In this document: piece by piece, positions 1 to 64,000 of the stretch | Numbering within the stretch: position 1 is the first letter of the stretch | How the letters are laid out: each line of letters opens with the position of its first letter | NCBI GenBank assembly: GCA_015486845.1 | Contig: WFQU01000020.1 | Span: forward strand, 13,214 to 77,213 | DNA length: 64,000 nucleotides | From: Anaerolineae bacterium | Lineage (GTDB): Bacteria > Chloroflexota > Anaerolineae > JAADDB01 | Reading direction: 5' to 3' | Made by a program: the position numbers and the translations under genes | Notes under the pieces: generated by a model | What the model saw: only the letters and a program-made list of their open reading frames with translations | Database searches by the model: none | What the model was told of the DNA's origin: nothing

Positions 1-90
1 CGTCTGCAAAATCGCCCTACGGCGATTAGCATGCAACCTGCGCAGGCAGGTTTCGCAGTTGTAGCAGCGATTTCTAATCGCCGAGCTGCG
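1..90 (-). repeat. Dispersed repeat family R1, partial copy truncated at window edge
   Basis: Reverse complement of 1-90 reads GGCGATTAGAAATCGCTGCTACAAC...AACCTGCCTGCGCAGGTTGCATGCTAATCGCCGTAGGGCGATTTTGCAGACG. This is near-identical to 45388-45470 and 62531-62615. It contains several short palindromes: GCGATT/AATCGC, CCTGCGCAGG and CGCCGTAGGGCG. Confidence 0.7.
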
Positions 91-132
91 TTGATCTGCG
101 TCCCATTTTTATTTTCAGAGGAGATTGGCATC

Positions 133-579
133 ATGTACAAAAAGATACTTGTTCCTTTAGACGGATCGGATTTAGCTGAAATAGCACTTCCTCATGCCAT
201 AAACCTGGCGAAACAAAGTAATGGTGAAATGGTTCTGTTGGTTATCGTGCAAGCGTTGACCCCCATGGTAACGCCAGACATGGTAGCTATCGACACAGGC
301 CCGATCATCGAACAAATGACAATGCAGGCCGAAGCGTATTTGTCACACTTGCTGCAAAAATTGGAACCGGAGGTGCACGCTAAAAAAGCCATAGTGCAGG
401 AAACATCTGTAGCAGATGCCATTGCCAACTATGCGGCCGAAGCGAATGTCGACCTCATCGTCATGTCTACACATGGCCGTAGCGGCATCAGCCGCTGGGT
501 ATATGGCAGCGTTGCGGAGCGTGTTCTGCGTGCAGCGTCCTGTCCTGTCCTGCTAATCCGAGCCCAGAGAAATTCGTAA
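133..579 (+). CDS. Universal stress protein (UspA family)
   Basis: MYKKILVPLDGS...LIVMSTHGRSGISRWVYGSVAERVLRAASCPVLLI is a typical Usp fold with an ATP-binding C-terminus. The ORF-track start at 31 lies inside the R1 repeat, so the internal ATG at 133 is preferred. Confidence 0.8.
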   Translation: MYKKILVPLDGSDLAEIALPHAINLAKQSNGEMVLLVIVQALTPMVTPDMVAIDTGPIIEQMTMQAEAYLSHLLQKLEPEVHAKKAIVQETSVADAIANYAAEANVDLIVMSTHGRSGISRWVYGSVAERVLRAASCPVLLIRAQRNS

Positions 580-985
580 AGCTATAGATTAGTCTGCGGT
601 CCTTGTTGTAGCGTATTAGTGACAGATTGCTCATTCCAGTTTGCTGGGCTATAATGTGTTCGGGTTGCCATCCACATATCAACCCATTACAAATATAGAG
701 CCAGCTTCGCATTGGCATGATGCCCCCATTGATTGAGCATGAGTGGTGGCTGGAAGCCAACAGGATCAACCTGCATGACTTTTGTATCTTGTGCTCTCAG
801 CGTTCTGATATCTCATGGAGAACAGACGGTGCTGTGCCCTGGTGTCCTGTTTCTTCTTGCACAAAGAACGGATTGTTGTTTACAGCATAATGCATGACTG
901 TGACGGCAGTAGGAATGTTTTGCACTCGACGGCATCGTTACCGAATAACACGCCAATAACGTCATATCAACGAGGTCAAAGGAAA

Positions 986-1447
986 ATGCTCAACAAGAAA
1001 ATCTCTGCAATTATGAGCCAACCAGTCATTACCGTTGTGGCTTCTGCTCCATTGTTAGAAGCAGAGGCGATTATGGAAGAGAACAAGATTCGCCGCCTTC
1101 CGGTTATGTCCGAAGAAGGGGAATTGTTGGGCATTATTTCCCATGCCGATGTGCGAGAAGGGTTGGCTGCTGCCCGTGCTCTAAACCCTTACGATCCCAG
1201 CGTAGAGGAATTTGAGCAAACGCCGGTGGAAATGTTGATGACACCGGAGCCGGTCATTGTCAACAGTAATCAACCGGTGGGCCGGGCGGCAGAACTCATG
1301 TTGTTGCATCGCGTGGGGGCATTGCCAGTACTGGATGATGGTCGATTAGTGGGCATTGTCACCGAATCCGACATTTTCAGGATGGTCGCCGAGATGTGGC
1401 GAGAAACACACGCCAAAGCGCCTGCTCAGGCAGGAAGAAAGGCATGA
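986..1447 (+). CDS. CBS domain pair protein
   Basis: Two CBS-like segments are present (ITVVASAPLLEAEAIMEENKIRRLPV and AELMLLHRVGALPVLDDGRLVGIVTESDIF). ATG at 986 is preceded by GAGGTCAAAGGAAA. The long upstream part of the ORF has no similarity to anything. Confidence 0.7.
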   Translation: MLNKKISAIMSQPVITVVASAPLLEAEAIMEENKIRRLPVMSEEGELLGIISHADVREGLAAARALNPYDPSVEEFEQTPVEMLMTPEPVIVNSNQPVGRAAELMLLHRVGALPVLDDGRLVGIVTESDIFRMVAEMWRETHAKAPAQAGRKA

Positions 1448-1459
1448 GGAGCGCAGAAA

Positions 1460-2311
1460 ATGACACGGATTGCCATTGTCACGGATAGTACAGCGGGCTT
1501 GCCTTATGACTTATTCGCCGAAAACAACATTTACGAAGTGCCGCTCAATATTAGTTGGGGGGACAACGAGAGCTACAAAGACCGTGTGGAAATGGATCCC
1601 ACGGCGTTTTATCAACGTCTAGCCACCACGACCGATTTACCAACGACTTCGCAGCCTTCCATCGGTGACTTTGCGGCGCAATTCCAGAAACTTGCTGCGG
1701 ATTACGACACTATCGTCGCAGTACTCATTTCAGGCGACCTAAGCGGCACGGTGGATAGCGCTACAGCGGCGGCGGCACAGTGTGATAATGTTCCGGTATA
1801 TGTTATTGATTCCCGGTTCACTTCGCTGGCACAGGGATTTATGGTGCTGGAAGTCGCCCGTTTGCTAAGAGAAGGAATGCCTATTCCAGAATTGCTTCAG
1901 GCCGCCGAAACAATAAAAGGACGTTTAATCGCTCATTTTTTCGTGGATACATTAGAATTCCTGCGCCGGGGAGGACGCATGGGCGGTGCGACGGCCTTAA
2001 TTGGCACTACGTTGAAAATCCATCCTATCCTGCAAATTACCGATGGGCACATCGACATCCTGAAGAGAGTACACACGCGCAAGCGCGCCATTCAGCAATT
2101 GCTGCAGAGCGTCGTAGACCGTGTAGACCCGAACAAGCCAGTTCAAGTGGGCGTAGTACACGCTAACGATCTTCAAGGGGCAGAGCAGGTTGCGGCATTA
2201 GTGCAGAAGAGACTCCAAACAGAACGATTACTTGTCAGCGAGCTTAGTCCAGTCATTGGCACCCATGTTGGGCCCGGCACAATTGGACTATTGGCCTATC
2301 AGCGGCTATAA
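1460..2311 (+). CDS. DegV family fatty-acid-binding protein
   Basis: The N-terminus IAIVTDSTAGLPYDL, the length (283 aa) and the overall pattern match DegV/DUF194. Confidence 0.75.
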   Translation: MTRIAIVTDSTAGLPYDLFAENNIYEVPLNISWGDNESYKDRVEMDPTAFYQRLATTTDLPTTSQPSIGDFAAQFQKLAADYDTIVAVLISGDLSGTVDSATAAAAQCDNVPVYVIDSRFTSLAQGFMVLEVARLLREGMPIPELLQAAETIKGRLIAHFFVDTLEFLRRGGRMGGATALIGTTLKIHPILQITDGHIDILKRVHTRKRAIQQLLQSVVDRVDPNKPVQVGVVHANDLQGAEQVAALVQKRLQTERLLVSELSPVIGTHVGPGTIGLLAYQRL

Positions 2312-2360
2312 TTATAGCCAATGGACTGGATTGTTACGTGTTAACGGGGTGGCGTATTAG

Positions 2361-2825
2361 GTGGAGATTATGAACACAGGCGCTCAATTGCTCAAAATTG
2401 CCGTGGCCAGCCGTGATGGCTATCGTATTGCCCTGGATTTTACGTCCGCACCCCACTACGTTGTTGTCACCATGAATGCATTCGGTTTTATCGTCGAACG
2501 CGTCGTGCGTCCTCGCATGAATCGAGACCGGTTTGTCTGGGAATTCCAAGGCAAGCGTCGTGCCTGGCATAATTACTTCGCAACGCCCCAAGCTCGTCAC
2601 CTGATCATCGCCTTACCCATTGCTGATTGCTCGGTATTGTTACACCGTGGTATGCCAACTCCGTTGCAGCACGATATCGAGGCCTTAGGAATACAAGTCA
2701 TGTTAGCCAATAGCCCGAATATCGAAGAAGCTACCAATGCATATTACAAGTTACACACACAAGACTGGCAGACTTATTTTTCCGGGTATGATGATGACAC
2801 TTACGGCGGTGAACTACTAATTTAG
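2361..2825 (+). CDS. NifB/NifX-type (Nitro_FeMo-Co) domain protein, hypothetical
   Basis: LKIAVASRDGYRIALDFTSAPHYVVV and HRGMPTPLQHDIEALGIQVM resemble the dinitrogenase FeMo-cofactor-binding domain pattern. No nif genes are nearby. Confidence 0.4.
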   Translation: MEIMNTGAQLLKIAVASRDGYRIALDFTSAPHYVVVTMNAFGFIVERVVRPRMNRDRFVWEFQGKRRAWHNYFATPQARHLIIALPIADCSVLLHRGMPTPLQHDIEALGIQVMLANSPNIEEATNAYYKLHTQDWQTYFSGYDDDTYGGELLI

Positions 2826-2839
2826 ATACCAACGGCGCA

Positions 2840-3529
2840 TTAGGCCCCGGATTGATCACCAGAGGGAATCACAAACTGGTACCCCACACTTCGCACCGTC
2901 CGCAAGAATTGTGGCCGGCGCGGTTCACGTTCAATAACCTGCCGCAACCAATAAATATGTACCTCCAAAGTGCGGGAAAGCGTTTCGGGACAGTTGAGCG
3001 GTTGCCAAACAGCGCGAATGAGCTCGGAGCGGGGAAAAACTTTGCCGGGGGATTCCATGAATAGTTCCAACAACTTCGACAACTTGGGCGATAGCCGCTG
3101 GCTATGACGCGGTCCTGTGACCATCGATGTCGAACGATTAAATTCAATGGGGCCGGCGCGTAGAATATGGTGTGACGGCTGCGTCGTCAAAACACGCTGG
3201 CTGAGCAACAAAATGCGCTGCGGCGTAAACGGCGGCTTTAGCAGCGCCGAACACGATTTGCCAACACCAGGTTTCCGGCCAACAACGGCGATAACGGGCA
3301 AGAGTGGATACCGATCTTGTAATAAATCACACAGGTATCCTGCTTCAGTCGCTAAAGAGCGAAAATCCACAAACGCCAACATCGGCCGTGCGTTCGGATA
3401 GAGTTGCATCGCTTCAGCAAAAGAGGCAGCGGTGTGTAATTTAAAAAAGGTCGGATCGAAGCGGCCATCGATGTTAATGTAGCCTTTCTTCAATTGGCGG
3501 AGGAATAGCACTGATACGATTTTTTTCAT
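2840..3529 (-). CDS. OmpR/PhoB-type winged-helix transcriptional regulator with atypical receiver-like N-terminus
   Basis: The C-terminus LSPKLSKLLELFMESPGKVFPRSELIRAVWQ...TLEVHIYWLRQVIEREPRRPQFLRTVRSVGYQF is a trans_reg_C domain. The N-terminal region has the FVDF / PVIAVVG / LLKPPF spacing of a receiver domain but lacks the N-terminal acidic DD pocket. Confidence 0.65.
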   Translation of the reverse strand: MKKIVSVLFLRQLKKGYINIDGRFDPTFFKLHTAASFAEAMQLYPNARPMLAFVDFRSLATEAGYLCDLLQDRYPLLPVIAVVGRKPGVGKSCSALLKPPFTPQRILLLSQRVLTTQPSHHILRAGPIEFNRSTSMVTGPRHSQRLSPKLSKLLELFMESPGKVFPRSELIRAVWQPLNCPETLSRTLEVHIYWLRQVIEREPRRPQFLRTVRSVGYQFVIPSGDQSGA

Positions 3530-3965
3530 AATGTGATTATGATAGCTCCAAAGTGACTGCTCAGAATCCTCTATCGAACCACTTCAAGTTGCTGCCATTT
3601 GCCAGGGCGGACTTTTTAGAGCTACCAACGGGTAGCTCGGCCAATATTAACGCAGTTCCTACCTACTCCGACAATGTCAAATTACCCACGAAACAGCCGT
3701 ATAGGAACTTCCATACTATTAGCCGGGCGACCCTGGGTCCCCAGTAGGTCAGGCCACGCCACGCCTATAACATTGTCGAGCTACAAAAAGAAAACACCTC
3801 TTCTACATGTGCTTTCGCAGCGATGATATCTTTTCTGGGCAAAAAACATGACTGTTCAAGAGTCAAGTAAGTTATGCTTTAGGAAGAATAATTGCAACTA
3901 TTCGAGTTTCGACACTTAGCGACTGCAAACTAATTTAGTCAAACTACAACATTTGCTATACCCTG

Positions 3966-4991
3966 TCATAGATGGCGGTCTATAACAAACGATGCCAATG
4001 ATTCTAAAGCCTGGCGGTAAGCGTTCTGGGGCAAACCCAACAATGCCTGTTGTGCTAAATGAGCAAATCTCCATGCTTCTGCTTTTGCTTGTGCCAACGC
4101 ATCCGAGGCTTTGATTTGCTCGACCAGCGCGTCAATATGCTGGCTTCTATCCCGGAGCGGAACGGCAAAAACAGCCTCGACCTGTTTGCGCCCGCCCGAA
4201 TGCTGCATGAAGTAAAAAACAGGCAAGGTCACTGTGCCCTGGCGCAGATCGCTGCCTACCGGCTTACCAATGACCTTTTCGTCCCCAACAAAATCGAGGA
4301 TATCATCCACAATTTGAAACGCCATGCCCAAATCATGGCCATACTGCTTGAGTGCCTGTATCACACTTTCCGGTGCTTCACTGAGTAAAGCGCCGGATTC
4401 AGCGGCGGTAGAGAAAAGTGAAGCCGTTTTAGCATCAATCCGCCTGTAATAATTCTCCTTATCCTGGTCTATCTGTCCTAATTGGAAAAGCTGCTCCAAT
4501 TCCCCATTACAAATAATTGCTAATGTGCTGGCAAATAGTTCCATCGCCCGCATATTATGCGTTGCGGCCACCAATGTGGCAGAGCGCGCAAACATGAAAT
4601 CGCCGGTCAATACGGTTGCCCCCACGCTCCATTTAGCGTTCAAAGTAGGATTACCCCGGCGCAGCAACGACTGATCGATGACATCGTCATGCACTAATGT
4701 TGCCGTGTGTAGCATCTCGATGGCCGTTGCCATCAAATTAATCTCGTTTGGATCGCGATGAGCGTTGAAGTGCGAAGCAGCGATGGTCAATGCCGGCCGC
4801 AATCGTTTGCCGCCGCTTTGAATGAGATAGCGCAACGCGTCCCCTAAGGGACCGCGCACCTCTATACTGATCTCGTTCATTTTTCGTTCTACGGCTTCTA
4901 ACTCCGGCTGAACCAAGTCAATTAGCTCAATGTGTAATTTCTCTTCTTTAATCGGCATACCTCTCTGCTTGCTCCCGCAAAATTTTTTCAA
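3966..4991 (-). CDS. Polyprenyl diphosphate synthase (trans-isoprenyl diphosphate synthase family)
   Basis: The aspartate-rich motifs LVHDDVIDQSLLRRG and DDILD are present. An alternative start at 4958 (MPIKEE) is possible. Confidence 0.8.
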   Translation of the reverse strand: MKKFCGSKQRGMPIKEEKLHIELIDLVQPELEAVERKMNEISIEVRGPLGDALRYLIQSGGKRLRPALTIAASHFNAHRDPNEINLMATAIEMLHTATLVHDDVIDQSLLRRGNPTLNAKWSVGATVLTGDFMFARSATLVAATHNMRAMELFASTLAIICNGELEQLFQLGQIDQDKENYYRRIDAKTASLFSTAAESGALLSEAPESVIQALKQYGHDLGMAFQIVDDILDFVGDEKVIGKPVGSDLRQGTVTLPVFYFMQHSGGRKQVEAVFAVPLRDRSQHIDALVEQIKASDALAQAKAEAWRFAHLAQQALLGLPQNAYRQALESLASFVIDRHL

Positions 4992-5009
4992 TCTGTTGTT
5001 AACTTTGTT

Positions 5010-5828
5010 TCAAGCAGTGACATCCAGCGCGAAAAAAAGTTTCGCCGTTTCGGTTGTCGTTGCACAAATCTCATCCACACTTTTGCCGTACACCTTGGCA
5101 ATCGCCTCGGCAATCAGCGGTATGCGGGCCGGCTCGTTGCGCTTGCCCCGGAATGGATGCGGCGACAAAAACGGCGCATCAGTTTCCAACATAATCCGCG
5201 ACAGCGGCAATTGTGCCATCGTTTCTCGCAGCCCGCGATCATTCTTGAACGTGACCGGCCCACCCACGGAAAGTAGAAACCGGCGTGCTATCATTCTCTT
5301 ACCCATCGCCGCATCGCCAGAGAAAGCGTGCAATACGCCGCTGAACGCACGATCAGCCAACTTGGAGCCAGGGACGACTTCATCAGCCCAACGCGAAAGC
5401 AATTGTTCCACGTCGTCGTGCGCGTCCCGGTCGTGAATGATCACCGGTAACCCCAGCTCGGCTGCCAATAATAGTTGCTGCCAAAGCACATCCTTCTGTT
5501 TCTCCGCAGGCACCCGCTGCCAGTAATAATCCAAACCAATTTCGCCAATGGCCACGACTTTCGGCTGCCCGGCCAACACTCTCAGCGTACTCAACCCCGC
5601 ATCGTCGAAATCGGCACAGTCATTAGGGTGCACGCCCACCGCGGCATACAGCGCCGGGTAACGGGCGCTCAAACTTAACACGCGTTGGGCGCTGGCCAGA
5701 TCAGTGGCCGGATCAACGATATAACGAACGCCCGCCTCAGCAGCTCGGCGGATCACATCGGCCCGATCGTCGTCGAAGCGCTCCACATCCAAATGACAGT
5801 GGCTATCGATGCAAATCAGCGCACCCAT
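5010..5828 (-). CDS. tatD: TatD family metal-dependent hydrolase
   Basis: ICIDSHCHLD at the N-terminus and the overall TatD pattern. The start at 5828 (MGALICID) avoids running into the upstream gene. Confidence 0.75.
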   Translation of the reverse strand: MGALICIDSHCHLDVERFDDDRADVIRRAAEAGVRYIVDPATDLASAQRVLSLSARYPALYAAVGVHPNDCADFDDAGLSTLRVLAGQPKVVAIGEIGLDYYWQRVPAEKQKDVLWQQLLLAAELGLPVIIHDRDAHDDVEQLLSRWADEVVPGSKLADRAFSGVLHAFSGDAAMGKRMIARRFLLSVGGPVTFKNDRGLRETMAQLPLSRIMLETDAPFLSPHPFRGKRNEPARIPLIAEAIAKVYGKSVDEICATTTETAKLFFALDVTA

Positions 5829-5843
5829 TGCATCTCCGCCCAA

Positions 5844-7280
5844 TTATGCTAAACCGGCGATTTCTAAGCCTTCTTGCAAAATCCGGTGCACCAGCTCTTT
5901 CTTCATCGTCTCACAATAAACCCGAATAATCGGCTCAGTGCCGGAGAAACGCACCAACAACCAACCCCCGTCCTCCATGTTAAACTTGTAGCCGTCGATA
6001 CGATCAATGCTGACCACTTTCAGGCCGGCAATGGTCTTCGGATTCGCCGCGTCCATCCGTTTCTTGGCCGCCGGGCGCTTTTCGTTGGGAAAGCTGGTAT
6101 CGACGCGCTCGTAATAATGCGCTCCGCCGACCTCGGCGAACAAATCCGCCAGAAGCTGGGTGGGCGTGTGCCCCGTTTTGACCATGAAATCCAGTAGATA
6201 CAGCCCGGCCAGGATGCCATCCCGCTCCGGCACATTGCCCCGAAAAGCATAACCGCCGCTTTCCTCACCGCCGATCATAGCGTCCACTTCCAGCATCTTC
6301 GGCGCTACATATTTGAAACCGACGCCGGTATTGTACACCGGCACGTTATACTTCTTCCCCAATTTGTCCAGCATCGACGTAGTGGAAAGGGTCTTGACAA
6401 TGGGTCCGCGCTCGCCGCGCACTTTGAGCAAATAGAGCGCCAACAAGCCATAAACCCGCAACTGGTCCACGAACTCGCCATTTTCGTCTCCAAAACCGAC
6501 CCGATCCGCGTCCCCATCGGTAATCAAAACAGCATCGGCGCGCACTTTTTTGGCGTAAGCCAAACCGGCATCCACGTTAGGCGGGATCGGCTCCGGGCGC
6601 TTCATCTCCGGGAAGATGGGATTGCGCCGGTTGTGTACTTCCAACACCTCTGTTTTGCCGCCGGCCAAGATCTCCGTGAACCAGCCGGCGCCGTTGCCCC
6701 ACATGGGATCGACGACGATCTTCAGCCCTGCGTCTTTAATCGGCTGCACGTCGATGAGATCTTTCAAGTGTTCCAAATAGACGGCTTTCGGGTCGATGAT
6801 CGTGACCAGGCCAATCGCTTTCGCCTGTTCCAGGGGAATGCGGTGGGCACCTGCTTCGCTTTCCGGGATGAGAGACTCAATGACTTTCAAGCCATCCGGA
6901 TCGACAGCCCCGCCGTGCTCGTCACGCACTTTGAAACCGGCATCAGTGGGTGGATTGTGACTGGCGGTCAGGTTAATAGCGCCCAACGCATTGTGCGCCA
7001 CAACGTTGTAGGAAATAACTGGCGTGGGCGTCGCTGTTGGGCAAAGCAGAGCCGGGATGCCGTTGCCGGCCAGCACTTCCGACACGGCATCGGCGAAATT
7101 CTCGGCAGCGAACCGCTTGTCGTAACCCACCACCACGCCGCGTTCCATCTCAGTTGCGTCGTATTTGGCCAAGAGGAAATTAGCGAAGCCTTGCGTGCAG
7201 CGGCGCACGCTGGCGAACGTGTAATCCCCGGCGATGCGGCCTCGCCAACCATCCGTACCGAACTTGATGATCGCACTCAT
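5844..7280 (-). CDS. Phosphomannomutase/phosphoglucomutase (alpha-D-phosphohexomutase family)
   Basis: The active-site motifs GTDGWRG and TASHNPP are present and the protein is 478 aa. It is co-directional with gmd, so probably ManB. Confidence 0.8.
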
Positions 7281-7314
7281 ATTTTTCTCCTTCGTGAATC
7301 ATAAGAATATCTCT

Positions 7315-9287
<1,973 letters not shown>

Positions 9288-9325
9288 TGAGATCTGTGTA
9301 ACGACTTAGTTCTGATCAAACAAAA

Positions 9326-9421
9326 CGCTAATTACGCAGATTTCACGCCGACAAATCAGAAAGGATTAGCGAAAATCAGCATTTTTTCGCATCCTATTGC
9401 GGGACAAGCTGAGTAGTCACC
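9326..9421 (-). repeat. R3 element copy A (conserved ~95-nt upstream module), oriented toward rmd-gmd-manB
   Basis: On the minus strand it reads GGTGACTACTCAGCTTGTCCCGCAATAGGATGCG...GCTGATTTTCGCTAATCCTTTCTGATTTGTCGGCGTG. It is block-wise identical to copies at 12144-12241, 28971-29070, 62896-62977 and 45241-45338. Confidence 0.7.
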
Positions 9422-9507
9422 GATCCATTTATAACTCCGCGATTATACCCCAACCCGAATCAGGCAGCAAAGCATCCCCCGCCGGGATGGAAATACCATA
9501 CAGGTTG

Positions 9508-9546
9508 AAAAAAGTCGCGCACGAGAGCAATGTGCGCGACTTTTTG
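9508..9546 (-). terminator. Rho-independent terminator downstream of metK
   Basis: GTCGCGCAC-gagagcaat-GTGCGCGAC is a 9-bp GC-rich stem. It is flanked by an A-run on one side and a T-run on the other, so it could act bidirectionally. Confidence 0.7.
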
Positions 9547-9591
9547 GTCATTTCCGGCTGAGATACAGAGCGGTTATCACTACCTGTTTTC

Positions 9592-10806
9592 TCAGGCTAA
9601 GCCGGCTTCCTGGCGCAAAATTTCCGCTTTGTCGGTACGCTCCCACGGTGCGTCGATATCCTCACGACCAAAAGCACCGTAAGCAGCCGTCGGCTTATAA
9701 ATCGGCCGGCGCAAATCCAGGTCACGGATGATGGCAGCCGGGCGTAAATCGAAATGTTTTTCGATCAATTCGATGATACGGGCGCCGTCGACTTTGCCGG
9801 TGCCGAACGTCTCCACGGCCAACGAGAGCGGCCGGGCGACGCCGATGGCGTAAGAAACCTGCAATTCGAAGCGGTCAGCCAGGCCTGCGGCCACCACATT
9901 TTTAGCAATGTAGCGGGCCATGTAACTGGCCGAGCGGTCTACTTTCGTCGGGTCTTTGCCGGAAAACGCACCGCCGCCGTGTCGGGCTACGCCGCCGTAC
10001 GTATCCACAATAATCTTGCGGCCAGTGAGACCAGCATCGCCCATGGGGCCCCCGATGACAAAACGGCCGGTGGGATTGACATAAATTCTCGTCTCGTCGT
10101 CCAAATATTGCGCCGGCACGACTGCTCGGATAACATGCTCGATGACATCTTCTCGAATTTGTTCCTGCTCAACCGTTGGGCTGTGTTGCGCCGAAATAAC
10201 GACCGTATCCATCCGTTTAGGCTTCCCAAAAGCGTATTCCACCGTAACTTGCGATTTTCCGTCCGGGCGCAAATAGGGCAGGATACCTTCTTTGCGGACG
10301 AAAGACAACCGCCGTGCCAGCTTATGCGCGAGCGAAATAGAAAGGGGCATCAGCTCCGGCGTTTCGTTGCACGCAAAGCCGATCATCATCCCCTGATCGC
10401 CGGCCCCGATAGCTTCGATGGCGTCATCGAGTTCCTGGCCGTGTTTGGCTTCCCACGCTTTGTCCACGCCCAGCGCAATATCGCGGGATTGTTCTTTAAT
10501 AGAAACGGACACCCCGCACGTATCAGCGTCGAAGCCGTATTTAGCGCGCGTGTAGCCGATTCCCCTGATGGTTTCTCGGGCAATACGACCGATGTCCACA
10601 TACGTGCTGGTGGTTATTTCCCCCATCACCACGACCAAGCCGGTAGTGACCGCCGTCTCACAAGCGACCCGGGCGTTCGGATCTTGGGCGATGATGGCGT
10701 CTAAAACGGCATCGGAAATTTGGTCACACACCTTGTCAGGGTGCCCCTCGGTGACCGATTCTGATGTGTAAAAGAATTGCGGCGCTGACATAAATGTTGT
10801 TGTCAT
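9592..10806 (-). CDS. metK: S-adenosylmethionine synthetase
   Basis: Full-length MetK with the characteristic motifs GHPDK, GAGDQG and DTYGG. Confidence 0.95.
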
Positions 10807-10839
10807 TGGAAGATTTCTCCTCAGTTAGCTAAGAACCGG

Positions 10840-12219
<1,380 letters not shown>

Positions 12220-12241
<22 letters not shown>

Positions 12242-13209
12242 TTTTTCTTTGGCTCCGACAGGAGCGCTTCGACCTTATCGTCTCCGTACGTTTTTTCGTA
12301 ACGGTTGATGAACGCTTCGAGCGAATAGTAATGATTCTGTGGTCCCATTTGTTCCAAGACATAGGTAGCAGCTAAACTGCCGATGCGCCCGGCAGTGGCC
12401 CAATCCAGCCCACTATGTAAGCCGGCCAACAATCCGCTGCGATATGCATCCCCCACCCCAGTGGGATCGGCGGCAGTAATAGGTGGAGCAGGGGGAATAG
12501 AAATCTTTTCACCGGCATGGTAGATCAACGAGCCTTTTTCGCCTAACGTTACGATGACCGTTTCTGTCAGCGCCAGGATCTCTTCATGGTGAAGGCCAGT
12601 TTTGTTCTTGACCATCTCATATTCATATTCATTGGCGATGAAAATACGAGCGCCCCGGATGCCATCGATCAACCTTTCTGCCGAGAGACGCACTATTTGT
12701 TGGCTGGGATCGTAAAGATAAGGAATACGCAGCGTTTGGCACTCCTGGACGTATCTATTCATAGCGTCCGGATCGTTGGGCGAAATAACAGCCCATTCAA
12801 TCTGCGCTGTATCCATATCACGAAAGCTAAGTTCTTTGGCTTTAGCCATGGCGCCGGTGTAAAAACTGGCGATCTGGTTGTTCTCTTCGTCAGTGCTCAC
12901 GAAGAAGGAGGCAGTGAAATCATCCGGGATGACTTTCCAGCCGCTGGTATCCACACCGTGCTGAGCTAACCAGCGCCGGTATTCTTCCGCGTCTTGGCCA
13001 ACCGTAGCCATGATGATAGGATGTTGCTTGAGCAAGCTCAACGAATAAGCAATATTGGGAGCACACCCCCCACGCACACGGTGCATGGAGTCAACTAAAA
13101 AGCTGACACTGAGGTGGGCAATTTGTTCCGGCAAAATATGTTCCCGGAATTTTCCCGGAAAAGACATAATGTAGTCATAGGCGACCGAGCCGGTAACGAC
13201 GATACTCAT
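12220..13209 (-). CDS. PfkB family carbohydrate/nucleoside kinase, probable adenosine kinase
   Basis: MSIVVTGSVAYDYIM and the PfkB signature near the C-terminus (DPTGVGDAYRSGLLAGL). It is the first gene of the riboswitch-controlled ahcY-metK operon, which fits adenosine salvage. Confidence 0.65.
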
Positions 13210-13279
13210 TTTTTGGCAAACTCCTTTCTTTATGTCGCCCTCGCTAAAAACGTCCAGCGAGGGCACCGTGGTCCATGGC

Positions 13280-13437
13280 ACAAAAAAAGCTCCCCCGAGA
13301 GGAGCATGTCTTTTAGAATGCGCCTCCCTTATCTTTCAAGCAGTGTTGCCTGCCGGAATTGGCACCATGAACGCTTTGTTGCTGCGCTCCGGTTGCCGGA
13401 GGATCAACGGGCCGGTCCCTCCCCTCCTCTTGATAAG
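13280..13437 (-). promoter_or_regulatory. SAM-I (S-box) riboswitch with intrinsic terminator
   Basis: The minus strand reads CUCUUAUCAAGAGGAGGGGAGGGACCGGCCCGUUGAUCCUCCGGCAACC...GGUGCCAAUUCC...UGAAAGAUAAGGGAGG. This matches the S-box conserved blocks (P1 CUCUUAUC/GAUAAG, GGAGGGA, GGCCCG, GAUGA, GGCAACC, GGUGC-AAUUCC). It is followed by the hairpin GCUCC-ccgaga-GGAGC and UUUUUUU about 70 nt before the kinase start. Confidence 0.85.
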
Positions 13438-13671
13438 AGTGCTTCTCTTATTTATGTAATTTCACAAACACAATCAATATACAGAGTTTTCCTCGACTTG
13501 TCAAAAAAACATAAGGCTGGGCTACGTCGGTGCCATCGCAATAATTCCTTCATAATGCACTATTACACAGCAGCCTGAATGGATCTGCGGTTGTTAAGGG
13601 CTCGGCGCATCACGGATGCGGCTATCTCTGTTTAGAAGTCCAACCTCTGCGAGAAGTTAAACTTCATCAAG

Positions 13672-15060
13672 TTAAGTATCGCTATTCCCTGGGGGATACC
13701 ACGGATGGCAATACCACAATTTACATTGTTCTCCCCAACGCCGGAAGAAAATTTGCCTGTCCGTTACCCAGTACTGGGCCCAACAACGGCGCAACGGCCA
13801 AAGAAAAGCGGCAAGGGTCCCTATCATCGACAACATCAGGCCGGCCAAGACCAGCCAACGACCGGGTTCGCTATTCACAGCTAAAATCATCTCTCGTTGG
13901 ATGGCAAAACGCAGGGTGAGCGCATCATTAATTCGAATTGCACCGTCGTGGTCCACAAATTGAGAGGCGATGGGCTGCTCGCCATCAATTTTATAGACTT
14001 GGACTAAAAAAACAGGCCCGGTAAATCCTTTCTCCGGCAAAGATTTATAGCCGACGATCCGGAGAGCCAGCGTCGTGGCAGACAGCAATAAATTCCGCTC
14101 TGTGCCCGAAGCAGCAAAAGAGAGGTCCGCTTTCTCCTTAACTTGTCCGTTCACCGTCTGCATAGGAAGTAGAGCGCCCTTTGCGCCTATAGCCGTAATT
14201 TGCAGATGGGGCCACGCATCGACGAAAGCGAATCGTAAGTCACCAATCGTGGTAGCATGCCCCAACGGAATAGCTTCCTGATCAACACTCTGGCCTCTGG
14301 TAATGGCCATAGAGGCCGCCGGGTAACCATCGCGGCTGTCACGGATAGCGTTCAACTGAACCTGAAAATTATGTTGTTTTTCCGTCCATTGCTGTCCAGC
14401 GGAAAGCGGGTGGAAAGGCAAGGCCCAGCTCAAATAGCTATTCGTCAAGAGGCCACCGACTAAGAGTAAGCCGCCGATGGCAATGAGCAGGTAAGCGCGT
14501 AGGCCGGCCAACGGCCCATAGGCAAAGACCTGTCGCGCCGGGCCGACTGTCTCTAACCCAGCAATGATACCACAGCGGTGCATCGTGTCCATCGCTAATG
14601 TGTCTGCTTCGGTAATGCCCTCAGAAGCGGGGAAGTGACTTTGTTGCGCCGGAACTGCGGCGGCCGTTCGGGTCAGAGGGGGCACATGAGAACGATTGAA
14701 TCGGGGCCAAAGCAACAATCGCATCGCATCCCCCAGGCGGATCCAGAAGATAAAGCCTATGATTAGAACACTACTGCGCCACCACAGCGCGTGTTGCAAA
14801 TCGAAAAAACGTAATGGTCGCCATAGTCCTGCCCATAAAATTGACCGGGTATGGTCCTGCAACCAAGTCACTTTCTCGGCCGGATTGGATGCTAAGGCAA
14901 AAGGTAATTGTGGCCAAAAGGTCACAACTAAGTACGTGAAAAGAAAAAACAGCGAGGCCAACCACAGCATGCCCGGTGAACTAAAAATAGCCCAGGCATA
15001 CTCGGTAAACTTCTTGATCCAGGCGAAAATTCTGGCCGGCACTACAGCGATCTTTTTCAC
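13672..15060 (-). CDS. ResB/Ccs1-like cytochrome c biogenesis membrane protein (tentative)
   Basis: The N-terminal TM segment with FSSPGMLWLASLFFLFTYLVVTFWPQ resembles the ResB start. A large central hydrophilic domain and a C-terminal TM are present. The ORF-track start at 15177 overlaps tRNA-Thr, so the GTG at 15060 is used. Confidence 0.45.
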   Translation of the reverse strand: MKKIAVVPARIFAWIKKFTEYAWAIFSSPGMLWLASLFFLFTYLVVTFWPQLPFALASNPAEKVTWLQDHTRSILWAGLWRPLRFFDLQHALWWRSSVLIIGFIFWIRLGDAMRLLLWPRFNRSHVPPLTRTAAAVPAQQSHFPASEGITEADTLAMDTMHRCGIIAGLETVGPARQVFAYGPLAGLRAYLLIAIGGLLLVGGLLTNSYLSWALPFHPLSAGQQWTEKQHNFQVQLNAIRDSRDGYPAASMAITRGQSVDQEAIPLGHATTIGDLRFAFVDAWPHLQITAIGAKGALLPMQTVNGQVKEKADLSFAASGTERNLLLSATTLALRIVGYKSLPEKGFTGPVFLVQVYKIDGEQPIASQFVDHDGAIRINDALTLRFAIQREMILAVNSEPGRWLVLAGLMLSMIGTLAAFLWPLRRCWAQYWVTDRQIFFRRWGEQCKLWYCHPWYPPGNSDT

Positions 15061-15141
15061 TTCCGGGCGCTCCTCTTGGACGCAGGAGGTACTTCGGTAG
15101 AAAATAGAAAAGCCCCACCAAAGTGGATGGAGCTTTCCTTG

Positions 15142-15215
15142 AGCCACCCATCGGACTCGAACCGATAACCTACGCATTACGAATGCGTTGCTCTTCCGAA
15201 TTGAGCTAGGGTGGC
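15142..15215 (-). tRNA. tRNA-Thr (anticodon CGU)
   Basis: The minus strand gives GCCACCCTAGCTCAATTCGGAAGAGCAACGCATTCGTAATGCGTAGGTTATCGGTTCGAGTCCGATGGGTGGCT as a cloverleaf. It has a 7-bp acceptor stem, a T-loop GGTTCGAGTCC and anticodon loop TTCGTAA. CCA is not encoded. An upstream TTGTCA-17-TATAAT promoter is present. Confidence 0.85.
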
Positions 15216-15458
15216 AAGCTGGTCAAATTATAGCTATTCCCCTTCCCTTTGACAAGTCTTTATGGGGCAAGTCGCGCAGGGGTAACGCCAACTATTGACT
15301 GCCATCGTGATGCAACAGGTTTTATCCCGACGCGGGTAGTCCCATGATCTGTCCGCATTATAGAACAGGGCTGCTTGCGCCTGCTCTGAGCTGTCCCAAC
15401 GCCCCCACTAAATAATTTGACATAAGGGCAATTCTTCGTCTATAATTGTTGTGATTGC

Positions 15459-15530
15459 GCGGGTGTAGCGCAGTGGTAGCGCATCTGCTTCCCAAGCAGA
15501 GTGTCGTGGGTTCGAATCCCATCACCCGCT
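15459..15530 (+). tRNA. tRNA-Gly (anticodon CCC)
   Basis: GCGGGTGTAGCGCAGTGGTAGCGCATCTGCTTCCCAAGCAGAGTGTCGTGGGTTCGAATCCCATCACCCGCT folds as a cloverleaf. A canonical TTGACA-18-TATAAT promoter lies at about 15417-15446. Confidence 0.85.
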
Positions 15531-15539
15531 CAGATGTAT

Positions 15540-15568
15540 GCCCTCCCAGGTCGGGAGGGCGTTTTTTT
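15540..15568 (+). terminator. Rho-independent terminator after tRNA-Gly
   Basis: GCCCTCCC-agg-TCGGGAGGGC followed by GTTTTTTT. Confidence 0.8.
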
Positions 15569-15671
15569 GCCGTGTGGAAAGAAAGGTGAGCCGTATGGAT
15601 TGTGTATTCAGTGATAACTTGAGCAAGCACAATCCGGTTGTCTTAGCACCGTTCCAGGATCTATCGACACG

Positions 15672-17453
15672 ATGAAATATCTTTGGCGATTACTGGGCTA
15701 CCTGCGCCCGCATTGGGCGGGCGTGTTGCTGACAGACCTGGCGCTTTTAGTCGGCACACTGCTCAGCCTGGCCGTACCCTGGCTCATCAAGCGGGTAATC
15801 GATATTGGGCTGAAGGGCGATATACGGGCCTTAGCAGTTTCTGCCGGGGCTATCATTACCGTAGGCCTCTTGCGCTTTTTGGTCGGCTATGGCCAACGTT
15901 ACGGCGGTGGTTGGCTGGCTTACATGGTGAGCTACGACTTGCGCAATGAAATGTTAGCACGCGTGCAATCCCTCAGCTTTTCTTACCACGATCAAGAACA
16001 AACTGGCCAAATCATGTCGCGCATGACCAGTGATATCACTGCCATGCAACGATTTTTCTCCGGGGCACTGCTGGATAGCTTGAATTTAGTCTTTTTGTTC
16101 ACGGGCGTCACTTTGACCATGCTCAAATTGGATCCCATTTTGACCTTCTATGCTTTACTCCCTTTCCCCCTCTTAGGGGTTACAGCGATCCATTTCGGCC
16201 GGCGGGTACGTCGCTTGTGGAAAGCTGCTCAGGAACGTTTTGGCTATTTGACCGCGATACTGCAAGAAAATCTAACCGGGGCGCAGGTAGTGCGTGCTTT
16301 CGTGCGCGAGCATTACGAAGTCGAGAAATTCAGCAAGGCTAATCAACAGTTCATGGACCAGCGCCTGAAAACCATTTACACCTGGGCCAGCAACTTCCCG
16401 TTTATGTCCTTCATCGCCGCATTGAGCAGCGCGCTGGTTTTCTGGTTCGGCGGTGCGCAAGCTATCGCCGGCCGCACCACGATAGGCACCGTCGTCGCTT
16501 TCAACGGCTATGTCATGCTATTGGCTATGCCGGTGCGCAGGCTGGGCATGATCGTCAATTTGTACGGCGAGGCAATGGGCATCGGCGAGCGCCTCTTCGA
16601 GATATTAGACCAAACTTCGCCTGTGCAAGAGCAAGTCGATGCCATTGAACTACCACGGTTACAAGGGCATATACGCTTCGAACAAGTTGGGTTTCATTAC
16701 GCCCGCACCCAGGAAGGAAAACAGCCCACTGAAGAGGTCCTTAGCGACATTAATTTGGACGTGCCGCCGGGGAGCATCGTGGCGCTCGTTGGGCACACCG
16801 GTTCCGGCAAGAGCAGCATTGTGAATTTGATCCCGCGTTTTTATGATATCACAGCCGGACGCATTAGTATCGACGGTTATGATGTACGGGATGTGACCCT
16901 CGCCTCGTTGCGCCGGCAAATTGGTGTGGTCATGCAAAATACACAGCTTTTCTCCGAGAGCATCGCCGCCAATATCGCCTATGGCCGGCCAGACGCATCC
17001 TTGGCCGAGATTCAGGCTGCGGCCCAGGCGGCCCAGGCGGACGAATTCATTCGCACCATGCCGCAGGGCTACCAAACCGTTGTCGGGCCGCGCGGCGTGA
17101 CTCTTTCGGGTGGACAACGCCAGCGCATTGCTATTGCTCGTGCTTTGCTCTTGGACCCGCGTATCCTCATTTTAGACGATTCCACTTCCAGCGTGGATAC
17201 ACAAACGGAGTACAAGATTCAGCAAGCGTTGCACCAATTAATGCGGGGACGCACGTCATTCGTGATTGCGCACCGGCTGACCACCGTCAAAGAAGCTGAT
17301 CTTATTGTCGTCTTGCGCCGGGGCCGTATTGTACAGCAAGGAACACACCAGGCGCTCTTGGCACAAGGCGGCTATTACAAAGAAATTTACGATTTGCAAT
17401 TGCGCGATCAAGAGGAAACAGCGGCTGCGAACGCCACCGGGAGGGCATCGTGA
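15672..17453 (+). CDS. ABC transporter permease/ATP-binding protein (exporter, MsbA-like half transporter)
   Basis: The N-terminus has 6 TM segments. The C-terminal NBD carries Walker A GHTGSGKSS, the signature LSGGQRQR and a Walker B ILILDD. Confidence 0.85.
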   Translation: MKYLWRLLGYLRPHWAGVLLTDLALLVGTLLSLAVPWLIKRVIDIGLKGDIRALAVSAGAIITVGLLRFLVGYGQRYGGGWLAYMVSYDLRNEMLARVQSLSFSYHDQEQTGQIMSRMTSDITAMQRFFSGALLDSLNLVFLFTGVTLTMLKLDPILTFYALLPFPLLGVTAIHFGRRVRRLWKAAQERFGYLTAILQENLTGAQVVRAFVREHYEVEKFSKANQQFMDQRLKTIYTWASNFPFMSFIAALSSALVFWFGGAQAIAGRTTIGTVVAFNGYVMLLAMPVRRLGMIVNLYGEAMGIGERLFEILDQTSPVQEQVDAIELPRLQGHIRFEQVGFHYARTQEGKQPTEEVLSDINLDVPPGSIVALVGHTGSGKSSIVNLIPRFYDITAGRISIDGYDVRDVTLASLRRQIGVVMQNTQLFSESIAANIAYGRPDASLAEIQAAAQAAQADEFIRTMPQGYQTVVGPRGVTLSGGQRQRIAIARALLLDPRILILDDSTSSVDTQTEYKIQQALHQLMRGRTSFVIAHRLTTVKEADLIVVLRRGRIVQQGTHQALLAQGGYYKEIYDLQLRDQEETAAANATGRAS

Positions 17454-19312
17454 GGGGCGGCGGACAGGGCAGATTAATGCGCGGTAGCGATAAACACGGC
17501 ATCGATTTCAAGCTCCTCATACGGGTGCTGCGTTATATTTTCCCTTATTGGAAGTTAGTAGCGGTGGCTTTCACGGCGATGTTCGTGGTTACTTTAGGAA
17601 CGCTGGCCGGCCCATACCTGATCCGGCTTATTTTAGACGATGGCATCAGCCAACAGAATTTAGCGCTCCTGCGCAAATTCGTCCTTATCTATTTAGCCGT
17701 ACAAGGCTTGATTTGGATCGCCCGGTGGACGCAAGTGCGCACTATTGCCACTGCCGGACAGAATGCCATCTACAATTTACGCAACGAACTGTTCGTACGC
17801 TTACAGGAACTCTCCATGCGTCGCCTGAACCAGGAAGAAACAGGCGTCCTCATGTCTCGTGTGACTTCCGACGTGAACGTGTTGCAAGACTTAATCACCT
17901 GGGCACTGACCGGCACGGCCAGCGATTTCCTCGTCCTTTTTGGCGTTGTCATGGTCATGTTGGAGATGGACGCCCACTTGGCACTGATCGCCTTCTCCGT
18001 CTTACCTTTAATGGTGGTTATGACCGAAATTTGGCGACGGTACGTCCAGGATGCTTACCGGGCGGTGCGTAAACGTAACGGAGAACTTTTAGGGGCCATC
18101 GAAGAACAAATCAGCAATGTGCGGGTCACGCAGGCATTTGCCCGCGAACAATATAACTTGCGCGATTTCCGCGATCGGGTCAACGGAGGCTTCTTACGGG
18201 CTAATCTACACGCGACGAGGCTGGGCGCACTTTTCTTTTCCGGCGTGGACTTTCTGGCTTTACTGGCTATCGCCCTATTGGTGTGGTTCGGCGGCTTAGA
18301 CGTGCTGAACAAAACCATTTCCGCCGGCGTGCTAGTCGCGTTTGTCCTTTACGTAGATCATTTCTTCAATCCGATTCGTGACATTGCGCAGCGTTACAAC
18401 ACGCTGCAATCGGCCTTAGCCGCCAGCGAGCGCATTTTCCGTTTGTTGGACACACCATTAGAAGTCGTGCCGCCGCCGCATGGCCTGCGCTTGACGCCGC
18501 TCCAAGGCGATATTCGCCTCGAAAAAGTCAGCTTCCATTATGGTGACGGCGCTTGGGTGCTACAAGATGTGTCTTTCCACGTGCGGCCGGGGGAAACTGT
18601 CGCCGTCGTCGGACACACCGGCGCTGGCAAAACAACTATCATCCGCTTGCTGGGCCGCTATTACGACGTGCAGCGTGGGCGGATACTGATCGACGGTCAC
18701 GATATCCGGACCATCGCGTTGCCTACTTTGCGCCGGCAGATGGGTGTGGTACTTCAAGAGAACTTCCTCTTCCGGGGCAGCGTCATGGACAACATTCGCT
18801 ACGGCCGCCTGGAAGCTACGGAGAAAGAAGTTATTGCTGCGGCGCAACATGTAGGTGCTCACGATTTCATTAGCCGTTTGCCGGATGGCTACAATACCGA
18901 TGTCGAAGAAGGTGGAGCGCGTCTTTCTGTCGGTGAACGACAACTAATTGCTTTCGCTCGCGCATTGTTAGCCGACCCGCGTTTTCTCATTTTGGACGAA
19001 GCCACTGCCAGCATCGACACAAAAACAGAGCAGCTCATCCAACGAGCGTTAGCCGTCCTGCTGCAGGGTCGCACGGCAATTGTGATCGCACATCGTTTGA
19101 GCACCATCACCAAAGCAGATCGTATCCTGGTTCTAGATCAGGGCCGTTTAGTCGAAGAAGGCACGCACGATCGTTTGTTGGCCCGGCAAGGGCTGTATTA
19201 CCGGCTGTACACATTGGGCTTTGCCAAAGATCGCCCAGCGACGCAGCCGCCCAAACGCCATATCAAACGCCCGCTCAATCCGCCATCCACGCCCTCGTTT
19301 CCTTTAGGATGA
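17450..19312 (+). CDS. ABC transporter permease/ATP-binding protein (second subunit of heterodimeric exporter)
   Basis: TMD plus NBD with GHTGAGKTT, LSVGERQL and FLILDEAT. The start overlaps the stop of the upstream subunit. Confidence 0.85.
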   Translation: MRGGGQGRLMRGSDKHGIDFKLLIRVLRYIFPYWKLVAVAFTAMFVVTLGTLAGPYLIRLILDDGISQQNLALLRKFVLIYLAVQGLIWIARWTQVRTIATAGQNAIYNLRNELFVRLQELSMRRLNQEETGVLMSRVTSDVNVLQDLITWALTGTASDFLVLFGVVMVMLEMDAHLALIAFSVLPLMVVMTEIWRRYVQDAYRAVRKRNGELLGAIEEQISNVRVTQAFAREQYNLRDFRDRVNGGFLRANLHATRLGALFFSGVDFLALLAIALLVWFGGLDVLNKTISAGVLVAFVLYVDHFFNPIRDIAQRYNTLQSALAASERIFRLLDTPLEVVPPPHGLRLTPLQGDIRLEKVSFHYGDGAWVLQDVSFHVRPGETVAVVGHTGAGKTTIIRLLGRYYDVQRGRILIDGHDIRTIALPTLRRQMGVVLQENFLFRGSVMDNIRYGRLEATEKEVIAAAQHVGAHDFISRLPDGYNTDVEEGGARLSVGERQLIAFARALLADPRFLILDEATASIDTKTEQLIQRALAVLLQGRTAIVIAHRLSTITKADRILVLDQGRLVEEGTHDRLLARQGLYYRLYTLGFAKDRPATQPPKRHIKRPLNPPSTPSFPLG

Positions 19313-19382
19313 CAATTTGACACCGTTTTTCCCCCGTGATAGCATCAGCGCGCTTGCCATTCGGGAAGCCTGACAACAACAT

Positions 19383-19748
19383 TTGGGAGTGTTGGAAATG
19401 TATCCCGAGACAGAAATCATTTTCCCTTTTCGTAAATTGCGCAAATTGCGCTACAGCGGTGGCGAAAAATGGAAAGATTTAGTGGATCGTGTTAGCGCTT
19501 TGCCAAACAGTGATCCTGATGCGATTGCCATGAACTTGGTCATTGCTGAAGTGTGCGACTGCCTGAAATGCGGGCCAAGCAGTTATAAAGCAGTCTTAGG
19601 CTGCGAGGTATGTGCCAAGCGTAGCATCGCAGCCGTCCAAAGCGGAGACAATGGCCTTTTGCGCCGCTTCAAAAGAGCACAAAGACGAGTTGCTGCTTTC
19701 CAAGAAGAAAAGCAGGCCATTTGGCAACGCTATATGCGCAAAGCGTAA
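19383..19748 (+). CDS. Hypothetical small Cys-rich protein (CxxC...CxxC)
   Basis: 121 aa containing CDCLKC and CEVC, a possible zinc ribbon, with no recognisable family. It lies upstream of the ECF sigma factor gene. Confidence 0.4.
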   Translation: MGVLEMYPETEIIFPFRKLRKLRYSGGEKWKDLVDRVSALPNSDPDAIAMNLVIAEVCDCLKCGPSSYKAVLGCEVCAKRSIAAVQSGDNGLLRRFKRAQRRVAAFQEEKQAIWQRYMRKA

Positions 19749-19865
19749 TCGTCGGGGCCATCCAGCGTTGGAGGGTCTGTTTTATGCCGTTTTCCAAGTG
19801 GTTTTTTACTGCCCACTTTGCCCAACCGAATAAATTTGTTTCTGTTCCGTTTATGAGATGCCAAG

Positions 19866-20444
19866 ATGTCAAATGTCGATACGGTCAAGGAAGAAAAAGC
19901 ATGGTTGCTGGCTGCCCAACAAGGGGATGAAAACGCGTTTGGGCAGTTGGTGCAACGCTTTTATGTTTATGTCGTAAGTATCACGTATCGCATGACTGGA
20001 GAATCAATGACGGCGGAGGATTTGGCACAGGAAACTTTTTTCAGTGCGTGGCGAAATTTACCCCGCTTTGAAATTCGTAGTGAAAGCGGTTTCCGGGTCT
20101 GGTTAGGGCGTATTGCCACGAACAAAACGTTGGACTATTTGCGTCGGCAACCGGCCACGGCGCCCTTGCCGGATGACGAGTTAGTCGCCCGTCCCGGAAA
20201 ATCACTGCCAGAGGAGGATGTCTTGAGCCGGGAATTGCAGCAATTGCTGGAAGAGAGCATTGCCGCTTTGCCCGCCAGAAGTCGAGCCGCTTTAATTTTA
20301 CGGGAGTACGAAGGACTGTCTTATCAAGAAATCGCCAAGGTGTTGGATATTCCAGTGGGCACAGTCATGTCACGTTTGAGTTATGCCCGCCGAAAATTGC
20401 AGAACCAATTGGAGCCTTACTTACGCCATGAAACAGACCGGTGA
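19866..20444 (+). CDS. RNA polymerase sigma-70 factor, ECF subfamily
   Basis: Region 2 (FFSAWRNLPRFE...WLGRIATNKTLDYLRRQ) and region 4 (SYQEIAKVLDIPVGTVMSRLSYARRKLQ) are both present. Confidence 0.85.
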   Translation: MSNVDTVKEEKAWLLAAQQGDENAFGQLVQRFYVYVVSITYRMTGESMTAEDLAQETFFSAWRNLPRFEIRSESGFRVWLGRIATNKTLDYLRRQPATAPLPDDELVARPGKSLPEEDVLSRELQQLLEESIAALPARSRAALILREYEGLSYQEIAKVLDIPVGTVMSRLSYARRKLQNQLEPYLRHETDR

Positions 20445-21045
20445 ACACAGTCAATGGGAAGCCTTGCTGGTACCCTACTTCGATAATCAGTTGCCACCTT
20501 CATATCGCGAGCAAATGAGCGATCATGTGCGACACTGCCCGGCATGCCAGGCCGAATTACAACAGCTTATCGCCATGCGCCGTTTGTTGCGGCAAAGCAA
20601 ATTGCCGGCTACGTTGGCCAACCATGAAGCTGCATTTTGGCAACGCTTGTCACCTCACTTGCCCCAACGGCGAGCACGGCAGCGGGTTCCTCATTTGGCT
20701 AAACTACCTTCTTTTTTGTACGTGACCGTCGTTTTAATGACGCATTTACTCTTTTTTGGTTGGATAGGATGGGTACTCAATCAAACATTGAATCTGGTTC
20801 CGCTCCAAATGCACATTCCGGAAATGTGGCAGGGCTGGCTTTATGCGTTTTTAGCCGGGCCGTTCAGCTTGTTGCTGAGTTTTTTCGCCGCAATAGCGCC
20901 AGACTGGGCGCAGGAGGCCGCTTTCGTGTTCGGCCCAACGCTATTATTCCTGTTGGCGCTGGCCGGTATAACCTGGCTTTATTTCGCCTGGTCGAAAAGT
21001 CAGGAAACTAAAAATGGGGAGTATTTCACGCATGGAACAACTTGA
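20428..21045 (+). CDS. Anti-sigma factor, zinc-finger (ZAS-like) with one TM helix
   Basis: The HVRHCPACQAEL (HxxxCxxC) motif sits in the N-terminal domain. The start overlaps the sigma gene stop. A C-terminal hydrophobic segment is present. Confidence 0.65.
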   Translation: MKQTGEHSQWEALLVPYFDNQLPPSYREQMSDHVRHCPACQAELQQLIAMRRLLRQSKLPATLANHEAAFWQRLSPHLPQRRARQRVPHLAKLPSFLYVTVVLMTHLLFFGWIGWVLNQTLNLVPLQMHIPEMWQGWLYAFLAGPFSLLLSFFAAIAPDWAQEAAFVFGPTLLFLLALAGITWLYFAWSKSQETKNGEYFTHGTT

Positions 21046-22099
21046 AAAACCTTTCGATATGATCAAACGCGCTTTTCACATCGTGCGCCGCACGCCGGCG
21101 TTATGGTGGCTGGCCATGCTATACGCGGTCGCAGGCGGCAAAGCCGTGCTCGATCTAAATTTCGGCAGTGGGTTCAATTACCGCGCTCATCGTACGAATC
21201 ACTGGGCTAAGCTGCCCGATGTGAACAGTTTCTTACAACAGAATTGGATAGCCATTTTGCTATTAGGTGGTTCGTTAATTCTGTTGCTATCGATTATCTT
21301 CCTGGTAGTGAATCTACTCTCTGATGTCGCCTTGTTAAACGCCAGCAACCAGGTTCTGCAAGAACAAACGCTGCCCTCGTTCTGGCAATCGCTACAGAAA
21401 AGCTGGAACAGAAAAATGTGGCACTTATTTCTCGCCCAACTCATTATCGACGTGCCATTGTTTCTGCTCATTGCTTTGCTGATTGGTTTGCCAATCCTCT
21501 CGATCGTCTTGATCGTGACATCTGGCCGCCATTTTGCCACGCCGGGCGCCGGCGCCATCATTTTCCTGGTCATCGCCGGCATCATCGCCTTACTCCTTTT
21601 CATTCTTTTCATGATTGTCTTAGCGATTGTCGTAGGCTTATGGTCCGGTTTTACCAAACGCTTTGTCGTACTGTCCGAAACGAAGCCAATGGCTGCCGTA
21701 TGCCAAGGATGGAACTTAATGTGGAGCAAATGGCGATCAATTCTCAACGTCTGGCTTTTAGCACTGGCAGCTGCCATTGGCTGGGATATCGCGACATTGC
21801 TTGTCCTCGGTCTGCTGGTCGTGTTAATTGGCAGCACCGCCGGATTGATAACTTTTTTAAGCGGACAAGGGTTTCATTTCTTCGGCAATATTTGGCTTGG
21901 TCTACTCTTAGGTGTCCCGTTTATCGGTTTGCCGGCGCTTTACTTGCGCTCGCTCTATTTAGCTTTTGATGCTGTACTGTGGACCGATGTTTTCCAACAA
22001 CTTATCGCCCCGCCCTGGATAGAAACGCCGAACGAGCCAGAACCAGAATTCGCCCCGGAACCGGTTAAAGGGGATTATTTACCGCCGCGCTATGTCTGA
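21032..22099 (+). CDS. Hypothetical polytopic membrane protein
   Basis: At least 6 hydrophobic helices and a Pro/Glu-rich C-terminal tail. It is co-directional with the sigma/anti-sigma pair and ksgA. Confidence 0.5.
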   Translation: MEQLEKPFDMIKRAFHIVRRTPALWWLAMLYAVAGGKAVLDLNFGSGFNYRAHRTNHWAKLPDVNSFLQQNWIAILLLGGSLILLLSIIFLVVNLLSDVALLNASNQVLQEQTLPSFWQSLQKSWNRKMWHLFLAQLIIDVPLFLLIALLIGLPILSIVLIVTSGRHFATPGAGAIIFLVIAGIIALLLFILFMIVLAIVVGLWSGFTKRFVVLSETKPMAAVCQGWNLMWSKWRSILNVWLLALAAAIGWDIATLLVLGLLVVLIGSTAGLITFLSGQGFHFFGNIWLGLLLGVPFIGLPALYLRSLYLAFDAVLWTDVFQQLIAPPWIETPNEPEPEFAPEPVKGDYLPPRYV

Positions 22100-22961
22100 T
22101 CACCTGCCAGAATACCCTACGCTCAAACAGATCTTGCGGGGCCTGAACTTGTCTCCTCGCAAAGGATTGGCCCAGAATTTCCTATTGGAAAGCGGCTATT
22201 TGCACCAGGCCATCGCCGCCGCCGAGATTGGCCCGGCGGACACAGTGCTGGAAATCGGGGCCGGACCGGGCACCCTTACGGCGCGTTTAGCAGCCGTTGC
22301 CGGGCACGTCATTGCCGTAGAACTGGACGACCGGTTTCTCCCCTACCTGCACCGCACCTTCGCCAGTCAGCCGCATGTCACTATCATCCACGCCGACATC
22401 ATGGCCACGGATATTGCCGCTTTGCTGCGAGACGTGACCGGCCAAGAGCGTCCGGTTTACAAAGTAGTAGCTAACTTGCCCTATTACATTACCTCGGCTT
22501 TGTTACGCCGCTTGTTAGAAGCAGAACCGCCTCCAACGATGGCCGTCTTGATGTTGCAATGGGAAGTAGCAAAGCGTATTGTGGCTAAACCGCCGCGCCT
22601 GAGCCTTTTATCCGTCAGCGTGCAATTCTACGGGCGTCCTCGTTTGGTAACAAAAGTTCCAGCCGGGGCCTTCTATCCGGTGCCCAAGGTCGATTCAGCG
22701 TTGTTAGGAGTGGACAGCAAGCCACCGGGCAGATGGCCCTATCCACTGCCGGGACACTTCTTCCGGGTGGTGCGGGCCGGCTTCAGCCAGCGGCGCAAAC
22801 AGTTACCAAATAACCTGTCCCGTGAGCTAGGTTTACCCAAAGCAGACGTAGTTGCGCTGCTGCAAAGTGCACTAATCGCTCCCCAACGCCGGGCCGAAAC
22901 GCTATCCCTGGCAGAATGGGCTGTTTTGACAAAGCTTCTCGATGATCGATCTCTTTTATAG
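22092..22961 (+). CDS. rsmA: 16S rRNA (adenine1518/1519-N6)-dimethyltransferase
   Basis: LKQILRGLNLSPRKGLAQNFLLESGYL, the SAM motif VLEIGAGPGTLT and the NLPYYIT motif. Confidence 0.9.
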   Translation: MSDHLPEYPTLKQILRGLNLSPRKGLAQNFLLESGYLHQAIAAAEIGPADTVLEIGAGPGTLTARLAAVAGHVIAVELDDRFLPYLHRTFASQPHVTIIHADIMATDIAALLRDVTGQERPVYKVVANLPYYITSALLRRLLEAEPPPTMAVLMLQWEVAKRIVAKPPRLSLLSVSVQFYGRPRLVTKVPAGAFYPVPKVDSALLGVDSKPPGRWPYPLPGHFFRVVRAGFSQRRKQLPNNLSRELGLPKADVVALLQSALIAPQRRAETLSLAEWAVLTKLLDDRSLL

Positions 22962-23002
22962 TGGTCGCATCGCACAACCGACCATGCGATCATGTCCAGC
23001 CA

Positions 23003-23983
23003 TCACGCGCTGGATAAATACAAGCGCTCACTGCCAGGCAGGTTCCCCCGCAGGATAAACCAATGCACGCCCCGGTCCTGACTTTTCCAGAGCTTGCCAT
23101 CGTTGCTCAAAGCAAAAACAGCATACGGGTCGCTGGGCGCAGACGCGAAATCGACGATCATGGCCGGCATGTCTAACGATAGGCCATTGGTAATGGGCAA
23201 CCACGATTCTCCCCGATCTTCACTGCGATAAGCAACGGCCAAAGCACCTTCTACATCATACCAGTAACCGGCCGGCGTGCGAGCGCCGGCCGTCAACAGC
23301 ACCGGTTCTTCCTGACCATCCTGCCCCGCCGGCAAGCAGAGCAGCGGGACTAAATAGGGACGAAGCATTTCATACGCTACCCGATCCCAATTCAGCCCAT
23401 TGCTCTGGCTAAGGAAAAAACCGGCACCGGTGGCCGCGTAAAGACGCATAGGATCCATCGTATCAGGCCAAATACGGTGCACGTCATCGTGCAGGCCGTA
23501 ATTGCGCATTTGCCAGCTCCGTCCCGCGTCGTGACTGAACACAGCGCCGCCCATCTCAATAGCAGCCCATATCTCCGCAGGACGGCTGGGATTGAACACT
23601 AAATCGCGAACCAATGGTTCAAAAGGTGCGGCTGGCAACCACCACGCTTCCTGGGCAGAGAATTGCCGCAATGTGGGCGCCTCTTTCCATCGCTGGCCAC
23701 CATCCTCGCTGCGAAAAATCGCTGCTGGCTGGATACCTACAACAATTCGATCCGGGTTGGCCGGAGAGGCAGCCATCGCGGTCACCTTTTCTGCCAAAAC
23801 CGCTTGCCAAGTCAGTCCGCCGTCTGCAGAATGCAGCAGCGCATTTTCAGTACCGGCGAAAAGATGATCCTCATGTCCTAAAAAAGCGCTGACCGGCCCG
23901 GGCAAAAGGCGTTTCGGCGGCTCTGTTGCGCCGGTTAGCTTCCAAAGCCCCTCTCCGCCGGCCAAATAGAACCGTTCATGCAT
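23003..23983 (-). CDS. BNR/Asp-box repeat protein (beta-propeller)
   Basis: Multiple SxDxGxTW-type repeats: SADGGLTW, SEDGGQRW, SHDAGRSW, SEDRGESW and SQDRGVHW. The start at 23983 (MHERFY) avoids overlap with the dsbA-like gene. Confidence 0.7.
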   Translation of the reverse strand: MHERFYLAGGEGLWKLTGATEPPKRLLPGPVSAFLGHEDHLFAGTENALLHSADGGLTWQAVLAEKVTAMAASPANPDRIVVGIQPAAIFRSEDGGQRWKEAPTLRQFSAQEAWWLPAAPFEPLVRDLVFNPSRPAEIWAAIEMGGAVFSHDAGRSWQMRNYGLHDDVHRIWPDTMDPMRLYAATGAGFFLSQSNGLNWDRVAYEMLRPYLVPLLCLPAGQDGQEEPVLLTAGARTPAGYWYDVEGALAVAYRSEDRGESWLPITNGLSLDMPAMIVDFASAPSDPYAVFALSNDGKLWKSQDRGVHWFILRGNLPGSERLYLSSA

Positions 23984-23987
23984 GTTT

Positions 23988-24680
23988 TTACTTCCCTTTT
24001 TGCAATGCCGCGTCAATGGCATCCGCGAAAGTCTTATATGGCTGCGCACCCAAAATGAGTTTCTGGTCGATAAAAATAGTAGGCGTCGAGTGAACCCCAC
24101 GCTGCTTCGCAGCATCTTGAGCTTGTTGGATGGCCGCTTGATACTTCTGACTGTCCAAACAAGCATCGAATTGCTTAGTGTTCAGTCCCAACGCTTTAGC
24201 AAAAGCTTTCAAATGTTCGATATTGAACGCACCTTGATTCTCGCCGGCCTGACTATTGAATAATTTATCGTGATAAGGCCAGAATTTCCCCTGATCATTA
24301 GCACAATAAGCAGCTTCTGCAGCCCAAGCGGATTCCTGGCCCAAAAAAGCGAAGACATGGACGGTAAGACGCGCCTTGCCGGGTTTGACGTAATTTTCGA
24401 TAATCTTAGGGAGCGTGTCTCGTTCGAAACGACCACAATACGGACACTGAAAGTCTGTATAGACATCTATTTTCACCGGGGCCTTCGCGTTCCCCATGCT
24501 CATACCTGCCGGGGAAACAGCTTTGCCCACATTGTGTGGCTTTCCGCCCCACCAAATCAATGCTAAAACGCCGACGACTGTTACGACAATAACGATCCAA
24601 AAGACATAACTCTGTTTTTTCTTGCTTGCTTGCGGCTTTCGTTGGTAACGAGGCCGTTTTTTTGTTTTGTTTTTAGCCAT
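23988..24680 (-). CDS. DsbA-family thiol:disulfide oxidoreductase, membrane-anchored
   Basis: A Lys-rich N-terminus is followed by a TM segment, then the CPYC motif (FQCPYCGRFE) in a thioredoxin fold. ATG at 24680 has a GGAGGAGGG Shine-Dalgarno. Confidence 0.8.
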   Translation of the reverse strand: MAKNKTKKRPRYQRKPQASKKKQSYVFWIVIVVTVVGVLALIWWGGKPHNVGKAVSPAGMSMGNAKAPVKIDVYTDFQCPYCGRFERDTLPKIIENYVKPGKARLTVHVFAFLGQESAWAAEAAYCANDQGKFWPYHDKLFNSQAGENQGAFNIEHLKAFAKALGLNTKQFDACLDSQKYQAAIQQAQDAAKQRGVHSTPTIFIDQKLILGAQPYKTFADAIDAALQKGK

Positions 24681-24689
24681 TATCCCTCC

Positions 24690-25140
24690 TCCGAAAATAA
24701 GCTTCTCTGGAGGGTAGCCGAGGGCAAAGCCCTCGGCTACCCTCTCCTCCGAAAAATAGAACGCTAACCAACGGCGTTCTCCGCCCGACCGCACGGGGAT
24801 CAAATCCCCGTGCTACATCGCCAAGAAGCCCCCTGAAAGGGGGATAGTGTTGAACAGCCGCTTGGCAGCGAATGCTACCTTGACGCACCCCGCCGGCGTA
24901 CCGGAATCGAGGCTTTAGCCGGTGGTAGCCCCACCAACCCATCTAAAGGCTTGACGCCAGCTGCATTATCTTCATCCGCTGTGGTGCGCCGCAGGCCCAT
25001 GCCGACTCCTCCGAAAATAGAACGCTGAAAATAAGACCTCTCCCCTGGCTTACCGCCCAAAGGGGCAGCAAGCCTGCCCCTCCCCGTATCGGGGAGGGGC
25101 AAAAGCTAAGCGCAGCGCAGCTTGGGGGAGAGGTCTCCCC
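24690..25140 (+). repeat. R2 mosaic repeat, copy 1 (multi-hairpin modules)
   Basis: About 450 nt that match the reverse complement of 54755-55395 module by module. Shared modules include GGCGTTCTCCGCCCGACCGCACGGGGATCAAATCCCCGTG, GGCTTTAGCCGG...CCCATCTAAAGGC and GACCTCTCCCC...CCCTCCCCGTATCGGGGAGGG...GGGGAGAGGTC. Confidence 0.75.
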
Positions 25141-25644
25141 ATAGCACGGCTTCCCAAATCTGCGAACCCCAACCTCGTCCAAAGACCTCTATCATTATAC
25201 CATAAGGGCTAAACCCGCAACATATCCACAGTCGAATAACTTGCCACCAGTCCAAAACAATGCTATACTGTTTTTGTTTATAGGTGGGCATTAACGCCCA
25301 CGATACATTGCCTTAATGGCAAAGTCCTCACCGTGTTTAGCATTTTTATCTTCAGCGAAAGGAGGTGCAGCAGAAAGACGGCTTGGCTAATGACAGCAAG
25401 AGCGAGGTTTGCGCGTGCCCCAGGCTGGCAATCAATTTTTCTTGATGACTGTTTTCCTCGCATAATAGCAATAATTCATTCACATAGACACGTACGGCTG
25501 TGCATGCGGTTTCGGCGGTAATGCCCACTAACGGAAAGCGAAGATCGTCGTTATTGGCTCTGCTCCAGAGCACAAAACAACGGTTTTCCCGTTAATGACC
25601 GAAAAGTTCTGGTGAACAGCTCGTACAACAAGGAGCAAAACAAA

Positions 25645-26745
25645 ATGGCGGGTGTTGTTTACAAACATGTTTATAAAAAGTTCGGTAATGTGACGGCTGT
25701 CAACGATTTGAACATCGAAATCGCTGACAAAGAATTCCTCGTGTTTGTCGGCCCTTCCGGCTGCGGTAAAACGACTTCATTGCGTTTGTTAGCCGGCCTG
25801 GAAGAAATTACCTCCGGCGATATTTTCATCGGCGATAGGTTAGTCAACGATGTGCCACCAAAAGATCGGGACATCGCCATGGTTTTCCAGTCTTACGCAC
25901 TTTATCCTCACATGACGGTCTTCGACAACATGGCGTTTGGCTTGAAATTGCGCAAGACGCCCAAAGACGAGATTGTTCGTCGTGTTAAGAATGCTGCAGA
26001 GGTTCTAGGGATCGAGATGCTATTAGATCGCAAGCCGAAACAGCTTTCCGGCGGCCAACGCCAGCGCGTGGCAGTGGGCCGGGCTATCGTTCGCCAACCC
26101 AAAGTGTTTCTTTTTGATGAGCCCCTCTCTAACTTGGATGCTAAATTGCGCGTCCAGACACGCTCGGAGCTAAGCAAATTACACAAACGGCTGGCTACAA
26201 CTTTCATCTACGTGACCCATGATCAGGTAGAAGCTATGACCATGGCCACCCGTATTGCCGTCATCCGGGATGGCATCTTACAACAAGTCGCACCGCCGCA
26301 GGAGCTATACGACCATCCGACTAACGTTTTTGTCGCCGGCTTCATTGGCAGCCCTAGCATGAACTTCTTCGACGCCACATTGGTCGAACAAGATGGCAAA
26401 CTTTTCGTGAGTAGTGATACATTCCGACTGCAGCTGCCTGAAGATCAGGCCAAGATATTCAAAAAATACAAAGGACAGGAAGTCATTTTCGGCATTCGCC
26501 CTGAAGATATTCACGCCCGACCGTATTTGCCGTCGGGCGTAGTAAGCGCAGAAATGAAAGGGGAAGTAGACGTCACCGAGTTAATGGGCAACGAAATCTT
26601 TCTCTATATGCTGACAGGCAAGAAACCCTTCATTGCTCGGGTTGACCCACGTGTCAGGGTAACGGCGGGAGATGTCGTAGACCTATCGGTTAACATGAAA
26701 AACGTCCATTTGTTCGATACGAAAACCGAAAAGGCTCTGAAGTAA
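25645..26745 (+). CDS. ABC transporter ATP-binding protein, MalK/UgpC-type sugar importer ATPase
   Basis: Walker A GPSGCGKTT, signature LSGGQRQR, Walker B LFDEPLSNLD and a C-terminal TOBE-like domain. Confidence 0.85.
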   Translation: MAGVVYKHVYKKFGNVTAVNDLNIEIADKEFLVFVGPSGCGKTTSLRLLAGLEEITSGDIFIGDRLVNDVPPKDRDIAMVFQSYALYPHMTVFDNMAFGLKLRKTPKDEIVRRVKNAAEVLGIEMLLDRKPKQLSGGQRQRVAVGRAIVRQPKVFLFDEPLSNLDAKLRVQTRSELSKLHKRLATTFIYVTHDQVEAMTMATRIAVIRDGILQQVAPPQELYDHPTNVFVAGFIGSPSMNFFDATLVEQDGKLFVSSDTFRLQLPEDQAKIFKKYKGQEVIFGIRPEDIHARPYLPSGVVSAEMKGEVDVTELMGNEIFLYMLTGKKPFIARVDPRVRVTAGDVVDLSVNMKNVHLFDTKTEKALK

Positions 26746-26759
26746 TACCACAGAGGCGG

Positions 26760-27060
26760 TCCAGGTAGGGGAGGGGCCAGCCGGTCTCTCCCCTACTGCG
26801 CGCTTAGTGGTCGTCTATGAGTTACCTTCCAATTTAGACGTTGAACTTCTAAATCGGAAAAATTGTATCTTCTCAATAACTTGGAGGGCCCCCCAGCCCC
26901 CAACTGGGTGAGTAAAGGGACATGACGTTCTATTCACCCCGGAATATTGAGAAGATACGAAAAAATTTAAGTTAACATTTTATCACGCGTTTAGCGAAGG
27001 GAAATCAAAGCGCCCATGAGGGAGATTGCTTTCGTCGCTTCGCTCCTCGCAATAACAACT
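26760..27060. repeat. R2-related partial repeat modules
   Basis: GTAGGGGAGGGGCC...CTCCCCTAC hairpin; TCGTCGCTTCGCTCCTCGCAATAAC and GACGTTGAACTTCTAAATCGG resemble the insertion segment of R2 copy 2 (55040-55240). Confidence 0.45.
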
Positions 27061-27268
27061 AGCAGGGAACCTATGCCGCCACGTCTTAGCGAACCGGCAG
27101 ATCAGCAACAGTATTATGCATAAACTATTTGTCCTGCTAATTTTCTGCTGCGCCGATTCGCTAAATTAGTTTTCTTTGTGGCTTCGCGTTAGGCTTTTGG
27201 GTGATAGTCTAGTCACCTAAATGGGCGCCACATCATGTACGGTAGATGTCACCGTCTCTTGGAGCATT

Positions 27269-28891
27269 ATGGCGACTGATTCGAAAACAGCAGCGCTCTT
27301 GGAAAGTGAACAGGAGAAAAGTCTGGCATTCTCGCTCTCGTCTTCTGGCGAGCGGCAAATTGCTCGCGCTGCCGGGCTGGTCATGGCTTTTTTCCTGGTC
27401 AGCAAGGTTGCCGGCGTGCTACGCACGATCATCACCAGTACGCTGTTTGGCACAACTGGCGCCCTCGATGCTTATTTGGCCGCGTTTCGTTTGCCGGACC
27501 TTATTTTCCAGTTGGTTGCGGGCGGGGCTTTAGCCTCCGCTTTCATTCCGACTTACAGCACCTATTTAGCCCGTGGTGATCGGGAAAAAGGATGGCAGTT
27601 AGCTTCTGCCGTCGCCAATTTACTCCTTGTGGTCGTAGCCGCTGTGGGGTTAGTGGCGGCAATCTTCGCGCTGCCCTTAGTCCAATACGTCATCGCACCC
27701 GGTTTCACGCCTGTCCAACAAGCACTGACAGCTTCCCTGCTGCGCTATTTGCTCATTTCGACAGCCATATTCAGCGTCAGTGGTTTAGTTATGGGCATTC
27801 TCAATGCCCATCAACATTTCTTTTTGCCAGCATTAGCGCCGGTGCTTTATAACGTGGCCATCATCCTGGCCGCCTGGTTCTGGCACCAACAATATAGCGT
27901 AGCGTCCCTCGTCTTCGGCGTTATCATCGGCGCCATCCTGCATTTCGCTATCCAGTTACCCGGTCTCTATCGACTTCATTTCCATTACTACCCCATCCTC
28001 TCGTTGCGAGATGCCGCCGTGCGCAAGGTCATGAAGCTGATGGCGCCACGGGTGGCAGGATTAGCCGCTGTGCAATTGACCTTTTTGGTCAATACAATCT
28101 TAGCCAGCGATCTGCCGACCGGTAGCTTAGCGGCGCTTAATTACGCTTTCTTACTCATGTTACTGCCGCAAGGTATTTTCGCTCAGGCGGTAGGAACAGC
28201 CGCTTTCCCTACTTTTGCCGCGCAGGTGGCGCGCGGGGAAATGGACGCGATGCGACGGGCCTTTCAAAGGACATTGAGCAATGTGCTCTTTTTAACGCTG
28301 CCGGCCACAGCTATTCTGTTTGTTTTCCGCTACCCCATCATCCAGGTCTTGCTGCAACATCGTGCTTTCGACGCCCATTCCACTGCCATGACCGCTTATG
28401 CGCTGGCATTTTTCTCGCTGGGCTTGTGCGGCCATTCCGCCGTGGAAATCTTGGCGCGCGCTTTCTACGCGATGCACGACACAGCTACACCGGTGGCCAT
28501 TAGTATCGGTGCCATGGCGTTGACTGTGTTGCTGAGCCTTTGGTTGGTACATCCCATGTTGCAAGGCGGCTTAGCGCTGGCAACCAGCATCGGTGTGCTG
28601 CTGGAAATGTCCGTTTCGTTGTTATTTTTGTCACGGCGCTTACACGGCCTCGGCGGGAAAGCGCTGGCGGTTTCGGCCGGGCAGAACGCTTTGGCCGCTC
28701 TCCTGATGGGTGTGACGGCCTGGCTGGTGCTGCGTGCTCTGCCGACGCTTTCCCCCTGGTGGTCGGCGACCGTCGGACTGCTGCTATCTTCGCTGCTCTA
28801 CTTTGGCCTGGCCTATCTGCTAGGCAGCAATGAAGCGCGTTTTTGGTGGCACATAAGTCGAGCTAAGCTATTTCGCCGGGCTGAGAAGTGA
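27269..28891 (+). CDS. murJ: Murein biosynthesis integral membrane protein MurJ (lipid II flippase)
   Basis: The MviN/MurJ N-terminal pattern AAGLVMAFFLVSKVAGVLRTIITSTLFGTTGALDAYLAAFRLPDL, and about 14 TM segments in total. Confidence 0.85.
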   Translation: MATDSKTAALLESEQEKSLAFSLSSSGERQIARAAGLVMAFFLVSKVAGVLRTIITSTLFGTTGALDAYLAAFRLPDLIFQLVAGGALASAFIPTYSTYLARGDREKGWQLASAVANLLLVVVAAVGLVAAIFALPLVQYVIAPGFTPVQQALTASLLRYLLISTAIFSVSGLVMGILNAHQHFFLPALAPVLYNVAIILAAWFWHQQYSVASLVFGVIIGAILHFAIQLPGLYRLHFHYYPILSLRDAAVRKVMKLMAPRVAGLAAVQLTFLVNTILASDLPTGSLAALNYAFLLMLLPQGIFAQAVGTAAFPTFAAQVARGEMDAMRRAFQRTLSNVLFLTLPATAILFVFRYPIIQVLLQHRAFDAHSTAMTAYALAFFSLGLCGHSAVEILARAFYAMHDTATPVAISIGAMALTVLLSLWLVHPMLQGGLALATSIGVLLEMSVSLLFLSRRLHGLGGKALAVSAGQNALAALLMGVTAWLVLRALPTLSPWWSATVGLLLSSLLYFGLAYLLGSNEARFWWHISRAKLFRRAEK

Positions 28892-28970
28892 ACCTGAACT
28901 TGTGACTTACCGGCGCCCATGACGCCATGCATTATCCAGAACCACGGTAACGATCCATCTCTGGTCAAAT

Positions 28971-29070
28971 AGAACACGGATTCACGAAAACAAGTCGGAA
29001 AGGATTAGCGAAAATCAGCGTTTATCTGCGCCATCTGCGTCCTATTGTTGGGAAGACCAAGTAGTCACGA
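28971..29070 (-). repeat. R3 element copy C (between murJ and recF, antisense to both)
   Basis: Contains GACTACTTGGTCTTCCCAACAATAGGACGCA...GCTGATTTTCGCTAATCCTTTCCGACTTGT. It is the only copy not co-oriented with a downstream gene. Confidence 0.65.
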
Positions 29071-29215
29071 ACAACGTCTAATCAGGCATGATCTGGCAAG
29101 TGCATTCGCGATCGTGCCTATGAAACCGTCCTGCGTAAGACATCGACCTCGTATCCCTTGTTTTGCCTGCACGGGTAAATAGACCTAAAATGAGGAGGAT
29201 TTTATCAGCGGAGAT

Positions 29216-29300
29216 AGTAACTACTCAGCCCTGCGGCGATTGGCAGGCAACCTGCACAGGCAGGTTCAGCAACTATTGGCAGCGATTTCTAATCGCCGGA
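29216..29300 (-). repeat. R1 repeat, partial copy b
   Basis: The reverse complement reads GGCGATTAGAAATCGCTGCCAATAGTTGCTGAACCTGCCTGTGCAGGTTGCCTGCCAATCGCCGCAGGGCTGAGTAGTTACT. Confidence 0.7.
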
Positions 29301-29338
29301 TGCGGTAAGCTGAGCAGTTACCGGAGAAAAAGAGAATC

Positions 29339-30532
29339 GTGTCTTTGCAACAGTTGAGCCTGTACAATTTTCGCAACTATCGTCGTCTGGAATTTCGTCT
29401 TCCTCAAGGAATCATCACGATTCAAGGCGATAACGCACAAGGGAAAACAAATTTACTGGAAGCTATTTTCTATTTAGCAACCACGCGTTCCCCGCGCACA
29501 GGCAGTGATACAGAATTAGTACACTGGCTGGCTTGGGAAGAGGAACCCATTCCTTACTGCCGGATCATAGGACATGTGCAACAAGGCAAAGAGGAAGAAC
29601 GGCTGGAAGTGGTATTGACTAGCCAAAATGGGAAAAACAAAGGACGGCGCACTTTGCGCAAGCAAGTCAGCATCAACCGAGTAAACCGCCGTGCTTTAGA
29701 TTTAGTGGGTAGAATGCCCACCGTTCTGTTTTATCCCCAGGATATTGCCCTGGTAGACGATGGGCCGGCTATTCGCCGACGCTATTTAGACATCACGCTT
29801 TGCCAAATGGAACGCTCTTATTGTCGCACCTTGAGCCACTATAACCGGCTGATCACCCGGCGCAATGCTTTATTGCGTACGCTCCGGGATGAACGGTTTA
29901 TCGGCGACCAACTTGCCTACTGGAACGAGAAACTAGTGGAATGGGGCACGACGATCATGTGGGAACGCTACCACCTGTTAGATGAACTGGACGGCTTAGC
30001 CGGGGAACGACATCGCCAACTGAGTAACGGTGAAGAACGGCTACACTTGATATACCGGCCCAGCGTAGTTCTGTTGGAACGTGATGCGCCAGATGAAGTC
30101 CCTTTCCCATCAGCAATGAGCCGCGAGATGTTAGCGGCGGGATTTCGCCGGCAAATAGCACGCTATCAGAACGAAGAAATTGCCGCTGGCATGACCCTCA
30201 TAGGCCCCCACCGGGACGATTTTTCGTTCAGGGTGCAAGGGCGCGACCTGCGCCTGTATGGCTCACGCGGGCAACAGCGCACCGCTACCTTAGCGCTGAA
30301 ATTGGCCGAGGTAGAAGCCATGACGCTCCGTTTAGGCGCCATGCCGCTATTGTTGTTAGATGATGTGATGGCCGAATTGGATGCGCACCGCCGGGCGATG
30401 GTTTTGGGCAGTCTGGCTGAAGCGGAGCAAGTCATTATTACCACCACCGACTGGTCTGTTTTCCCGGCCAATTCGATAAAAGAAATGACCCGATACAGGG
30501 TTGCAGCAGGGCAAATTCTGCTTCTAACATAA
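29339..30532 (+). CDS. recF: DNA replication and repair protein RecF
   Basis: LSLYNFRNY, the Walker A GDNAQGKTNLLEAI and the signature-like LLLLDDVMAELD. Confidence 0.9.
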   Translation: MSLQQLSLYNFRNYRRLEFRLPQGIITIQGDNAQGKTNLLEAIFYLATTRSPRTGSDTELVHWLAWEEEPIPYCRIIGHVQQGKEEERLEVVLTSQNGKNKGRRTLRKQVSINRVNRRALDLVGRMPTVLFYPQDIALVDDGPAIRRRYLDITLCQMERSYCRTLSHYNRLITRRNALLRTLRDERFIGDQLAYWNEKLVEWGTTIMWERYHLLDELDGLAGERHRQLSNGEERLHLIYRPSVVLLERDAPDEVPFPSAMSREMLAAGFRRQIARYQNEEIAAGMTLIGPHRDDFSFRVQGRDLRLYGSRGQQRTATLALKLAEVEAMTLRLGAMPLLLLDDVMAELDAHRRAMVLGSLAEAEQVIITTTDWSVFPANSIKEMTRYRVAAGQILLLT

Positions 30533-30544
30533 GCGAGGAATAAT

Positions 30545-31525
30545 ATGACATCAGAGCCTTTGTACGTTACAGTAGATTTAGGTGGTACGCAGATCAGGAC
30601 AGCGGTCTGCCATGCTAACGGCACCATTTTACAACGCCTGGCCATCAAAACGCGCAGCCAAGAAGGTCGGGCGGCTGTCATTGCCCGGCTGGAAGAGAGT
30701 ATTCGAACGGTGATGGCGTCTTTCGCCTGGTCGGACGTTGCCAGCATCGGCATTGGCGCGCCGGGGCCGCTGGACCCGCGCCGAGGTATCATCTTCTTAG
30801 CCCCCAATCTGCCGGGCTGGAATAACGTACCCTTGCGTGACATCGTCCAGCGCACCTTCCAGAAGCCCACTTATTTAGGCAACGATGCTAACGTAGCCGC
30901 ATTGGGGGAATGGAAATTCGGAGCCGGGCGCGGCAGTAACGACATGATTTACATCACCGTCAGCACCGGCATCGGCGGCGGCATTATTTGCGGCGGACAG
31001 CTACTTTATGGGCATAACGGATTGGCCGGAGAAGTCGGCCACCAGACTATCGTTGAAAACGGGCCCCGCTGCAATTGCGGCAACCGTGGCTGTTTAGAAG
31101 CTGTCGCTTCCGGCACCGCCATTAGCAGGGAAGCCCAGGCTTTAGCTCGCACTGGCCACGCACCCTATTTGCTTGCACTGGCACAAGGAAACAGCGAAGC
31201 TATCGATGCAGCGTTAGTCAGCAGAGCGGCTATGGAAGGAAATCGCGTCGCCCAACGTTTATTGGCCAGTGCCGGCAACTATTTAGGCATTGCCATCACG
31301 AACTTATTGCACTTGTTCAACCCAGAATTAATCGTCCTGGGCGGCAGCGTGACCAAATCCGGCGATTACTTATGGCAGCCTATGTGGGAAACTGTTCGGG
31401 AACGCGCCCAGCGTCCTTATTTAGAGGATTTCGATATCGTTCCACCGCAATTGGGCGATGATGTCGGACTGGTCGGTGCACTGGCCCTGGCTCTCGATCC
31501 ACCTGCTCAACAATCCCCCACATAA
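30545..31525 (+). CDS. ROK family glucokinase
   Basis: VTVDLGGTQIR at the N-terminus, the zinc motif CNCGNRGCLE and the ROK signature. Confidence 0.8.
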   Translation: MTSEPLYVTVDLGGTQIRTAVCHANGTILQRLAIKTRSQEGRAAVIARLEESIRTVMASFAWSDVASIGIGAPGPLDPRRGIIFLAPNLPGWNNVPLRDIVQRTFQKPTYLGNDANVAALGEWKFGAGRGSNDMIYITVSTGIGGGIICGGQLLYGHNGLAGEVGHQTIVENGPRCNCGNRGCLEAVASGTAISREAQALARTGHAPYLLALAQGNSEAIDAALVSRAAMEGNRVAQRLLASAGNYLGIAITNLLHLFNPELIVLGGSVTKSGDYLWQPMWETVRERAQRPYLEDFDIVPPQLGDDVGLVGALALALDPPAQQSPT

Positions 31526-31932
31526 CGATAAAAACGATGTAACCCGCGGCCCATAGTCATTTTTTCTTTCCCCCTGGCTATGTTATACTGTCTTGGAATG
31601 TTGTTTCATTCCTTCAGGACAGTACCTTATCAACAGAATTCGTGGCTACTCAGCTTTCCTAACCAGAAAACGCAACTAAACGCTTGTTTCTCGCAGATCT
31701 CTTCTGTTCATCTACGGGCATCTGCGTGAAATCTACATAATCAGCGTTCTTTTCGGCCAGGGCTAAGTCGTCATCGAAATGCTTGTACGTTAGACAAAAT
31801 TGAACGCGAGGGCTGTAGAGAAGGCCAAGACACAAAGCGAGAATTATGCAATCCTTTGCATCTCAGTCTGGCAGCCACTTTGCGTCGCAGCCTTGTTATT
31901 TCCGACTCAACCAAGATCAGGAGCAAATAAAC

Positions 31933-33015
31933 ATGCAAATAGGCATCATCGGACTGCCTAATAGTGGCAAAACCACCCTATTCAACGCGTTGACCAGAGG
32001 CAAAGCAGAAACAGAGGCCTATGCTTCTGCCCAGATGGAAGTGCACACCGCCATCGTAGCCGTTCACGATCAGCGAGTCGATCGTCTCAGCGCTATGTTC
32101 CAGCCCCGACGCACGATTTACGCCACGGTACAATACAATGACATTGCCGGACTGACCTCCAGCGCCGAGGAGAAAGGGATGAGCGGACCGCTGCTCAACC
32201 AGATCAGCGCCAACGATGCGCTACTGCACGTGGTGCGTTGCTTCACTAATCCGTCGGCCCCCCACCCCGCCGGCAAAGTCGATCCGGCGCGCGACCTGGC
32301 TGCGCTGGAAAGTGAACTTTGGTTCAACGACTACCGCATTTTAGAAGGGCGACAAGAACGGCTACAAAGCCAGGTGCACAAAGGCGGCTCACCGCAGGAG
32401 CGGGAACAAGCCGCTAAAGAATTGGCCGTGGTGGAGAAGTTAATAGCCGGCATTGAGAATGAATCCCCGGCCCGCACGCTTACGCTTTCCTATGAGGAAG
32501 AAAAACGCATCCGCAGCTTTTCGCTGCTCACCATGAAACCGGAACTGATCGTTTTCAACATCGACGACGAGGGCGAAGATCCAAGCGCCGCACTAACACC
32601 GAATTACCCCGACACCACGGGGGTCGCTTTACGGGGCAAGTTAGAAATGGAGCTTGCCCAGATGGAACCGGAAGAAGCAGCATTGTTCATGGACGAATTC
32701 GACATCCCCGAGTTAGGATTAGATCGAGTCATTCACCTTTCGTACGAATTACTCGGCTTACAATCATTCTTTACCGTGGGCGAAGACGAAGTTAGAGCGT
32801 GGACTGTAAAAAAAGGCGCCACCGCCGTGGAAGCTGCTGCCGCCATCCACACCGATTTAGGGCGCGGTTTTATCCGTGCTGAAGTGATCCATTACAACGA
32901 TCTCATTGCAGCCGGTTCCATGGCACAAGCCCGCAAAGCAGGTCTATTACGGCTAGAAGGGCGAGATTATCCTGTGCAGGACGGCGACATTGTCCACATT
33001 CGCTTCAATGTTTAA
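31933..33015 (+). CDS. ychF: Ribosome-binding ATPase YchF (Obg-family GTPase)
   Basis: MQIGIIGLPNSGKTTLFNALT is the G1 motif, and the C-terminal TGS domain ends DGDIVHIRFNV. The upstream 29 codons of the ORF are unlikely to be coding. Confidence 0.85.
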   Translation: MQIGIIGLPNSGKTTLFNALTRGKAETEAYASAQMEVHTAIVAVHDQRVDRLSAMFQPRRTIYATVQYNDIAGLTSSAEEKGMSGPLLNQISANDALLHVVRCFTNPSAPHPAGKVDPARDLAALESELWFNDYRILEGRQERLQSQVHKGGSPQEREQAAKELAVVEKLIAGIENESPARTLTLSYEEEKRIRSFSLLTMKPELIVFNIDDEGEDPSAALTPNYPDTTGVALRGKLEMELAQMEPEEAALFMDEFDIPELGLDRVIHLSYELLGLQSFFTVGEDEVRAWTVKKGATAVEAAAAIHTDLGRGFIRAEVIHYNDLIAAGSMAQARKAGLLRLEGRDYPVQDGDIVHIRFNV

Positions 33016-33046
33016 AGCCAGCCAGCCTCGGTACCGCCAACGGATT

Positions 33047-34396
33047 ATGCGTCACATCGTGGCATCATGGCTGGCGCTAATTTTCCTTTTAGGCACAGGT
33101 TTTCTGATTTTCGGGTCACCATATAGCCAGGCCGCATCGTCATGGCTGCCGTTTGCCTGCATCAACGACCGTTACGAGCCTAACAATGACCCGGCACACG
33201 CCACAGAGCTGCCCGACGGTCATTACGAAAATCTGCAAATCTGTGCGGGCGACCAGGATTGGTTTGCTGTGGACCTACCGGCTAACAGTTTCCTCGACGC
33301 CCAAACCACATTTAGCCGGGCTAGCGGCGACTTAGATATGTATCTTATCGACGCCAGTGGTCAGAGAACCTTGGCTTCCGGCAAACGCATCGTGGACGGC
33401 GAAACGATCCATTACGCCAGCCAACGGTCACAACGCGCCTATGTGGTGGTCAATGGCTTCAATGGAGCTATCAACCGCTACACCTTGACAATCAACCGCT
33501 GCGTGGACGATCCTTACGAAGAGAATGACGTGCCCAATCAGGCTAAGCGCATCTCGCCGGGACATTACGATCTGCATTTGTGCCAGGATAGCGAGCACCC
33601 GGACCAGGATTGGTTCGCTGTGGACCTGCCGGCCAACAGCGCCTTAGTCGTGGACTTGACCTTCAGCAACGCCAACGGCGACTTGGATCTCTATCTTACC
33701 AATGGCAACGGCAGTCGCACTTTCAGCAGCGGCAGTACCCCTACGGACAACGAACACGCCGCGGTGGTGATCAAAACGGCGCAACGCGTGCTCATCAACG
33801 TCGACGGCTATCACGGCGCTTCCAACGCTTATGGGATGGACGTCGCGGTGACGAACCTGGGCGTTTGCCAGCCGGATGCCGCCGAGCCTAACAACAACAT
33901 CGCCTCGGCCTACAATCTAACGCCGGGCACCATAGCCGATCTCACCCTTTGCCCGGACGATACCGACTATTTCAGCGTTACGCTCCCCGCCGGCGCCCGC
34001 ATGACGGGTGACATCACATTCCGCAACGATTTCGGTGACATAGACCTTTTCCTACTGGACGATACAGGCCATGTTTTAGCCGCCAGCCGCGGTATTATGA
34101 CCGACAGGGAAGCCATTACCTACACGACCTCCCTCAGCGCAAACTATTTTTGGCAAGTCGTGGGTGACCTGGAGGTCGGCAACCCGTACACGCTAACCTA
34201 CTCCCTGGCTACGGCGACGCCAACCCCCACGGTTACACCGACGCCTACAGCAACAGGAACAGCCACAGCCACACCAACAGCCACGGCAACAGCAACACCC
34301 ACAGTTACGGTCACGCCCATGACAACACCTACGGCATCGCCAACGCCCACATTTACTATCTATTTGCCACTACTGACTAATGTGGGCGGCAACTAA
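33047..34396 (+). CDS. Secreted protein with 4 pre-peptidase C-terminal (PPC)-like domains and PT-rich C-terminal tail
   Basis: A signal peptide, then four repeats of the pattern EPNND...A..L..G.Y..L.IC..DQDWFAVDLPANS...GDLDLYL. It ends with a TPTPTVTPTPTATGTATATPTATATATPTVTVTP low-complexity tail. Confidence 0.65.
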   Translation: MRHIVASWLALIFLLGTGFLIFGSPYSQAASSWLPFACINDRYEPNNDPAHATELPDGHYENLQICAGDQDWFAVDLPANSFLDAQTTFSRASGDLDMYLIDASGQRTLASGKRIVDGETIHYASQRSQRAYVVVNGFNGAINRYTLTINRCVDDPYEENDVPNQAKRISPGHYDLHLCQDSEHPDQDWFAVDLPANSALVVDLTFSNANGDLDLYLTNGNGSRTFSSGSTPTDNEHAAVVIKTAQRVLINVDGYHGASNAYGMDVAVTNLGVCQPDAAEPNNNIASAYNLTPGTIADLTLCPDDTDYFSVTLPAGARMTGDITFRNDFGDIDLFLLDDTGHVLAASRGIMTDREAITYTTSLSANYFWQVVGDLEVGNPYTLTYSLATATPTPTVTPTPTATGTATATPTATATATPTVTVTPMTTPTASPTPTFTIYLPLLTNVGGN

Positions 34397-34467
34397 ATAG
34401 GCCCGAACCCGTCTTTTACAGCGGAAATCAAACAAGACCACGCCGAGAAAAAGGATAACACGAGACC

Positions 34468-36693
34468 ATGGCCCAACTTTTCGAAACAATAAAGAGAATA
34501 AGTGGACTGGCCCATAAGAAAAATAGTCGCCAGACGCACAAATTTAGCACTTTTGGCGGCGTGTTCACGCCCACACTTTTGACAATTTTAGGCGCTGTGA
34601 TGTATTTGCGCACCGGTTGGGTTGTGGGCAACGCGGGATTAGGCGGTGCACTGCTTATCATTATCCTGGCTAACGCCATTACCATTAGCACCGGCTTGTC
34701 TATTTCCTCAGTTGCCACGAACATTCGCGTCCAAGCCGGGGGCGCTTTTTCCATTATTTCCCAGTCCTTAGGCTTGGAAGTCGGCGGCAGTGTCAGCGTC
34801 CCCTTCTACTTTGCCCAATCTGTGGCGGTTGCCTTCTACATTTTCGCTTTTAGCGAAGGCTGGCAACGTATTTTCCCCCAACACCCACAACTATTAGTCG
34901 TCCTGGCCAGTTTCGCGGTAGCCTTCATCATAGCTTTAATCAGCGCCGACTTAGCTGTTCGCATTCAATACGTCATTCTGACTATTATTTTCGTCTCCCT
35001 TTTTGCCATCTTCTTGGCCGCGTTTACCGTATTCGGCGGCACAGGTTTCACAGAAAACCCACAACTATGGGGTAGCTTTCAAGACGGCAATTTTTGGTAT
35101 GTTTTCGCGGTGTTTTTCCCGGCCGTGACTGGCATTTTAGCCGGCGTCAACATGTCGGGCGACCTGAAAGATCCTCGTGAGAGCATTCCGAAAGGGATGT
35201 TGAGCGCTATTGCAGTGAGTATCCTTGTTTATGCCGGATTAGCATTCTGGCTTTCCCGGGTTGCCACACCCCACGAGCTTTTGACTAATATGACCATCGT
35301 CGTGGATAAATCCCTTTCCCCGCCCATCGTGCTGGCGGGCATTTTAGCGGCAACCTTCTCTTCTGCCCTCACATCTTTAGTCGGAGCGCCGCGGGTGTTG
35401 CAAGCGATTGCTGCCCACGGCGTGCTGCCCAACGGCAAAGCATTCGCCCGAGAAACGAACTCCGGCGAACCGCGGCCAGCAATGTACATCACCGGCGGCA
35501 TTGCGCTCGTCTCCCTCGCATTTGGCCTGCTAAGCGGGGGACTCAACGCCATTGCGCCATTGATGACCATGTTTTTCCTCATCACGTACGCCGTACTCAA
35601 TGGCGTCGTACTCCTGGAACAATCGTTACAGTTAGTCAGCTTCCGCCCGCTCTTCCGTGTACCCAGGATCGTTCCCTCCATCGGCTTAGTGGGATCATTG
35701 TTCGTTATGTTCCTCATCAACCCGGCTTTCAGCTTAGTAGCGTTAGTGATCATCGTCGTGATCTATGCGTATCTCTCCCGGCGTCGGCTCAGTGCACCCT
35801 GGAGCGATGTGCGCAGCGGTCTTTTCGTGACTGTGGCAGAATGGGCAGCCCAACAAGTCAGCAAGCTGCCCACATCCCAGGAACGGGCCTGGAGCGCCAA
35901 CCTTCTAGTGCCTGCCCAATCCACCGAAGCGGTCTTAGGTAGCTATCGATTCATCAAGACATTGACTTTCCCGCGCGGATCGGTGCGTCTCGTGGGACTT
36001 TACCCACCCGGGCAACAGAATCAAGTAGCAGGTTTAGTCACTATGTCCAAAGATTTTTCCAGAGATAATGTTTTCTCATGGGTAACCTTGCTGGAAACTG
36101 AGGATTTCACCAAAGGGCTACAAATCAGCATTGACGTTTTGCACAGTGTCTTCTTCCGGCCTAACATTATCTTCTTGCCCGTGGTTACTGGCGTCGAAGA
36201 AAGTACATTACAAGCAATCTTAGCCCGTGCGCAAGCCAACGAGATGGGCGCTATTCTTTTCGCTCCGCATCCCGTCATTCATTTGGGCCGGGAGCACACC
36301 ATCAACGTTTGGATCAGGGAACAAAGCCCAAACTGGGAAGTTGGACTGCGACTTTCTAACTTAGACCTAGCTTTGTTGCTGGCGTACAAAGTCAAAAACA
36401 ACTGGAACGGTCACATCAACCTTATTACCATCGTATCCGATCCGGCCGAGAAAGAAAACGGGGAGAACTTCTTGGCTCAGCTTATTCGCTTAGGACGCAT
36501 GCCCAAACACACCAGCGCCATCGTGAAAGTCGGGACACTGCCCAACTTTCTGCCCCAAGCGCCATTAGCAGACCTAAACATTTTCGGCCTGCAGAAACAG
36601 GTCGATACTGATTTTATCGACCGCATGGTTACGGTAACTAATGCTCCATGTATTTTCGTGCGCGATTCCGGCACAGAAAGTGCATTGGCTTGA
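34468..36693 (+). CDS. Cation-chloride cotransporter (SLC12/CCC)-like APC-superfamily permease with large C-terminal cytoplasmic domain
   Basis: The N-terminal FSTFGGVFTPTLLTILGAVMYLRTGWVVGNAGL resembles the CCC family signature. It has about 12 TM segments plus a ~300 aa hydrophilic C-terminal domain. Confidence 0.65.
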   Translation: MAQLFETIKRISGLAHKKNSRQTHKFSTFGGVFTPTLLTILGAVMYLRTGWVVGNAGLGGALLIIILANAITISTGLSISSVATNIRVQAGGAFSIISQSLGLEVGGSVSVPFYFAQSVAVAFYIFAFSEGWQRIFPQHPQLLVVLASFAVAFIIALISADLAVRIQYVILTIIFVSLFAIFLAAFTVFGGTGFTENPQLWGSFQDGNFWYVFAVFFPAVTGILAGVNMSGDLKDPRESIPKGMLSAIAVSILVYAGLAFWLSRVATPHELLTNMTIVVDKSLSPPIVLAGILAATFSSALTSLVGAPRVLQAIAAHGVLPNGKAFARETNSGEPRPAMYITGGIALVSLAFGLLSGGLNAIAPLMTMFFLITYAVLNGVVLLEQSLQLVSFRPLFRVPRIVPSIGLVGSLFVMFLINPAFSLVALVIIVVIYAYLSRRRLSAPWSDVRSGLFVTVAEWAAQQVSKLPTSQERAWSANLLVPAQSTEAVLGSYRFIKTLTFPRGSVRLVGLYPPGQQNQVAGLVTMSKDFSRDNVFSWVTLLETEDFTKGLQISIDVLHSVFFRPNIIFLPVVTGVEESTLQAILARAQANEMGAILFAPHPVIHLGREHTINVWIREQSPNWEVGLRLSNLDLALLLAYKVKNNWNGHINLITIVSDPAEKENGENFLAQLIRLGRMPKHTSAIVKVGTLPNFLPQAPLADLNIFGLQKQVDTDFIDRMVTVTNAPCIFVRDSGTESALA

Positions 36694-36709
36694 GCCCCAT
36701 AGATCCTTA

Positions 36710-37213
36710 TCAGCCCGCGTTTGATTTTTCCCGCCAAACAAATAGACCGCTGGCGGCTAAACTACCGGCTAAAAACAGATCTATCCCTTGCAAATGGCCT
36801 TGTGGCACCGAGCAATGATTATCACCGATCAAAAACCAATGTGACGTCGGTTTCTTACCGTGCGTGGATAGCCAGATTTCCAAACATTCGCCATTTTGCA
36901 CCGCGCGTGAAAGCTGGACCTCAAATGTACCATCTGGTTGCACTCGCCCCATGCCTAACAATTTTCCTTCCCAAGGGAAGTGGCCAGTAACAACAGGCCC
37001 CAGCTCGGAACCAATACTCACGACAGCCACCCAGGCGCCAGCGCCATCAGCACCAACTTTACCGCGTATGGTCTCACTATTGACCGATGGCCATTGGAAA
37101 ACAGATGTTCGCTTATATGATTTAGTCCTGACAATAATGATTCCGCCTATCAGGACAGCGATTATCAGAACGACGACGACAACAACAATGTGCCATGACT
37201 TCTTCATTTCCAT
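36710..37213 (-). CDS. Hypothetical membrane-anchored protein
   Basis: A single N-terminal TM (HIVVVVVVLIIAVLIGGIIIV) followed by a ~140 aa domain with no similarity to anything. An RBS-like GGAAGATA precedes ATG at 37213. Confidence 0.45.
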   Translation of the reverse strand: MEMKKSWHIVVVVVVLIIAVLIGGIIIVRTKSYKRTSVFQWPSVNSETIRGKVGADGAGAWVAVVSIGSELGPVVTGHFPWEGKLLGMGRVQPDGTFEVQLSRAVQNGECLEIWLSTHGKKPTSHWFLIGDNHCSVPQGHLQGIDLFLAGSLAASGLFVWREKSNAG

Positions 37214-37390
37214 TATCTTCCGAAACTCCTTACAAACAAGCTTAGGCGAATAGTCGAGCAACCTACGCACCGCTCATTCTATCATAACTCGGCAAGATGC
37301 ACATGTCACACGTCATAACAATAATTAAGCATTTCGAACTAAAGTGAGCGTGACGCCTGCTAACCATCGTCCAAATAATGGGTCACCGTT

Positions 37391-37457
37391 GGATCGCGAG
37401 GACAGGTTTCGCAACTGTGGCCGCTATTTCCAATCGCCGGACGGAGTAGACCGAGCC
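37391..37457 (-). repeat. R1 repeat, partial copy e
   Basis: The reverse complement reads CCGGCGATTGGAAATAGCGGCCACAGTTGCGAAACCTGTCCTCGCGATCC, with GGAGTAGAC adjacent. Confidence 0.5.
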
Positions 37458-37464
37458 GTTACGC

Positions 37465-39426
37465 TTACTTGTGAAAATAAGCTTTCATTATTTCTCGAGC
37501 CACGGGGACAGCCACTGAGGAGCCTTCACCCCCCCCATAAACAAAAACTACGAGGGCCAACTGGGGGTCATTATACGGCGCGAAGGCAGTGAACCAGGCG
37601 TGCGAGGGTAAATTTCCTTCCGCGTCGCGATCGACACGACCGTCGCCGTTCAAATCCACAGCGAACTCGGCTGTCCCCGTCTTGCCGGCAATGGCAAGGC
37701 CGGGAATGCGCATATTCAGCGCTGTACCGCGAGGCCAGTTGACTGCTCCGTACATCCCTTCGCGCACTAACTGTAGATATTTTTGTTTGATGGGCAACTG
37801 ACGGATAATTTTAGGCTGAAAATCACGGATGACCTTGCCCTCGGCATCCCGCACTTGATACACCAACTGAGGCCGCCACAATTTTCCACCATCGGCCACA
37901 GCAACGGTCGCGTTCAACATCTGGAGTGGTGTTACCTCCAGAAAGCCCTGGCCAATGCTCATATTATAGGTGTCGCCTGTCACCCAGCTCTCAGCATAGT
38001 TCAGCCGTTTCCAAGTGGGCGATGGCACCAAGCCGCTGCTTTCCCCGGGAAAATCGATACCGGTCCGGGCGCCAAATCCGAACAGTTTAGCGTATTTGTC
38101 CAGCCGGTCTATGCCAAGTCCTTTGTAATCCTGGTAGCCACCACCCACTTTGTAAAAAAAGGTGTCACAGGAAACAGAGAGCGCCTGGGCGACGTTAAGG
38201 TAGCCATGATCTGTGTTGTACTTGTAAATCCAGTCATAGAAAATCTGTGCTTTAGTCATGTCGTTGGGAAAATACTTGTTGGGAATGACTAAAATAGCTT
38301 CGCCTTTCATACGTGTGTCCGGCTGCAACGTGCCTGCTTGCAAGGCTCCGGATGCTGGCACAATTTTGAAGACCGAGCCGGGCGGGTAAATACCGGAAAT
38401 AGCTTTATTCACCAGGGGATGCCACTGGTTTTGTAGCAGCTCATTGTATCGCTTCGCCGAGATACCTCCTGCGAACCAGTTGTTGTCAAAAGAAGGCAAA
38501 CTTACCATGGCCAATATAGCGCCGTTCTTCGGGTTCATGGCAATGACAACGCCGCTGGAAGCGTGGACCTTGGCCATTTCTTCTTGTAAGGCGCGGGTGG
38601 CAATCCCTTGCAGATTCATGTCTAACGTGAGGACAAGGCTGTTGCCGGGGGTCGCTTTGTGATAGACGCCTAATGTGCGTCGTTCCCGACCAAACACATC
38701 CACTTCCACATATTTTGCCCCGGGATGACCACGCAGAACATCTTCGTAAGTTGCCTCTAAGCCAGCTACGCCAATGCGATCGTTGGGACTGTATCCTTGT
38801 TTTCGGTAGCTCTGCCAGCGGTTCGCTGGGATAGCCCCCATATAGCCAATGAGCGGTGCCGTCAAAGCGCCGGTGGGGTATTCGCGCACTGCGATTGGCC
38901 GAACATGCACACCTGGGAAATTCAAATTGCGCTCGCTGAGGAGAAAAGCGACATTTTGCGGCACACCGTCCGCCACGACAATCGGCTGAGAGGCAGCACC
39001 CAGCAGTTGCGTGCTGGCTCTCGCGTAGAGCGCCTCCGGCGTGGCAAAATGGAGGTACATAGCACTGGTTGTTTGCGTTGCGTCCCGTTTTGTCCGCGCC
39101 AGGGATGCTTCCAATAGTACGAAAAGACGTTTCAATGCTGCTTTGGCTTCGTCCGGTTGGCCAGGCAAATCGGCCGGAATGATTGTCACCTGAAACCGGG
39201 GGCGATTGTGGACTAATATTGTGCCGTTACGGTCGTACATAATCCCGCGCATAGCGGGAATAACGACGTCGCGTAGACGATTCTCTTTTGCCAAATTCCG
39301 GTAAGTCGCACCTTGCACGATTTGCAACTGGTATAAGCGCCCCAATACCACTAAAAGAAATAGAACTGTTGCCAATTGCAACAACCGTAAGCGTCCGATA
39401 GTTGCAAAATCTTTCTCTTTTTTCAC
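37465..39426 (-). CDS. mrdA: Penicillin-binding protein 2 (peptidoglycan D,D-transpeptidase)
   Basis: N-terminal TM, the PBP dimerisation domain, and a transpeptidase domain with SxxK (PGSVFK), SxN and KTG(T) motifs (GKTGTAE). It is the last gene of the mreBCD cluster. Confidence 0.9.
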   Translation of the reverse strand: MKKEKDFATIGRLRLLQLATVLFLLVVLGRLYQLQIVQGATYRNLAKENRLRDVVIPAMRGIMYDRNGTILVHNRPRFQVTIIPADLPGQPDEAKAALKRLFVLLEASLARTKRDATQTTSAMYLHFATPEALYARASTQLLGAASQPIVVADGVPQNVAFLLSERNLNFPGVHVRPIAVREYPTGALTAPLIGYMGAIPANRWQSYRKQGYSPNDRIGVAGLEATYEDVLRGHPGAKYVEVDVFGRERRTLGVYHKATPGNSLVLTLDMNLQGIATRALQEEMAKVHASSGVVIAMNPKNGAILAMVSLPSFDNNWFAGGISAKRYNELLQNQWHPLVNKAISGIYPPGSVFKIVPASGALQAGTLQPDTRMKGEAILVIPNKYFPNDMTKAQIFYDWIYKYNTDHGYLNVAQALSVSCDTFFYKVGGGYQDYKGLGIDRLDKYAKLFGFGARTGIDFPGESSGLVPSPTWKRLNYAESWVTGDTYNMSIGQGFLEVTPLQMLNATVAVADGGKLWRPQLVYQVRDAEGKVIRDFQPKIIRQLPIKQKYLQLVREGMYGAVNWPRGTALNMRIPGLAIAGKTGTAEFAVDLNGDGRVDRDAEGNLPSHAWFTAFAPYNDPQLALVVFVYGGGEGSSVAVPVAREIMKAYFHK

Positions 39427-39430
39427 GCCA

Positions 39431-39958
39431 TCATCCCCATTGCAAAGATTGTTGGCTGGTTAAATATTCTAAGATGCGCAAGACAAAGAAAAGCGGCCAC
39501 ATCAAGACAGCATTATAAAGCGCCGAGAGTAAAATAACGAGTAATAGGGAGCTGATGCTGCCAACGCTGCCTCCGGTTACTAAGCGACCTAAAATAAAAA
39601 GAAGGTACTCTAACCAGGTTAACAAGAAAACCCAACCGCTGGCTAATAGCGAACGGCCATGAAACATGGTGTGTCGAGAGCGTCCTGCTATCAGGGCAAT
39701 GGCGGCATAGATCAAGGCACTACTACCCAGCGGGCGGTGTGCGACAAGGTCTATGGCTAATCCGGCCACAATGCCCCACAAAGCACCTCGCTGACTGCCC
39801 TGCAGAAGCGCTATCCCTACCACTAACGGCAAAAACAGGTCAGGAATAACGCCGTGTATTCGGAAGAAGGGCATAACACTCACTTGCCAAAGTGCTAAAG
39901 CGAACCAGATCACGATGGCTAAATACGGATAGAAGTTAAAGCGGTGGGATTCATTCAT
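39431..39958 (-). CDS. mreD: Rod shape-determining protein MreD
   Basis: A small polytopic membrane protein immediately downstream of mreC. Confidence 0.75.
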   Translation of the reverse strand: MNESHRFNFYPYLAIVIWFALALWQVSVMPFFRIHGVIPDLFLPLVVGIALLQGSQRGALWGIVAGLAIDLVAHRPLGSSALIYAAIALIAGRSRHTMFHGRSLLASGWVFLLTWLEYLLFILGRLVTGGSVGSISSLLLVILLSALYNAVLMWPLFFVLRILEYLTSQQSLQWG

Positions 39959-40815
39959 GGCTGTGCAATCTTATCCGTTCCTTTGGCATGATCACTGGGG
40001 GGAAAATTCGTAATGACCAGTACTTGTTCCAGCCGTTGGAAATCAACAGTGGGACGGATTACGGCTTCCTGATACATGCCGTAATCTTTTCGCTGGACGG
40101 AAGACACCTGTCCGATGACGAGCCCCGACGGAAAACTGCCGCCGATGCCAGAAGTGAGAACGATATCCCCGGTGCGAATTGTTGCATCTTGGGGCACAAA
40201 AGTCATGAGGGGCGCTTCGAGGCCCCGGCCACGCACCAACCCCGGGGCGCGACTCTCTTGCACTTTAGCATCTACAGCGCTGGAAGGATCAATCAGCAAA
40301 AGCACTTCGCTTGTTCTGGCATGGACTCGCAAAATCCGGCCGACTAAACCCTCAGCCGCAATGACCGGCATCTCTTTGCGAATGCCCTGCTTGGCGCCGA
40401 TGTCGATGGTCACGACGTGCGCGATATTATCCGGCTGAAAACCAATGATTCTGCCTGTGACGGTTGCTCCCCGGAAACTATAAAGCGGGTTCTCGCGGCT
40501 GAACTGCAATAAAGCACGCAATTGCCTGTTTTCTGTTTCGACCTCCGTGAGTTTCACCTGCTTGATTACCAGGTCGTTCAACTGTCGATGCAAAGCGCTA
40601 TTTTCTTCTTGCAAGCGACGTACATCACGCGTTTGGGCAAAAAAACGATGCACGGTTTCGCCTTGCTCTCGCAACCAGATGTCGGGTGAAGTAAACAAGA
40701 CATCTCCCCATTGAAACACGGCTTGTCCTGCACTACTTTGGCTTAAAGCCAAAAGGACAACCATCAAAGTGAGTAGTCCGAAGAGCCAGGCTGACTCTTT
40801 ACGTTTTGAATTCAC
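39955..40815 (-). CDS. mreC: Rod shape-determining protein MreC
   Basis: N-terminal TM, a coiled-coil segment and beta-rich C-terminal domains. It lies between mreB and mreD. Confidence 0.85.
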   Translation of the reverse strand: MNSKRKESAWLFGLLTLMVVLLALSQSSAGQAVFQWGDVLFTSPDIWLREQGETVHRFFAQTRDVRRLQEENSALHRQLNDLVIKQVKLTEVETENRQLRALLQFSRENPLYSFRGATVTGRIIGFQPDNIAHVVTIDIGAKQGIRKEMPVIAAEGLVGRILRVHARTSEVLLLIDPSSAVDAKVQESRAPGLVRGRGLEAPLMTFVPQDATIRTGDIVLTSGIGGSFPSGLVIGQVSSVQRKDYGMYQEAVIRPTVDFQRLEQVLVITNFPPSDHAKGTDKIAQP

Positions 40816-40955
40816 TGGCTAACCATTCATGTATCTCGACTGCCTATATAAACCGCGAGGCAGTAATTTCACTGACTATGCTCGCGCTGACTTGTCCAAT
40901 CTTTTTGAGCTGGGAATGACATGCTTGGAGAGCAACTCGGACCGTGACGAGGTAT

Positions 40956-42020
40956 TTAATGAATTGTACTGCCTCGCTGCATGCCGGTCAACGACTTGCT
41001 GAGCACATCAAAATGTTCCAGTACCATGCTGGCACCGCGGGCAACACAGGTCAATGGATCTTCCGCAACGTGTACGTCAATGCGCGTTTCTTCCGCTAAA
41101 CGCTGCGCCAGGCCGGCTAATTGGGCGCCGCCGCCGGCTAACATGATACCTGTTTCCATTAAGTCAGAAATAAGCTCGGGCGGTGTGCTATCAATGGTAT
41201 CCTTGACTGCATCCACGATACTATTTATAACGCCACTCAAAGCCTCACGAACTTCCACTGAGCTCACGTCGATGCTTTCCGGCAGGCCGGTAATGAGATT
41301 GCGGCCGCGTAACGCATACAACTTTTCCTCCGGAAGCGGGAAGGCTGAACCAATGCTAATTTTCGTGCGTTCCGCCATTTGTTCGCCGATAAAAAGGTTA
41401 TATTTCTGGCGGGCGTACTCCATAATGGCCTGATCCATTTTATCACCAGCCACGCGTAATGAAGTCGCTGCGACAATACTACCCAAGACAATAACGGCGA
41501 TTTCGGTGGTGCCGCCGCCAATATCGACAACCATAGAGCCTCGCGATTCCGATACCGGCAAGCCAGAGCCGATTGCTGCCGCCATAGGTTCCTCGATCAG
41601 AAAGACCCTGCGGGCGCCGGCGCTGAGCGACGCTTCATAAACAGCCCGTTTCTCCACTTCTGTCACACCGCTGGGTATGCCAATTACAATTCGCGGCCGC
41701 GGCATACTAAAAGGCAACGACTCATGGGCCTTATTGATGAAATAGTGCAACATTTTCTCCGTAATATCGAAATCCGAAATAACCCCATCGCGCAGGGGCC
41801 GGACGGCCATGATATTGGAAGGAGTGCGTCCTAACATCTCTTTTGCATCACTTCCGACAGCCAACACCAGGCCCTTTTTATGCTTATCGATGGCAACAAC
41901 GGACGGCTCGTTGATAATAATGCCACGGTTGCGCACGGCGACAATCGTATTAGCCGTACCCAAATCGATGGCAATATCCTGAGAGAACAAACCAAGTACA
42001 AAATTTAACGGGTTGAACAC
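40956..42020 (-). CDS. mreB: Rod shape-determining protein MreB (actin homolog)
   Basis: DIAIDLGTANTIVAV, VVDIGGGTTEIAVI and GIMLAGGGA. Confidence 0.95.
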   Translation of the reverse strand: MFNPLNFVLGLFSQDIAIDLGTANTIVAVRNRGIIINEPSVVAIDKHKKGLVLAVGSDAKEMLGRTPSNIMAVRPLRDGVISDFDITEKMLHYFINKAHESLPFSMPRPRIVIGIPSGVTEVEKRAVYEASLSAGARRVFLIEEPMAAAIGSGLPVSESRGSMVVDIGGGTTEIAVIVLGSIVAATSLRVAGDKMDQAIMEYARQKYNLFIGEQMAERTKISIGSAFPLPEEKLYALRGRNLITGLPESIDVSSVEVREALSGVINSIVDAVKDTIDSTPPELISDLMETGIMLAGGGAQLAGLAQRLAEETRIDVHVAEDPLTCVARGASMVLEHFDVLSKSLTGMQRGSTIH

Positions 42021-42231
42021 GTTGAATAAATATCTCCTCTCGCTACATTAGGCGGGTACCCCACAAAAACCAATTTCACATTATACCACAGACGCCAAGA
42101 AACGGTGAATTGTTTCCATTCTGCCCCCATCGCAGTCTGTAGTGAACAGCTTATCTTGCTAACAACACGCTATCCGCTTACAATGAAGGCGAAACGAAGC
42201 CTACTTAGCGACTGCATATCGAGGTGAAACT

Positions 42232-42903
42232 ATGAAATATCTCGTCATTATTGGTTCTGCTATCGTATTGCCGCTTTTTCTCATTGTTAGTAACACGCGG
42301 CTGCTTATGACACCCGCTTTTGTCGCCCACGAATATCACAGATACGGATTCCCGCCAGCAGAAGTCAGCGCGGTACAACAAGAACGCCAACCATTAGCCA
42401 ATGTAGCGTTACTTTCCATTACGGCACCGGGCGGGTTGGATGCATTGCGCATAGCCAGCTTTGCCGATGGTGCACGCGCTTTTGATCAGCGCGAAGTCAG
42501 CCACATGGCGGACGTACGGGCTTTGGTACAAAGGCTGTTTCAACTTTGGTGGCTCATCCTAATTTTTGGCGGCGGCACAGTCATTTGGCTATGGCGACGG
42601 CGGGAAAAACTCGTTTTGGCCAATGCGCTCTTGGCCGGCGGTCTGGCGACGCTCTGCTTCTTGGCCATTACAACCGTGATCGCTATAGTGGCGTTCGAGC
42701 CATTTTTCATCGCCTTTCACCACCTTTTCTTCAAGGGCAACAGCTGGCTTTTTCCGGAAACATCCACGCTGATCCAGCTTTTCCCGCTGCCGTTCTGGTC
42801 AGATGCCACCTTGCTATTAGGCCTGGCGACTATTGTGGAGGGCGCTATCACCCTGGTGGTCGGTTTTATGTGGCACCACCGTTTAGTCACTCTCGGTCGT
42901 TGA
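42232..42903 (+). CDS. Integral membrane protein, TIGR01906/DUF1461-like (tentative)
   Basis: 223 aa with an N-terminal TM, a central region containing HEYHRYGFP, and three C-terminal TM helices. The topology and size fit DUF1461. Confidence 0.4.
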   Translation: MKYLVIIGSAIVLPLFLIVSNTRLLMTPAFVAHEYHRYGFPPAEVSAVQQERQPLANVALLSITAPGGLDALRIASFADGARAFDQREVSHMADVRALVQRLFQLWWLILIFGGGTVIWLWRRREKLVLANALLAGGLATLCFLAITTVIAIVAFEPFFIAFHHLFFKGNSWLFPETSTLIQLFPLPFWSDATLLLGLATIVEGAITLVVGFMWHHRLVTLGR

Positions 42904-42941
42904 CCTGGACGCAGAGTATGGAAAGCTATGGCGATCGCGCC

Positions 42942-44027
42942 TCACGCCCCGGCCAAACGGCGTAAGGCCACGGCCAGGACCTCCACGGCACGCAGATATT
43001 CCGCCACCTCCACGTGTTCTTGCGGCGTGTGATCCAGCCGTGAATCACCGGGGCCATAGGCTAAAATAGGCACGCCCCATGCCGGGCCCACCACATTCAT
43101 GTCACTGGTTCCCGTTTTCACCTTGAATCCTGGCTTACCTCCTTGTTGACGGATAGCGGCCAGAAAAGCTCGCACCAAAGGCGTGTTTTTGGGGCCGCGG
43201 TACGCTGCCTCATAACCGTAAGAATGCACCGTACCATTACAATCCTCTGCTAAGGTTGCCAAACGCGCCTGGAGCCAATGAATATCCAGACCCACCGGCA
43301 GCCGCAATCCCACTTTCGCATCCACCCAATCGCGTAAGCCGTCACTATCGGTGTGCAATGTGCGCAGCGAGGGCAAGATTTGTGCGAAAGCGCCTTCTTC
43401 TCGGGTATTGAATGTTTCTGCCAGCGTCTTAACACCGATCCACCAGCGAACAGCCGCATCGCCAATGCCGACGGCATTTTCACCGGCAGTGTGCCCCATC
43501 GTCGCTTCAGCATGGAAATCGACCAAAAGGCGGCCTTTGTAACCCAGGGTCAACCGGTTCCAACTGCTGGGCTCGCCGATCACGCAAGCGTCAAGCCTAC
43601 CCTCGGCGAGAAAGCGATCACGAATAAAACGGGCCCCTTTAGAGGTGGCAGATTCTTCTTCCACTGCGCCAACCACGACAAAGCGCCAACCGGGCAATGC
43701 ACCCACACGAGCGGTACCGGCAATAAACGTGCAAAGCGGCCCCTTTGCATCCACACTGCCCCGTCCGTATAGTTGGCCGTTCTCTATACGAACCGGAGGC
43801 TGCCCCGGCACTGTGTCCATGTGCCCCAGCATCACCAACGTGTGCTCGGCGTTAACGGGCCCTATTTCGCCCACTGCGTTGCCTGCTCTATCGACATAGG
43901 CCCGGCTATAGCCCAATGCCCGCATCTGGTCCACCAAAAATTCGCCCACTGCCGCTTCCCGGCCGGAAAAAGAGGGAATGGCTACAGCTTGTCGCAACAG
44001 TTCTACCGCATCTATGGATTGATTCAT
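42942..44027 (-). CDS. M20-family deacylase, [LysW]-lysine/ornithine hydrolase or acetylornithine deacetylase (LysK/ArgE)
   Basis: The M20 metal-binding motifs (HMDTVPG; GRGSVDAKG) are present. The protein is 361 aa and lies adjacent to a class-III aminotransferase. Confidence 0.7.
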
Positions 44028-44041
44028 AGTTTCCTTTCCGG

Positions 44042-45211
44042 TTAAACACTCAATACCGCCCGCAAAGCGGCAATGACCTGATCGATTTGTTCGTAGGTGA
44101 TGACCAAAGGGGGCAGCAGCCGGATGACATTGCCTCCGGCTGGCAAGGTCAAGACCCGATGCTCCAACATAAGCTGTTGTAAATAAGGTGTACTGCGCCG
44201 GGTCAATTCGATCCCGATCATCAGTCCCAAGCCGCGTACTTGCCGCACCACGGGGCTGGAGAAATGCTGCAACGCAGATAACAAGTAGGCGCCCTTTTCC
44301 GCCGCTTGCCGGGGCAAATCCTCTTCCGTCAACACGTCCAAGGTAGCGATCGCCGCGGCGGCGGCCAGCGGATTGCCACCGAACGTCGAGCCGTGAACGC
44401 CGGGGCGCACTTTCTCCGCTACAGAGGCCCGCATCAATGTTGCTCCCATGGGCACCCCGCCGGCGATGCCCTTAGCTATCGTCATAATATCAGGATGCAA
44501 ACCGAAATGCTCCACTGCGAAAAGTTTGCCGGTGCGTCCAAAACCGGTTTGTACTTCATCCATAATCAAGAGCGCACCGGTCTGGTCACAAAGTGCCCGC
44601 GCGCCGGCCAAATAATCCCCTTGTGCGGGATGCACGCCCCCTTCACCCTGCACCACCTCCAACAAAACGGCTGCAGTCTGCTCCCCGACGGCTGCCTGCA
44701 ACGGCGCTAATCTGTTAAACGGCACGTGGCTAAATCCGGGGACCAACGGCTCAAAAGGTCGCCGGTATTTCTTGTTCCAAGTAGCCGAAAGCGCACCGAA
44801 AGTCCGGCCGTGGAAGCCACGCATGGTGGCCACGATTTTCGTGCGTCCCGTCGCCAACCGGGCGAATTTAAGCGCCGCTTCCACGGCCTCGGCACCGGAA
44901 TTGGAAAAGAAGACATGCTGTAAGCCGGACGGTGCTACGGCCACCAAGCGTTGTAAATAACGGGCTCGCACGTCGTTAGGAAATGTTGCTGGGCAAACAA
45001 CTAAGCGGCTGGCTTGATCGCTAATCGCTTTAGCAATGCGTGGGTGGGCGTGACCAACGACAGCCACACCATGGCCACCAACACAATCGATATAAGTCCG
45101 CCCTTCTTGATCCCACAAAGTTGCACCTTGACCCCGCACAATCACAAAAGGACGCAAACTATAAGCGTGGCTACCGTATGCCTGTTCAATTTGTATGGCG
45201 TCGAATGACAT
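44042..45211 (-). CDS. Acetylornithine / [LysW]-aminoadipate-semialdehyde aminotransferase (class III PLP aminotransferase, ArgD/LysJ)
   Basis: [15 protein letters not shown], with the PLP lysine in TIAKGIAGG. This is typical of ArgD. Confidence 0.8.
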
Positions 45212-45240
45212 TTACCTTCTCCTCCGAAAACAAAAATGGG

Positions 45241-45338
45241 ACGCAGATCAACGCAGTCTGCGCACACAGATAAAAAACAATGGTCAAAAAATTAGTAACA
45301 GATTCTCCCCTGAAAATAGCTCCTATTGCGCCGGAGTA
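45241..45338 (-). repeat. R3 element copy E, immediately upstream of argD/lysJ
   Basis: The minus strand reads CTACTCCGGCGCAATAGGAGC...TTGTTTTTTATCTGTGTGCGCAGACTGCGTTGATCTGCGTCCC, followed by the RBS TTTTCGGAGGAG and ATG. Confidence 0.65.
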
Positions 45339-45387
45339 GAGGCTTTAGCCGGCGATAGACCCACCAGCCCATCTAAAGGCTGCCTCG

Positions 45388-45560
45388 CCCGGCGATTAGA
45401 AATCGCTGCTACAACTTCGAAACCTGCCTGCGCAGGTTGCATGCTAATCACCGTAGGGCGATTTGGCAGATGTTGCCGTGACTTTTAGTCGCTGGGCCAT
45501 CAGCCGTCATCAACTGGCTCCATTCCTATCCATGTAGCATGACTTCTCGAGCCTGCGACC
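45388..45560 (+). repeat. R1 repeat, full-length copy c
   Basis: CCGGCGATTAGAAATCGCTGCTACAACTTCGAAACCTGCCTGCGCAGGTTGCATGCTAATCACCGTAGGGCGATTTGGCAGATGTTGCCGTGACTTTTAGTCGCTGGGCCATCAGCCGTCATCAAC...GCATGACTTCTCGAGCC. It is about 90% identical to 62531-62700. Confidence 0.8.
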
Positions 45561-45707
45561 TGCAATAAAGTATAACACAAAATGGCCTACATGCGATAGG
45601 GATGACAATGCTTTGCTATGTTTGCATGATGGTTTGCATTTTCCTCGCGGCATGCGTTAAACTATATGGTGATAATCTGTTGCAGGCAATCATGAAGGAG
45701 GCGCAGC

Positions 45708-46196
45708 GTGGGAAACCAATTACAGTCCAGTGCCCAAAAGGTACAAAGCGCTTTGCAAGCGTTAGGCTTTCCGTTTTCGGTCGTCGAGCTATCTGCCTCG
45801 ACACGCACGGCCAGCGAGGCTGCCAGTGCGGTGGGGTGCGGGGTGGCTCAGATCGCCAAGTCGCTGGTTTTTCGCGGCAAACACAGTCATAAGCCGGTTT
45901 TGGTCATCGTTAGTGGTGTCAATAGAGTAGACGAAAAAAAGTTGCGCCAGTTGATTGGCGAGCCGGTAGGCAAAGCAAAAGCCGATTTCGTGCGGGAACA
46001 AACGGGCTTTGCCATTGGCGGTGTGCCGCCGGCGGGCCACGTCCGGCCGATAGAAACCTGGATCGACGAGGATTTGTTGGCGCAAGAGGAAATTTGGGCG
46101 GCAGCAGGAACACCACATGCCCTCTTTTCTTTGTCTCCGGCTGATTTGTTGCGTTTGACCGACGGCACGGTGGTGGATATCAAGGAAGAACAGTGA
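45708..46196 (+). CDS. YbaK/ProX-family aminoacyl-tRNA deacylase
   Basis: The YbaK domain pattern VGCGVAQIAKSLVFRG...PVLVIVSG...FAIGGVPP. GTG start with a GAAGGAGG Shine-Dalgarno. Confidence 0.75.
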   Translation: MGNQLQSSAQKVQSALQALGFPFSVVELSASTRTASEAASAVGCGVAQIAKSLVFRGKHSHKPVLVIVSGVNRVDEKKLRQLIGEPVGKAKADFVREQTGFAIGGVPPAGHVRPIETWIDEDLLAQEEIWAAAGTPHALFSLSPADLLRLTDGTVVDIKEEQ

Positions 46197-46224
46197 CTCC
46201 TTAGCCGTTCTAACCACAACCGCA

Positions 46225-46300
46225 AGATGCTGATTGTTGTTAGTCTTTTCTTGATTTATCTGCGTGTAGTTTGCGTTCTATTGGACCAAGGCTGAACAGT
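46225..46300 (+). repeat. R3 element copy G (3' half), immediately upstream of 2H phosphoesterase gene
   Basis: GCTGATTGTTGTTAGTCTTTTCTTGATTTATCTGCGTGTAGTTTGCGTTCTATTGG matches the 3' blocks of R3-A and R3-B (GCTGATTTTCGCTAATCCTTTCTGATTTGTCTGCGTGGAACCTGCGTTCTATA). Confidence 0.6.
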
Positions 46301-46340
46301 TACGAAGAGCATAACATTGCCATTTGAGGGAGTACCTTAC

Positions 46341-46895
46341 ATGTCATTCGCCATTGAATTGTTCTTCGACGAGACTTTGACGGTTGCCGTGCGTCAGATA
46401 TGGAAAGCTCTGGCCGATGCTGGCGTGAGTTCCCAAATGTTAGACGGCGGCTATCGCCCCCATATTTCTTTGGGTATCTGTGACGAATTAGATGTCGAAA
46501 GCTCCGCCATGGCAATATCGGCCCCGGCGATGCCGCTTTTGCCTGTAACGCTTTCATACTTTGGCATCTTTCACCGCCGGCCGGGAGTAATCTTTCTCGG
46601 CGGAACAGCCACACGTGCTTTGTTGGCGCAGCATGCGCTGTTACAAGCACGATGCCACAATGTTGCTAAAGGATGTTGGCCGGAATACGAAGTGGACGTC
46701 TGGGTTCCACATTGCACGTTGGCCGCTGATCTGCAAGCGGCACAAGTTGAGCAAGCAGTGCGCGTTTGCCGGCAAGCTGTTTTACCGCTGCACGGCTATT
46801 TTCAGGCTATTGGCATTTCGGAAGTCTCGTTGACCAGTCATCGCCTACTTCATTTGTTCCCATTAGATTCCGCCACCGCGGTCGAACCGGACTGA
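46341..46895 (+). CDS. 2H phosphoesterase superfamily protein (LigT-like 2'-5' RNA ligase/cyclic phosphodiesterase)
   Basis: Two H-x-T/S-x motifs (PHISLG and PHCTLA) at the appropriate spacing. Confidence 0.65.
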   Translation: MSFAIELFFDETLTVAVRQIWKALADAGVSSQMLDGGYRPHISLGICDELDVESSAMAISAPAMPLLPVTLSYFGIFHRRPGVIFLGGTATRALLAQHALLQARCHNVAKGCWPEYEVDVWVPHCTLAADLQAAQVEQAVRVCRQAVLPLHGYFQAIGISEVSLTSHRLLHLFPLDSATAVEPD

Positions 46896-46977
46896 ACACG
46901 TGGTCTGGCGACGTTGCGATAAATTTTAATGTCTGCGTATGAGATAGGTGTTCACCATCGCCTATCTCGTACGTAGA

Positions 46978-47022
46978 TTGGAAATTGCTGCCGCAGTGGT
47001 AAAACCTGCCTGCGTAGGCTGT
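46978..47022 (+). repeat. R1 repeat, short partial copy f
   Basis: GATTGGAAATTGCTGCCGCAGTGGTAAAACCTGCCTGCGTAGGCTG against the R1 consensus GATTAGAAATCGCTGC..ACAAC..GAAACCTGCCTGCGCAGGTTGC. Confidence 0.45.
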
Positions 47023-47065
47023 GGCTCAGTCGCTGCAGGATGATTTTACAGATGCTGCCGTTTTG

Positions 47066-49612
47066 TCACGCCCAGCGCACGAGCCCCAATTCGAACGGAT
47101 TGGCCAGAGCCGGATGTTTGGGCGTGGCACGCACACCGTAAACGTAATGCCCATTTTGCGATGTCTGAAAAGCACCCCGATACACAAAAGTGCCATCTTC
47201 TTGCACTTTTTGTTGTGCCATCTCTATCGCCGTGACAGGGCCTTCCTGCCCATTACGGCGAATAACAACTAACTCGACGGCGATTTCTTCCGGCTTGATG
47301 GTGCCGGGGAAAAGATAGGCAGCGACTTCGATCGCCTTTCCTACCGTCCAATGTCCATCTTGGGGGCCTTCGGCGCGCAAGCTGATAGTCGGCCAAAGTT
47401 GGCGCATCCGGGCTTTCCACGCGGCCAGCGCTTTACCTAACTGGTAATGGCTCCCGCTCAGTCGTACTTGTTGTTCTGCGGCCGGGAAATAGTAACGATT
47501 GAAGTACTCTTTGACCATGCGCCGGGTGTTGAATTGCGGCGCAATGGACTGTATACTGGCCTTCATGCGCTGTACCCATTGGACCGGCACGCCATTTTCA
47601 TCGCGAGCGAAGAAAAGCGGTATGATGCCGCGTTCCAATTGGGCGTAAAGCGATAGTGCATCCGCTTCATCTTGCGTTGTTTCGTCTTTGTAGGTTCGCT
47701 CCTCGCCGATAGCCCAGCCATTAGTGCCGTTATAGCCTTCTGGCCACCAGCCGTCTAAGACGCTAAAATTAAGGACGCCGTTGAGGCCTGCTTTTTGCCC
47801 GCTGGTACCGCTGGCTTCCAGAGGGCGCCGCGGGTTATTCAGCCAGACGTCCACGCCTTGCACCAAATGCCGGGCGATGTTGATATCGTAGTTTTCCACA
47901 AAAAGCACTTTGCCCTGGAAGGCCGGCTGTTGGGCTAACTGGTATATCTGTTGGATCAATGCTTTTCCCGGCTCGTCGGCGGGATGTGCTTTGCCGGCGA
48001 AAACGATTTGTACCGGATGTTCGGGATCGGAAAGGATACGCTTGATGCGTTCCATATCGCGGAAAATGAGCATTGCTCGTTTATATGTTGCGTAACGGCG
48101 AGCAAAGCCAATGGTCAACGCTTCTGGATCCAACAATGTCACGGATGCATTGATCTGTTGCACGGTCTCACCATGTCGTAGTCGTTGTTGTTGGATGCGC
48201 TGGCGTAACAATTTGATCAGGGCCTTTTTGTCGGCTTGGTGAACTTCCCATAAAGCCTGATCTTCGATTCTATCCGTCACATTCCAAAAGGCGGGATTGT
48301 CCTGGTCGTCCTGCCATTGCGGTGCGCTTTTTTCTTCTATCAGTGCGGATAACCTTGGGGAAAGCCAGCTTTCCAAATGCACGCCATTGGTCACAGCACT
48401 GATGGGCACTTCAGCCAAGGGTAAACCCGGCCACAAATCGCTCCACATTCGGCGGGAAACAGCACCATGTAATTGGCTCACGCCGTTATGCAAACAGGAG
48501 AGCCGTATCGCCAGCACGGTCATGCTGAATTGCATGCCCCAAGGTGTGTTCCAGCGTCCTAAATCCAGAAATGACTCTCGCGTCAATCCCAATTCACCCC
48601 AATAAAAGCTGAAATATTTGTCCATGAGTTCAAAGCTAAAAGCATCGTTACCGGCCGCTACCGGCGTGTGTGTGGTGAATAGATTAGACGCTTTGGTTAG
48701 TTCCACGCTCTCGTCGAAAGTCAATGCGTCATTGACCATGAATTGGCGGATCCGTTCTAAGCCGAGGAAAGCGGCGTGGCCCTCATTCATGTGGTAAACG
48801 GCCGGCCGAATACCCAATGCGTTGAGCGCCCGTACACCACCAATACCTAAGACGATTTCTTGAGCAATGCGAATTTCTTTGTCGCCGCCATAAAGCCGCG
48901 CTGAAAGGTCTCGATCTTGCTGGGCATTTTGCGACACATCCGTATCCATCAAATAAAGATTGATGCGACCAACCCGAATTTCCCAAACACGAGCATAAAC
49001 GATGCGTCCCGGCAATTTGACATTGACGATGATATCGTTGCCATCTGTATCTTTAGCCGGTAGGGCCGGCACTTCGGAAAAATCTAATTTCTCGTATTCT
49101 GCTTCTTGATAACCATCATGGTTGATTTTCTGCGTGAAATAGCCTTGTGGATAAAGGAAGCCTATCCCAACGAAAGGCAGCCCCAAATCGCTGGCTGCTT
49201 TACAATGATCGCCGGAGAGAATGCCCAAACCGCCAGAGTAGATGGGTAGCACTTCGTGTAAGCCGAACTCAGCCGAAAAATAGGCGATGGGGCCATCCTG
49301 GTAATCGGCGTGGTTTTGTCGGAACCAGGTGTCTTTTTGTCCCATGTAAGCATCGAACTGGCGCAAGACTTCTTTGTATTGGACTAAGAAAGTCTGGTCT
49401 TGTGCCGCTTCGTCCAGCCGGGCTTGCGGGACTTCCCGTAGCAGTTTAATCGGATTGTGGTTCGTGGCTTCCCATATTTCTGCCGATAATGTTTTATAAA
49501 GTGCTTGTGCGTCGTCGTGCCACGCCCACCACAGGTTATTGGCCAGCGCTTCCAAGCGACTGATGGACGCCGGCAAGGTGGGAAATACGGAAAATTGTCC
49601 TAAGATATTCAT
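47066..49612 (-). CDS. glgP: Alpha-glucan (glycogen/maltodextrin) phosphorylase
   Basis: GT35 family. The PLP lysine region is EASGTSGQKAGLNGVLNFSVLDGWW. The start at 49612 (MNILGQF) avoids overlap with the upstream TPR gene. Confidence 0.9.
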   Translation of the reverse strand: MNILGQFSVFPTLPASISRLEALANNLWWAWHDDAQALYKTLSAEIWEATNHNPIKLLREVPQARLDEAAQDQTFLVQYKEVLRQFDAYMGQKDTWFRQNHADYQDGPIAYFSAEFGLHEVLPIYSGGLGILSGDHCKAASDLGLPFVGIGFLYPQGYFTQKINHDGYQEAEYEKLDFSEVPALPAKDTDGNDIIVNVKLPGRIVYARVWEIRVGRINLYLMDTDVSQNAQQDRDLSARLYGGDKEIRIAQEIVLGIGGVRALNALGIRPAVYHMNEGHAAFLGLERIRQFMVNDALTFDESVELTKASNLFTTHTPVAAGNDAFSFELMDKYFSFYWGELGLTRESFLDLGRWNTPWGMQFSMTVLAIRLSCLHNGVSQLHGAVSRRMWSDLWPGLPLAEVPISAVTNGVHLESWLSPRLSALIEEKSAPQWQDDQDNPAFWNVTDRIEDQALWEVHQADKKALIKLLRQRIQQQRLRHGETVQQINASVTLLDPEALTIGFARRYATYKRAMLIFRDMERIKRILSDPEHPVQIVFAGKAHPADEPGKALIQQIYQLAQQPAFQGKVLFVENYDINIARHLVQGVDVWLNNPRRPLEASGTSGQKAGLNGVLNFSVLDGWWPEGYNGTNGWAIGEERTYKDETTQDEADALSLYAQLERGIIPLFFARDENGVPVQWVQRMKASIQSIAPQFNTRRMVKEYFNRYYFPAAEQQVRLSGSHYQLGKALAAWKARMRQLWPTISLRAEGPQDGHWTVGKAIEVAAYLFPGTIKPEEIAVELVVIRRNGQEGPVTAIEMAQQKVQEDGTFVYRGAFQTSQNGHYVYGVRATPKHPALANPFELGLVRWA

Positions 49613-49638
49613 GCGACTACCTTTCTTTTCTATATGTA

Positions 49639-50544
49639 TTACCGGCATTGCAGCCGCTGGCAAAGATCGGCTAACCGCTCCCAATCCGGGTGGTTCTCGA
49701 GTAATTCGGCTAAATCGGCTGTGTGCTCGGCAAAATCGTTGCCGCCGACATCATCATGGCGGGTCATTGCGTAGAGGTCTATTGCCGCTTGCTGCTCCCC
49801 ATCCAGCCAGTGCAATAATGCCCGGCCGTAACGGGCGCGAATAAATTGCGGTTTGTACCGCAACGCCTGGTCCAAGTGGCTTCGGGCTGCATCAACCTGG
49901 CCATCCAGTAATTCCAGGTAAGCGAGGCTGTTCAGTAAAGTCGAGTTTTCCGGATCCGCGAGGGCTGCGCGGCGCATTTCTGCCAGCGCTTCGGGGAAAG
50001 CGTCGTGCAGATAATTAATGTAGCCCAGTAATACGTGTGCTTGCGGGTTATTCGCATCCAAAGTCAAAGCATGGCGCAATGTCTTTTCTGCGTTGAGCAG
50101 ATCGTGGCTACTGAAATAGAAAGCGCCCCAATCGACCCAAAAAACAGCTTCGTCTGGCGCTAAAGTGACGGCGCGCTTGAATTGCTCTCTGGCCTCTTCC
50201 TCATTCCCTAACTGCTGCGTCGCATGTCCCCAACCATGATACGCCGCCGCATAATGTTCGTCCAGCGTTGCGGCGCGCTGGAAAGCTCGACGGGCTGCTT
50301 TGGCATTTTCAAGCAAAAGCCACGCCCAGCCCAACGCGGTTTGGGCTTCTGCTGTATTCGGTGCTTCTTTCTGCAATTTCTTGAGCTGTCGGGTCGCATT
50401 GCGCATATCGCGCACCCGCACTCGATCCAATACCGGCTGTAACCAGGATGGCCAGTCTGTTAGCATAGGTGATTGTATGGCGTCGCTCATGGTGTCACCG
50501 GCTTGATACGACGCATGAATTGCCCTCTGCTTCGCATCTCCCAC
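49639..50544 (-). CDS. TPR repeat protein
   Basis: Multiple 34-aa TPR units (e.g. AQTALGWAWLLLENAKAARRAFQRAATLDEHYA). An alternative start at 50490 is possible. Confidence 0.7.
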   Translation of the reverse strand: MGDAKQRAIHASYQAGDTMSDAIQSPMLTDWPSWLQPVLDRVRVRDMRNATRQLKKLQKEAPNTAEAQTALGWAWLLLENAKAARRAFQRAATLDEHYAAAYHGWGHATQQLGNEEEAREQFKRAVTLAPDEAVFWVDWGAFYFSSHDLLNAEKTLRHALTLDANNPQAHVLLGYINYLHDAFPEALAEMRRAALADPENSTLLNSLAYLELLDGQVDAARSHLDQALRYKPQFIRARYGRALLHWLDGEQQAAIDLYAMTRHDDVGGNDFAEHTADLAELLENHPDWERLADLCQRLQCR

Positions 50545-51005
50545 GGATATACGATCCAGCGATCGGTAACCGCGGCGAAGTAATCGGGACGGTCTTTCGG
50601 GAAGAGTGATTCTGCCGGTTTATAGTGCAAAACGGCCATTTCCGGCCGGCCACCGGCGCTGCGCACGCGTCCGCTGACGGTCATAATAGTCCGGCCGTTG
50701 CTCCAAATGTCGTCCATGATAAGAACTCGGCGGTCACGCAACAGAGCGTCCACGGGGAATTGCAGGAAGGTCGGCCAGGTCAGCCGTTTCTCCACACTGC
50801 TGACAAAATGCACCGCCGCGGTCATCACGTAGCGAATATCCAGTGCCTCGGCGACGATGCCGCCGGGAACAATGCCGCCACGGGTGACCATCAGCAGCGC
50901 ATCGAAATGGCCTTGTAGCTGCGGCAATAATTCATCGATGAGCCGCTCTACGTCGTTCCAACTGAGGATTTCTTCTGGTCTCGGTTTATTGATTGTCCCT
51001 GGCAT
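50487..51005 (-). CDS. Phosphoribosyltransferase (type I PRTase domain protein)
   Basis: The PRPP-binding motif VLIMDDIWSNGRT. Confidence 0.7.
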   Translation of the reverse strand: MPGTINKPRPEEILSWNDVERLIDELLPQLQGHFDALLMVTRGGIVPGGIVAEALDIRYVMTAAVHFVSSVEKRLTWPTFLQFPVDALLRDRRVLIMDDIWSNGRTIMTVSGRVRSAGGRPEMAVLHYKPAESLFPKDRPDYFAAVTDRWIVYPWEMRSRGQFMRRIKPVTP

Positions 51006-51903
51006 CTCGTTTGTCCTCCCAACGTCGATAAGCATCTAATAGCGCGCGCTGCGCTTCCGGTGCAAGATCGGCCAGCGGCGGACGCATGTGGCTGAGCGGC
51101 AAATCGGTCAACGCGGTCAATAGGACTTTGGCTGCCGCGGACATGGGCGCGAATTCCTCCAACAAGCTGCGCACGTCATCGACGGCTTGTTGGGCAGCGC
51201 TGTAATCTTCCCCGGCTAACACTTTTTGCCGCACCGCTTGCAATAAATCCGGCATGACATTGCCGCCAGAGGTGATGGAGCCTTTGGCCCCGGCCGCTTG
51301 TGCCGGGCCAGCTAAGTGGTCGCTGCCCACGAAAATAGTTAGTTGTGGGAAAGCGTGCAAATAGCCCAGCGTGTTTTCCAGGACGCCGCTGGAATCTTTC
51401 AAGCCGAGGATCGCTTCCGGGTGGCTGGCCAGTAAACCGTCGAGTAGATCATGGGTAATGGGCACATGGCTCAACTGCGGTATATTGTAGAGCAGAATGC
51501 GCTGCCCGGGCTGTACGGCTCGGTCTATCAAAGTGCGGTAGAAAGCTAATACCCCGGCCGACGTGACTTGTTTCCAGTAGAATGGCGGCACCACTAACAC
51601 GGCATCGGCGCCTGTGGCGAAAGCGTGTTTGGTTAAAACGATAGCGTCGGTCAATGCTGTCGCGCCGGTGCCTGGAATTACTTGTAGCTTGCCCCGGTGC
51701 GCCATGACTTCTTCCAGAATGGCTTGCCGCTCGGCGATGCTCAGCGATGGGCCTTCACCGTTACTGCCCATGGGCACGATGCCGTCGCACCCATGGTCGC
51801 GCAGAAACGCTAGATGCCGGGGAATCCAGTTTTTCAGCACGGCCAAGCCATCTGCCTCGAATGGGGTGACAGTGGCCGCGAAAACACCTTGTGTTGTGAC
51901 CAT
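50986..51903 (-). CDS. Dihydrodipicolinate synthase/N-acetylneuraminate lyase family protein (DapA family)
   Basis: VFAATVTPF...GCDGIVPMGSNGEGPSLS and a TIM-barrel lyase pattern with lysine in the KDSSG region. Confidence 0.75.
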   Translation of the reverse strand: MVTTQGVFAATVTPFEADGLAVLKNWIPRHLAFLRDHGCDGIVPMGSNGEGPSLSIAERQAILEEVMAHRGKLQVIPGTGATALTDAIVLTKHAFATGADAVLVVPPFYWKQVTSAGVLAFYRTLIDRAVQPGQRILLYNIPQLSHVPITHDLLDGLLASHPEAILGLKDSSGVLENTLGYLHAFPQLTIFVGSDHLAGPAQAAGAKGSITSGGNVMPDLLQAVRQKVLAGEDYSAAQQAVDDVRSLLEEFAPMSAAAKVLLTALTDLPLSHMRPPLADLAPEAQRALLDAYRRWEDKRDARDNQ

Positions 51904-51905
51904 CG

Positions 51906-53342
51906 TTATGCTCCTCGTTCCAAAGTTTCTTGCAATAATTTGCGCACGACATCCGGGTTGGCTTTCCCCTGTGTTTCTCGCATTACCTGTCCCATGAACC
52001 AGCCCATGAGCCCTTTCTTGCCGCCACGGTATTTAGCCACTTCGCCGGGATGATGGGCAAGCAGACGCTCAATGATGCCGGCCAGTGCTGCATCGTCGCT
52101 GACTTGTGCCCAACCGTGATTGACGACAATTCTCTCGGCCGACTCGCCGTTAGCGAACATCTCTGCCAGCACTGCTTTGCCGGTGTTGCGGTTAATTTTG
52201 CCGGTGTCTATCAATTGCAAAATGCTGACTAAGCCGGCTGGTGTGACGTTACCTTCCTTAAAAGTTACACCTTTTTCCCGCGCGATGCCAATTAACTCGC
52301 CGGTGAACCAGGCCGCGACAGTCTTCGGCTGTGGGTAAAGGGCAACGGCGGCTTCGTACCAGTTAGCAATATCCTGTTCCGAAGTGAGAAACATGACGTC
52401 GGCCGGTTGGAGCCGGTATTGGGCAGCGAAACGTTCCGCTTTGGCGTCCGGCAGTTCCGGTAAGCGTTGAGCGATCTCGTCGATCCAGGCCTGACTTACT
52501 TGCAGCGGCGGCAAGTCCGGTTCGGGGAAATAGCGGTAGTCGTTAGCTTCTTCTTTGCTGCGCTGCACAAACGTGTGGCCGGCCGCTTCGTTCCATCCCA
52601 TGGTCACTTGCTTAATTTGGCCGCCGGATTCCAGCACTTGGATGTGCCGTTTTACTTCGTAATCGATGGCGTTGCGTACTGCCCGAAACGAATTTAGGTT
52701 CTTGACTTCAACTTTGGTGCCAAATTCTTTTTGTCCGACGGGACGCACAGAAATATTTGCCTCGCAGCGCATGGCGCCTTTTTCCATGTCCGCGGTGCTG
52801 ACACCCGCGTAGCGCAGCAATGTGCGCAGTTTGGTCAAATAGTTGTACGCTTCGGTGGCGGAACGAATGTCCGCTTCGGTGACGATTTCCAGCAACGGTA
52901 CGCCGGCCCGGTTCAAATCGACCAGGCTGTGATCCCCCATGTGCACTAATTTGCCGGTATCTTCTTCCAAATGGGCCCGCTCAATGCGAATACGCTTCGG
53001 TTGGCCGTTATCGTCCTGGATGTCTACGTGACCGTGCAGGCAAAGGGGCAGTTCGTATTGGGAAATCTGGTAGCCTTTGGGCAGGTCTGGATAATGATAG
53101 TTCTTACGGGCAAAAACAGCGGTCTCGGCAATGTCGCTGTGCAGCGCTAAGCCGGCCAGAATAGTGGCTTCTACCGCTGCTTTATTGATTACGGGCAATG
53201 CGCCGGGCAGTGCCAAGCAAACGGGGCACACGTGGGTGTTCGGCGGCGCGTCGGCATAATCGGCGCTGCATGAACAAAACATTTTCGATTCAGTCAAAAG
53301 CTGGGCATGCACTTCCATGCCGATGATGACTTCGTATTCCAT
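51906..53342 (-). CDS. gatB: Aspartyl/glutamyl-tRNA(Asn/Gln) amidotransferase subunit B
   Basis: [25 protein letters not shown] and the C-terminal GatB/YqeY domain. AAGGAG Shine-Dalgarno before ATG at 53342. Confidence 0.9.
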
Positions 53343-53370
53343 GCTGAATTCTCCTTCGAAAATCAATAGG

Positions 53371-53410
53371 ACACAGATCAACACAGGCTGCGCACGCAGA
53401 TAAAAAAACA
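53371..53410 (-). repeat. R3 3'-block (copy F) upstream of gatB
   Basis: The minus strand reads TTGTTTTTTTATCTGCGTGCGCAGCCTGTGTTGATCTGTGTCC. It aligns almost base-for-base with the segment upstream of argD/lysJ (TTGTTTTTTATCTGTGTGCGCAGACTGCGTTGATCTGCGTCC). Confidence 0.6.
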
Positions 53411-53422
53411 AACGCCCGTTTG
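53402..53422 (-). terminator. Rho-independent terminator after aminotransferase gene
   Basis: Minus strand CAAACGGGCGTTTG followed by TTTTTTT. It overlaps the 5' end of the conserved motif above. Confidence 0.6.
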
Positions 53423-53437
53423 TATATTTGCTATCGG

Positions 53438-53507
53438 CGAACGGCTATCGGCTGCCGACCACTGGCTGCCGGCGAACGGCTATCGGCTGCCGACCACTGG
53501 CTGCCGG
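53438..53507. repeat. Perfect 35-bp tandem duplication (x2) in intergenic DNA
   Basis: CGAACGGCTATCGGCTGCCGACCACTGGCTGCCGG repeated twice head-to-tail, with a partial third unit just upstream. Confidence 0.85.
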
Positions 53508-53521
53508 CTACCGGCTTGTTT

Positions 53522-54688
53522 TCAACCATGCCGCCGGGCAAAGCGGGCGATGCGATTCAACGCCTCGGTGATCTGGTCCGTTGCCGTGGCGTAAGTGCAA
53601 CGCACGTAGCCTTCACCGCTGGTGCCGAAAACAGTGCCGGGGATGACTGCTACTTGTTCTTCAAGGAGCAATTTCTCGGCAAACGCCATGGCATCCATGC
53701 CGGTTATGGCCACAGACGGGAAGGCGTAGAAAGCGCCGCGTGGCTCGACGCAGGCCAGCCCAATGTCGTTGAGCCCGTTGACTAATATCCGGCGGCGCAC
53801 ATCGTACTCGGCGATCATGGCCTGTACTGCTTCTTCAGCCGCTGGATCGGTCAACGCGCTCAGGGCGGCATATTGGGACACAGTGGACGCACACATGATG
53901 GTGTACTGGTGCACTTTGAGCAAAGCCGATGCCAAAGCGTTGGGTGCCGCCGCGTAGCCGAGGCGCCAGCCAGTCATAGCGTAGTCTTTGCTGAATCCGC
54001 CTAAAAGGACGATGCGTTCCCGCGCCCCGGGCAGGCTGGCGAAACTGATATGTTGCCAGTCGTAAACCAAGCGGTCGTAAATCTCGTCAGAAATGATGAG
54101 CAGGTCGTGTTTCTGGGCAATCCGAACGATGGCGGTCATTATTTCCTGCTGCAACACAGTGCCGGTGGGATTATTCGGGTAGCCCATTAGGAGCGCTTTA
54201 GTGCGCGGCGTGATGGCCGCTTCGATTTCTGCTGGTACGGGCTGGAAGTTATTCTCGGCCCGGGTGGGCACGGTTACCGCTTTGCCGGCGGCCAACAAGA
54301 CCGGCGGCACATACCCGATGTAGGATGGTTCCGGCACGATGACTTCGTCGCCGGGGTCCAGAATGGCATCGAAAACGAGCCGCAAGGACTCGGAAACGCC
54401 GACGGTGATGATGACTTCGCTCTCTGGGTCGTAGCTGACGCCATATCGCTCTTGCAGGTTAGCAGCGATGGCCTGCCGCAAAGGAAGAATGCCCGAGTTA
54501 ACACTGTAATGGGTTTCGCCGTCTTGTAAGGCCTGGATGCCGGCTTGGAGAATTGGCTCCGGGGTCTTGAAATCCGGTTCGCCGATGCCTAAAGAAATGA
54601 TGTCATCCATAGTTGCCGCGATGTCGAAAAACTGTTTGATTGCATAGGGCGGTATGCTTGCTACTTTTTTCGAAATGTACTTACCCAT
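53522..54688 (-). CDS. Pyridoxal-phosphate-dependent aminotransferase, class I/II (aspartate-aminotransferase-like)
   Basis: The fold-type I pattern GIGEPDF...NNPTG...SFSKDYAMTGWRLGY, with the PLP lysine in SFSK. Confidence 0.8.
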   Translation of the reverse strand: MGKYISKKVASIPPYAIKQFFDIAATMDDIISLGIGEPDFKTPEPILQAGIQALQDGETHYSVNSGILPLRQAIAANLQERYGVSYDPESEVIITVGVSESLRLVFDAILDPGDEVIVPEPSYIGYVPPVLLAAGKAVTVPTRAENNFQPVPAEIEAAITPRTKALLMGYPNNPTGTVLQQEIMTAIVRIAQKHDLLIISDEIYDRLVYDWQHISFASLPGARERIVLLGGFSKDYAMTGWRLGYAAAPNALASALLKVHQYTIMCASTVSQYAALSALTDPAAEEAVQAMIAEYDVRRRILVNGLNDIGLACVEPRGAFYAFPSVAITGMDAMAFAEKLLLEEQVAVIPGTVFGTSGEGYVRCTYATATDQITEALNRIARFARRHG

Positions 54689-54754
54689 TCCGTCACCTTT
54701 CCGACCAATTTTCTCCAGCGTATTTTACCGCAAATGTGCTGATTCGCTAAAAGT

Positions 54755-55395
54755 TAGCTGCCCATGACGCGATGGGCATGCATCATGGGCCTGTAGCCTG
54801 CCTGTGCGGGCACGCAGACAGGCGCACCACAGCGGCCGAAAATGATGCGGCTGGTGTCAAGCCTTTAGTTAGGCGGGTTGGTGGGCCTACCACCGGCTAA
54901 AGCCTCAATGCCGGTGCAGCGGCGGGGCGCGTCAAGGTAACGTCCTCTGCCAAGAGGCTGCTTAACACCAGCCCCTTTCTAAGGGGCTTATCATTTACGT
55001 AGCACGGGGATTTGCCCCCCGTGCGCTCGGGCGGAGAACGCCGTCGATTAGAAGTTCAACTTTTTGAAGGGGGCCTGATTTTTTAGATGCTCCGCGCCTT
55101 AGCGCCACTGCGTCAACTTATTTTGAGAGGAGTTTGTCATTGCGAGGCCCGACAGGGCCGTGGCAATCTTCCTTACTGGCGTTGGAGATTGCTTGACCAA
55201 AAAGAGGGTCACACTGTCGCTTCGCTCGCAATGACATGACTGATTTGAAGGCGTTGCGTCAGCTATATTTAGGGGAGACCCCTCCTCTAAGCTGCGCTAC
55301 GCTTAGCTTTTTCCCCTCCCCGATACGGGGAGGGGAAGGCTTGCCGCCCCTTTAGGCGGCAAGCCAGGGGAGAGGTCTTATTTTCAGAGAAGGCA
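54755..55395 (-). repeat. R2 mosaic repeat, copy 2 (inverted relative to copy 1; carries extra ~250-nt internal segment)
   Basis: The reverse complement aligns with 24760-25140. The module order differs, and one hairpin shows compensatory substitutions (CCCCCTgaaaAGGGGG against GCCCCTTagaaAAGGGGC). Confidence 0.75.
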
Positions 55396-55460
55396 CCGCC
55401 GGGCGACCACAAGGATTTGCTCTTGCTTTTTGAATAGATGCGATTTATGTCGTTGAACTA

Positions 55461-57224
55461 TCACGGCCCCTGTGGAGGGCCTAACGTAGCAATTTGCGTT
55501 GGCTGCGGTGTGACGGTCGGCTGCGGTGAGTGGGTGTTGGTTGGCTGCGGCGTGTTGCTCGGCCAGGGTGTGCTGGTTGGCTGTGGCGTGGCGGTCGGCT
55601 CCGGCCAGGGTGTGCTGGTTGGCTGCGGTGTGGCGGTCGGCTCCGGCCAGGGTGTGCTGGTTGGCTGCGGTGTGGCGGTCGGCTCCGGCCAGGGTGTGCT
55701 GGTTGGCTGCGGTGTGACGGTCGGTTCCGACCAAGGCGTGTTGGTTGGCCACGGCGTGTCAGTCGGTTCCGGCCAAGGCGTGTTGGTTGGCCACGGTGTG
55801 TCAGTCGGTTCCGGCCAAGGCGTGCTGGTTGGCCACGGCGTGTCAGTTGGTTCCGGCCGGCGCGTGCTGGTTGGCCACGGTGTGGCGGTCGGCTCCGGCC
55901 GGCGCGTGCTGGTTGGCCACGGTGTGGCGGTCGGCTCCGGCCGGCGCGTGCTGGTTGGCCACGGTGTGGCGGTCGGCTCCGGCCAGAGTGTGCTGGTTGG
56001 CTGCGGTGTGGCGGTCGGTTCCGGCCAAGGCGTGCTGGTTGGCCACAGTGTGGCGGTCGGCTCCGGCCAGGGCATGCTGGTTGGCCACGGTGTGTCAGTT
56101 GGTTCCGGCCGGCGCGTGCTGGTTGGCCACGGCGTGTCAGTCGGTTCCGGCCGGCGCGTGTTGGTTGGCTGCGATGTGGCGGTCGGTCCCGGCCAGGGCG
56201 TGTTGGTTGGCCACGGCGTGGCGGTTGGTTGCGGGCTTACTAATTCCCTTCGGGATGTAGGCTGACGAGTGGGTACAACAACAGGCAGCGCTGTATCAGT
56301 TGGATAGATAGTATGCAACAGTGTCGGCGTTGCTATGAATGTAGGCGTTGGTGTTGGCCTTGGCATGCGTGTAGGCGTTAGCGTTGACCTTGGCGTGCAT
56401 GTAGGCGTTGGCGTTGACCTTGGCGTGCATGTAGGCGTTGGCGTTGGCGTGCCGGTAGATAATTCAGCCAATAACATTGTCGTGCGAGCTAATGTAACTT
56501 GAACCGGTTTCTGATCTGGCGGCGGCACTTCTCGAGAGAGACGCGTTAGTTGGCGTTGTGCTGTTTGCAATGTTTTACCGAATTGTTCTGTGGCGGCCAT
56601 TCGTTGTGGTACCGGTACAGCAGCCAATGCAGCTTGGGCTGATTGTACTGCTTGCCAATAATCGTCCAGCAATCGTGGATCGGGATGGGCATGTTGGTTA
56701 GCATAAGCGTATTCATCAAGGCGCCGTTGCGCTAACTGCGCGTAAACGACAGAGTGATCTTGGGGGGGGCGTGTTATCAGCGTGATGCGCTCAAGGGGAC
56801 GTTTTAGCTCGTATAGCGGTTGGCCGGGCATGCTGTGCATGGCAGCAGCATGTATACTAAGCCCGATGGCTAACAACAACACAGTGGTTATTAATGTTGG
56901 GGCTAAACGTGTCAAGACGCCTTTGGGCTGCCAAAAAAGTGCTCGCCATCGGGCTAAAGGCGATTGTTGCTCTTTTTGTAAGGCAGCATGCATGCGCGCT
57001 CGGGCTTTGTGCGTAGCTTGCGCTGAAGGTCGAGGTTGTTGAACAAGCAATAAGCGTCGAGCCGTTTCAACATAAGGCGCAACAGCTTTTTGTTCCTCAG
57101 CGGATAACGCTGTGTCTTGCTTAGGATCATAACCTCGCACATCTTGTTGTAGATGTGCGAGGGCCTTTTCTAAGATGTTTTCGTCCACTTCTGCGCTATT
57201 TAACCTCTCTATGCCACACGACAC
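55461..57224 (-). CDS. Putative anti-sigma factor with single TM helix and ~330-aa extracytoplasmic Pro/Thr-rich tandem-repeat domain
   Basis: It lies immediately downstream of, and overlaps, the ECF sigma gene. The N-terminal cytoplasmic domain is followed by a TM segment ([18 protein letters not shown]), then about 17 near-identical 14-aa units of [28 protein letters not shown]. Confidence 0.6.
55510..56230. repeat. Tandem 42-bp repeat array (~17 units) within anti-sigma CDS
   Basis: The unit is GGCTGCGGTGTGGCGGTCGGCTCCGGCCAGGGTGTGCTGGTT, with point variants. It generates spurious ORFs in several frames on both strands. A second short array of 33-bp units lies at about 56330-56460. Confidence 0.9.
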
Positions 57225-57873
57225 GCATATGATCTAATGCCCTATGCTGCAACGCTTTTATTGCATTTGTCTTCTTGCCCATAATTGAAGCTGTTTCTTT
57301 GATGCTGTAACCACGCAAAAAACGTAAAACGAGCACTTCTTGTTGTGCAGCTGGCAACCGCTGTAATGTATCCTGTATCATTTTAGCCGTATCCGCTTGT
57401 ATCACGTGATCCAGAGGCAATGTGCCCTTGTCGACGAGATATGGGGGCAAAGCATCTGTCTTTCTGATAGGAACATCGCGCCGGCGATAGTAATCAACGA
57501 CTAAATTACTGGCTATTCGTTGCAGCCATGCGCCCAAGCCACTGCCGGTTGGTTTATAAGTGCGGATGTGTTGCACTGCTCGTTCGAACACTGTGGCTGC
57601 TAAATCTTCGGCATCTTCTATTGTGGCTGCCCGATAGCGCATGTAAGCGTATATTTCTGGGTAATATCGGTTGAAGATGCTATCCCACGCATCTGGGTCG
57701 CCATGACGAGCGCGCTTTATCAAACTTGCCTCATTTGCAACCGCCAGTCCGTCTGCTTGGCTTTGTTGTCCTGTTCGACGAAAAGGGATAGATAAGCAAT
57801 CTGCCCATCTACTTACCCACATTAGTATAGTTACTGCAATATAGCGATTATCATCAAGTGTCTGAGTTATCAT
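57196..57873 (-). CDS. RNA polymerase sigma-70 factor, ECF subfamily
   Basis: Region 2 ([38 protein letters not shown]) and region 4 ([30 protein letters not shown]). The N-terminal ~40 aa may not be translated. Confidence 0.8.
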
Positions 57874-58632
57874 AGTTCTATGATATACTTTGGCCCCGTT
57901 CCCTGCAATTCCTGTAATTTCAAATTTACCCCGGCGCAGAAACAGATTCGAGAATCAGGCAGTTGGAAACCGCATCTATATTTGCTGAGCGTTACGCTTA
58001 GAAGGCGGCTAATAGTCTGCACCGGTGGACTGGACAGGCCTATCGCTCCGATTTTCTGTTGCTCGGCGTGAAAAAGTCTATTACCGGGCTGATACATTTA
58101 GCATTACTGTTGCTATTCATGTCCCCTATCTATTTGTGACTACTCAGCGATTCTAAGTCATAGAACCCAGATGACGCATATACCTAATAAATGCTGATTT
58201 TCTCTGATCTTGTCTGATTTATGGACAGCTGTGTAAGATCTGTGTTCTATTTGACCACGGCTGAGTAAATTTCTTTGTTTACTGCCCGAACAGGTCATCA
58301 GTATAGCGTACTAACTACACCAACGTGCGAATATGTTGAAAGGTTACGGTGAATTAATTCTCGGTAACTCCTGCGCAAAATCCTTGTTGGTTCGATATTC
58401 AGGTCGGTGCAGATCGGCCGGCGTCGCGACAGGACGAATAACTCAATTGCGTGCGAATTGGAACTAATTCTCAAGATATTGCATAACCTTTTCTGGCTCA
58501 CTTGCGTTGATTTGATTGGAAAGGTTATGACATGACTATTTTCGAAAGCGGTTTTGTCTCATGAGCGAAAAAGAAAATGCATTGTCAAACTGTTTTCCTG
58601 GTAAACAAATTCTTTCTGCGGAGGTATAAGAC

Positions 58633-60138
58633 ATGATGAAGAAACTATGGCGGTATGTCGTGATAGTAGCTGTATTGGCTATGGTGGGAAGCGCATTACC
58701 TATGATGAGCTTTGCAGCTATCAATGGTAATACAGCACCGGCTGTCTTACAGGGCGTCATCGAGAGCATGCCCGACGCGGGTAACATCGGCGTATGGCAG
58801 GTCAGCAATGTCCCGGTGCTGGTTGACGCATCGACGATTATCAGTGACCGAGCTGGAGCGCCCGACGTGGGCAGTTCGGTCAAGGTGCAAGGATTCCCGG
58901 ACGGGAATGGTGGTATTACGGCTAAGCGTATCAAAGTCGAAACCATGATGCCCGATGCTCAGTTAACGGGTGTTCTGGATGCTTTTGATGCCAATGGTGT
59001 ACTTGTTGCTGGCGTTGACATTGCTCGAGACGCTAATACGTTGGTTGTGGGCGCATTGCATGCCGACCAGTATGTTAAAGCACTTTTCGAAGTAGACCAA
59101 GCCGGGCAACGGATGGCAGTTCAGATAATCTCTGCGGAGGCTGAATACACGCCTGCAGTGGTTCACTTTGCAGGGCTTATTCAAACGGTGCCAGCTGGAC
59201 GTGCAGGAGATTGGATCATTGCCGGTCAGCATGTGCAAGTAACTGCGTCTACTTGGATGAATGAGTACAAAGGATTGGCACAGGTCGGCGCTATGGCGGC
59301 TGTGCAAGGCATACGACAGGCTAATGGTGTGTTGCTCGCCAGCAAGATTACCGTGCTGAAAGCGTTGAATGAGAATATGCCGAATCCTATTCATGCCTAC
59401 ACTGAATTTCAGGGTATTGTTGATGAACTGCCTGCGGGCACGTTTCTTGGAGCATGGCAAGTTAGTGGGCGTACAGTGAAAGTGACAGCATCTACCTACG
59501 TCGCAGGCGCGATAGAGGTTGGTGACCAGGTACTCGTGAAAGGGTATGTTTTGGCTGATGGTTCCGTTACGGCTGACCGCATTATAGCACTTGGTAGGGA
59601 AAACGGTACGCCAAGCGACCCAGGTAACGGTCACATGCCTACCGTGACGCCGACGCCGTATAACCCGGGCAGCGGCTGGATGCCGACAGCGACTCCGACG
59701 GCTTCTAACCCGGGCAGCGGTCACATGCCTACCGTAACACCGACGCCGTACAACCCGGGCAGCGGCTGGATGCCAACAGCGACTCCGACGGCTTCTAACC
59801 CGGGCAGCGGTCACATGCCTACCGTAACACCGACGCCGTACAACCCGGGCAGCGGCTGGATGCCCACGGCGACTCCGACGGCTTCTAACCCGGGCAGTGG
59901 TCACATGCCTACCGTGACGCCGACACCGTACAACCCGAGCAGTGGTCAGATGCCGACAGCGACTCCGACGGCTTCTAACCCGGGCAGCGGTCAGATGCCG
60001 ACGGCGACTCCGACGGCTTCTAACCCGGGCAGCGGTCAGATGCCGACAGCGACTCCGACGGCTTCTAACCCGGGCAGCGGTCAGATGCCCACGGCGACTC
60101 CCACACCTCATCATTATGGACCTTTCGGAAACGGTTGA
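58633..60138 (+). CDS. Secreted repeat protein: signal peptide, 3-4 internal ~90-aa beta-rich repeats (DUF5666-like) and C-terminal 15-aa PT/NPGSG tandem repeats
   Basis: Signal peptide MMKKLWRYVVIVAVLAMVGSALPMMSFA. Internal repeats have the form GxWQVSxxxVxVxAST...VGxxVxVxGxxxxDGSxTAxRI. The C-terminus carries about 10 units of PTATPTASNPGSGQM/PTVTPTPYNPGSGWM. Confidence 0.6.
   Translation: MMKKLWRYVVIVAVLAMVGSALPMMSFAAINGNTAPAVLQGVIESMPDAGNIGVWQVSNVPVLVDASTIISDRAGAPDVGSSVKVQGFPDGNGGITAKRIKVETMMPDAQLTGVLDAFDANGVLVAGVDIARDANTLVVGALHADQYVKALFEVDQAGQRMAVQIISAEAEYTPAVVHFAGLIQTVPAGRAGDWIIAGQHVQVTASTWMNEYKGLAQVGAMAAVQGIRQANGVLLASKITVLKALNENMPNPIHAYTEFQGIVDELPAGTFLGAWQVSGRTVKVTASTYVAGAIEVGDQVLVKGYVLADGSVTADRIIALGRENGTPSDPGNGHMPTVTPTPYNPGSGWMPTATPTASNPGSGHMPTVTPTPYNPGSGWMPTATPTASNPGSGHMPTVTPTPYNPGSGWMPTATPTASNPGSGHMPTVTPTPYNPSSGQMPTATPTASNPGSGQMPTATPTASNPGSGQMPTATPTASNPGSGQMPTATPTPHHYGPFGNG
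59630..60105. repeat. Tandem 45-bp repeat array within secreted-protein CDS
   Basis: The unit is CCGACGGCGACTCCGACGGCTTCTAACCCGGGCAGCGGTCAGATG, alternating with a variant. It produces the spurious antisense ORF 58963-60207. Confidence 0.9.
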
Positions 60139-60242
60139 AGGGTATTGATTAGTTAATGTAATGTTTCGCAGAATGTTTGGAAGGCTTCTCCTGAGCTTTC
60201 CAAACATTCAAAATATGCTAATGAGAAAAGAGCGTACCGATT

Positions 60243-60929
60243 ATGTATAAATCATCCTCTTCCCAATCCATCGCCCGGCAGCGGGTGTTGCTTGTTTTGA
60301 TGATTTCGTTCTCTTTGGTCGTGATTGTGTTGACAGCGGTGGCTGTTCAGGCTATGGGTAGCAACAAGCCCGCTGGAGCTGGAGCTGCTTCCTTAGAATG
60401 TAGACAGTTTATCGCCAATGGTGGTTTTGAAGCAGCGGATGCCTGGACAGTTTACTCTTCCGGCGGCATGGCTTTACTTTCTTCTTTCCCTCCGCCCAGC
60501 GGTGCTTATCATTCTGGCCAACGTGGCGCTTACCTCGGTGATTATAACAACGCTGTTGACTACATTGCTCAGAAAATTAGTATTCCAGCTGATGCTACAA
60601 AGGCTGACTTGCATGTCTGGTGGCAAATCGAAACAGAGGAAGATGCTCAACAAGCTTATGACCTGCTGAGTGCCACGTTGGAGGATTCGTCAGGTCACGT
60701 GTTGGCGACATTACACCAGTGGAGCAATAAAGACACTGCGCAGGTTTGGCAGGAAAGCCAATTTAATTTGCTTTCATACAAGGGGAAAAGTGTAACACTG
60801 CGCTTCACAGCGCACACAGATGCCAATTTGCCCACCGCATTTTATTTAGATGATGTGAATCTAAATGTTTGTGTGCCCGCGTCAACGCTCACGCGACGTA
60901 ATTGGCTGCCACGTGTGAACATGCCATAA
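60243..60929 (+). CDS. Hypothetical secreted/membrane-anchored protein
   Basis: An N-terminal signal anchor (VLLVLMISFSLVVIVLTAVAVQA) and a ~190 aa domain with no recognisable family. It is co-directional with the upstream secreted repeat protein. Confidence 0.45.
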   Translation: MYKSSSSQSIARQRVLLVLMISFSLVVIVLTAVAVQAMGSNKPAGAGAASLECRQFIANGGFEAADAWTVYSSGGMALLSSFPPPSGAYHSGQRGAYLGDYNNAVDYIAQKISIPADATKADLHVWWQIETEEDAQQAYDLLSATLEDSSGHVLATLHQWSNKDTAQVWQESQFNLLSYKGKSVTLRFTAHTDANLPTAFYLDDVNLNVCVPASTLTRRNWLPRVNMP

Positions 60930-61214
60930 AACTCAAGGAGCAAGGGGTGTAAGGCGCGTTACAGCGGCTGAAAATCTCTTGACAAGATTGGGGATCGCAG
61001 GCTTGAGAAGGAATGCGACACTGATGTCCCCTTGCCAGCATACCAGATCGCTTAAACAGCGACCAGTGTATTTTAATGCGTTTTACCGTCTTAGCGTTGG
61101 TGTGCGCTGGATAGTGGCCCATAGCATGAATCAGGTTTAGTAACAGGGGCCTTCACATTGCCCGAATAATATTTCTGAATCAGCATTTATCGGCGTGCAT
61201 CAGCGTTCTATTTT

Positions 61215-62459
61215 TCACTGGTGTGACTCGGCCGTCCAAAGGGCCGCAATGTGCACTTGTGCGGTTTGGGGCCGGAGGTCAACCGGTTGTACTGTTACCA
61301 GCCGGTATCCTGCTTGGCGGAGAAAGGCTGCATCGCGTGCCAAAACGGCCGGATCGTCCGCTGTGAATAATATTCGGTGCGGACACAACTGACTAAGTGC
61401 GCTGATAACTTCCCGTCCGGCACCTTGTCGCGGCGGGGAAAGCAGGACGATATCCACGGGATCGGTCAGGCTAAGTATGATATCTAAGATCGGGCCTTCG
61501 TAAATAGTCACATTGTCCGCATCGCCGGCATTCCAGATTGCATCCTCAGCGGCCGCTGCGTTCGGTTCTACCAACACAACCTCGCTGACTTCATTAGACC
61601 AGCTTAAGCTGAACAAGCCTCCGCTGTATAGTTCCAGCAATCGCTCGTTCCCTTCGAAAGCAAGCAGATCATGGATAATATCTATTAACACGCCTTGGCC
61701 GGCGGGGTTAGCCGGGTAAACACGCTCGGCGGAAAACCGGAATGCCCGTTGCCCGATTGTTGTTATTAGGAAAGGATTGCCCACCAGCGGGATAGCTGGC
61801 CCGCTGTCCGGCTTCCACACCACCGAAAGAGGAATATCCACCGTCAGCTCTGGTAAAGCCCCTTGGCCGTGCAGAATGACCATTGCGTCGTTATCGTCCT
61901 CACCGATTCGCAGGTCGATGCCATGCAAGCCGGGCAAGTCGATGGTTAGCGCTGCGCTCAGATCAGCTAACGCTGCTGACCAAAGAGGACAGTCCTCCAC
62001 AGGAAGGGTAATGCCGCGTTGCTTTTGCGGTAAGCCTAAATTCCCATTCTTGTCCATCGCTAAGTAGATTTGCTGGCGATAGGCAAATGGCTCCCCGGCA
62101 GGCAGCGTAGGCTGCACTGGCGGATTGGGTTCCCTACCAAAGCGGCGCAATTGCTCCACGACTATTTCTTGTTTCAATGATAATTGGCGCTGATAGCGAA
62201 TGTGTTGCCATTGGCAACCGTCACATCCGGCCGGCCCAAAATAAGGACAGGTTGGTTCGATTCGGTCGGCGCTGGGTGTGATCATGTTCAGCAATTGCGC
62301 CCGAGACCATTTGGCGCGCGTTGTTTCCTGGGCTGCCCGGACGGTTTCGCCGGGAATAGCATAAGGCACGAACACGAGCCTATTCCCGGCTTGCCCGATT
62401 GCTTCGCCGCTGTGGGCGATTTTTGTCAGTTGCAACGCTTCGTAAATACCTGTCGGCAT
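61215..62459 (-). CDS. 23S rRNA (uracil-C5)-methyltransferase, RlmD/RumA family (TRAM + Fe-S + methyltransferase)
   Basis: An N-terminal TRAM-like domain, the cysteine cluster CPYFGPAGCDGCQWQH and a C-terminal SAM-MTase domain. The start at 62459 (MPTGIYE) is preferred over 62492. Confidence 0.65.
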   Translation of the reverse strand: MPTGIYEALQLTKIAHSGEAIGQAGNRLVFVPYAIPGETVRAAQETTRAKWSRAQLLNMITPSADRIEPTCPYFGPAGCDGCQWQHIRYQRQLSLKQEIVVEQLRRFGREPNPPVQPTLPAGEPFAYRQQIYLAMDKNGNLGLPQKQRGITLPVEDCPLWSAALADLSAALTIDLPGLHGIDLRIGEDDNDAMVILHGQGALPELTVDIPLSVVWKPDSGPAIPLVGNPFLITTIGQRAFRFSAERVYPANPAGQGVLIDIIHDLLAFEGNERLLELYSGGLFSLSWSNEVSEVVLVEPNAAAAEDAIWNAGDADNVTIYEGPILDIILSLTDPVDIVLLSPPRQGAGREVISALSQLCPHRILFTADDPAVLARDAAFLRQAGYRLVTVQPVDLRPQTAQVHIAALWTAESHQ

Positions 62460-62530
62460 GGTCCTTTTTCCCTTTGATGTCCTATCACGCATACGCTAAA
62501 GATAATACAGGGGAGGGCATTCTGCCTTGT

Positions 62531-62700
62531 CCGACGATTAGAAATCGCTGCCACAACTGCAAGACCTGCCTGCGCAGGTTGCCTGTTAATCGCCGTAGGG
62601 CGATTTTGTAGATGTTGCCGTGACTTTTAGTCACTGGGCCCATCAGCCGTCATCAACCAACCCCATGCCTATCCCCGTAGCATGACTTCTCAAGCTTACC
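62531..62700 (+). repeat. R1 repeat, full-length copy d
   Basis: CCGACGATTAGAAATCGCTGCCACAACTGCAAGACCTGCCTGCGCAGGTTGCCTGTTAATCGCCGTAGGGCGATTTTGTAGATGTTGCCGTGACTTTTAGTCACTGGGCCCATCAGCCGTCATCAACC...GCATGACTTCTCAAGC. Confidence 0.8.
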
Positions 62701-62860
62701 CTGAAAATAGCCCCCAGGCCCCAAATTCTAGGAGGGGTGTTGATCCCCCCAAGGTTGGGGGATAGGGGGCGCGTTTTTAGCCGCTGTGATGTGCCTGTCT
62801 GCGTGCTCGCACAGGCAGGCCGCCGGCCCATGCCGACTCCTCTCTATACAATGAAATATG
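62700..62860. repeat. R2-related fragment
   Basis: CCGCTGTGATGTGCCTGTCTGCGTGCTCGCACAGGCAGGCCGCCGGCCCATGCCGACTCCTC matches module ends found in both R2 copies. The hairpins CCCCCCAAGGTTGGGGG and GGGGTGTTGATCCCCC are present. Confidence 0.5.
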
Positions 62861-62895
62861 AATTGTAATGGTGTAGCCCCGGTTAACATAGAATA

Positions 62896-62977
62896 CTGAT
62901 GACACAGATAAATCAGAAAAGATCAGCGAAAATCCACGTTACCTGTGTCTTATAGTTAGAAGGGGTGAGTAGCCACC
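62896..62977 (-). repeat. R3 element copy D
   Basis: The minus strand reads GGTGGCTACTCACCCCTTCTAACTATAAGACACAGG...GGATTTTCGCTGATCTTTTCTGATTTATCTGTGTCATCAG. Confidence 0.6.
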
Positions 62978-63005
62978 ATGAATTTACACAAGACCGGCGC
63001 ACATC

Positions 63006-64000
63006 TTAAACCAGCCCGGTAACAATACTCCATAAAGACTTCGTGGCGTCCACGATATCCTGAATATCGATATGCTCTTTAGGCGTATGCACGGCACTCA
63101 TGCCAGTGCTGATGACGACCATGGTCAAACCTTTGCTGTTGAAAATGTTGGCGTCGCTGCCGCCGCCTGATTTTTCTAACCGGGGTTCAAACCCCGCTGC
63201 AGCCATACGTCCTGCCAAATAGGCAATCCACGGATGGCCGGCGCTGAAATGGTAACCGTTGTACTCCCGGGTCACTTGCACGTCCACCTGGGCGCTGCGC
63301 AGGGACGCGGCACATTGCCACGCCTGGCGCATTTTCTCCGTTTGCACCGCCAATTTTGTTTCGTCCAAACTGCGCGCTTCGCTTTTGGCGTAAAGGGATG
63401 CCGTAACGATATTCGTGGCAGTGCCACCTTTGATAATACCTACATTGGCGGTGGTTTCCGGGTCGATACGGCCTAATGCCATCAAATTGATGGCCGTGGC
63501 CGCCACTTCGATGGCGCTAATGCCATTTTCTGGCTCGGCCCCGGCATGGCTGCTCTTGCCGGTCACCCGAATCTCGTGATTATCCTGAAACGGCGCAGCC
63601 ACGACGATGCTGCCGATGGGTCCGCCTTCGTCGAGAACGACCCCTTTGCGGCCGACTAACTTTGTTGTGTCGAAATGTCGGGCACCCACTAAGCCGATTT
63701 CCTCGCTGACGGTGAAAAGAACTTCCAGCGCCGGCTGTTGCGCCGCCGGCACATTTTGCAGCATCCGCAGCACTTCCAGGATCACTGCCACGCCGGATTT
63801 GTCATCGCCGCCCAAAATCGTCGTGCCGTCGCTGTAAATTACGCCCTCTTTGATCATCGGTTTGATGCCCGTATCCTGCCCCACTGTATCCATGTGGGCG
63901 TTGAGGATAATCGGTTCGCCCTGTCCGGCAAACCGCCCCAACACATTGCCCATGGCATCCCGCTCCACCCGGCCGCCCAAAGCTGTCAATGCTGCGGCCA
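63006..64000 (-). CDS. M20/M42-type metallopeptidase (peptidase T-like), 5' end beyond window
   Basis: The metal-binding motifs NAHMDTVG and GGDDKSGVA are present. The ORF is still open at the window edge. Confidence 0.65.
   Translation of the reverse strand, partial: AAALTALGGRVERDAMGNVLGRFAGQGEPIILNAHMDTVGQDTGIKPMIKEGVIYSDGTTILGGDDKSGVAVILEVLRMLQNVPAAQQPALEVLFTVSEEIGLVGARHFDTTKLVGRKGVVLDEGGPIGSIVVAAPFQDNHEIRVTGKSSHAGAEPENGISAIEVAATAINLMALGRIDPETTANVGIIKGGTATNIVTASLYAKSEARSLDETKLAVQTEKMRQAWQCAASLRSAQVDVQVTREYNGYHFSAGHPWIAYLAGRMAAAGFEPRLEKSGGGSDANIFNSKGLTMVVISTGMSAVHTPKEHIDIQDIVDATKSLWSIVTGLV

Follow-up and report, generated by a model that had tools for sequence, protein, structure and literature searches.

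The question raised by this locus is why one sequence module should recur upstream of unrelated housekeeping genes in an uncultured member of the Anaerolineae (Chloroflexota). In a 64-kb stretch of DNA from this bacterium (hereafter the window), a preliminary description reported seven copies of such a module, R3, and proposed that it acts as a promoter, UP element, transcription-factor site or leader RNA, that it is a genome-wide regulon signature, or that it is a promoter-carrying miniature mobile element. We conclude with high confidence that R3 is a family of MITEs, i.e., non-coding DNA transposons, of 111-135 bp. The structure of the element, its target duplications, its multicopy dispersal and its insertion polymorphism relative to related genomes are directly visible in the DNA. 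R3 is an ordinary selfish repeat rather than a regulon signature.

Results

Inventory and boundaries of R3

An nhmmer profile of R3 was built from the window copies and from two copies of other MAGs (L001 and L002). This profile detected seven full-length copies in the window with E-values of 2e-31 to 2e-22 (Table 1), and no further match below 1e-4 was obtained in the same scan. An eighth copy from the same organism is located just outside the window, in the adjoining 10 kb. Pairwise identity among copies ranges from 59 to 77%. This divergence, together with the lack of any perfect duplication in the window, indicates that the copies are old and provides no case for current activity in this lineage.

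The conserved blocks were present where the preliminary description had quoted them, and far beyond chance: the 29-nt core yielded two matches at three mismatches or fewer against 0 expected, and the block CTTCCYAACAATAGGACGCA two against 0.01 expected. Five of the seven reported copies (A, B, C, E and G) are true members of the family. The remaining two (D and F) had no profile match even at E < 10 and have only the heptamer arm CTGYGTTGATCTGYGTCC in common with R3, and two other copies (H and I) had been missed. The limits assigned to the five true copies fell 20-32 nt short on the side of the downstream gene, and because of these truncated boundaries one terminal inverted repeat was overlooked (the 3' repeat in four copies and the 5' repeat in copy E). 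The length of ~95 nt given for the module is correspondingly lower than that of the profile-defined copies (111-135 nt).

Table 1. Positions of R3 copies, related repeats and other features. Positions refer to the window unless a contig handle is given; distances run from the end of the element to the downstream start codon.
Feature	Position	Strand	Length (nt)	Limits in preliminary description	Flanking 8-mers	Context and distance
R3 copy A	9298-9420	-	123	9326-9421	ATGGATCG/ACAGATCT, 5/8 matching	presumed 5' UTR of rmd-gmd-manB; ATG at 9272, 25 nt
R3 copy B	12124-12240	-	117	12144-12241	GAAAAA(A)G: AGAAAAAG/GAAAAAAG	between pfkB and ahcY; 18 nt
R3 copy C	28947-29068	-	122	28971-29070	CGTTGTTC/CGTGGTTC, 7/8	antisense, between murJ and recF-like gene
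R3 copy H (new)	31642-31774	+	133		5/8	between ROK-family gene and ychF; true ychF start, 158 nt
R3 copy E	46193-46303	+	111	46225-46300	GAAGAACA/GAAGAGCA, 7/8	5' of 2H-phosphoesterase gene; 13 nt (TTG) or 37 nt (ATG)
R3 copy I (new)	58136-58270	+	~135, 3' boundary uncertain			divergent region, ECF sigma-factor gene/DUF5666 gene; 362 nt
R3 copy G	62865-62976	-	112	62896-62977	AATTCATG/AATTCATA, 7/8	M20 peptidase stop 29 nt before its start; next start codon 405 nt beyond
R3, eighth copy	L059 2083-2195					between pdxS and pdxT
R3-like copy, diverged	L011 9851-9970	+				~30 nt upstream of ychF
Sibling MITE	29217-29321	+	105		CGGAGATA/CGGAGAAA	R3 terminal inverted repeats GTAACTACTCAGC/GTAACTGCTCAGC, unrelated interior; 17 nt to recF-like GTG
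Sibling-MITE interior	3-86, 37396-37462, 45387-45470, 46976-47052, 62532-62612					mostly without terminal repeats
Composite element	L008 4892-5372		481		6/8	metK-rmd spacer; ends GTAACTACCGAGC/GTAACTGTTCCGA
Heptamer block	86-124	+				arm running into Shine-Dalgarno of usp
Heptamer arm (copy D)	45235-45277	-		45241-45338		non-R3, without terminal repeats; runs into Shine-Dalgarno of class-III aminotransferase gene; shared block including Shine-Dalgarno 45218-45277
Heptamer arm (copy F)	53365-53407	-		53371-53410		non-R3, with Shine-Dalgarno block, upstream of gatB
Heptamer-arm fragment	61172-61213	-				AATAGAACGCTGATGCACGCCGATAAATGCTGAT, right after stop of 414-aa hypothetical gene
SAM (S-box) riboswitch	13326-13439	-				heads pfkB-ahcY-metK operon
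Promoter-like site	13504-13476	-				TTGACA-17-TATATT, precedes SAM riboswitch
Long inverted repeats	24764-25140 and 54869-55387					~30 kb apart
Whalefall-1 RNA, weak match	25035-25135	both
Tandem repeat, 42 nt	55434-56321					in frame; 15 overlapping registers
Tandem repeat, 45 nt	59528-60152					in frame; 10 registers; inside DUF5666 protein gene

No R3 copy holds a spanning ORF, and neighbouring genes intrude into the element by only 21 nt in copy B and 4 nt in copy E. In the former case, the last residues of PfkB are replaced by the element-encoded VITQSS*, which confirms the earlier observation that the upstream kinase takes its last six codons and its stop from this copy. In the latter, the stop codon of a YbaK-like gene is provided by the first bases (GTGA) of the element. 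The best named matches of the AhcY, YchF and M20 peptidase proteins of the window were Anaerolineae/Chloroflexota MAGs, and proteins identical to those of the window were found in the ENA contig ERZ23495671 scaffold_74 and in the NCBI assembly GCA_027008065.1. The window has a G+C content of 53% and, with genes taken from a rough ORF-based set, is ~86% coding; several repeat families crowd its intergenic DNA.

Anatomy and fold of the element

Every copy is bounded by imperfect 13-nt terminal inverted repeats (5'-GTRAYTRYTCAGC ... GCTGARYARTTAC-3'), directly inside which lie the inverted blocks AATAGGACGC and GCGTTCTATT. CGCWGAT heptamers make up the left arm of the interior, and the right arm consists of the complementary ATCWGCG heptamers. 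Read in the orientation used previously, the left half is composed of GTGACTACTCAGC, a short spacer, AACAATAGGACGC and one to three CGCWGAT heptamers. After the centre, GATTTTCGCTRATCYTTTCTGATTT, come one to three ATCWGCG heptamers, and the right end then consists of GCGTTCTATT, TGACCAGG and GCTGARYARTTAC, in that order.

All copies fold end-to-end into one long imperfect hairpin, whose stability is modestly above that of shuffled sequence (z = -0.5 to -3.6). The consensus fold of ten copies computed with RNAalifold reached -3.28 kcal/mol, with a double change in only 2 of 13 pairs, and a search against Rfam gave no match for R3 at the gathering threshold or at E <= 1. With no Rfam match and almost no covariation, the proposed leader-RNA role is not borne out.

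Evidence for transposition

The flanks of the elements present 8-bp target-site duplications: across eight elements, 49 of 64 flank positions match, a result reached by none of 20000 random sets. A related copy on the metagenome contig L028 is surrounded by a perfect duplication (TATTTGGT). We also considered a 7-bp duplication with one extra element base, which was dropped since the eighth base matches in copies C and E and in a sibling MITE described below. Empty sites were then identified in relatives. At the position of copy B, contigs L004-L006 (AhcY 94% identical) present a precise empty site that reads GAGCCAGAGAAAAAAGGAGAGAATTGATGAC, and their pfkB and ahcY genes overlap (TGATG) without the element; the window reads GAGCCAAAGAAAAAG and GAAAAAAGGAGAAAATTGATGAC on either side of the 117-nt element. 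The sibling MITE likewise has a precise empty site in the relative L011, reading CACCGGAGAAAAAGG. Terminal inverted repeats, 8-bp duplications and precise empty sites together demonstrate that R3 transposed. Of the structural properties of MITEs, the family shows all except an autonomous partner, none of which was detected in the ~400 kb of loci scanned (see below).

Related copies of R3 were found in two other Anaerolineae MAGs, whose contigs were the only ones recovered when a genome collection was scanned with a 27-nt degenerate core, and in the metagenome contigs L028 and L031. A first scan of metagenomes returned no match, and neither did BLAST searches of the copies against plasmid and phage collections. 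Two short public contigs (L014 and L061) begin or break at or within R3 copies, as expected for a high-copy repeat. Other classes of elements were considered for R3, namely attC sites, IS200/IS605-type elements and REPs, and were dropped because of the target duplications and the paired terminal repeats. IS200/IS605-type elements insert next to TTAC.

Sibling and composite elements

The sibling MITE carries the terminal inverted repeats of R3 around an unrelated interior and is flanked by a duplication of the same length (Table 1). If a common transposase recognizes the ends, two different cargoes would be expected to have both their ends and their duplication length in common, as seen here.

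The interior of the sibling MITE (GCCCTRCGGCGATT...GCAGCGATTTCTAATCGCC) was observed at five more places in the window, where it adjoins other repeat modules (e.g., at 45331-45552 and 62522-62695). The intergenic DNA of the window is a mosaic of repeat modules. In a relative whose AhcY is 88% identical (L008), we observed a composite element with similar ends; it lies in the metK-rmd spacer, where the window has copy A at another position. Several other features were also noted. Two long inverted repeats comprise segments of 183 nt (81% complementary) and 116 nt (92% complementary), and one of the two regions includes weak matches to the Whalefall-1 RNA, one per strand, which score 26 and 22 bits and thus stay below the gathering score of 37. 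Long in-frame tandem repeats are present at two loci, and it is within the 42-nt array that the ENA contig of this organism stops.

A candidate transposase

A transposase encoded elsewhere would bind both ends of R3 and insert the element into a staggered 8-bp cut, the repair of which would generate the 8-bp target-site duplication. The most likely mobilizer is an enzyme of the IS66 family, a lead and not a proof, as this assignment draws only on the GTAA/GTGA-type ends and on the length of the duplication. IS66 elements are 2-3 kb long and encode transposase genes, whereas R3 copies are 111-135 bp long and non-coding, and no cognate IS66 copy was found in the DNA that we scanned. The ends of IS66 elements are terminal inverted repeats starting with GTAAGCG and are flanked by 8-bp direct repeats (PMC11946415), and the end of ISPsk01 reads GTAAGCGTCCGGCG... 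(PMC12888890). R3 is likewise flanked by 8-bp repeats; its right ends read GTAAC(T/C)G(T/C)TCAG and its left ends GTGAC; compared by eye, about 10 of 14 positions are alike between the R3 end and that of ISPsk01. The copy on L031 ends in GTAAGCGTTCAGTCCC and contains an exact GTAAGCGTTCAG, which is of the GTAAGCG type. In contrast to the 20-30 bp described for IS66, the conservation of R3 ends extends over only 13-16 nt.

No autonomous element, i.e., a transposase gene between R3 ends, was detected in ~400 kb of retrieved loci, and no transposase gene was detected in the window or in the flanking DNA that was retrieved. A scan of viral contigs for the end GTAASCGTTCAGTCCC gave 16 matches, approximately the number expected by chance, none of which had a partner end or similarity to R3.

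Orientation and proximity to start codons

We then considered whether retained copies might act in cis on the adjacent gene. Seven R3 copies of this organism lie between co-directional genes and are informative. Six of them (A, B, E, G, H and the L059 copy) follow the sense of these genes, and only C runs antisense; copy I lies in a divergent region and is uninformative. The bias is not established (two-sided p = 0.125, not significant), and the copies in the two other MAGs are one sense and one antisense. Five copies had been placed 20-50 nt before a ribosome-binding site, and only three of these (A, B and E, measured to the start codon) are true members, the other two being D and F. The ends of A, B and the sibling MITE lie 17-25 nt before a start codon and that of E 13-37 nt. 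Under a crude random-placement null, the chance that an insertion ends in sense orientation no more than 30 nt from a start is P = 0.056, and at least three such cases out of eight insertions yield p ~0.008 if E is counted; this test is post hoc, relies on rough gene calls and weakens if the start of E's gene is the ATG at 46341.

The gene-sense orientation of R3 and its closeness to starts are suggestive only, although they are not predicted by a purely neutral transposon without added selection or target preference. Survivorship is the simplest reading of the proximity to starts, since tightly spaced or overlapping genes leave few tolerated sites other than those just upstream of the ribosome-binding site. 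The surviving copies would then be intergenic or 3'-terminal because selection removed other insertions. A real target preference for start-proximal sites may also contribute. Copies located in 5' UTRs or between genes of an operon would be co-transcribed, forming a long imperfect hairpin in the mRNA.

It is conceivable, though rather unlikely, that retained copies have been exapted, such that a hairpin in a 5' UTR or an intercistronic region would alter mRNA processing, stability or translation. This would be an addition to the MITE explanation and not a replacement for it. The orientation counts and start distances given above would fit such a role, as would the end-to-end hairpin fold of every copy, and Correia and ERIC elements offer a precedent (PMC10969869). 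In addition, the relative L011 (YchF 91% identical) presents a diverged R3-like copy ~30 nt upstream of ychF. Its orthology with copy H finds no support, as it shows 56% identity and is no closer to H than to other copies; judging from these sequences, ychF seems to have received the two insertions independently in its upstream region. Against exaptation, the orientation bias is not significant and the distance test has the weaknesses described above. Moreover, the hairpins exceed shuffled sequence in stability by a modest margin only and show almost no compensatory change, the identity of 59-77% is like that of decaying repeats, and where genes are separated by short spacers, an insertion is hardly tolerated except just before the ribosome-binding site.

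Heptamer arrays without terminal repeats

The palindromic heptamers of R3 also occur outside of the element. The blocks at usp, the aminotransferase gene and gatB have ~45 nt in common (CTGYGTTGATCTGYGTCCYATT...TTTTCRRAGGAGA), Shine-Dalgarno included, and the ribosome-binding sites of these three genes appear to be part of the repeat arm or to adjoin it. We also observed a heptamer-arm fragment after the stop codon of a hypothetical gene (Table 1), with weak profile matches on both strands (E about 1e-3). Using a looser core pattern, we recovered 28 metagenome contigs (L015-L042) of 35-62% G+C that present palindromic CGC[T/A/G]GAT heptamer arrays around the centre GCTGATTTTCGCTGATCTTTT. These arrays are all intergenic based on a rough ORF-based gene set, are sometimes in tandem, and most are without R3 ends. 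Up to four copies were found in one spacer (L027), and the metagenome Ga0256833 presented ten copies over six contigs. Most of these contigs represent heptamer hairpins of other organisms, and they are of little use for orientation statistics on R3.

R3 looks like a carrier, bounded by terminal repeats, of this more widespread hairpin module. A further reading would make the CGCWGAT hairpin a functional module of its own, an RNA or DNA hairpin recognized by a protein or an RNase and kept in gene-sense orientation in 5' UTRs and operon spacers by bacteria of several phyla, with R3 as the IS66-like-ended vehicle that spreads it; we regard this as improbable.

Regulatory readings

Several R3 copies precede genes and are oriented toward them, and a -35-like TTGACC is often present in the 3' part of the element. 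Both observations would agree with a shared promoter, UP element or transcription-factor module defining a housekeeping regulon, but we consider this reading very improbable. No sigma-70-like -35/-10 pair with a spacing of 16-18 nt was found inside any of the seven copies and, reading the sequences, no -10 box stands at a workable spacing from TTGACC in any of them. Copies A and B are both downstream of conserved promoter elements. Relatives that lack copy A retain a -10 box (GGGTATAAT) which, in the window, precedes this copy by ~20 nt; given this position, copy A is probably part of the 5' UTR. Copy H likewise follows a TGTTATACT motif, as read from the sequence. Copy B is inside the SAM-riboswitch-controlled pfkB-ahcY-metK operon, and in relatives without this copy ahcY is expressed from genes that overlap. 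Furthermore, copy C is antisense between two genes, copy G and the L059 copy are found just past stop codons and hundreds of nucleotides from the next start, and R3 is missing from orthologous sites in close relatives. The suggestion of a promoter-carrying miniature mobile element was thus right as to the mobile element, given the repeats, duplications and empty sites, and finds no support as to the promoter.

The pfkB-ahcY-metK operon is a methyl-cycle operon. The SAM riboswitch at its head scored 89 bits, and the promoter-like site that precedes it is near-consensus.

Discussion

Our results indicate that R3 is a MITE family, and several known families of bacterial repeats can be compared to it. 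Correia elements, the MITEs of Neisseria, resemble R3 in being non-coding, multicopy and mostly intergenic with terminal inverted repeats. They duplicate the dinucleotide TA. Unlike R3, they have demonstrated sigma-70-like promoters and an IHF site, whereas R3 has an 8-bp duplication, no promoter-like sites in our scan and an unrelated sequence. Correia elements are ~100-200 bp long, form hairpins and are often found directly upstream of genes with which they are co-transcribed (PMC10969869). The ERIC/IRU elements of Enterobacteriaceae are imperfect palindromes of ~127 bp; they lie in intergenic DNA that is transcribed, and their effects on the mRNA depend on their orientation (PMC10969869). 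They are similar to R3 in size, in overall hairpin and in transcribed intergenic placement, with no sequence similarity; R3 differs from ERIC in that its target duplications are clear and its sites are empty in close relatives, a sign of relatively recent transposition. The MITEs of cyanobacteria (Nezha, Chunjie and others) are high-copy elements in the repeat-rich intergenic DNA of free-living bacteria (PMC10969869, PMC3184786). R3 is also high-copy, but the host phylum differs and no sequence relationship was seen.

Palindromic, intergenic and sometimes clustered sequences are also typical of REP, BIME and REPIN repeats, and are found in the heptamer arrays without terminal repeats beside R3. 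The interior of R3 is itself a palindromic array of short heptamers, and arrays of this kind without terminal repeats occur at four loci of the window (Table 1) and in many metagenome contigs; yet REPs are stem-loops of 20-40 bp that bear a GTAG or CGTC tag and are associated with RAYT genes (PMC3733652), whereas R3 is 111-135 bp long with 13-nt terminal repeats common to unrelated cargo and with 8-bp duplications, so that the spread of R3 as an extragenic palindrome by a RAYT (tyrosine transposase), or by another mechanism without terminal inverted repeats, is hardly credible. For R3 this reading is contradicted by the target duplications; for the heptamer arrays that lack terminal repeats it may still hold.

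MITEs as such are well known, and R3 constitutes an undescribed family of them. We found no description matching R3 and no paper with its core sequence in the literature, and a 2024 review of MITEs mentions neither Chloroflexi nor IS66-derived MITEs. The present analysis documents a MITE family in Chloroflexota and provides a testable link to IS66-type transposition. For genome annotation, R3 blocks of ~120 bp should be masked as MITEs and not treated as promoters, leaders or regulon motifs. R3 also explains contig breaks and altered C-termini, such as the VITQSS* of PfkB and the stop of the YbaK-like gene. Finally, if the trends in orientation and start proximity hold genome-wide, R3 would offer a natural experiment on which hairpin insertions are tolerated or used in 5' UTRs and operon junctions.

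Follow-up and report, generated by a model that had tools for sequence, protein, structure and literature searches.

The repeat array in the leader of the dsbA-like gene, here called R2, is probably a cluster of small repeat modules (hp1, X, A, E, F and B) that are non-coding, interspersed and MITE/REP-like in character, and whose families expanded in one Anaerolineae-like lineage. The modules were found to be multicopy and modular, to be bounded by a motif resembling a Shine-Dalgarno (SD) sequence, and to be absent from the orthologous site and the other sampled sites of a relative. In the copy adjacent to the dsbA-like gene (copy 1), they sit between a conserved promoter and the start codon of this gene. 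R2 is arranged like BIME or BOX elements and is therefore of an ordinary kind, unusual in its SD-like module boundaries; the repeat families are new, and the kind of element is already known. The positions of the features within the window, that is, the whole analysed stretch of 64,000 nt, are collected in Table 1.

Table 1. Repeat modules, their neighbours and other features of the window (locus names beginning with L denote sequences outside it)
Feature	Position	Strand	Remarks
SAM riboswitch and two tRNA genes	13326-13439, 15142-15215, 15459-15530	-, -, +	
Left neighbour of copy 1 (dsbA-like gene)	23988-24680	-	DsbA/thioredoxin-fold protein, ATG at 24680
Junction motif TATTTTCGGAGGAG	24686-24699	-	real SD of the dsbA-like gene (ATG at 24680)
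Module hp1	24700-24743	-	16-bp perfect palindrome (24710-24744) and tail CCAGAGAAGCT
Junction motif, second copy	24744-24757	-	decoy SD
Module A, copy 1	24764-24975	-	hairpin chain; REP-like A2 unit at 24901-24951
Module X, copy 1	24976-25005	-	TCGGCATGGGCC..CACAGCGG; without the 26-nt hairpin of the other two X copies
Junction motif, third copy	25006-25019	-	preceded by a partial duplicate at 25020-25033
Module B, copy 1	25025-25145	-	12-13-bp closing stem (25034-25045 / 25125-25136) and three hairpins, a four-way junction
Extended -10 promoter TATGGTATAAT of the dsbA-like gene	25194-25204	-	conserved in the relative; leader about 505 nt
Right neighbour of copy 1 (malK)	25645-26745	+	MalK-type ABC ATPase
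MITE-like insert	26865-26958		14-bp perfect TIRs (GTATCTTCTCAATA); 8-9-nt flanking direct repeat GAAAAATT / GAAAAAATT
C-family MITE	29215-29321		107 nt, 13-bp TIRs, TSD CGGAGA (29209-29214 / 29322-29327)
Isolated A2 sub-module	45327-45381	-	followed by junction motif at 45305-45318
Aminotransferase gene beside copy 2	53522-54688	-	start at 54688
Module X, copy 2	54785-54835	+	extra hairpin CCTGCCTGTGCG..CGCAGACAGG
Module A, copy 2	54836-55075	+	inverted relative to copy 1
Module E	55076-55132	+	ends in TATTTTGAGAGGAG; comes after A in L004, L024 and L027 too
Module F	55135-55236		12-bp inverted repeat TGTCATTGCGAG/CTCGCAATGACA around three hairpins
Module B, copy 2	55267-55392	+	ends in TATTTTCAGAGAAG
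Anti-sigma-like gene beside copy 2	55461-57224	-	DUF5667 and PT-rich repeats; stop codon at 55461
Module X, copy 3	62774-62842	-	different joined partners
Leader unit of ~60 nt	60-123, 45218-45290, 53349-53410; L024 15435-15495	+, -, -; 	precedes uspA, class-III aminotransferase, gatB-like gene and hypC

A first-pass annotation, made from the letters of the window, had described R2 as a mosaic of recurring hairpin modules with a second, inverted copy near 54755-55395, and both points were borne out. In a self-comparison of the window, 24746-24990 was found to be the reverse complement of 54821-55070 (250 nt, 80% identity) and 25025-25140 that of 55272-55387 (116 nt, 92% identity), so that modules A and B both recur inverted in copy 2. 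Pairwise alignment also confirmed that the module order differs: the order of the two parts is reversed between the copies, with about 200 nt separating them in copy 2. Reading toward dsbA, copy 1 consists of B, X-A and hp1, and copy 2 of X-A, E, F and B. The earlier suggestion that such a difference in order points to mobilisation or recombination was thereby supported. The interval between dsbA and malK, however, is not filled with modules over 930 bp as had been stated, since they are restricted to 24686-25145, about 455 nt of a 964-nt spacer, the remainder of which (25146-25644) is unique sequence conserved in the relative.

The hairpins confirmed in R2 include the perfect pair GCACGGGGAT/ATCCCCGTGC, CCCCC..GGGGG, TGCCCCTCCCCG/CGGGGAGGGGCA and the 16-bp palindrome of hp1. 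The perfect CTTGCCGCC..GGCGGCAAG hairpin is the version of copy 2; its counterpart in copy 1 has two A.C mismatches on the plus strand, which are G.U pairs on the minus strand. The long-range inverted repeat thought to enclose the whole array, AGACCTCTCCCC/GGGGAGAGGTCT, is a 12-bp repeat that encloses module B alone. Among the proposed fragments, the one at 62700-62860 proved to be the third X copy, and the interval 26760-27060 yielded only an 18-nt piece (26840-26857) and an F-like piece of ~30 nt (about 27018-27057) that resemble modules, most of it not being copies. The hairpin at 26765-26796 was considered as a fragment of B and rejected, as it is the orthologous terminator hairpin of malK and is present in the relative too.

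Alignment of all copies gave a composite unit of the form (TATTTTCGGAGGAG) - X - A - E - (CTTATTTTSRGAGRAG). Individual modules measure 45-240 nt, contain only short ORFs, and are stacked head-to-tail in a single orientation. The copies differ by gain or loss of whole hairpins: a 26-nt hairpin is present in two of the three X copies of the window, an insertion/deletion that breaks the reading frame between copies, and A is missing the CACGGGG hairpin segment in L024. The partners of a module vary by locus as well, X being joined elsewhere in its third copy and A2 standing alone at the isolated site. In the folds of modules B and F, a closing stem bounds three hairpins, and F-like ends were also found in L027, as at the small piece near 27018-27057.

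Copy 2 has the stop codon of an anti-sigma-like gene on one side and the start of an aminotransferase gene on the other. Because it is inverted relative to copy 1, it runs against both neighbours; the claim that copy 2 stands upstream of a gene and points toward it was thus contradicted, the copy being antisense to both genes. A plus-strand ORF at 55438-56265 that could have served as a target is spurious, since it is the reverse complement of the PT-rich repeat of the anti-sigma-like gene and had no Pfam match. This coding tandem repeat (55434-56321) has a 42-nt period, corresponding to a PT-rich repeat of 14 aa at the C-terminus of the protein; a second coding tandem repeat, with a 45-nt period, lies at 59528-60152.

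Each module ends in the SD-like motif TATTTTCRGAGGAG, which also serves dsbA and several other genes as their real SD. On the minus strand, TTTTCGGAGGAG occurs exactly at 24686, 24744 and 25006, with the 16-bp palindrome between the first two occurrences, so that the repeated ribosome-binding site noted earlier at the dsbA start is present and is in fact threefold. With up to two mismatches allowed, 14 matches were found in the window versus 4.6 expected, and none of 100 shuffles reached 14. In the 20.7 kb of the relative, the motif was absent. It is the working SD of dsbA, uspA (position 110), the class-III aminotransferase (45219) and the gatB-like gene (53351) in the window, and of hypC (L024) and an rsmI-like gene (L028) outside it; in L028, the motif directly follows the 3' end of B.

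The flanks of hp1 match each other within each locus. In the window, GGAGGAG stands on both sides, and at L024, where a homologue at 854-900 shows a compensatory G-C to A-T change in the stem, AGGGGAG stands on both sides. These locus-specific flanks fit target duplication, and recombination with conversion at a shared joint could also produce them. A leader unit of ~60 nt (Table 1) was observed besides, with the sequence TTTTTTATCTGCGTGCGCAG.CTGCGTTGATCTGCGTCCCATTTTT.TTTTC.GAGGAGA and with ATCTGCGT repeated 21 nt apart. Its homology halts immediately after GGAGA, and it is either a shared operator and SD cassette or another repeat family.

A TGnTATAAT-type extended -10 element (TGGTATAAT, 25194-25202, minus strand) is conserved on the dsbA strand, with the copy 1 modules downstream of it, and malK has a promoter of its own, TTGCCA-17-TATACT at 25241-25269. 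Therefore, the array is an addition to the leader of dsbA and not to that of malK. The first-pass annotation had placed copy 1 upstream of the MalK-like ATPase and aimed at it, which does not hold: the modules lie downstream of the dsbA promoter, the better-folding strand and the SD-like ends face dsbA, and the malK promoter and its 370-nt leader are free of modules.

The orthologous spacer was available from a relative (L017 and L018), in which the DsbA protein is 80% identical, the same divergent gene pair is present, and the spacer measures 567 nt. Its alignment with the window was good from the malK start through both promoters to TGTGGTATAATG. Beyond this point, ~85 nt leads to the dsbA start in the relative versus ~505 nt in the window, and the dsbA start region reads GTAGGAGGAACC-ATG in place of the junction motif TATTTTCGGAGGAG. 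No copy of any module family was found in L017, L018 and L019 (~34 kb in all). The dsbA leader of L017/L018 has itself diverged, which masks the exact insertion points of R2 and counts against reading the array as inserted modules. As a side effect, R2 would be co-transcribed, giving dsbA a highly structured leader of ~505 nt with two decoy SDs.

On the other side of the spacer, the leader of the MalK-like ATPase gene (25270-25644, plus strand, ~370 nt), which follows the TTGCCA-17-TATACT promoter, is 85-95% conserved with L017/L018, the DsbA protein being only 80% identical. It had no Rfam match, and its segment 25507-25531 shows 84% complementarity to 1346-1370. The leader is possibly an RNA element not described before, or else a region dense in operators. 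Elsewhere in the window, the SAM (S-box) riboswitch of Table 1 lies upstream of an operon for a pfkB-type kinase, AdoHcy hydrolase and SAM synthetase, and two tRNA genes were found as well.

The spread of the modules beyond the window was also studied. Proteins identical to those of the window were found in MAG GCA_027008065.1 and in a Logan assembly, a contig of which begins inside module B, at position 25111; the named homologues and one genome match were from Anaerolineae/Chloroflexota. A further MAG of this lineage is GCA_027008045.1. A scan of a genome collection with a 20-nt core of A gave one true homologue, in 'Anaerolineae bacterium S014_12' (L004, 87% identical), and this contig ends inside A. 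Gene callers annotate a 41-aa ORF over X-A, and a search with its peptide returned four more 'proteins', which led to new loci. Two of the further X-A(-E) loci (L022 and L027) belong to the same MAG, L027 with the tandem X-A-E, X-A, and the others (L024, L023 and L026, L025, L028) to the sister MAG and ENA assemblies. Copies were found at seven or more loci overall, including at least five other loci in the same and sister MAGs. Six of the seven contigs end inside a module, as is expected of multicopy repeats. All copies are intergenic, the genes flanking them are functionally unrelated, and five of the seven A copies are co-directional with a neighbouring gene. Among near-identical strains, no presence/absence polymorphism was seen, which also weighs against the repeat-module reading.

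A scan of JGI metagenomes with a 23-nt core of A gave no matches, and a TIR-gap-TIR pattern for B gave a single match there (L021), which was rejected as chance and lies inside high-GC coding sequence. No match to the end of B was found in a scan of viral contigs, and a protein search with a spurious 79-aa ORF over B returned no candidates. The public 'proteins' of 41-68 aa (P0121-P0125; window 24875-25000, minus strand, and loci L022-L028) are translated module X-A. They are annotation artefacts that served as handles to locate repeat copies. A conserved small protein in X-A was rejected, since L027 has no start codon and the 26-nt insertion/deletion shifts the frame of copy 2.

A similarity to an unrelated genome was also observed. 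The sub-module A2 (window 24901-24951) has a 20-nt core, GAGGCTTTAGCCGGTGGTAG, that matches one arm of the perfect REP-like palindrome GAGGCTTTAGCCGGTGG..CCACCGGCTAAAGCCTC letter for letter. This palindrome is present at least 14 times in the gammaproteobacterial Thiotrichaceae MAG S06.Bin195 (loci L003 and L005-L016), and A2 itself retains a degenerate second arm. The same MAG carries TAACTGA-type heptamer repeats like those of marine Beggiatoaceae (PMC4679880). The match of the A2 core could be due to chance or to a shared or transferred REP family.

Spacers adjacent to R2 carry further short elements. In one of them, the C-family MITE is inserted in the SD region of an SMC_N/AAA_23 gene, 12 nt upstream of its GTG start, and L017/L018 have the exact empty site, with a single CGGAGA at the insertion point. 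The MITE-like insert downstream of malK is a single copy in the window. Taken together, the TIRs, the flanking duplications and the empty site demonstrate active MITE transposition in this genome, with one MITE family or more having landed in SD-like sequence. Other copies of the C core were observed at 3-86, 45387-45470, 46976-47052 and 62532-62612. A further repeat family, 'D', with the core AAATCAGAAAGGATTAGCGAAAATCAGC, is intergenic at 9342-9420, 12158-12240, 28981-29068, 62899-62976 and 58186-58220, and occurs in L022 at 2233-2289.

On this background, the R2 modules would have arrived by non-autonomous transposition of a MITE- or REP-like type. The insertion into, or recombination at, SD-like sequence presumably duplicated this sequence each time, which would explain both the triplicated 'RBS' and the changing module order. 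The array would accordingly be passenger DNA and not a dedicated regulator. In agreement with a MITE-like nature, the modules are small (under ~500 bp) and non-coding, their copies are dispersed, and a relative is without them. The short imperfect palindromes in extragenic mosaics correspond to REP/BIME elements, but the one or few REP types in alternating orientation that mark REP/BIME clusters of high copy number were not found, since the hairpins within a cluster all differ and share one orientation.

Several features do not conform to a simple transposon. Perfect 12-bp inverted repeats occur in B and F but not in X, A or E, and hp1 is a bare palindrome. The two B copies stay homologous for about 9 nt outside the 12-bp inverted repeat at either end, which indicates that B is not cleanly TIR-terminated, and no convincing target-site duplication was found around B or F. 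The SD-like motif of ~14 nt stands on either side of each module; a duplication of ~14 nt would be unusually long for a target site. No transposase, REP-associated tyrosine transposase (RAYT, a Y1 transposase) or reverse transcriptase was found in the ~64-kb window and ~60 kb of fetched loci, and no autonomous partner was seen there.

A more specific proposal, which we put forward tentatively, is that the mobile modules use the ribosome-binding site (TATTTTC|GGAGGAG) as an insertion or recombination joint. As each event would duplicate or donate an SD, the elements would rewrite 5' leaders genome-wide. A working SD may in this way already have been supplied to at least six genes (dsbA, uspA, and the class-III aminotransferase, gatB-like, hypC and rsmI-like genes), and the leftover decoy SDs could serve as ribosome-binding stabilisers of mRNA. 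This apparent use and donation of ribosome-binding sites is the feature of R2 worth pursuing.

The same joint can be viewed in another way. The modules may have spread by homologous recombination, with an SD-bearing leader unit of ~14-40 nt, present before many genes, as portable homology and with unequal crossing-over, or Campbell-type integration of excised circles at this unit, stacking and shuffling 'module + SD' cassettes. Such a course of events would account for the presence of the junction motif at the end of every module, for the head-to-tail arrays in one orientation, for the tandem in L027, which is joined at the junction motif, and for the flank homology of B past its inverted repeat. 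The ~60-nt leader unit, ending exactly at GGAGA before uspA, the aminotransferase gene, the gatB-like gene and hypC, is also counted in its favour. However, 14 nt is very short for RecA-dependent exchange, the clean TSDs and TIRs in adjacent spacers show that transposition operates in this genome, and target duplication explains the flank variants of hp1, which are specific to each locus, no less well. Spread by recombination is considered rather unlikely.

It was also considered whether the modules are functional structured RNAs, either cis-acting leader or stabiliser elements or small RNAs, with B as a relative of whalefall-1 and with selection on the SD-bearing strand. The folding of the modules lends this idea some weight. 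The fold of B is a four-way junction, for which z = -9.3 in the sense direction versus -7.5 in antisense, and differences between the stems of the two B copies are limited to three wobble changes and one compensatory change. In X-A, the SD-bearing strand folds better than its complement in nine of nine copies (consensus energy -44.5 versus -30.4), the three G.U pairs of the A2 stem are invariant in all copies, and the co-directionality of five of seven A copies with a neighbouring gene points the same way. This strand asymmetry, seen in the nine X-A copies, the A2 G.U pairs and the B stem changes, could hint at selection on one strand and is counted against the interpretation as passenger DNA, although the excess of G.U may just reflect G-rich composition.

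Comparison with Rfam gave no family at the gathering threshold over the whole window, and on both copies at E values up to 10 only sub-threshold whalefall-1 (RF01762) and noise were obtained. The whalefall-1 match spans the whole model in both B copies with 26.3 and 26.0 bits, that is, about 26 bits as compared to a gathering score of 37. The likeness lies in a pair of neighbouring GC-rich hairpins with a CAGG-G.GAGG.C tail after them, and B differs in its extra hairpin and its closing stem. Whalefall-1, an orphan RNA to which no function has been assigned, is known from a single whale-fall metagenome and was graded as a certain RNA by Weinberg et al. (PMC2864571).

Covariation, which had been proposed as a check of R2, did not reveal conserved structure. 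In the nine X-A copies, it amounted to 0.065 versus 0.068 for shuffled alignments, 445 of 500 shuffles being at least as high, and the covariation term of RNAalifold was unfavourable (+2.85). The copies vary little, only one pair changing on both sides among them, and the test is weak because of this. In addition, the orthologous dsbA leader does without the modules, copy 2 runs antisense to the genes on either side, and the flanking genes are unrelated in function. Neither the conserved orthologous leaders nor the covarying helices characteristic of a cis-regulatory leader or riboswitch were found. Thus, a regulatory or structured-RNA role of R2 is not supported, we regard it as somewhat less likely still than spread by recombination, and the structure is treated as a property of the elements and not as evidence of a host function.

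A strict REP/BIME system, with a RAYT gene at another place in the genome and its product moving the palindromic units as single-stranded DNA, is very unlikely. The sub-modules are indeed imperfect palindromes of 20-40 nt within extragenic mosaics, strand-specific G.T/G.U stems would fit recognition of single-stranded DNA, and the A2 core equals an arm of the palindrome repeated in the Thiotrichaceae MAG. On the other hand, no RAYT was found in the window or the other loci, the units of a cluster all differ and share one orientation instead of forming inverted doublets of a single REP, and the composite units are long, X-A-E reaching about 330 nt. A decayed IS element, group II intron or prophage end is hardly conceivable. 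Its inverted repeats and hairpins provide a general likeness only. With E values of up to 10 allowed, no intron, ribozyme or Rfam family other than the above match and noise was obtained. Pfam gave no transposase, reverse-transcriptase or integrase domain, BLAST against 72,556 plasmids and 50,697 phages found nothing similar, and many loci carry intact copies of these short modules. R2 thus matched no known IS, intron or Rfam family.

Read as a cluster of mobile repeat modules, R2 has practical consequences. Repeats of this type explain assembly breaks of MAGs at intergenic regions in this hydrothermal-vent Anaerolineae lineage, and they yield spurious 'genes' of 40-70 aa that are now in public protein databases. 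R2 also shows that several repeat families have recently invaded 5' leaders in one lineage of Chloroflexota; in this phylum, to our knowledge, such elements have been little described. If the SD-like joint is the actual target, the elements would home to ribosome-binding sites and duplicate them, and genome parasites would be linked directly to translation initiation and leader evolution.

Several known systems are comparable with R2. The Correia/NEMIS elements of Neisseria and the ERIC/IRU elements of Enterobacteria are inverted-repeat elements of 100-150 nt that lie near genes, form long hairpins in mRNA, and alter mRNA stability or SD accessibility depending on their orientation. The neighbouring families of the window resemble them in their TIRs, TSD and empty site. 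The R2 modules are different in that neither their TIRs nor their TSD are clean, and whereas Correia elements duplicate TA, the joint of R2 is ~14 nt long and SD-like. The BOX elements of Streptococcus pneumoniae are modular boxA-boxB-boxC repeats with a variable number and order of sub-units; they are non-coding, have a strong predicted secondary structure, and lie in intergenic regions near gene starts. R2 has no sequence relation to them, belongs to another host phylum, and has modules split by a repeated SD-like joint. BIMEs, the REP clusters of Enterobacteria, are extragenic mosaics of short imperfect palindromes and other conserved motifs; they are species-specific, absent from the orthologous spacers of relatives, and co-transcribed with neighbouring genes. 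The R2 units, in contrast, all differ, share one orientation, form composites of up to ~330 nt with SD-like ends, and have no known RAYT, but R2 resembles BIMEs in being a lineage-specific extragenic mosaic of palindromes that the orthologous spacer of the relative lacks.

Follow-up and report, generated by a model that had tools for sequence, protein, structure and literature searches.

R1, a four-hairpin intergenic repeat that probably belongs to a family of miniature mobile elements in Anaerolineae

R1 is a hairpin-rich repeat found in six copies in the window, i.e. the whole 64-kb stretch of DNA analysed here, and probably represents a branch, specific to its lineage, of a family of mobile elements of the Anaerolineae (Chloroflexota) that are miniature and non-coding. 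The family is best described as a MITE with REP/BIME-like habits, in that singlets, inverted dimers and also tandem arrays occur among its members. The signs of transposition are found in relatives of R1 rather than in the window; for the window copies, which look like decayed or rearranged derivatives, we infer mobility from the homology of their core with that of the mobile relatives.

R1 copies in the window and their genomic context

The same six loci, and no others, were found in the 64-kb window by three methods, namely repeat detection, nhmmer with a profile built from the two long copies (D and F) and an unfiltered covariance-model search. The nhmmer E-values range from 1e-80 to 6e-7, and the copies are as follows:

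Copy A: 1-86, - strand; cut by the window edge; nhmmer E=5.5e-28; 96% identical to D
Copy A completed from NCBI contig L112, positions 229-117: core-only, ~113 nt
Copy B: 29228-29308, - strand; truncated, with P1, P2 and half of P3 kept; nhmmer E=1.3e-16
Copy C: 37397-37457, - strand; truncated, with P1 and the 5' half of P2 kept; nhmmer E=6e-7
Copy D: 45380-45565, + strand; core 45387-45499, tail 45500-45565; nhmmer E=1e-80; covariance model 111.7 bits
Hairpins of copy D, + strand: P1 45391-45406, P2 45421-45438, P3 45446-45463, P4 45478-45492
Copy E: 46962-47080, + strand; diverged core; nhmmer E=1e-14; covariance model 77.6 bits
Copy F: 62522-62706, + strand; full length; core 62529-62641, tail 62642-62706; nhmmer E=6e-76; covariance model 115.2 bits

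The six places given in the initial annotation are therefore those recovered by all three methods, and its description of a repeat present in both orientations (A, B and C on the - strand; D, E and F on the + strand) and always intergenic holds: all six copies lie between ORFs, with P about 1e-5 on the basis of an intergenic fraction of about 15% of the window. The nhmmer search that had been suggested along with it was run in the window with the result above, and relatives were then found outside the window too. The density, on the other hand, had been taken as unusual; it is ordinary, as genomes rich in REP or MITE sequences (e.g. REP in E. coli and Correia in Neisseria) typically have a copy every ~10 kb.

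The copies are 60-186 nt long, multi-copy and dispersed, and none of those in the 64-kb window contains an ORF of its own. Core identity is 96% between A and D, 92% between A and F and 90% between D and F; with respect to these three copies it falls to 83-85% for B, about 80% for C and 71-74% for E, in the stems of which many G.T pairs and mismatches are found.

The genes around the copies are of the housekeeping type, coding for Usp, MurJ, a RecF-like ATPase, PBP2, a class-III aminotransferase, a YbaK-like editing protein, a 2'-5' RNA ligase-like protein, glucan phosphorylase, an RlmD-like methyltransferase and an M20 peptidase. From the P1 end of copy B it is 38 nt to the recF-like gene downstream, copy C lies just 3' of the stop codon of the PBP2 gene, and copy E overlaps the last ~13 nt of the phosphorylase ORF. 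No transposase or integrase was found near the window copies, and no Y1 transposase (RAYT) gene in the 64-kb window. DNA identical to the window is present in the NCBI MAG GCA_027008065.1, in the Logan run SRR10312495 and in an ENA vent-metagenome assembly, the closest labelled protein relatives being those of Anaerolineae/Anaerolineales MAGs. Every one of the public short-read contigs of this organism, an uncultured vent bacterium, that were examined stops inside or beside such a repeat.

Hairpin architecture

The part common to the R1 copies is a core of ~113 nt with four hairpins (P1-P4), which is followed by a tail of ~65 nt in D, F and the copies of the related locus L001 (see below). Since the completed copy A is core-only, the tail is optional. 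Truncation always spares the P1 end and removes the other side, as in B, C and the third L001 copy. In copy F the hairpins are:

P1: 62533-62548, GACGATT-AGA-AATCGC
P2: 62563-62580, GACCTGC-CTGC-GCAGGTT
P3: 62588-62605, AATCGCC-GTAG-GGCGATT
P4: 62620-62634, GTGAC-TTTTA-GTCAC

The four palindromes originally quoted for the family are all present and are the stems of P1, P2, P3 and P4, the last of them reading GTGACTTTTAGTCGC in copy D. In addition, the linker between P1 and P2 pairs with that between P3 and P4 to form a junction helix.

The building block is a two-hairpin unit of ~52 nt, made of P1 (GGCGAYT-loop-ARTCGC) and P2 (AACCTGC-CTGC-GCAGGTT), and in the second half of the core (P3 and P4) the first half is repeated in inverted and diverged form. 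In the nhmmer search the core hits itself in reverse-complement orientation (E=2.8e-9) and, in the three elements compared, the first unit is 60-63% identical to the reverse complement of the second, above all 500 shuffles. By joining P1 and P2 to an inverted copy of themselves the core thus becomes a composite palindrome, able to extrude four hairpins on either strand.

Relatives of R1 and conservation of the structure

In the species-representative genome collection one other genome contains R1, namely the Anaerolineae MAG WFQT01, in which locus L001 is made of 2.4 head-to-tail copies of a 172-nt unit. A scan of metagenomes with the exact P2 18-mer as the key returned 107 loci. Of these, about 25 qualify as true relatives, in that P1 is spaced as expected; many of them have P3 and P4 as well. 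Because the P2 18-mer was the search key, conservation of P2 among them is uninformative. A stricter 26-base pattern gave zero matches in the metagenomes. The relatives score 30-126 bits against the R1 covariance model, and the genes that flank them belong to Chloroflexi/Anaerolineae MAGs. Distant blastn returned no R1 match from plasmid and phage collections; two matches of the P2 18-mer in viral contigs were rejected, being inside phage coding sequence and not R1-like.

The relatives take several forms. Sharp-edged P1-P2 singlets are found at L018, L083, L104 and L110 (B, C and copy 3 of L001 also count as singlets), L039 is a perfect inverted dimer and L100 is a tandem array of 3.1 copies of an 85-nt unit.

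The hairpins of the relatives are kept through compensatory changes. In a 12-sequence alignment, for which RNAalifold predicts five helices, standard pairs occupy 94.7% of the cells as opposed to 23-44% with slid partners, changes on both sides are seen in 10 of 33 pairs, and the covariation score is 0.289 versus at most 0.099 with slid partners; none of 500 shuffles reached the observed values. A second alignment, which includes five sequences with hand-trimmed loop insertions and has the P4 columns out of register, was left out of these statistics. P1 alone is found as four Watson-Crick-compensated stem variants (GCGATT/AATCGC, GCGACT/AGTCGC, GCGGTT/AACCGC and GCGAAT/ATTCGC). Covariation within a palindrome is, however, also expected where a dimeric protein reads both half-sites.

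Mobility of the relatives

In several relatives of ~165 nt the core lies in the middle of an element with terminal inverted repeats and perfect flanking duplications that are unrelated to one another. The terminal inverted repeats are 14-26 nt long in L106, L089, L080, L069, L034 and L122, and where duplications are found on both sides the element is complete at ~165-180 nt. Termini and duplications of four of them are:

L106: terminal repeat CAGGGCAATCGCAT..., duplication ACCATCTACC, 10 bp
L089: terminal repeat CAGGGCAATCGCAT..., duplication GTGTTTGCGC, 10 bp
L080: terminal repeat GGGTGCAAGCAAAT..., duplication CCGGATAAG, 9 bp
L034: terminal repeat GGGGCAAGCAAAT..., duplication ATTGGTCAG, 9 bp

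The L080 locus was also compared across assemblies of the same and related Chloroflexi/Anaerolineae MAGs. The spacer between rsgA and oppD is filled in L122 and L080, where it measures 602 nt, and empty in L121 and L123, where it measures 425 nt and contains a single CTTATCCGG; the difference of 177 nt corresponds to a 168-nt element plus a second CTTATCCGG. In these four sequences RsgA is 100% identical and the aligned spacer otherwise differs at two single bases. Taken together, the terminal repeats, the duplications of 9-10 bp and the filled and empty site in relatives point to the R1 family being a MITE.

Insertion as seen in the relatives bears the mark of a DDE transposase acting in trans. 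When the terminal repeats of the relatives were sought beside a transposase in the window and fragments (~0.9 Mb), only chance matches in coding DNA were obtained, and no ISAs1-type transposase was found. Insertion sequences of the ISAs1 family have CAGGG termini and 8-10-bp direct repeats. L106 and L089 begin with CAGGGC and end with GCCCTG, and their CAGGG termini and perfect 10-bp duplications resemble those of ISArsp11, a member of the ISAs1 family whose inverted repeat is CAGGGCTGATGCAAAGTCG and whose duplication measures 10 bp (PMC6305408, Table 3), although the terminal repeats agree with those of ISArsp11 at no more than 9 of 19 positions and a second subgroup of relatives differs in having GGGTGCAAGC termini and 9-bp duplications. 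The ISAs1 family is a possible parent, the similarity of the ends providing a lead and not a demonstration.

The same core is found under different termini in different subfamilies. Being common to subfamilies with different terminal repeats, it could be an independent unit that has been captured by MITEs.

Ends and insertion sites of the window copies

With the covariance model, the window copies and the mobile relatives are connected by scores of 112-126 bits. The terminal inverted repeats and target-site duplications that it had been proposed to look for are, however, absent from the window copies inspected: no terminal inverted repeats were found at D or F, and no target-site duplications around D, F or the L001 array. 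Copy F is bracketed by CAGGGG at 62509 and CCCTG at 62699-62703, with no further inverted repeat. Nor was a conserved motif of 4-5 nt, such as IS200/IS605 elements use as a target, found on the 5' side of the left end of R1. The initial suggestion of a non-autonomous mobile element is therefore borne out by the relatives, through their terminal repeats, duplications and filled and empty site, but not by the window copies, which have neither repeats nor duplications.

Same-strain contigs are identical to the window at the R1 loci or end in the repeat. A contig of another strain (L115, 98.6% identical) switches to a different repeat module at window position 45318 and then ends. In the nearest other species (L113 and L131, 72-86% protein identity) the spacers cannot be aligned with those of the window, and no R1 was found in ~20 kb. 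The R1 branch is abundant in the source species and in the MAG that contains L001, and is not seen in the available sequence of the next relatives.

R3 and the mosaic structure of the spacers

R3 is a repeat family separate from R1, with the following copies:

9342-9420, R3, repeat detection
12158-12240, R3, repeat detection
28981-29068, R3, repeat detection
62899-62976, R3, repeat detection
31627-31771, 46227-46319 and 58133-58257, weaker R3 matches, 65-70% identity

Three R1 copies had been described as lying next to an R3 module, which would suggest composite elements. Adjacency is indeed found for B and F, but with different spacing and orientation, the order of the modules being R3(+)...R1(-) at B and R1(+)...other module...R3(+) at F; beside D there is no clear R3 copy. 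What is found beside D is a 45-nt, 5'-UTR-like block that recurs in the leaders of two genes, usp and the one that starts at 53411, and a fragment of a third repeat family (45331-45381, matching 24901-24951), so that the left edge of D adjoins another repeat family ending at 45381. The core of copy A, in contig L112, directly abuts a different repeat module, the same that follows F. Given that the majority of R3 copies have no R1 nearby, and that the arrangement of the neighbours varies, the adjacency reflects co-clustering in a few long spacers and the idea of a fixed R1-R3 composite finds no support.

In the long intergenic spacers several hairpin-rich repeat families are combined as a mosaic. 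The short motif CTCYSAAAATAR is often found at the joints between modules (9 matches versus 1.8 expected), and coincides with the reverse complement of the Shine-Dalgarno-containing leaders of real genes. A small ORF with a Shine-Dalgarno sequence and an ATG in a neighbouring repeat module was considered and rejected, its second copy having an immediate stop. The NIMEs of Neisseria are repeat blocks punctuated by short dRS3 repeats, and the spacers of the R1 window resemble them as mosaics of repeat modules joined at a recurring short motif, CTCYSAAAATAR; they differ in that the joint motif overlaps gene leaders and no associated recombinase is known.

Alternative explanations

That R1 gives rise to small structured RNAs, an option of the initial annotation, or acts in cis as an RNA module such as an mRNA-end stabiliser or a regulatory leader, with hairpins needed by the transcript, appears quite unlikely. 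Strong covariation for a fold made of P1, a three-way junction (P2, P3) and P4 would be in keeping with an RNA, and so would the location of the elements, the P1 end being 38-176 nt from a gene start in four window copies and many relatives being 4-23 nt past the stop codon of a co-oriented gene. Gene orientation, however, is mixed, as the P1 end points at the start of a divergent gene in ~12 of 27 elements and comes after a co-oriented gene in ~14. The excess of G.T over A.C pairs on the + strand (20:10), also to be counted in favour of an RNA, shrinks to 13:8 when the decayed copy E is left out, and in a wider set of relatives the non-canonical pairs of P1 are mostly of the A.C type. The hairpins do fold, as the suggested folding of the copies established, but equally well on both strands, with RNA z-scores for D of -2.4 on the + strand and -2.3 on the - strand, and ssDNA z-scores for the F core of -4.8 and -4.9, respectively. 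As neither strand is singled out, folding provides no positive evidence for a discrete small RNA. Neither a sigma-70-like promoter nor a credible intrinsic terminator was found in or at D or F. In the window, Rfam 15 at the gathering score yields a SAM riboswitch and two tRNAs only, none of them at R1, and at E<=10 the matches on R1 are at chance level; the best, CRISPR-DR28 on the P2 hairpin, scores 23.6 bits in F and 21 in D, below the gathering score of 35, is not accompanied by an array and was rejected. The Rfam search of R2 and R3 gave nothing relevant. Finally, truncated and tandem copies suit DNA repeats better than genes. Lack of promoter, terminator and Rfam match, strand symmetry and mixed orientation thus leave the RNA option without positive support, while R1 may be passively transcribed within UTRs.

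The main rival is a RAYT-type mechanism, according to which R1 would be of the REP/REPIN/BIME type, with its 52-nt unit replicating as an ssDNA hairpin through a single-copy Y1 transposase (RAYT-like, IS200/IS605-type). We consider this improbable, as we do the associated proposal that the relatives with terminal repeats are secondary captures of a REP dimer in an unrelated MITE or in a palindromic target. Like REP, BIME and REPIN sequences, R1 is extragenic, with about one copy per 10 kb, and consists of palindromic units that occur singly, as inverted heterodimers or in clusters and in which complementarity is conserved; indeed, P1, P3 and P4 conserve complementarity and not sequence. The sharp-edged singlets, the inverted dimer L039 and the tandem arrays at L001 and L100 would be in keeping with such a mechanism, as would the lack of terminal repeats and duplications in the window copies, and REP dimers inside larger palindromes are reported from other phyla (PMC3733652). 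However, the REP superfamilies described so far are defined by a GTAG/CGTC tag beside the palindrome (PMC3733652), and no conserved GTAG or CGTC tag is present at P1: the reverse strand beside it reads GT-N-GC, N being T in most copies, A only in D, A, L029 and L074, and G in F and L001. The unit of 52 nt with two hairpins exceeds a classical REP, R1 forms direct tandem arrays, the conserved 4-5-nt target 5' of the element is missing, and transposition of the relatives produces 9-10-bp duplications, whereas HUH/Y1 enzymes create none. Still less probable, to the point of being very doubtful, is that R1 is the solo terminus or an internal fragment of a longer element (an IS, an integron cassette site or a prophage att site) or an operator-like cluster of palindromes to which a regulator of the host would bind. 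The half-site GGCGAYT, common to P1 and P3 in the window copies and in one subgroup of relatives, and the CAGGG...CCCTG bracket of F, reminiscent of ISAs1 ends, could be read in this sense. Against it, the P1 and P3 stems vary between subgroups and yet remain self-complementary, which argues against a fixed protein half-site, and the element is complete in those relatives that have duplications on both sides. Furthermore, the flanking genes are all housekeeping with no transposase or integrase nearby, plasmid and phage collections have no match, and viral contigs have chance matches only.

R1 as a probable branch of a MITE family

The reading of R1 as a branch of a miniature mobile-element family is, therefore, the one we favour. 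The window copies would descend from insertions of MITE-like elements whose usable ends were lost or never present. They would then have been shortened from the P4 side and joined to other repeat modules, while in a related genome R1 copies would have been duplicated in tandem. At present they are probably immobile relics, shuffled by recombination among repeat-rich spacers, and any effect of R1 on neighbouring genes would be incidental.

R1 shares with known bacterial MITEs, such as Correia of Neisseria, Nezha of cyanobacteria and the enterobacterial elements of the RU/ERIC type, a length of 100-200 nt, the lack of coding capacity, intergenic location, copy number and richness in hairpins; its relatives also share terminal inverted repeats, target-site duplications and presence/absence polymorphism. 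It differs from them in that the window copies are without terminal repeats or duplications, that the conserved part is the internal four-hairpin core and not the termini, and that this core is common to subfamilies with different termini.

R1 is, then, a previously undescribed member of a well-known class: selfish DNA of an ordinary sort, from a phylum that has received little study. It opens no new mechanism and gives no hint of a host function. With a filled and an empty site in a relative the family is a documented active MITE, and none was described for the phylum in the literature searched. Its one mildly unusual feature is a covarying four-hairpin core maintained across subfamilies with different termini, in combination with both MITE and REP-like habits. 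Repeats of this kind are invisible to gene annotation, and limit the contiguity of MAGs in the Anaerolineae; the spacers that they mark can be told apart even where two strains have 99% identical proteins.

A more speculative idea, which we hold only tentatively and think unlikely, is that the ~52-nt P1-P2 unit is a new, tag-less REP-like superfamily, conserved in many lineages and habitats of the Anaerolineae, which would propagate itself in the form of singlets, inverted dimers and tandem arrays by means of an enzyme or a host process and would have been captured repeatedly in transposons with terminal repeats. If so, mobility would be two-tiered, and the sequence would owe its unusually wide conservation not to recent spread but to a conserved partner protein or to a function that the hairpins have for the host.

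Repeat modules around the R1 copies

A second intergenic repeat family, R3 (so named in the initial annotation), distinct from R1 and with the consensus ...ACAAATCAGAAAGGATTAGCGAAAATCAGC...TGCGTCCTATTG..., is dispersed in the window, in four clear copies and three weaker matches, most of which are not adjoined by R1. An Rfam scan of two of the copies (those at 9.3 kb and 62.9 kb) gave no match.

R3 copies in the window
9342-9420, clear copy
12158-12240, clear copy
28981-29068, clear copy
62899-62976, clear copy
31627-31771 (-), weaker match
46227-46319 (-), weaker match
58133-58257 (-), weaker match

Two further intergenic regions of about 400-600 nt each, 24746-25140 and 54784-55387, are mutually inverted at 80-92% identity. 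Both are composed of several hairpin-rich modules; one has the inverted repeat GACCTCTCCCC...GGGGAGAGGTC at its two ends. Pieces of these modules adjoin R1 copies A, D and F.

Fragments of the mosaic modules
45327-45381
62705-62832
1-117 of L112, the NCBI contig completing copy A

The junctions between repeat modules are where the motif CTCYSAAAATAR sits, which is enriched in the window (nine occurrences found versus 1.8 expected, a count reached in 0 of 100 shuffles). On the opposite strand this short motif reads TATTTTCRGAGGAG, which is the Shine-Dalgarno-containing leader of both usp and the aminotransferase gene.

Sites of CTCYSAAAATAR
109-120 (-)
24689
25009
25023
45222
45308
55118 (-)
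55378 (-)
62699

Three genes unrelated to one another, namely usp, the class-III aminotransferase gene and the gene starting at 53411, have in their 5′ leaders a common block of about 45-80 nt (76-95% identity) that includes the ribosome-binding site; the block appears to be a leader or promoter module that is repeated.

Shared leader block
79-124
45218-45262
53326-53407

Strain or assembly differences

L115, a contig from another sample, is 98.6% identical to the window in DNA, its aminotransferase being 99% identical, and agrees with it up to 45318 (L115 position 67), where a different repeat module, like that at 25026-25099, takes over; therefore, either the spacer upstream of the aminotransferase gene differs between close strains, or an alternative path through the assembly graph was followed. 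At position 3700, across which the window sequence is continuous, the public scaffold L111 carries 100 Ns (3673-3772) and L112 ends at the very same base, a join that may hide unassembled, possibly repetitive, sequence.

Arrays and dimers of R1 relatives

L001, 191-595, R1-unit relative, tandem array of a 172-nt unit, 2.4 copies
L100, 4517-4787, R1-unit relative, tandem array of an 85-nt unit, 3.1 copies, upstream of a gene
L039, 8342-8485, R1-unit relative, perfect inverted dimer

The first is a locus of an Anaerolineae metagenome-assembled genome and the others are metagenome loci.

Other features of the window

Long in-frame tandem repeats (42-nt period in 15 copies, 30-nt period, and 45-nt period in 10 copies) lie within large ORFs at 55434-56460 and 59528-60152. 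They are unrelated to R1, and the ORFs seem to encode surface or secreted proteins rich in repeats. Structured RNAs include two tRNA genes and, upstream of the minus-strand ORF 12220-13281, a SAM-I riboswitch that scores 89 bits (E=7e-20).

13326-13439 (-), SAM-I riboswitch
15142-15215 (-), tRNA gene
15459-15530 (+), tRNA gene

Follow-up and report, generated by a model that had tools for sequence, protein, structure and literature searches.

A BldN-like ECF sigma factor and a probable RsbN-type anti-sigma factor with a long, predicted disordered Pro/Thr/Trp tail in an Anaerolineae bacterium

The window analysed here, 64,000 nucleotides from an Anaerolineae bacterium of the Chloroflexota, carries an ECF sigma factor gene followed by the gene of a single-pass membrane protein (Table 1). 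We infer that both genes encode a sigma/anti-sigma pair of the BldN/RsbN type in which the membrane protein would bind the sigma factor, because the profile of the DUF5667 family ranks RsbN(1–91) first and because a Streptomyces rsbN locus carries DUF5667 as well. As the explanation of the whole locus we favour, with moderate confidence, a BldN-like sigma factor held by an RsbN-type anti-sigma factor whose disordered tail serves as a sensor of the cell wall or as a spacer. A pair from the Chloroflexota is thereby placed in the RsbN/BldN type, beyond Streptomyces, which was the sole reported home of RsbN homologues in the 2018 structure paper (PMC6101532).

Table 1. Features of the sigma/anti-sigma locus and its surroundings (positions in the window; aa numbers of the domains refer to the 575-aa product)
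Feature	Position	Strand	Basis or remarks
ECF sigma factor gene, BldN-like	57196..57873	(-)	225-aa ORF; ~50 aa N-terminal to region 2
Anti-sigma factor gene	55461..57188	(-)	Probable 575-aa product, start GTG 57188
Cytoplasmic N-domain, aa 1–75, putative RsbN-like class III anti-sigma domain	56964..57188	(-)	AF2 and family profile
Single transmembrane helix, aa 96–117	56838..56903	(-)	AF2 helix over a hydrophobic stretch of 22 residues
Juxtamembrane DUF5667 five-helix bundle, aa 120–245	56454..56831	(-)	Opens with a 14-residue family motif
Extracytoplasmic tail, 329 aa, no terminal domain	55464..56450	(-)	Composition P 30%, T 28%, W 6%
30-bp tandem repeat, 3.6 copies, ten-residue units	56339..56446	(-)	TRF, 91% matches
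42-bp tandem array, 14-residue consensus	55498..56234	(-)	TRF, 17.5 copies at 55498–56225, score 777–874
Artefactual ORFs of 275, 237, 171 and 63 aa	span 55438..56265	(+)	ORF list
Pair of directly adjoining perfect hairpins with stems of 12 and 11 bp	55311..55365		Repeat search
Divergent secreted protein, 4x DUF5666	58633..60138	(+)	Pfam DUF5666 E 1.5e-32, four stretches

The product of the sigma gene has sigma2 and sigma4 domains only, as in ECF (group IV) sigma-70 factors of about 200 residues. Pfam finds Sigma70_r2 (E 5e-14), Sigma70_r4_2, Sigma70_r4 and Sigma70_ECF in the ORF, and the score against TIGR02937 is 90.6 bits, above the cut-off of 42.9. The top match in NCBIfam is TIGR02952 (BldN family), the top match in the PDB is 6dxo_A (E 5e-24), and the protein is 38% identical to a Streptomyces bldN product. 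Nevertheless, the 135 bits reached against TIGR02952, the equivalog model of the BldN family (ECF121), stay below its cut-off of 206.45. Judged by its sequence the sigma factor is BldN-like and not a BldN equivalog. Members of the BldN family have an N-terminal pro-extension which is proteolytically removed (PMC7826278). With the predicted start codon the present ORF has ~50 residues before region 2, and this extension is not kept among the orthologues.

The original prediction described a sigma gene that overlaps a protein of 587 aa. Both ORFs exist, the longer reading of the second one running from GTG 57224 to 55461 on the minus strand; the overlap depends on the choice of this longest ORF. 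The alignment of the orthologues and the closest relative (P0001) favour the start codon GTG 57188, 7 nt after the stop codon of the sigma gene (57196–57198), and the gene callers are split between the two. Depending on the start chosen, the co-directional genes are separated by a 7-nt gap or share 29 nt. In eight orthologous loci (L001–L004, L019–L022) the anti-sigma gene lies directly after the sigma gene, and in our reading the two genes of the window form an operon. The same order is found in the more distant DUF5667 loci L005, L007, L008, L017 and L018. We examined six DUF5667 loci outside the orthologous set; in five an ECF sigma gene is located immediately upstream, and the sixth (P0022) is at the start of its contig. 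No matches were obtained when the non-repeat part of the anti-sigma factor was queried in a word-indexed search for homologues, and a metagenome scan with the single protein gave no relatives; a second scan, run with an alignment, yielded four loci. No bipartite promoter motif common to the seven orthologous upstream regions was found, a scan for sigma-70 promoters and terminators stayed at background level, and the Rfam and tRNA scans of positions 54500–58700 found nothing. The hairpins about 100 nt downstream of the anti-sigma stop codon are a possible terminator of the operon.

That an ECF sigma factor stands next to a single-pass anti-sigma factor is supported by the sigma2 and sigma4 domains, by the RsbN-like architecture and by the adjacency in many lineages, and the predicted cytoplasmic N-domain with one transmembrane helix is likewise recovered in the AF2 model. 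The non-repeat part is modelled (pLDDT 92) as three helices, the transmembrane helix and a five-helix bundle, with the three helices of the N-domain at residues 3–15, 30–48 and 56–75 (pLDDT >90). Basic residues ahead of the transmembrane helix suggest an N-in topology. When the profile of 123 members of the DUF5667 family was compared with 177,635 PDB sequences, the first hit was RsbN(1–91) (6dxo_D) at a marginal HMMER E of 0.0015. Hhalign aligned RsbN in the same register (E 0.0011, at a probability of only 20%). The best PDB matches of the sigma factor and of the anti-sigma family are thus two chains of one entry. RsbN is ordered at residues 4–21 and 39–79 and touches BldN with F14, L18, L43, L50, R67, L70 and M74 (PMC6101532). 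These residues align with L6, L10, Y39, L46, R63, M66 and L70 of the present protein, all of which are invariant among the orthologues except L10 and L46, which vary.

A check for an anti-sigma fold in the non-repeat part, proposed along with the original prediction, had a divided outcome: the three-helix model and the family profile speak for it, but searching the PDB with this part as a single sequence returned nothing at E up to 10, and Foldseek of the 250-aa model against the PDB gave only generic helical matches (14-3-3 proteins, TM-score ~0.19), which were discarded. A class I anti-sigma domain of the zf-HC2, RskA or RsiW type was considered and rejected, as Pfam at E up to 0.1 reports DUF5667 only and residues 1–75 are devoid of the Cys/His motif HxxxCxxC. 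What is found is the arrangement of the class III, RsbN-type proteins: a single transmembrane helix, then DUF5667 on the extracytoplasmic side, in a protein encoded next to and in the same direction as an ECF sigma gene.

The correspondence to RsbN–BldN of Streptomyces venezuelae (PDB 6DXO, PMC6101532) extends from the gene order and the modelled three-helix cytoplasmic domain to the juxtamembrane DUF5667 with its LPGxxLYxLKRxxE motif and the low-complexity C-terminal tail that lacks a terminal domain. The differences are the host phylum, Chloroflexota here, a likeness of the N-domains that appears at the profile level only, a sigma factor under the BldN equivalog cut-off and the tail itself, which in a Streptomyces RsbN homologue (L023) has ~110 aa and is rich in Ser, Gly and Asp whereas here it is much longer, rich in Pro, Thr and Trp and built of tandem repeats. 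One could argue that the downstream protein belongs to the envelope and is only transcribed together with the sigma factor or controlled by it, given that no significant single-sequence match to a known anti-sigma domain was obtained in Pfam, NCBIfam or the PDB. We find this hardly credible: the adjacency of sigma and DUF5667 genes is conserved across phyla, RsbN, a characterised anti-sigma factor, shares the domain family, and the three-helix domain is conserved at the positions where RsbN contacts BldN.

The DUF5667 bundle is modelled as all-helical (pLDDT 93–98), and its residues P121, Y126, E133 and R156 are invariant. In the present protein PF18915 scores 21–24 bits, under the gathering score of 27, but the orthologues reach 30–46 bits, and the domain is detected in 122 of 123 homologues. 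At a Streptomyces bldN–rsbN locus DUF5667 is present with the same LPGxxLYxLKR motif. Our literature search on DUF5667 found no papers. The family comprises more than 300 cluster representatives. Because of this size and the ECF sigma genes upstream of most of the non-orthologous members examined, DUF5667 may be the broader family to which the class III anti-sigma domain belongs.

Beyond the bundle follows the long Pro/Thr/Trp-rich region that had been noticed originally, and which is indeed there. Its description as a rigid stalk is not supported, as AF2 predicts no secondary structure for residues 250–575 (pLDDT 41–54) and nothing is attached at the distal end. Nor is the architecture unusual. 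All five complete Anaerolineae orthologues have tails of 281–381 aa with 54–63% Pro+Thr, interspersed Trp and His and no terminal domain, and we therefore assign the architecture to the lineage. At least 60 residues of tail, poor in hydrophobic residues, are present in 39 of the 123 family members scored, the C-terminal tail of RsbN is of low complexity too, and a disordered tail has already been published as a sensor for RsgI (PMC9732909). Long tails are thus normal for this protein family and the locus is fairly ordinary. The tails of this lineage have about three times the family median of 97 aa. The long tail is a lineage trait of which the composition and the approximate length are conserved and the sequence is not.

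Together these features suggest how the anti-sigma factor might work. The three cytoplasmic helices would keep the sigma factor bound to the membrane. Outside, the conserved DUF5667 bundle is followed by ~330 aa of predicted disordered Pro/Thr/Trp tail with a free end. Most likely this tail reaches into the cell wall or across it and serves as a disordered sensor or spacer, and its state would govern the proteolytic removal of the anti-sigma factor and hence the release of sigma. The last two steps are proposed by analogy with RsgI of Bacillus subtilis, whose extracytoplasmic disordered tail is a cell-wall sensor that tolerates scrambling of its sequence (PMC9732909). Both proteins are single-pass anti-sigma factors ending outside in a long disordered tail, and the sequence independence of the RsgI tail fits a composition that is conserved without a conserved sequence. 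The likeness is an analogy only. The sigma factor here is of the ECF and not of the SigI type, and the RsgI tail is charged and polar instead of Pro/Thr/Trp-rich. Membership in the RsgI type was rejected: Pfam and NCBIfam report neither an RsgI nor a SEAL domain, and the juxtamembrane domain is the all-helical DUF5667. The locus supplies a natural example of an anti-sigma factor that, apart from a small helical bundle, has a long, predicted disordered tail as its only large outer feature, and is relevant to the proposal, prompted by RsgI, that such tails sense the cell wall.

Alternatively, the pair could be what we propose while its tail is a neutral low-complexity appendage or simple spacer, with the array as a side effect of slippage during replication, or of unequal recombination, in DNA that codes for Pro and Thr, and the DUF5667 bundle alone acting as the sensor. 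The tail sequences of the orthologues defy alignment, Pro/Thr tracts are widespread in the family and two other proteins of the window have Pro/Thr-rich tails. In addition, of the codon changes relative to the consensus of the units 30 are synonymous and 33 non-synonymous, which indicates weak constraint. Still, length and composition including the regular Trp and His persist where the N-terminal parts of the orthologues have diverged to 33–41% identity, these tails far exceed the usual size in the family, and a tail without sequence constraint can still be a sensor, as the RsgI precedent shows. We consider a neutral tail possible but on balance unlikely. Secreted and membrane proteins of monoderm bacteria have Pro/Thr-rich linkers and tails of the same composition, which likewise tend to evolve through tandem duplication; unlike these the present tract is terminal, links nothing, is unusually long and has two Trp in every 14 aa.

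The 42-bp array comprises 16 clean 14-aa units (aa 331–554 of the 587-aa ORF) with degenerate ends and two Trp per 14 aa; three local sub-types are distinguished among the clean units (among them one with a 12-residue signature and one with PEPTATPQ…). It had been described as ~17 near-identical units over ~330 aa. The 17.5 copies are real, but the array proper accounts for ~224–245 aa of the tail, and the near-perfect DNA identity does not stand: TRF matches amount to 87%, the mean pairwise identity is 84.7% and 13 of the 16 units are distinct. Identical units are confined to one block of three and one block of two, the longest exact repeat being 91 nt. With units only ~85% identical, a recent expansion of the array as a whole is not borne out either. 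About two thirds of the tail in this genome would have been rebuilt by local tandem duplication of the 42-bp unit, probably in several small block amplifications and not in a single recent burst. The ten-residue units in front of the array were correctly predicted. An orthologous tail (L022) has a repeat of its own, ~33 aa in three copies. A diversity-generating retroelement was rejected, as the variable positions of the units are not adenine-specific. Viewed by itself, the array reflects the ordinary way in which low-complexity regions evolve.

The prediction that array length varies between strains fared less clearly. A second assembly (L025) spans the array with the same length and sequence as the window despite two SNPs elsewhere, which also excludes an assembly artefact or a collapsed array, and four other partial contigs are colinear, with the proximal 7 and the distal 3–4 units unchanged. 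No copy-number variation was seen in this small sample of consensus assemblies. Variation is plausible in principle, as the orthologue strain pair L003/L019 differs by one 45-bp indel in the tail, where 7 of 8 mismatches also lie. The idea of a contingency-type, fast-varying element that determines how long a rigid stalk is, with copy number differing between cells or strains and tuning the signalling, would further draw on the in-frame 42-bp units, on identical-sequence blocks reaching 91–126 nt and on the breaks of short-read assemblies inside the array. The unchanged length in two assemblies that differ by SNPs, the colinear contigs, the divergence of the units and a model with neither a rigid or folded tail nor a distal domain to position all argue against it, and we regard it as very improbable.

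A bolder reading, which we offer as a rather improbable speculation, is that in a filamentous subgroup of the Chloroflexota the RsbN-type anti-sigma factors evolved the Trp/His-studded Pro/Thr tail of ~280–380 aa as a length-calibrated probe of wall or sheath, with an RsgI-like mechanotransduction and with gain or loss of units retuning its reach between populations. The class III domain of RsbN, regarded as 'Streptomyces-only', would then be the founding structure of a multi-phylum DUF5667 family of anti-sigma factors.

The divergent gene at 58633–60138 codes for a product with its own C-terminal tail of 45/90-bp repeats (59628–60101, TRF). At other loci DUF5666 is either fused to DUF5667 anti-sigma genes or encoded beside them, and the protein is possibly a partner or a member of the regulon. 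Pro/Thr-rich tracts also occur in 32990–34396, in 58633–60138 and in a neighbour of L003. Finally, the array is a practical hazard: short-read assemblies are interrupted in it, and it gives rise to spurious ORFs. The four artefactual ORFs on the opposite strand were rightly recognised as such from the start, their frames not being conserved; the orthologues conserve the minus-strand frame only, and two further off-frame minus-strand ORFs run through the array. On the truncated contig L025 a gene caller chose one of the plus-strand artefacts.

The two genes are real and correctly located, and their reading as a sigma factor followed by its anti-sigma factor is supported. It can be sharpened, as gene order, the DUF5667 architecture and a match at the profile level point to a pair of the BldN/RsbN type known from Streptomyces venezuelae. 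The sigma protein has Pfam matches to sigma-70 regions 2 and 4 and to an ECF model. Among NCBIfam models it scores best with TIGR02952 (BldN family), at 135 bits, which is under the equivalog cut-off of 206 bits. Its top match in the PDB is 6dxo_A (E 5e-24), and it is 38% identical over 165 aa to a Streptomyces bldN product. The overlap of the two genes claimed in the original prediction exists in the longest anti-sigma ORF and was claimed because this ORF was taken. When the anti-sigma sequence is aligned with four orthologues and with P0001, the closest relative, the start falls at the GTG at 57188, yielding a protein of 575 aa that begins 7 nt past the sigma stop codon. Both candidate starts are used by automatic gene calls on other contigs. 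Further downstream, the 770 bp of positions 54689–55460 lack any ORF reaching 60 aa, and neither an Rfam nor a tRNA scan gave a match there.

Features of the sigma/anti-sigma locus and other features in the window
Feature	Position	Strand	Details
Sigma ORF	57196–57873	minus	225 aa
Anti-sigma longest ORF	55461–57224	minus	587 aa; co-directional with sigma ORF
42-bp tandem array	55498–56225		17.5 copies, 87% matches (Tandem Repeats Finder)
30-bp tandem array	56339–56446		3.6 copies (Tandem Repeats Finder)
Two abutting perfect hairpins	55311–55365		12-bp and 11-bp stems; ~100 nt downstream of anti-sigma stop codon
Secreted protein, 4x DUF5666	58633–60138	plus	divergently transcribed
45/90-bp tandem repeat	59628–60101		10.5 copies, GSGHMPTVTPTPYNPGSGWMPTATPTASNP; C-terminal tail of DUF5666 protein
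35-bp tandem repeat	53435–53516		2.3 copies, 95% matches; gatB–aminotransferase intergenic region
PPC-domain (pre-peptidase C-terminal) protein	32990–34396	plus	75-aa Pro/Thr-rich tract just ahead of C-terminus

The sole match of the non-repeat part of the anti-sigma protein is DUF5667, and it is weak (21–24 bits vs a gathering score of 27). Neither a single-sequence search of the PDB nor a word-indexed protein search gave a match for this part, and Pfam revealed no class I anti-sigma motif or domain in the protein. HMMER, run exhaustively against 1.84 billion cluster representatives, found 300 relatives at E up to 1e-3, just four of them under 1e-10. DUF5667 is present in 122 of the 123 relatives scanned and DUF5666 as well in seven of these 123. 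With the family alignment as input, AlphaFold2 modeled the first 250 aa confidently (mean pLDDT 91.8). The model has cytoplasmic helices at 3–15, 30–48 and 56–74, a short helix at 77–84, a TM helix and then a five-helix bundle at 126–244, at the start of which the invariant motif of the family is located (P121, Y126, E133, R156). Foldseek with the whole model returned no informative matches.

When the profile of the 123 relatives was compared to all PDB sequences, the top match was the 91-residue chain D of 6DXO (E 0.0015), profile positions 5–76 aligning to chain residues 6–76. The depositors labeled this chain 'BldN' in the PDB sequence file. Because its residues match those named for RsbN (F14, L18, L43, L46, L50, K63–A68, L70, V71 and M74; PMC6101532), we identify the chain by its sequence as RsbN(1–91). 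The label looks like an error and could mislead annotation; the names BldN and RsbN are also swapped in PMC7406223. A profile–profile comparison with Streptomyces RsbN fragments gave the same register (E 0.0011, probability only 20%). In this register the RsbN contacts F14, L18, L43, L50, R67, L70 and M74 would correspond to L6, L10, Y39, L46, R63, M66 and L70 of the window protein, all of which except L10 and L46 are invariant among the orthologues.

One Streptomyces protein homologous to the RsbN N-domain bears the NCBI name 'DUF5667 domain-containing protein'. In a Streptomyces locus (L023, Logan SRR653468; 1994–4247) a bldN-like sigma gene is followed by an RsbN N-fragment and then by an ORF with DUF5667, which comprises ALPGDSLYGLKRGIED, then helices and then a Ser/Gly/Asp-rich tail of ~110 aa, and shares 34% identity with the window protein over the stretch where TM helix and DUF5667 join. 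Judging from this naming and gene order, RsbN itself appears to be a DUF5667 protein with the full architecture of the window protein. In 2018 RsbN homologues were described as restricted to Streptomyces (PMC6101532), and no mention of DUF5667 was found in the literature searched. Since the top PDB match of the DUF5667 N-domain profile is RsbN(1–91), the class III anti-sigma domain may be widespread, with the DUF5667 family carrying it far outside Streptomyces. This suggested reach is the main wider value of the locus, which adds another example of a known arrangement and not a new kind.

Scanning 185,579 species genomes with the sigma factor yielded 12 loci, mostly in MAGs of Chloroflexota/Anaerolineae. 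The sigma factors of four of them (L001–L004) are 58–62% identical to the window sigma factor, and an anti-sigma orthologue is next in each; a metagenome scan added four more orthologous loci (L019–L022). In L005, L007 and L008 DUF5667 proteins come after the sigma gene; in L009 a protein bearing an SH3 domain follows immediately. In the search begun from DUF5667 proteins, an ECF sigma gene is directly upstream of both P0137 and P0004. Altogether five of the six non-orthologous DUF5667 loci inspected have such a gene directly upstream, the sixth lying at a contig start. The DUF5667 family comprises >300 cluster representatives at 50% identity. The DUF5666 protein encoded beside our pair may be a partner or regulon member, as DUF5666 is elsewhere fused to or adjoining DUF5667 anti-sigma genes. 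Its gene is not kept beside the closest orthologues; in L003 (4858–5628, minus) and L004 (4735–5583, minus) the divergent neighbor codes for a TM protein that combines a Pro/Thr linker with a bacterial SH3 domain. The three Pro/Thr-rich proteins in the window suggest a genome-wide habit.

In each of the five complete orthologues the C-terminal part is a Pro/Thr tail without a terminal domain (window, 329 aa; L003, 366 aa; L019, 381 aa; L004, 290 aa; L022, 281 aa). It is composition (Pro 30–35%, Thr 24–29%, with W, H, F and Y scattered in between) and length that are conserved: the N-parts are 33–41% identical, the tail sequences do not align, and the L022 tail has its own repeat (~33 aa, three times). 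In the wider family the tail after DUF5667 has a median of 97 aa and exceeds 250 aa in just 4/123; 39 of the 86 tails of 60 aa or longer are poor in hydrophobic residues, and 37/150 representatives have Pro/Thr tracts at least 40 aa long. The claim of an unusual architecture is not borne out. The full-length AlphaFold2 model leaves residues 250–575 without secondary structure (pLDDT 41–54), so that a folded or rigid repeat domain finds no support. As nothing is carried at the distal end, we speak of a tail and not of the rigid stalk originally envisaged.

We suggest that the three-helix domain would sequester the sigma factor as RsbN does, whose helix 3 lies between sigma2 and sigma4 and whose helices 1–2 lie on sigma4 (PMC6101532). 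Release might occur through regulated proteolysis, which for RsbN is likewise a proposal (PMC6101532), and the tail could be a disordered sensor or spacer threaded through the wall. The nearest precedent for such a function is RsgI of Bacillus subtilis, whose extracytoplasmic disordered tail is required for sensing peptidoglycan defects and is functional even when swapped or scrambled (PMC9732909), a tolerance reminiscent of the conservation of composition and not of sequence found here. The window protein gave no match to an RsgI or SEAL domain, and this likeness is therefore an analogy only.

The 42-bp array scores 777–874 at periods 42, 84 and 126 in Tandem Repeats Finder, and its GC content reaches 71%. 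In the protein it reads as 14-aa units, 16 of them clean and of one consensus, with degenerate ends; 10-aa repeat units stand ahead of them. The description of the 42-bp units as near-identical does not hold, as pairwise identity averages 84.7% (89% between neighbors) and 13/16 are distinct. They fall into three local sub-types, with one identical block of three units and one of two; exact repetition extends over at most 91 nt, and relative to the unit consensus there are 33 non-synonymous and 30 synonymous codon changes. Unit divergence and sub-type pattern indicate that an older, diverged array was locally amplified in several small steps and not in one recent burst.

The sigma protein is identical on three short-read metagenome contigs (L013–L015), which are colinear with the window and have the first seven units unchanged; each ends within the 42-bp array on one side and within the array of the DUF5666 gene on the other. 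Close to its end L013 has seven mismatches at 59775–59848. When the downstream aminotransferase served as query, contig L025 of the NCBI MAG GCA_027008065.1 was retrieved, which matches window positions 56866–49522 with two mismatches and no gaps and spans the whole array with the same length and sequence. It shares a SNP at 56350 with L013 and is therefore a different genotype from the window. The distal units are also present, with a single mismatch, on a further contig, L026. That the array arose as an assembly artefact is ruled out by the identical array of L025 and the colinear contigs L013–L015. The predicted copy-number variation was not seen among the window, L013–L015, L025 and L026, a small sample of consensus assemblies, which hide minority variants. 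Between the near-identical orthologous strains L003 and L019 a single 45-bp (15-aa) indel across 5.9 kb falls in the anti-sigma tail, as do 7/8 mismatches in its Pro/Thr part; either this is a real polymorphism, and length change occurs in tails of this kind, or it is assembly noise in a repeat.

Four ORFs on the plus strand, of 275, 237, 171 and 63 aa, and two off-frame ORFs on the minus strand also cross the array. On L025, where the true gene is truncated, the gene caller annotated an artefactual opposite-strand repeat ORF of 272 aa (602–1420, minus), an example of the false ORFs of which the original prediction had warned, now within public protein sets.
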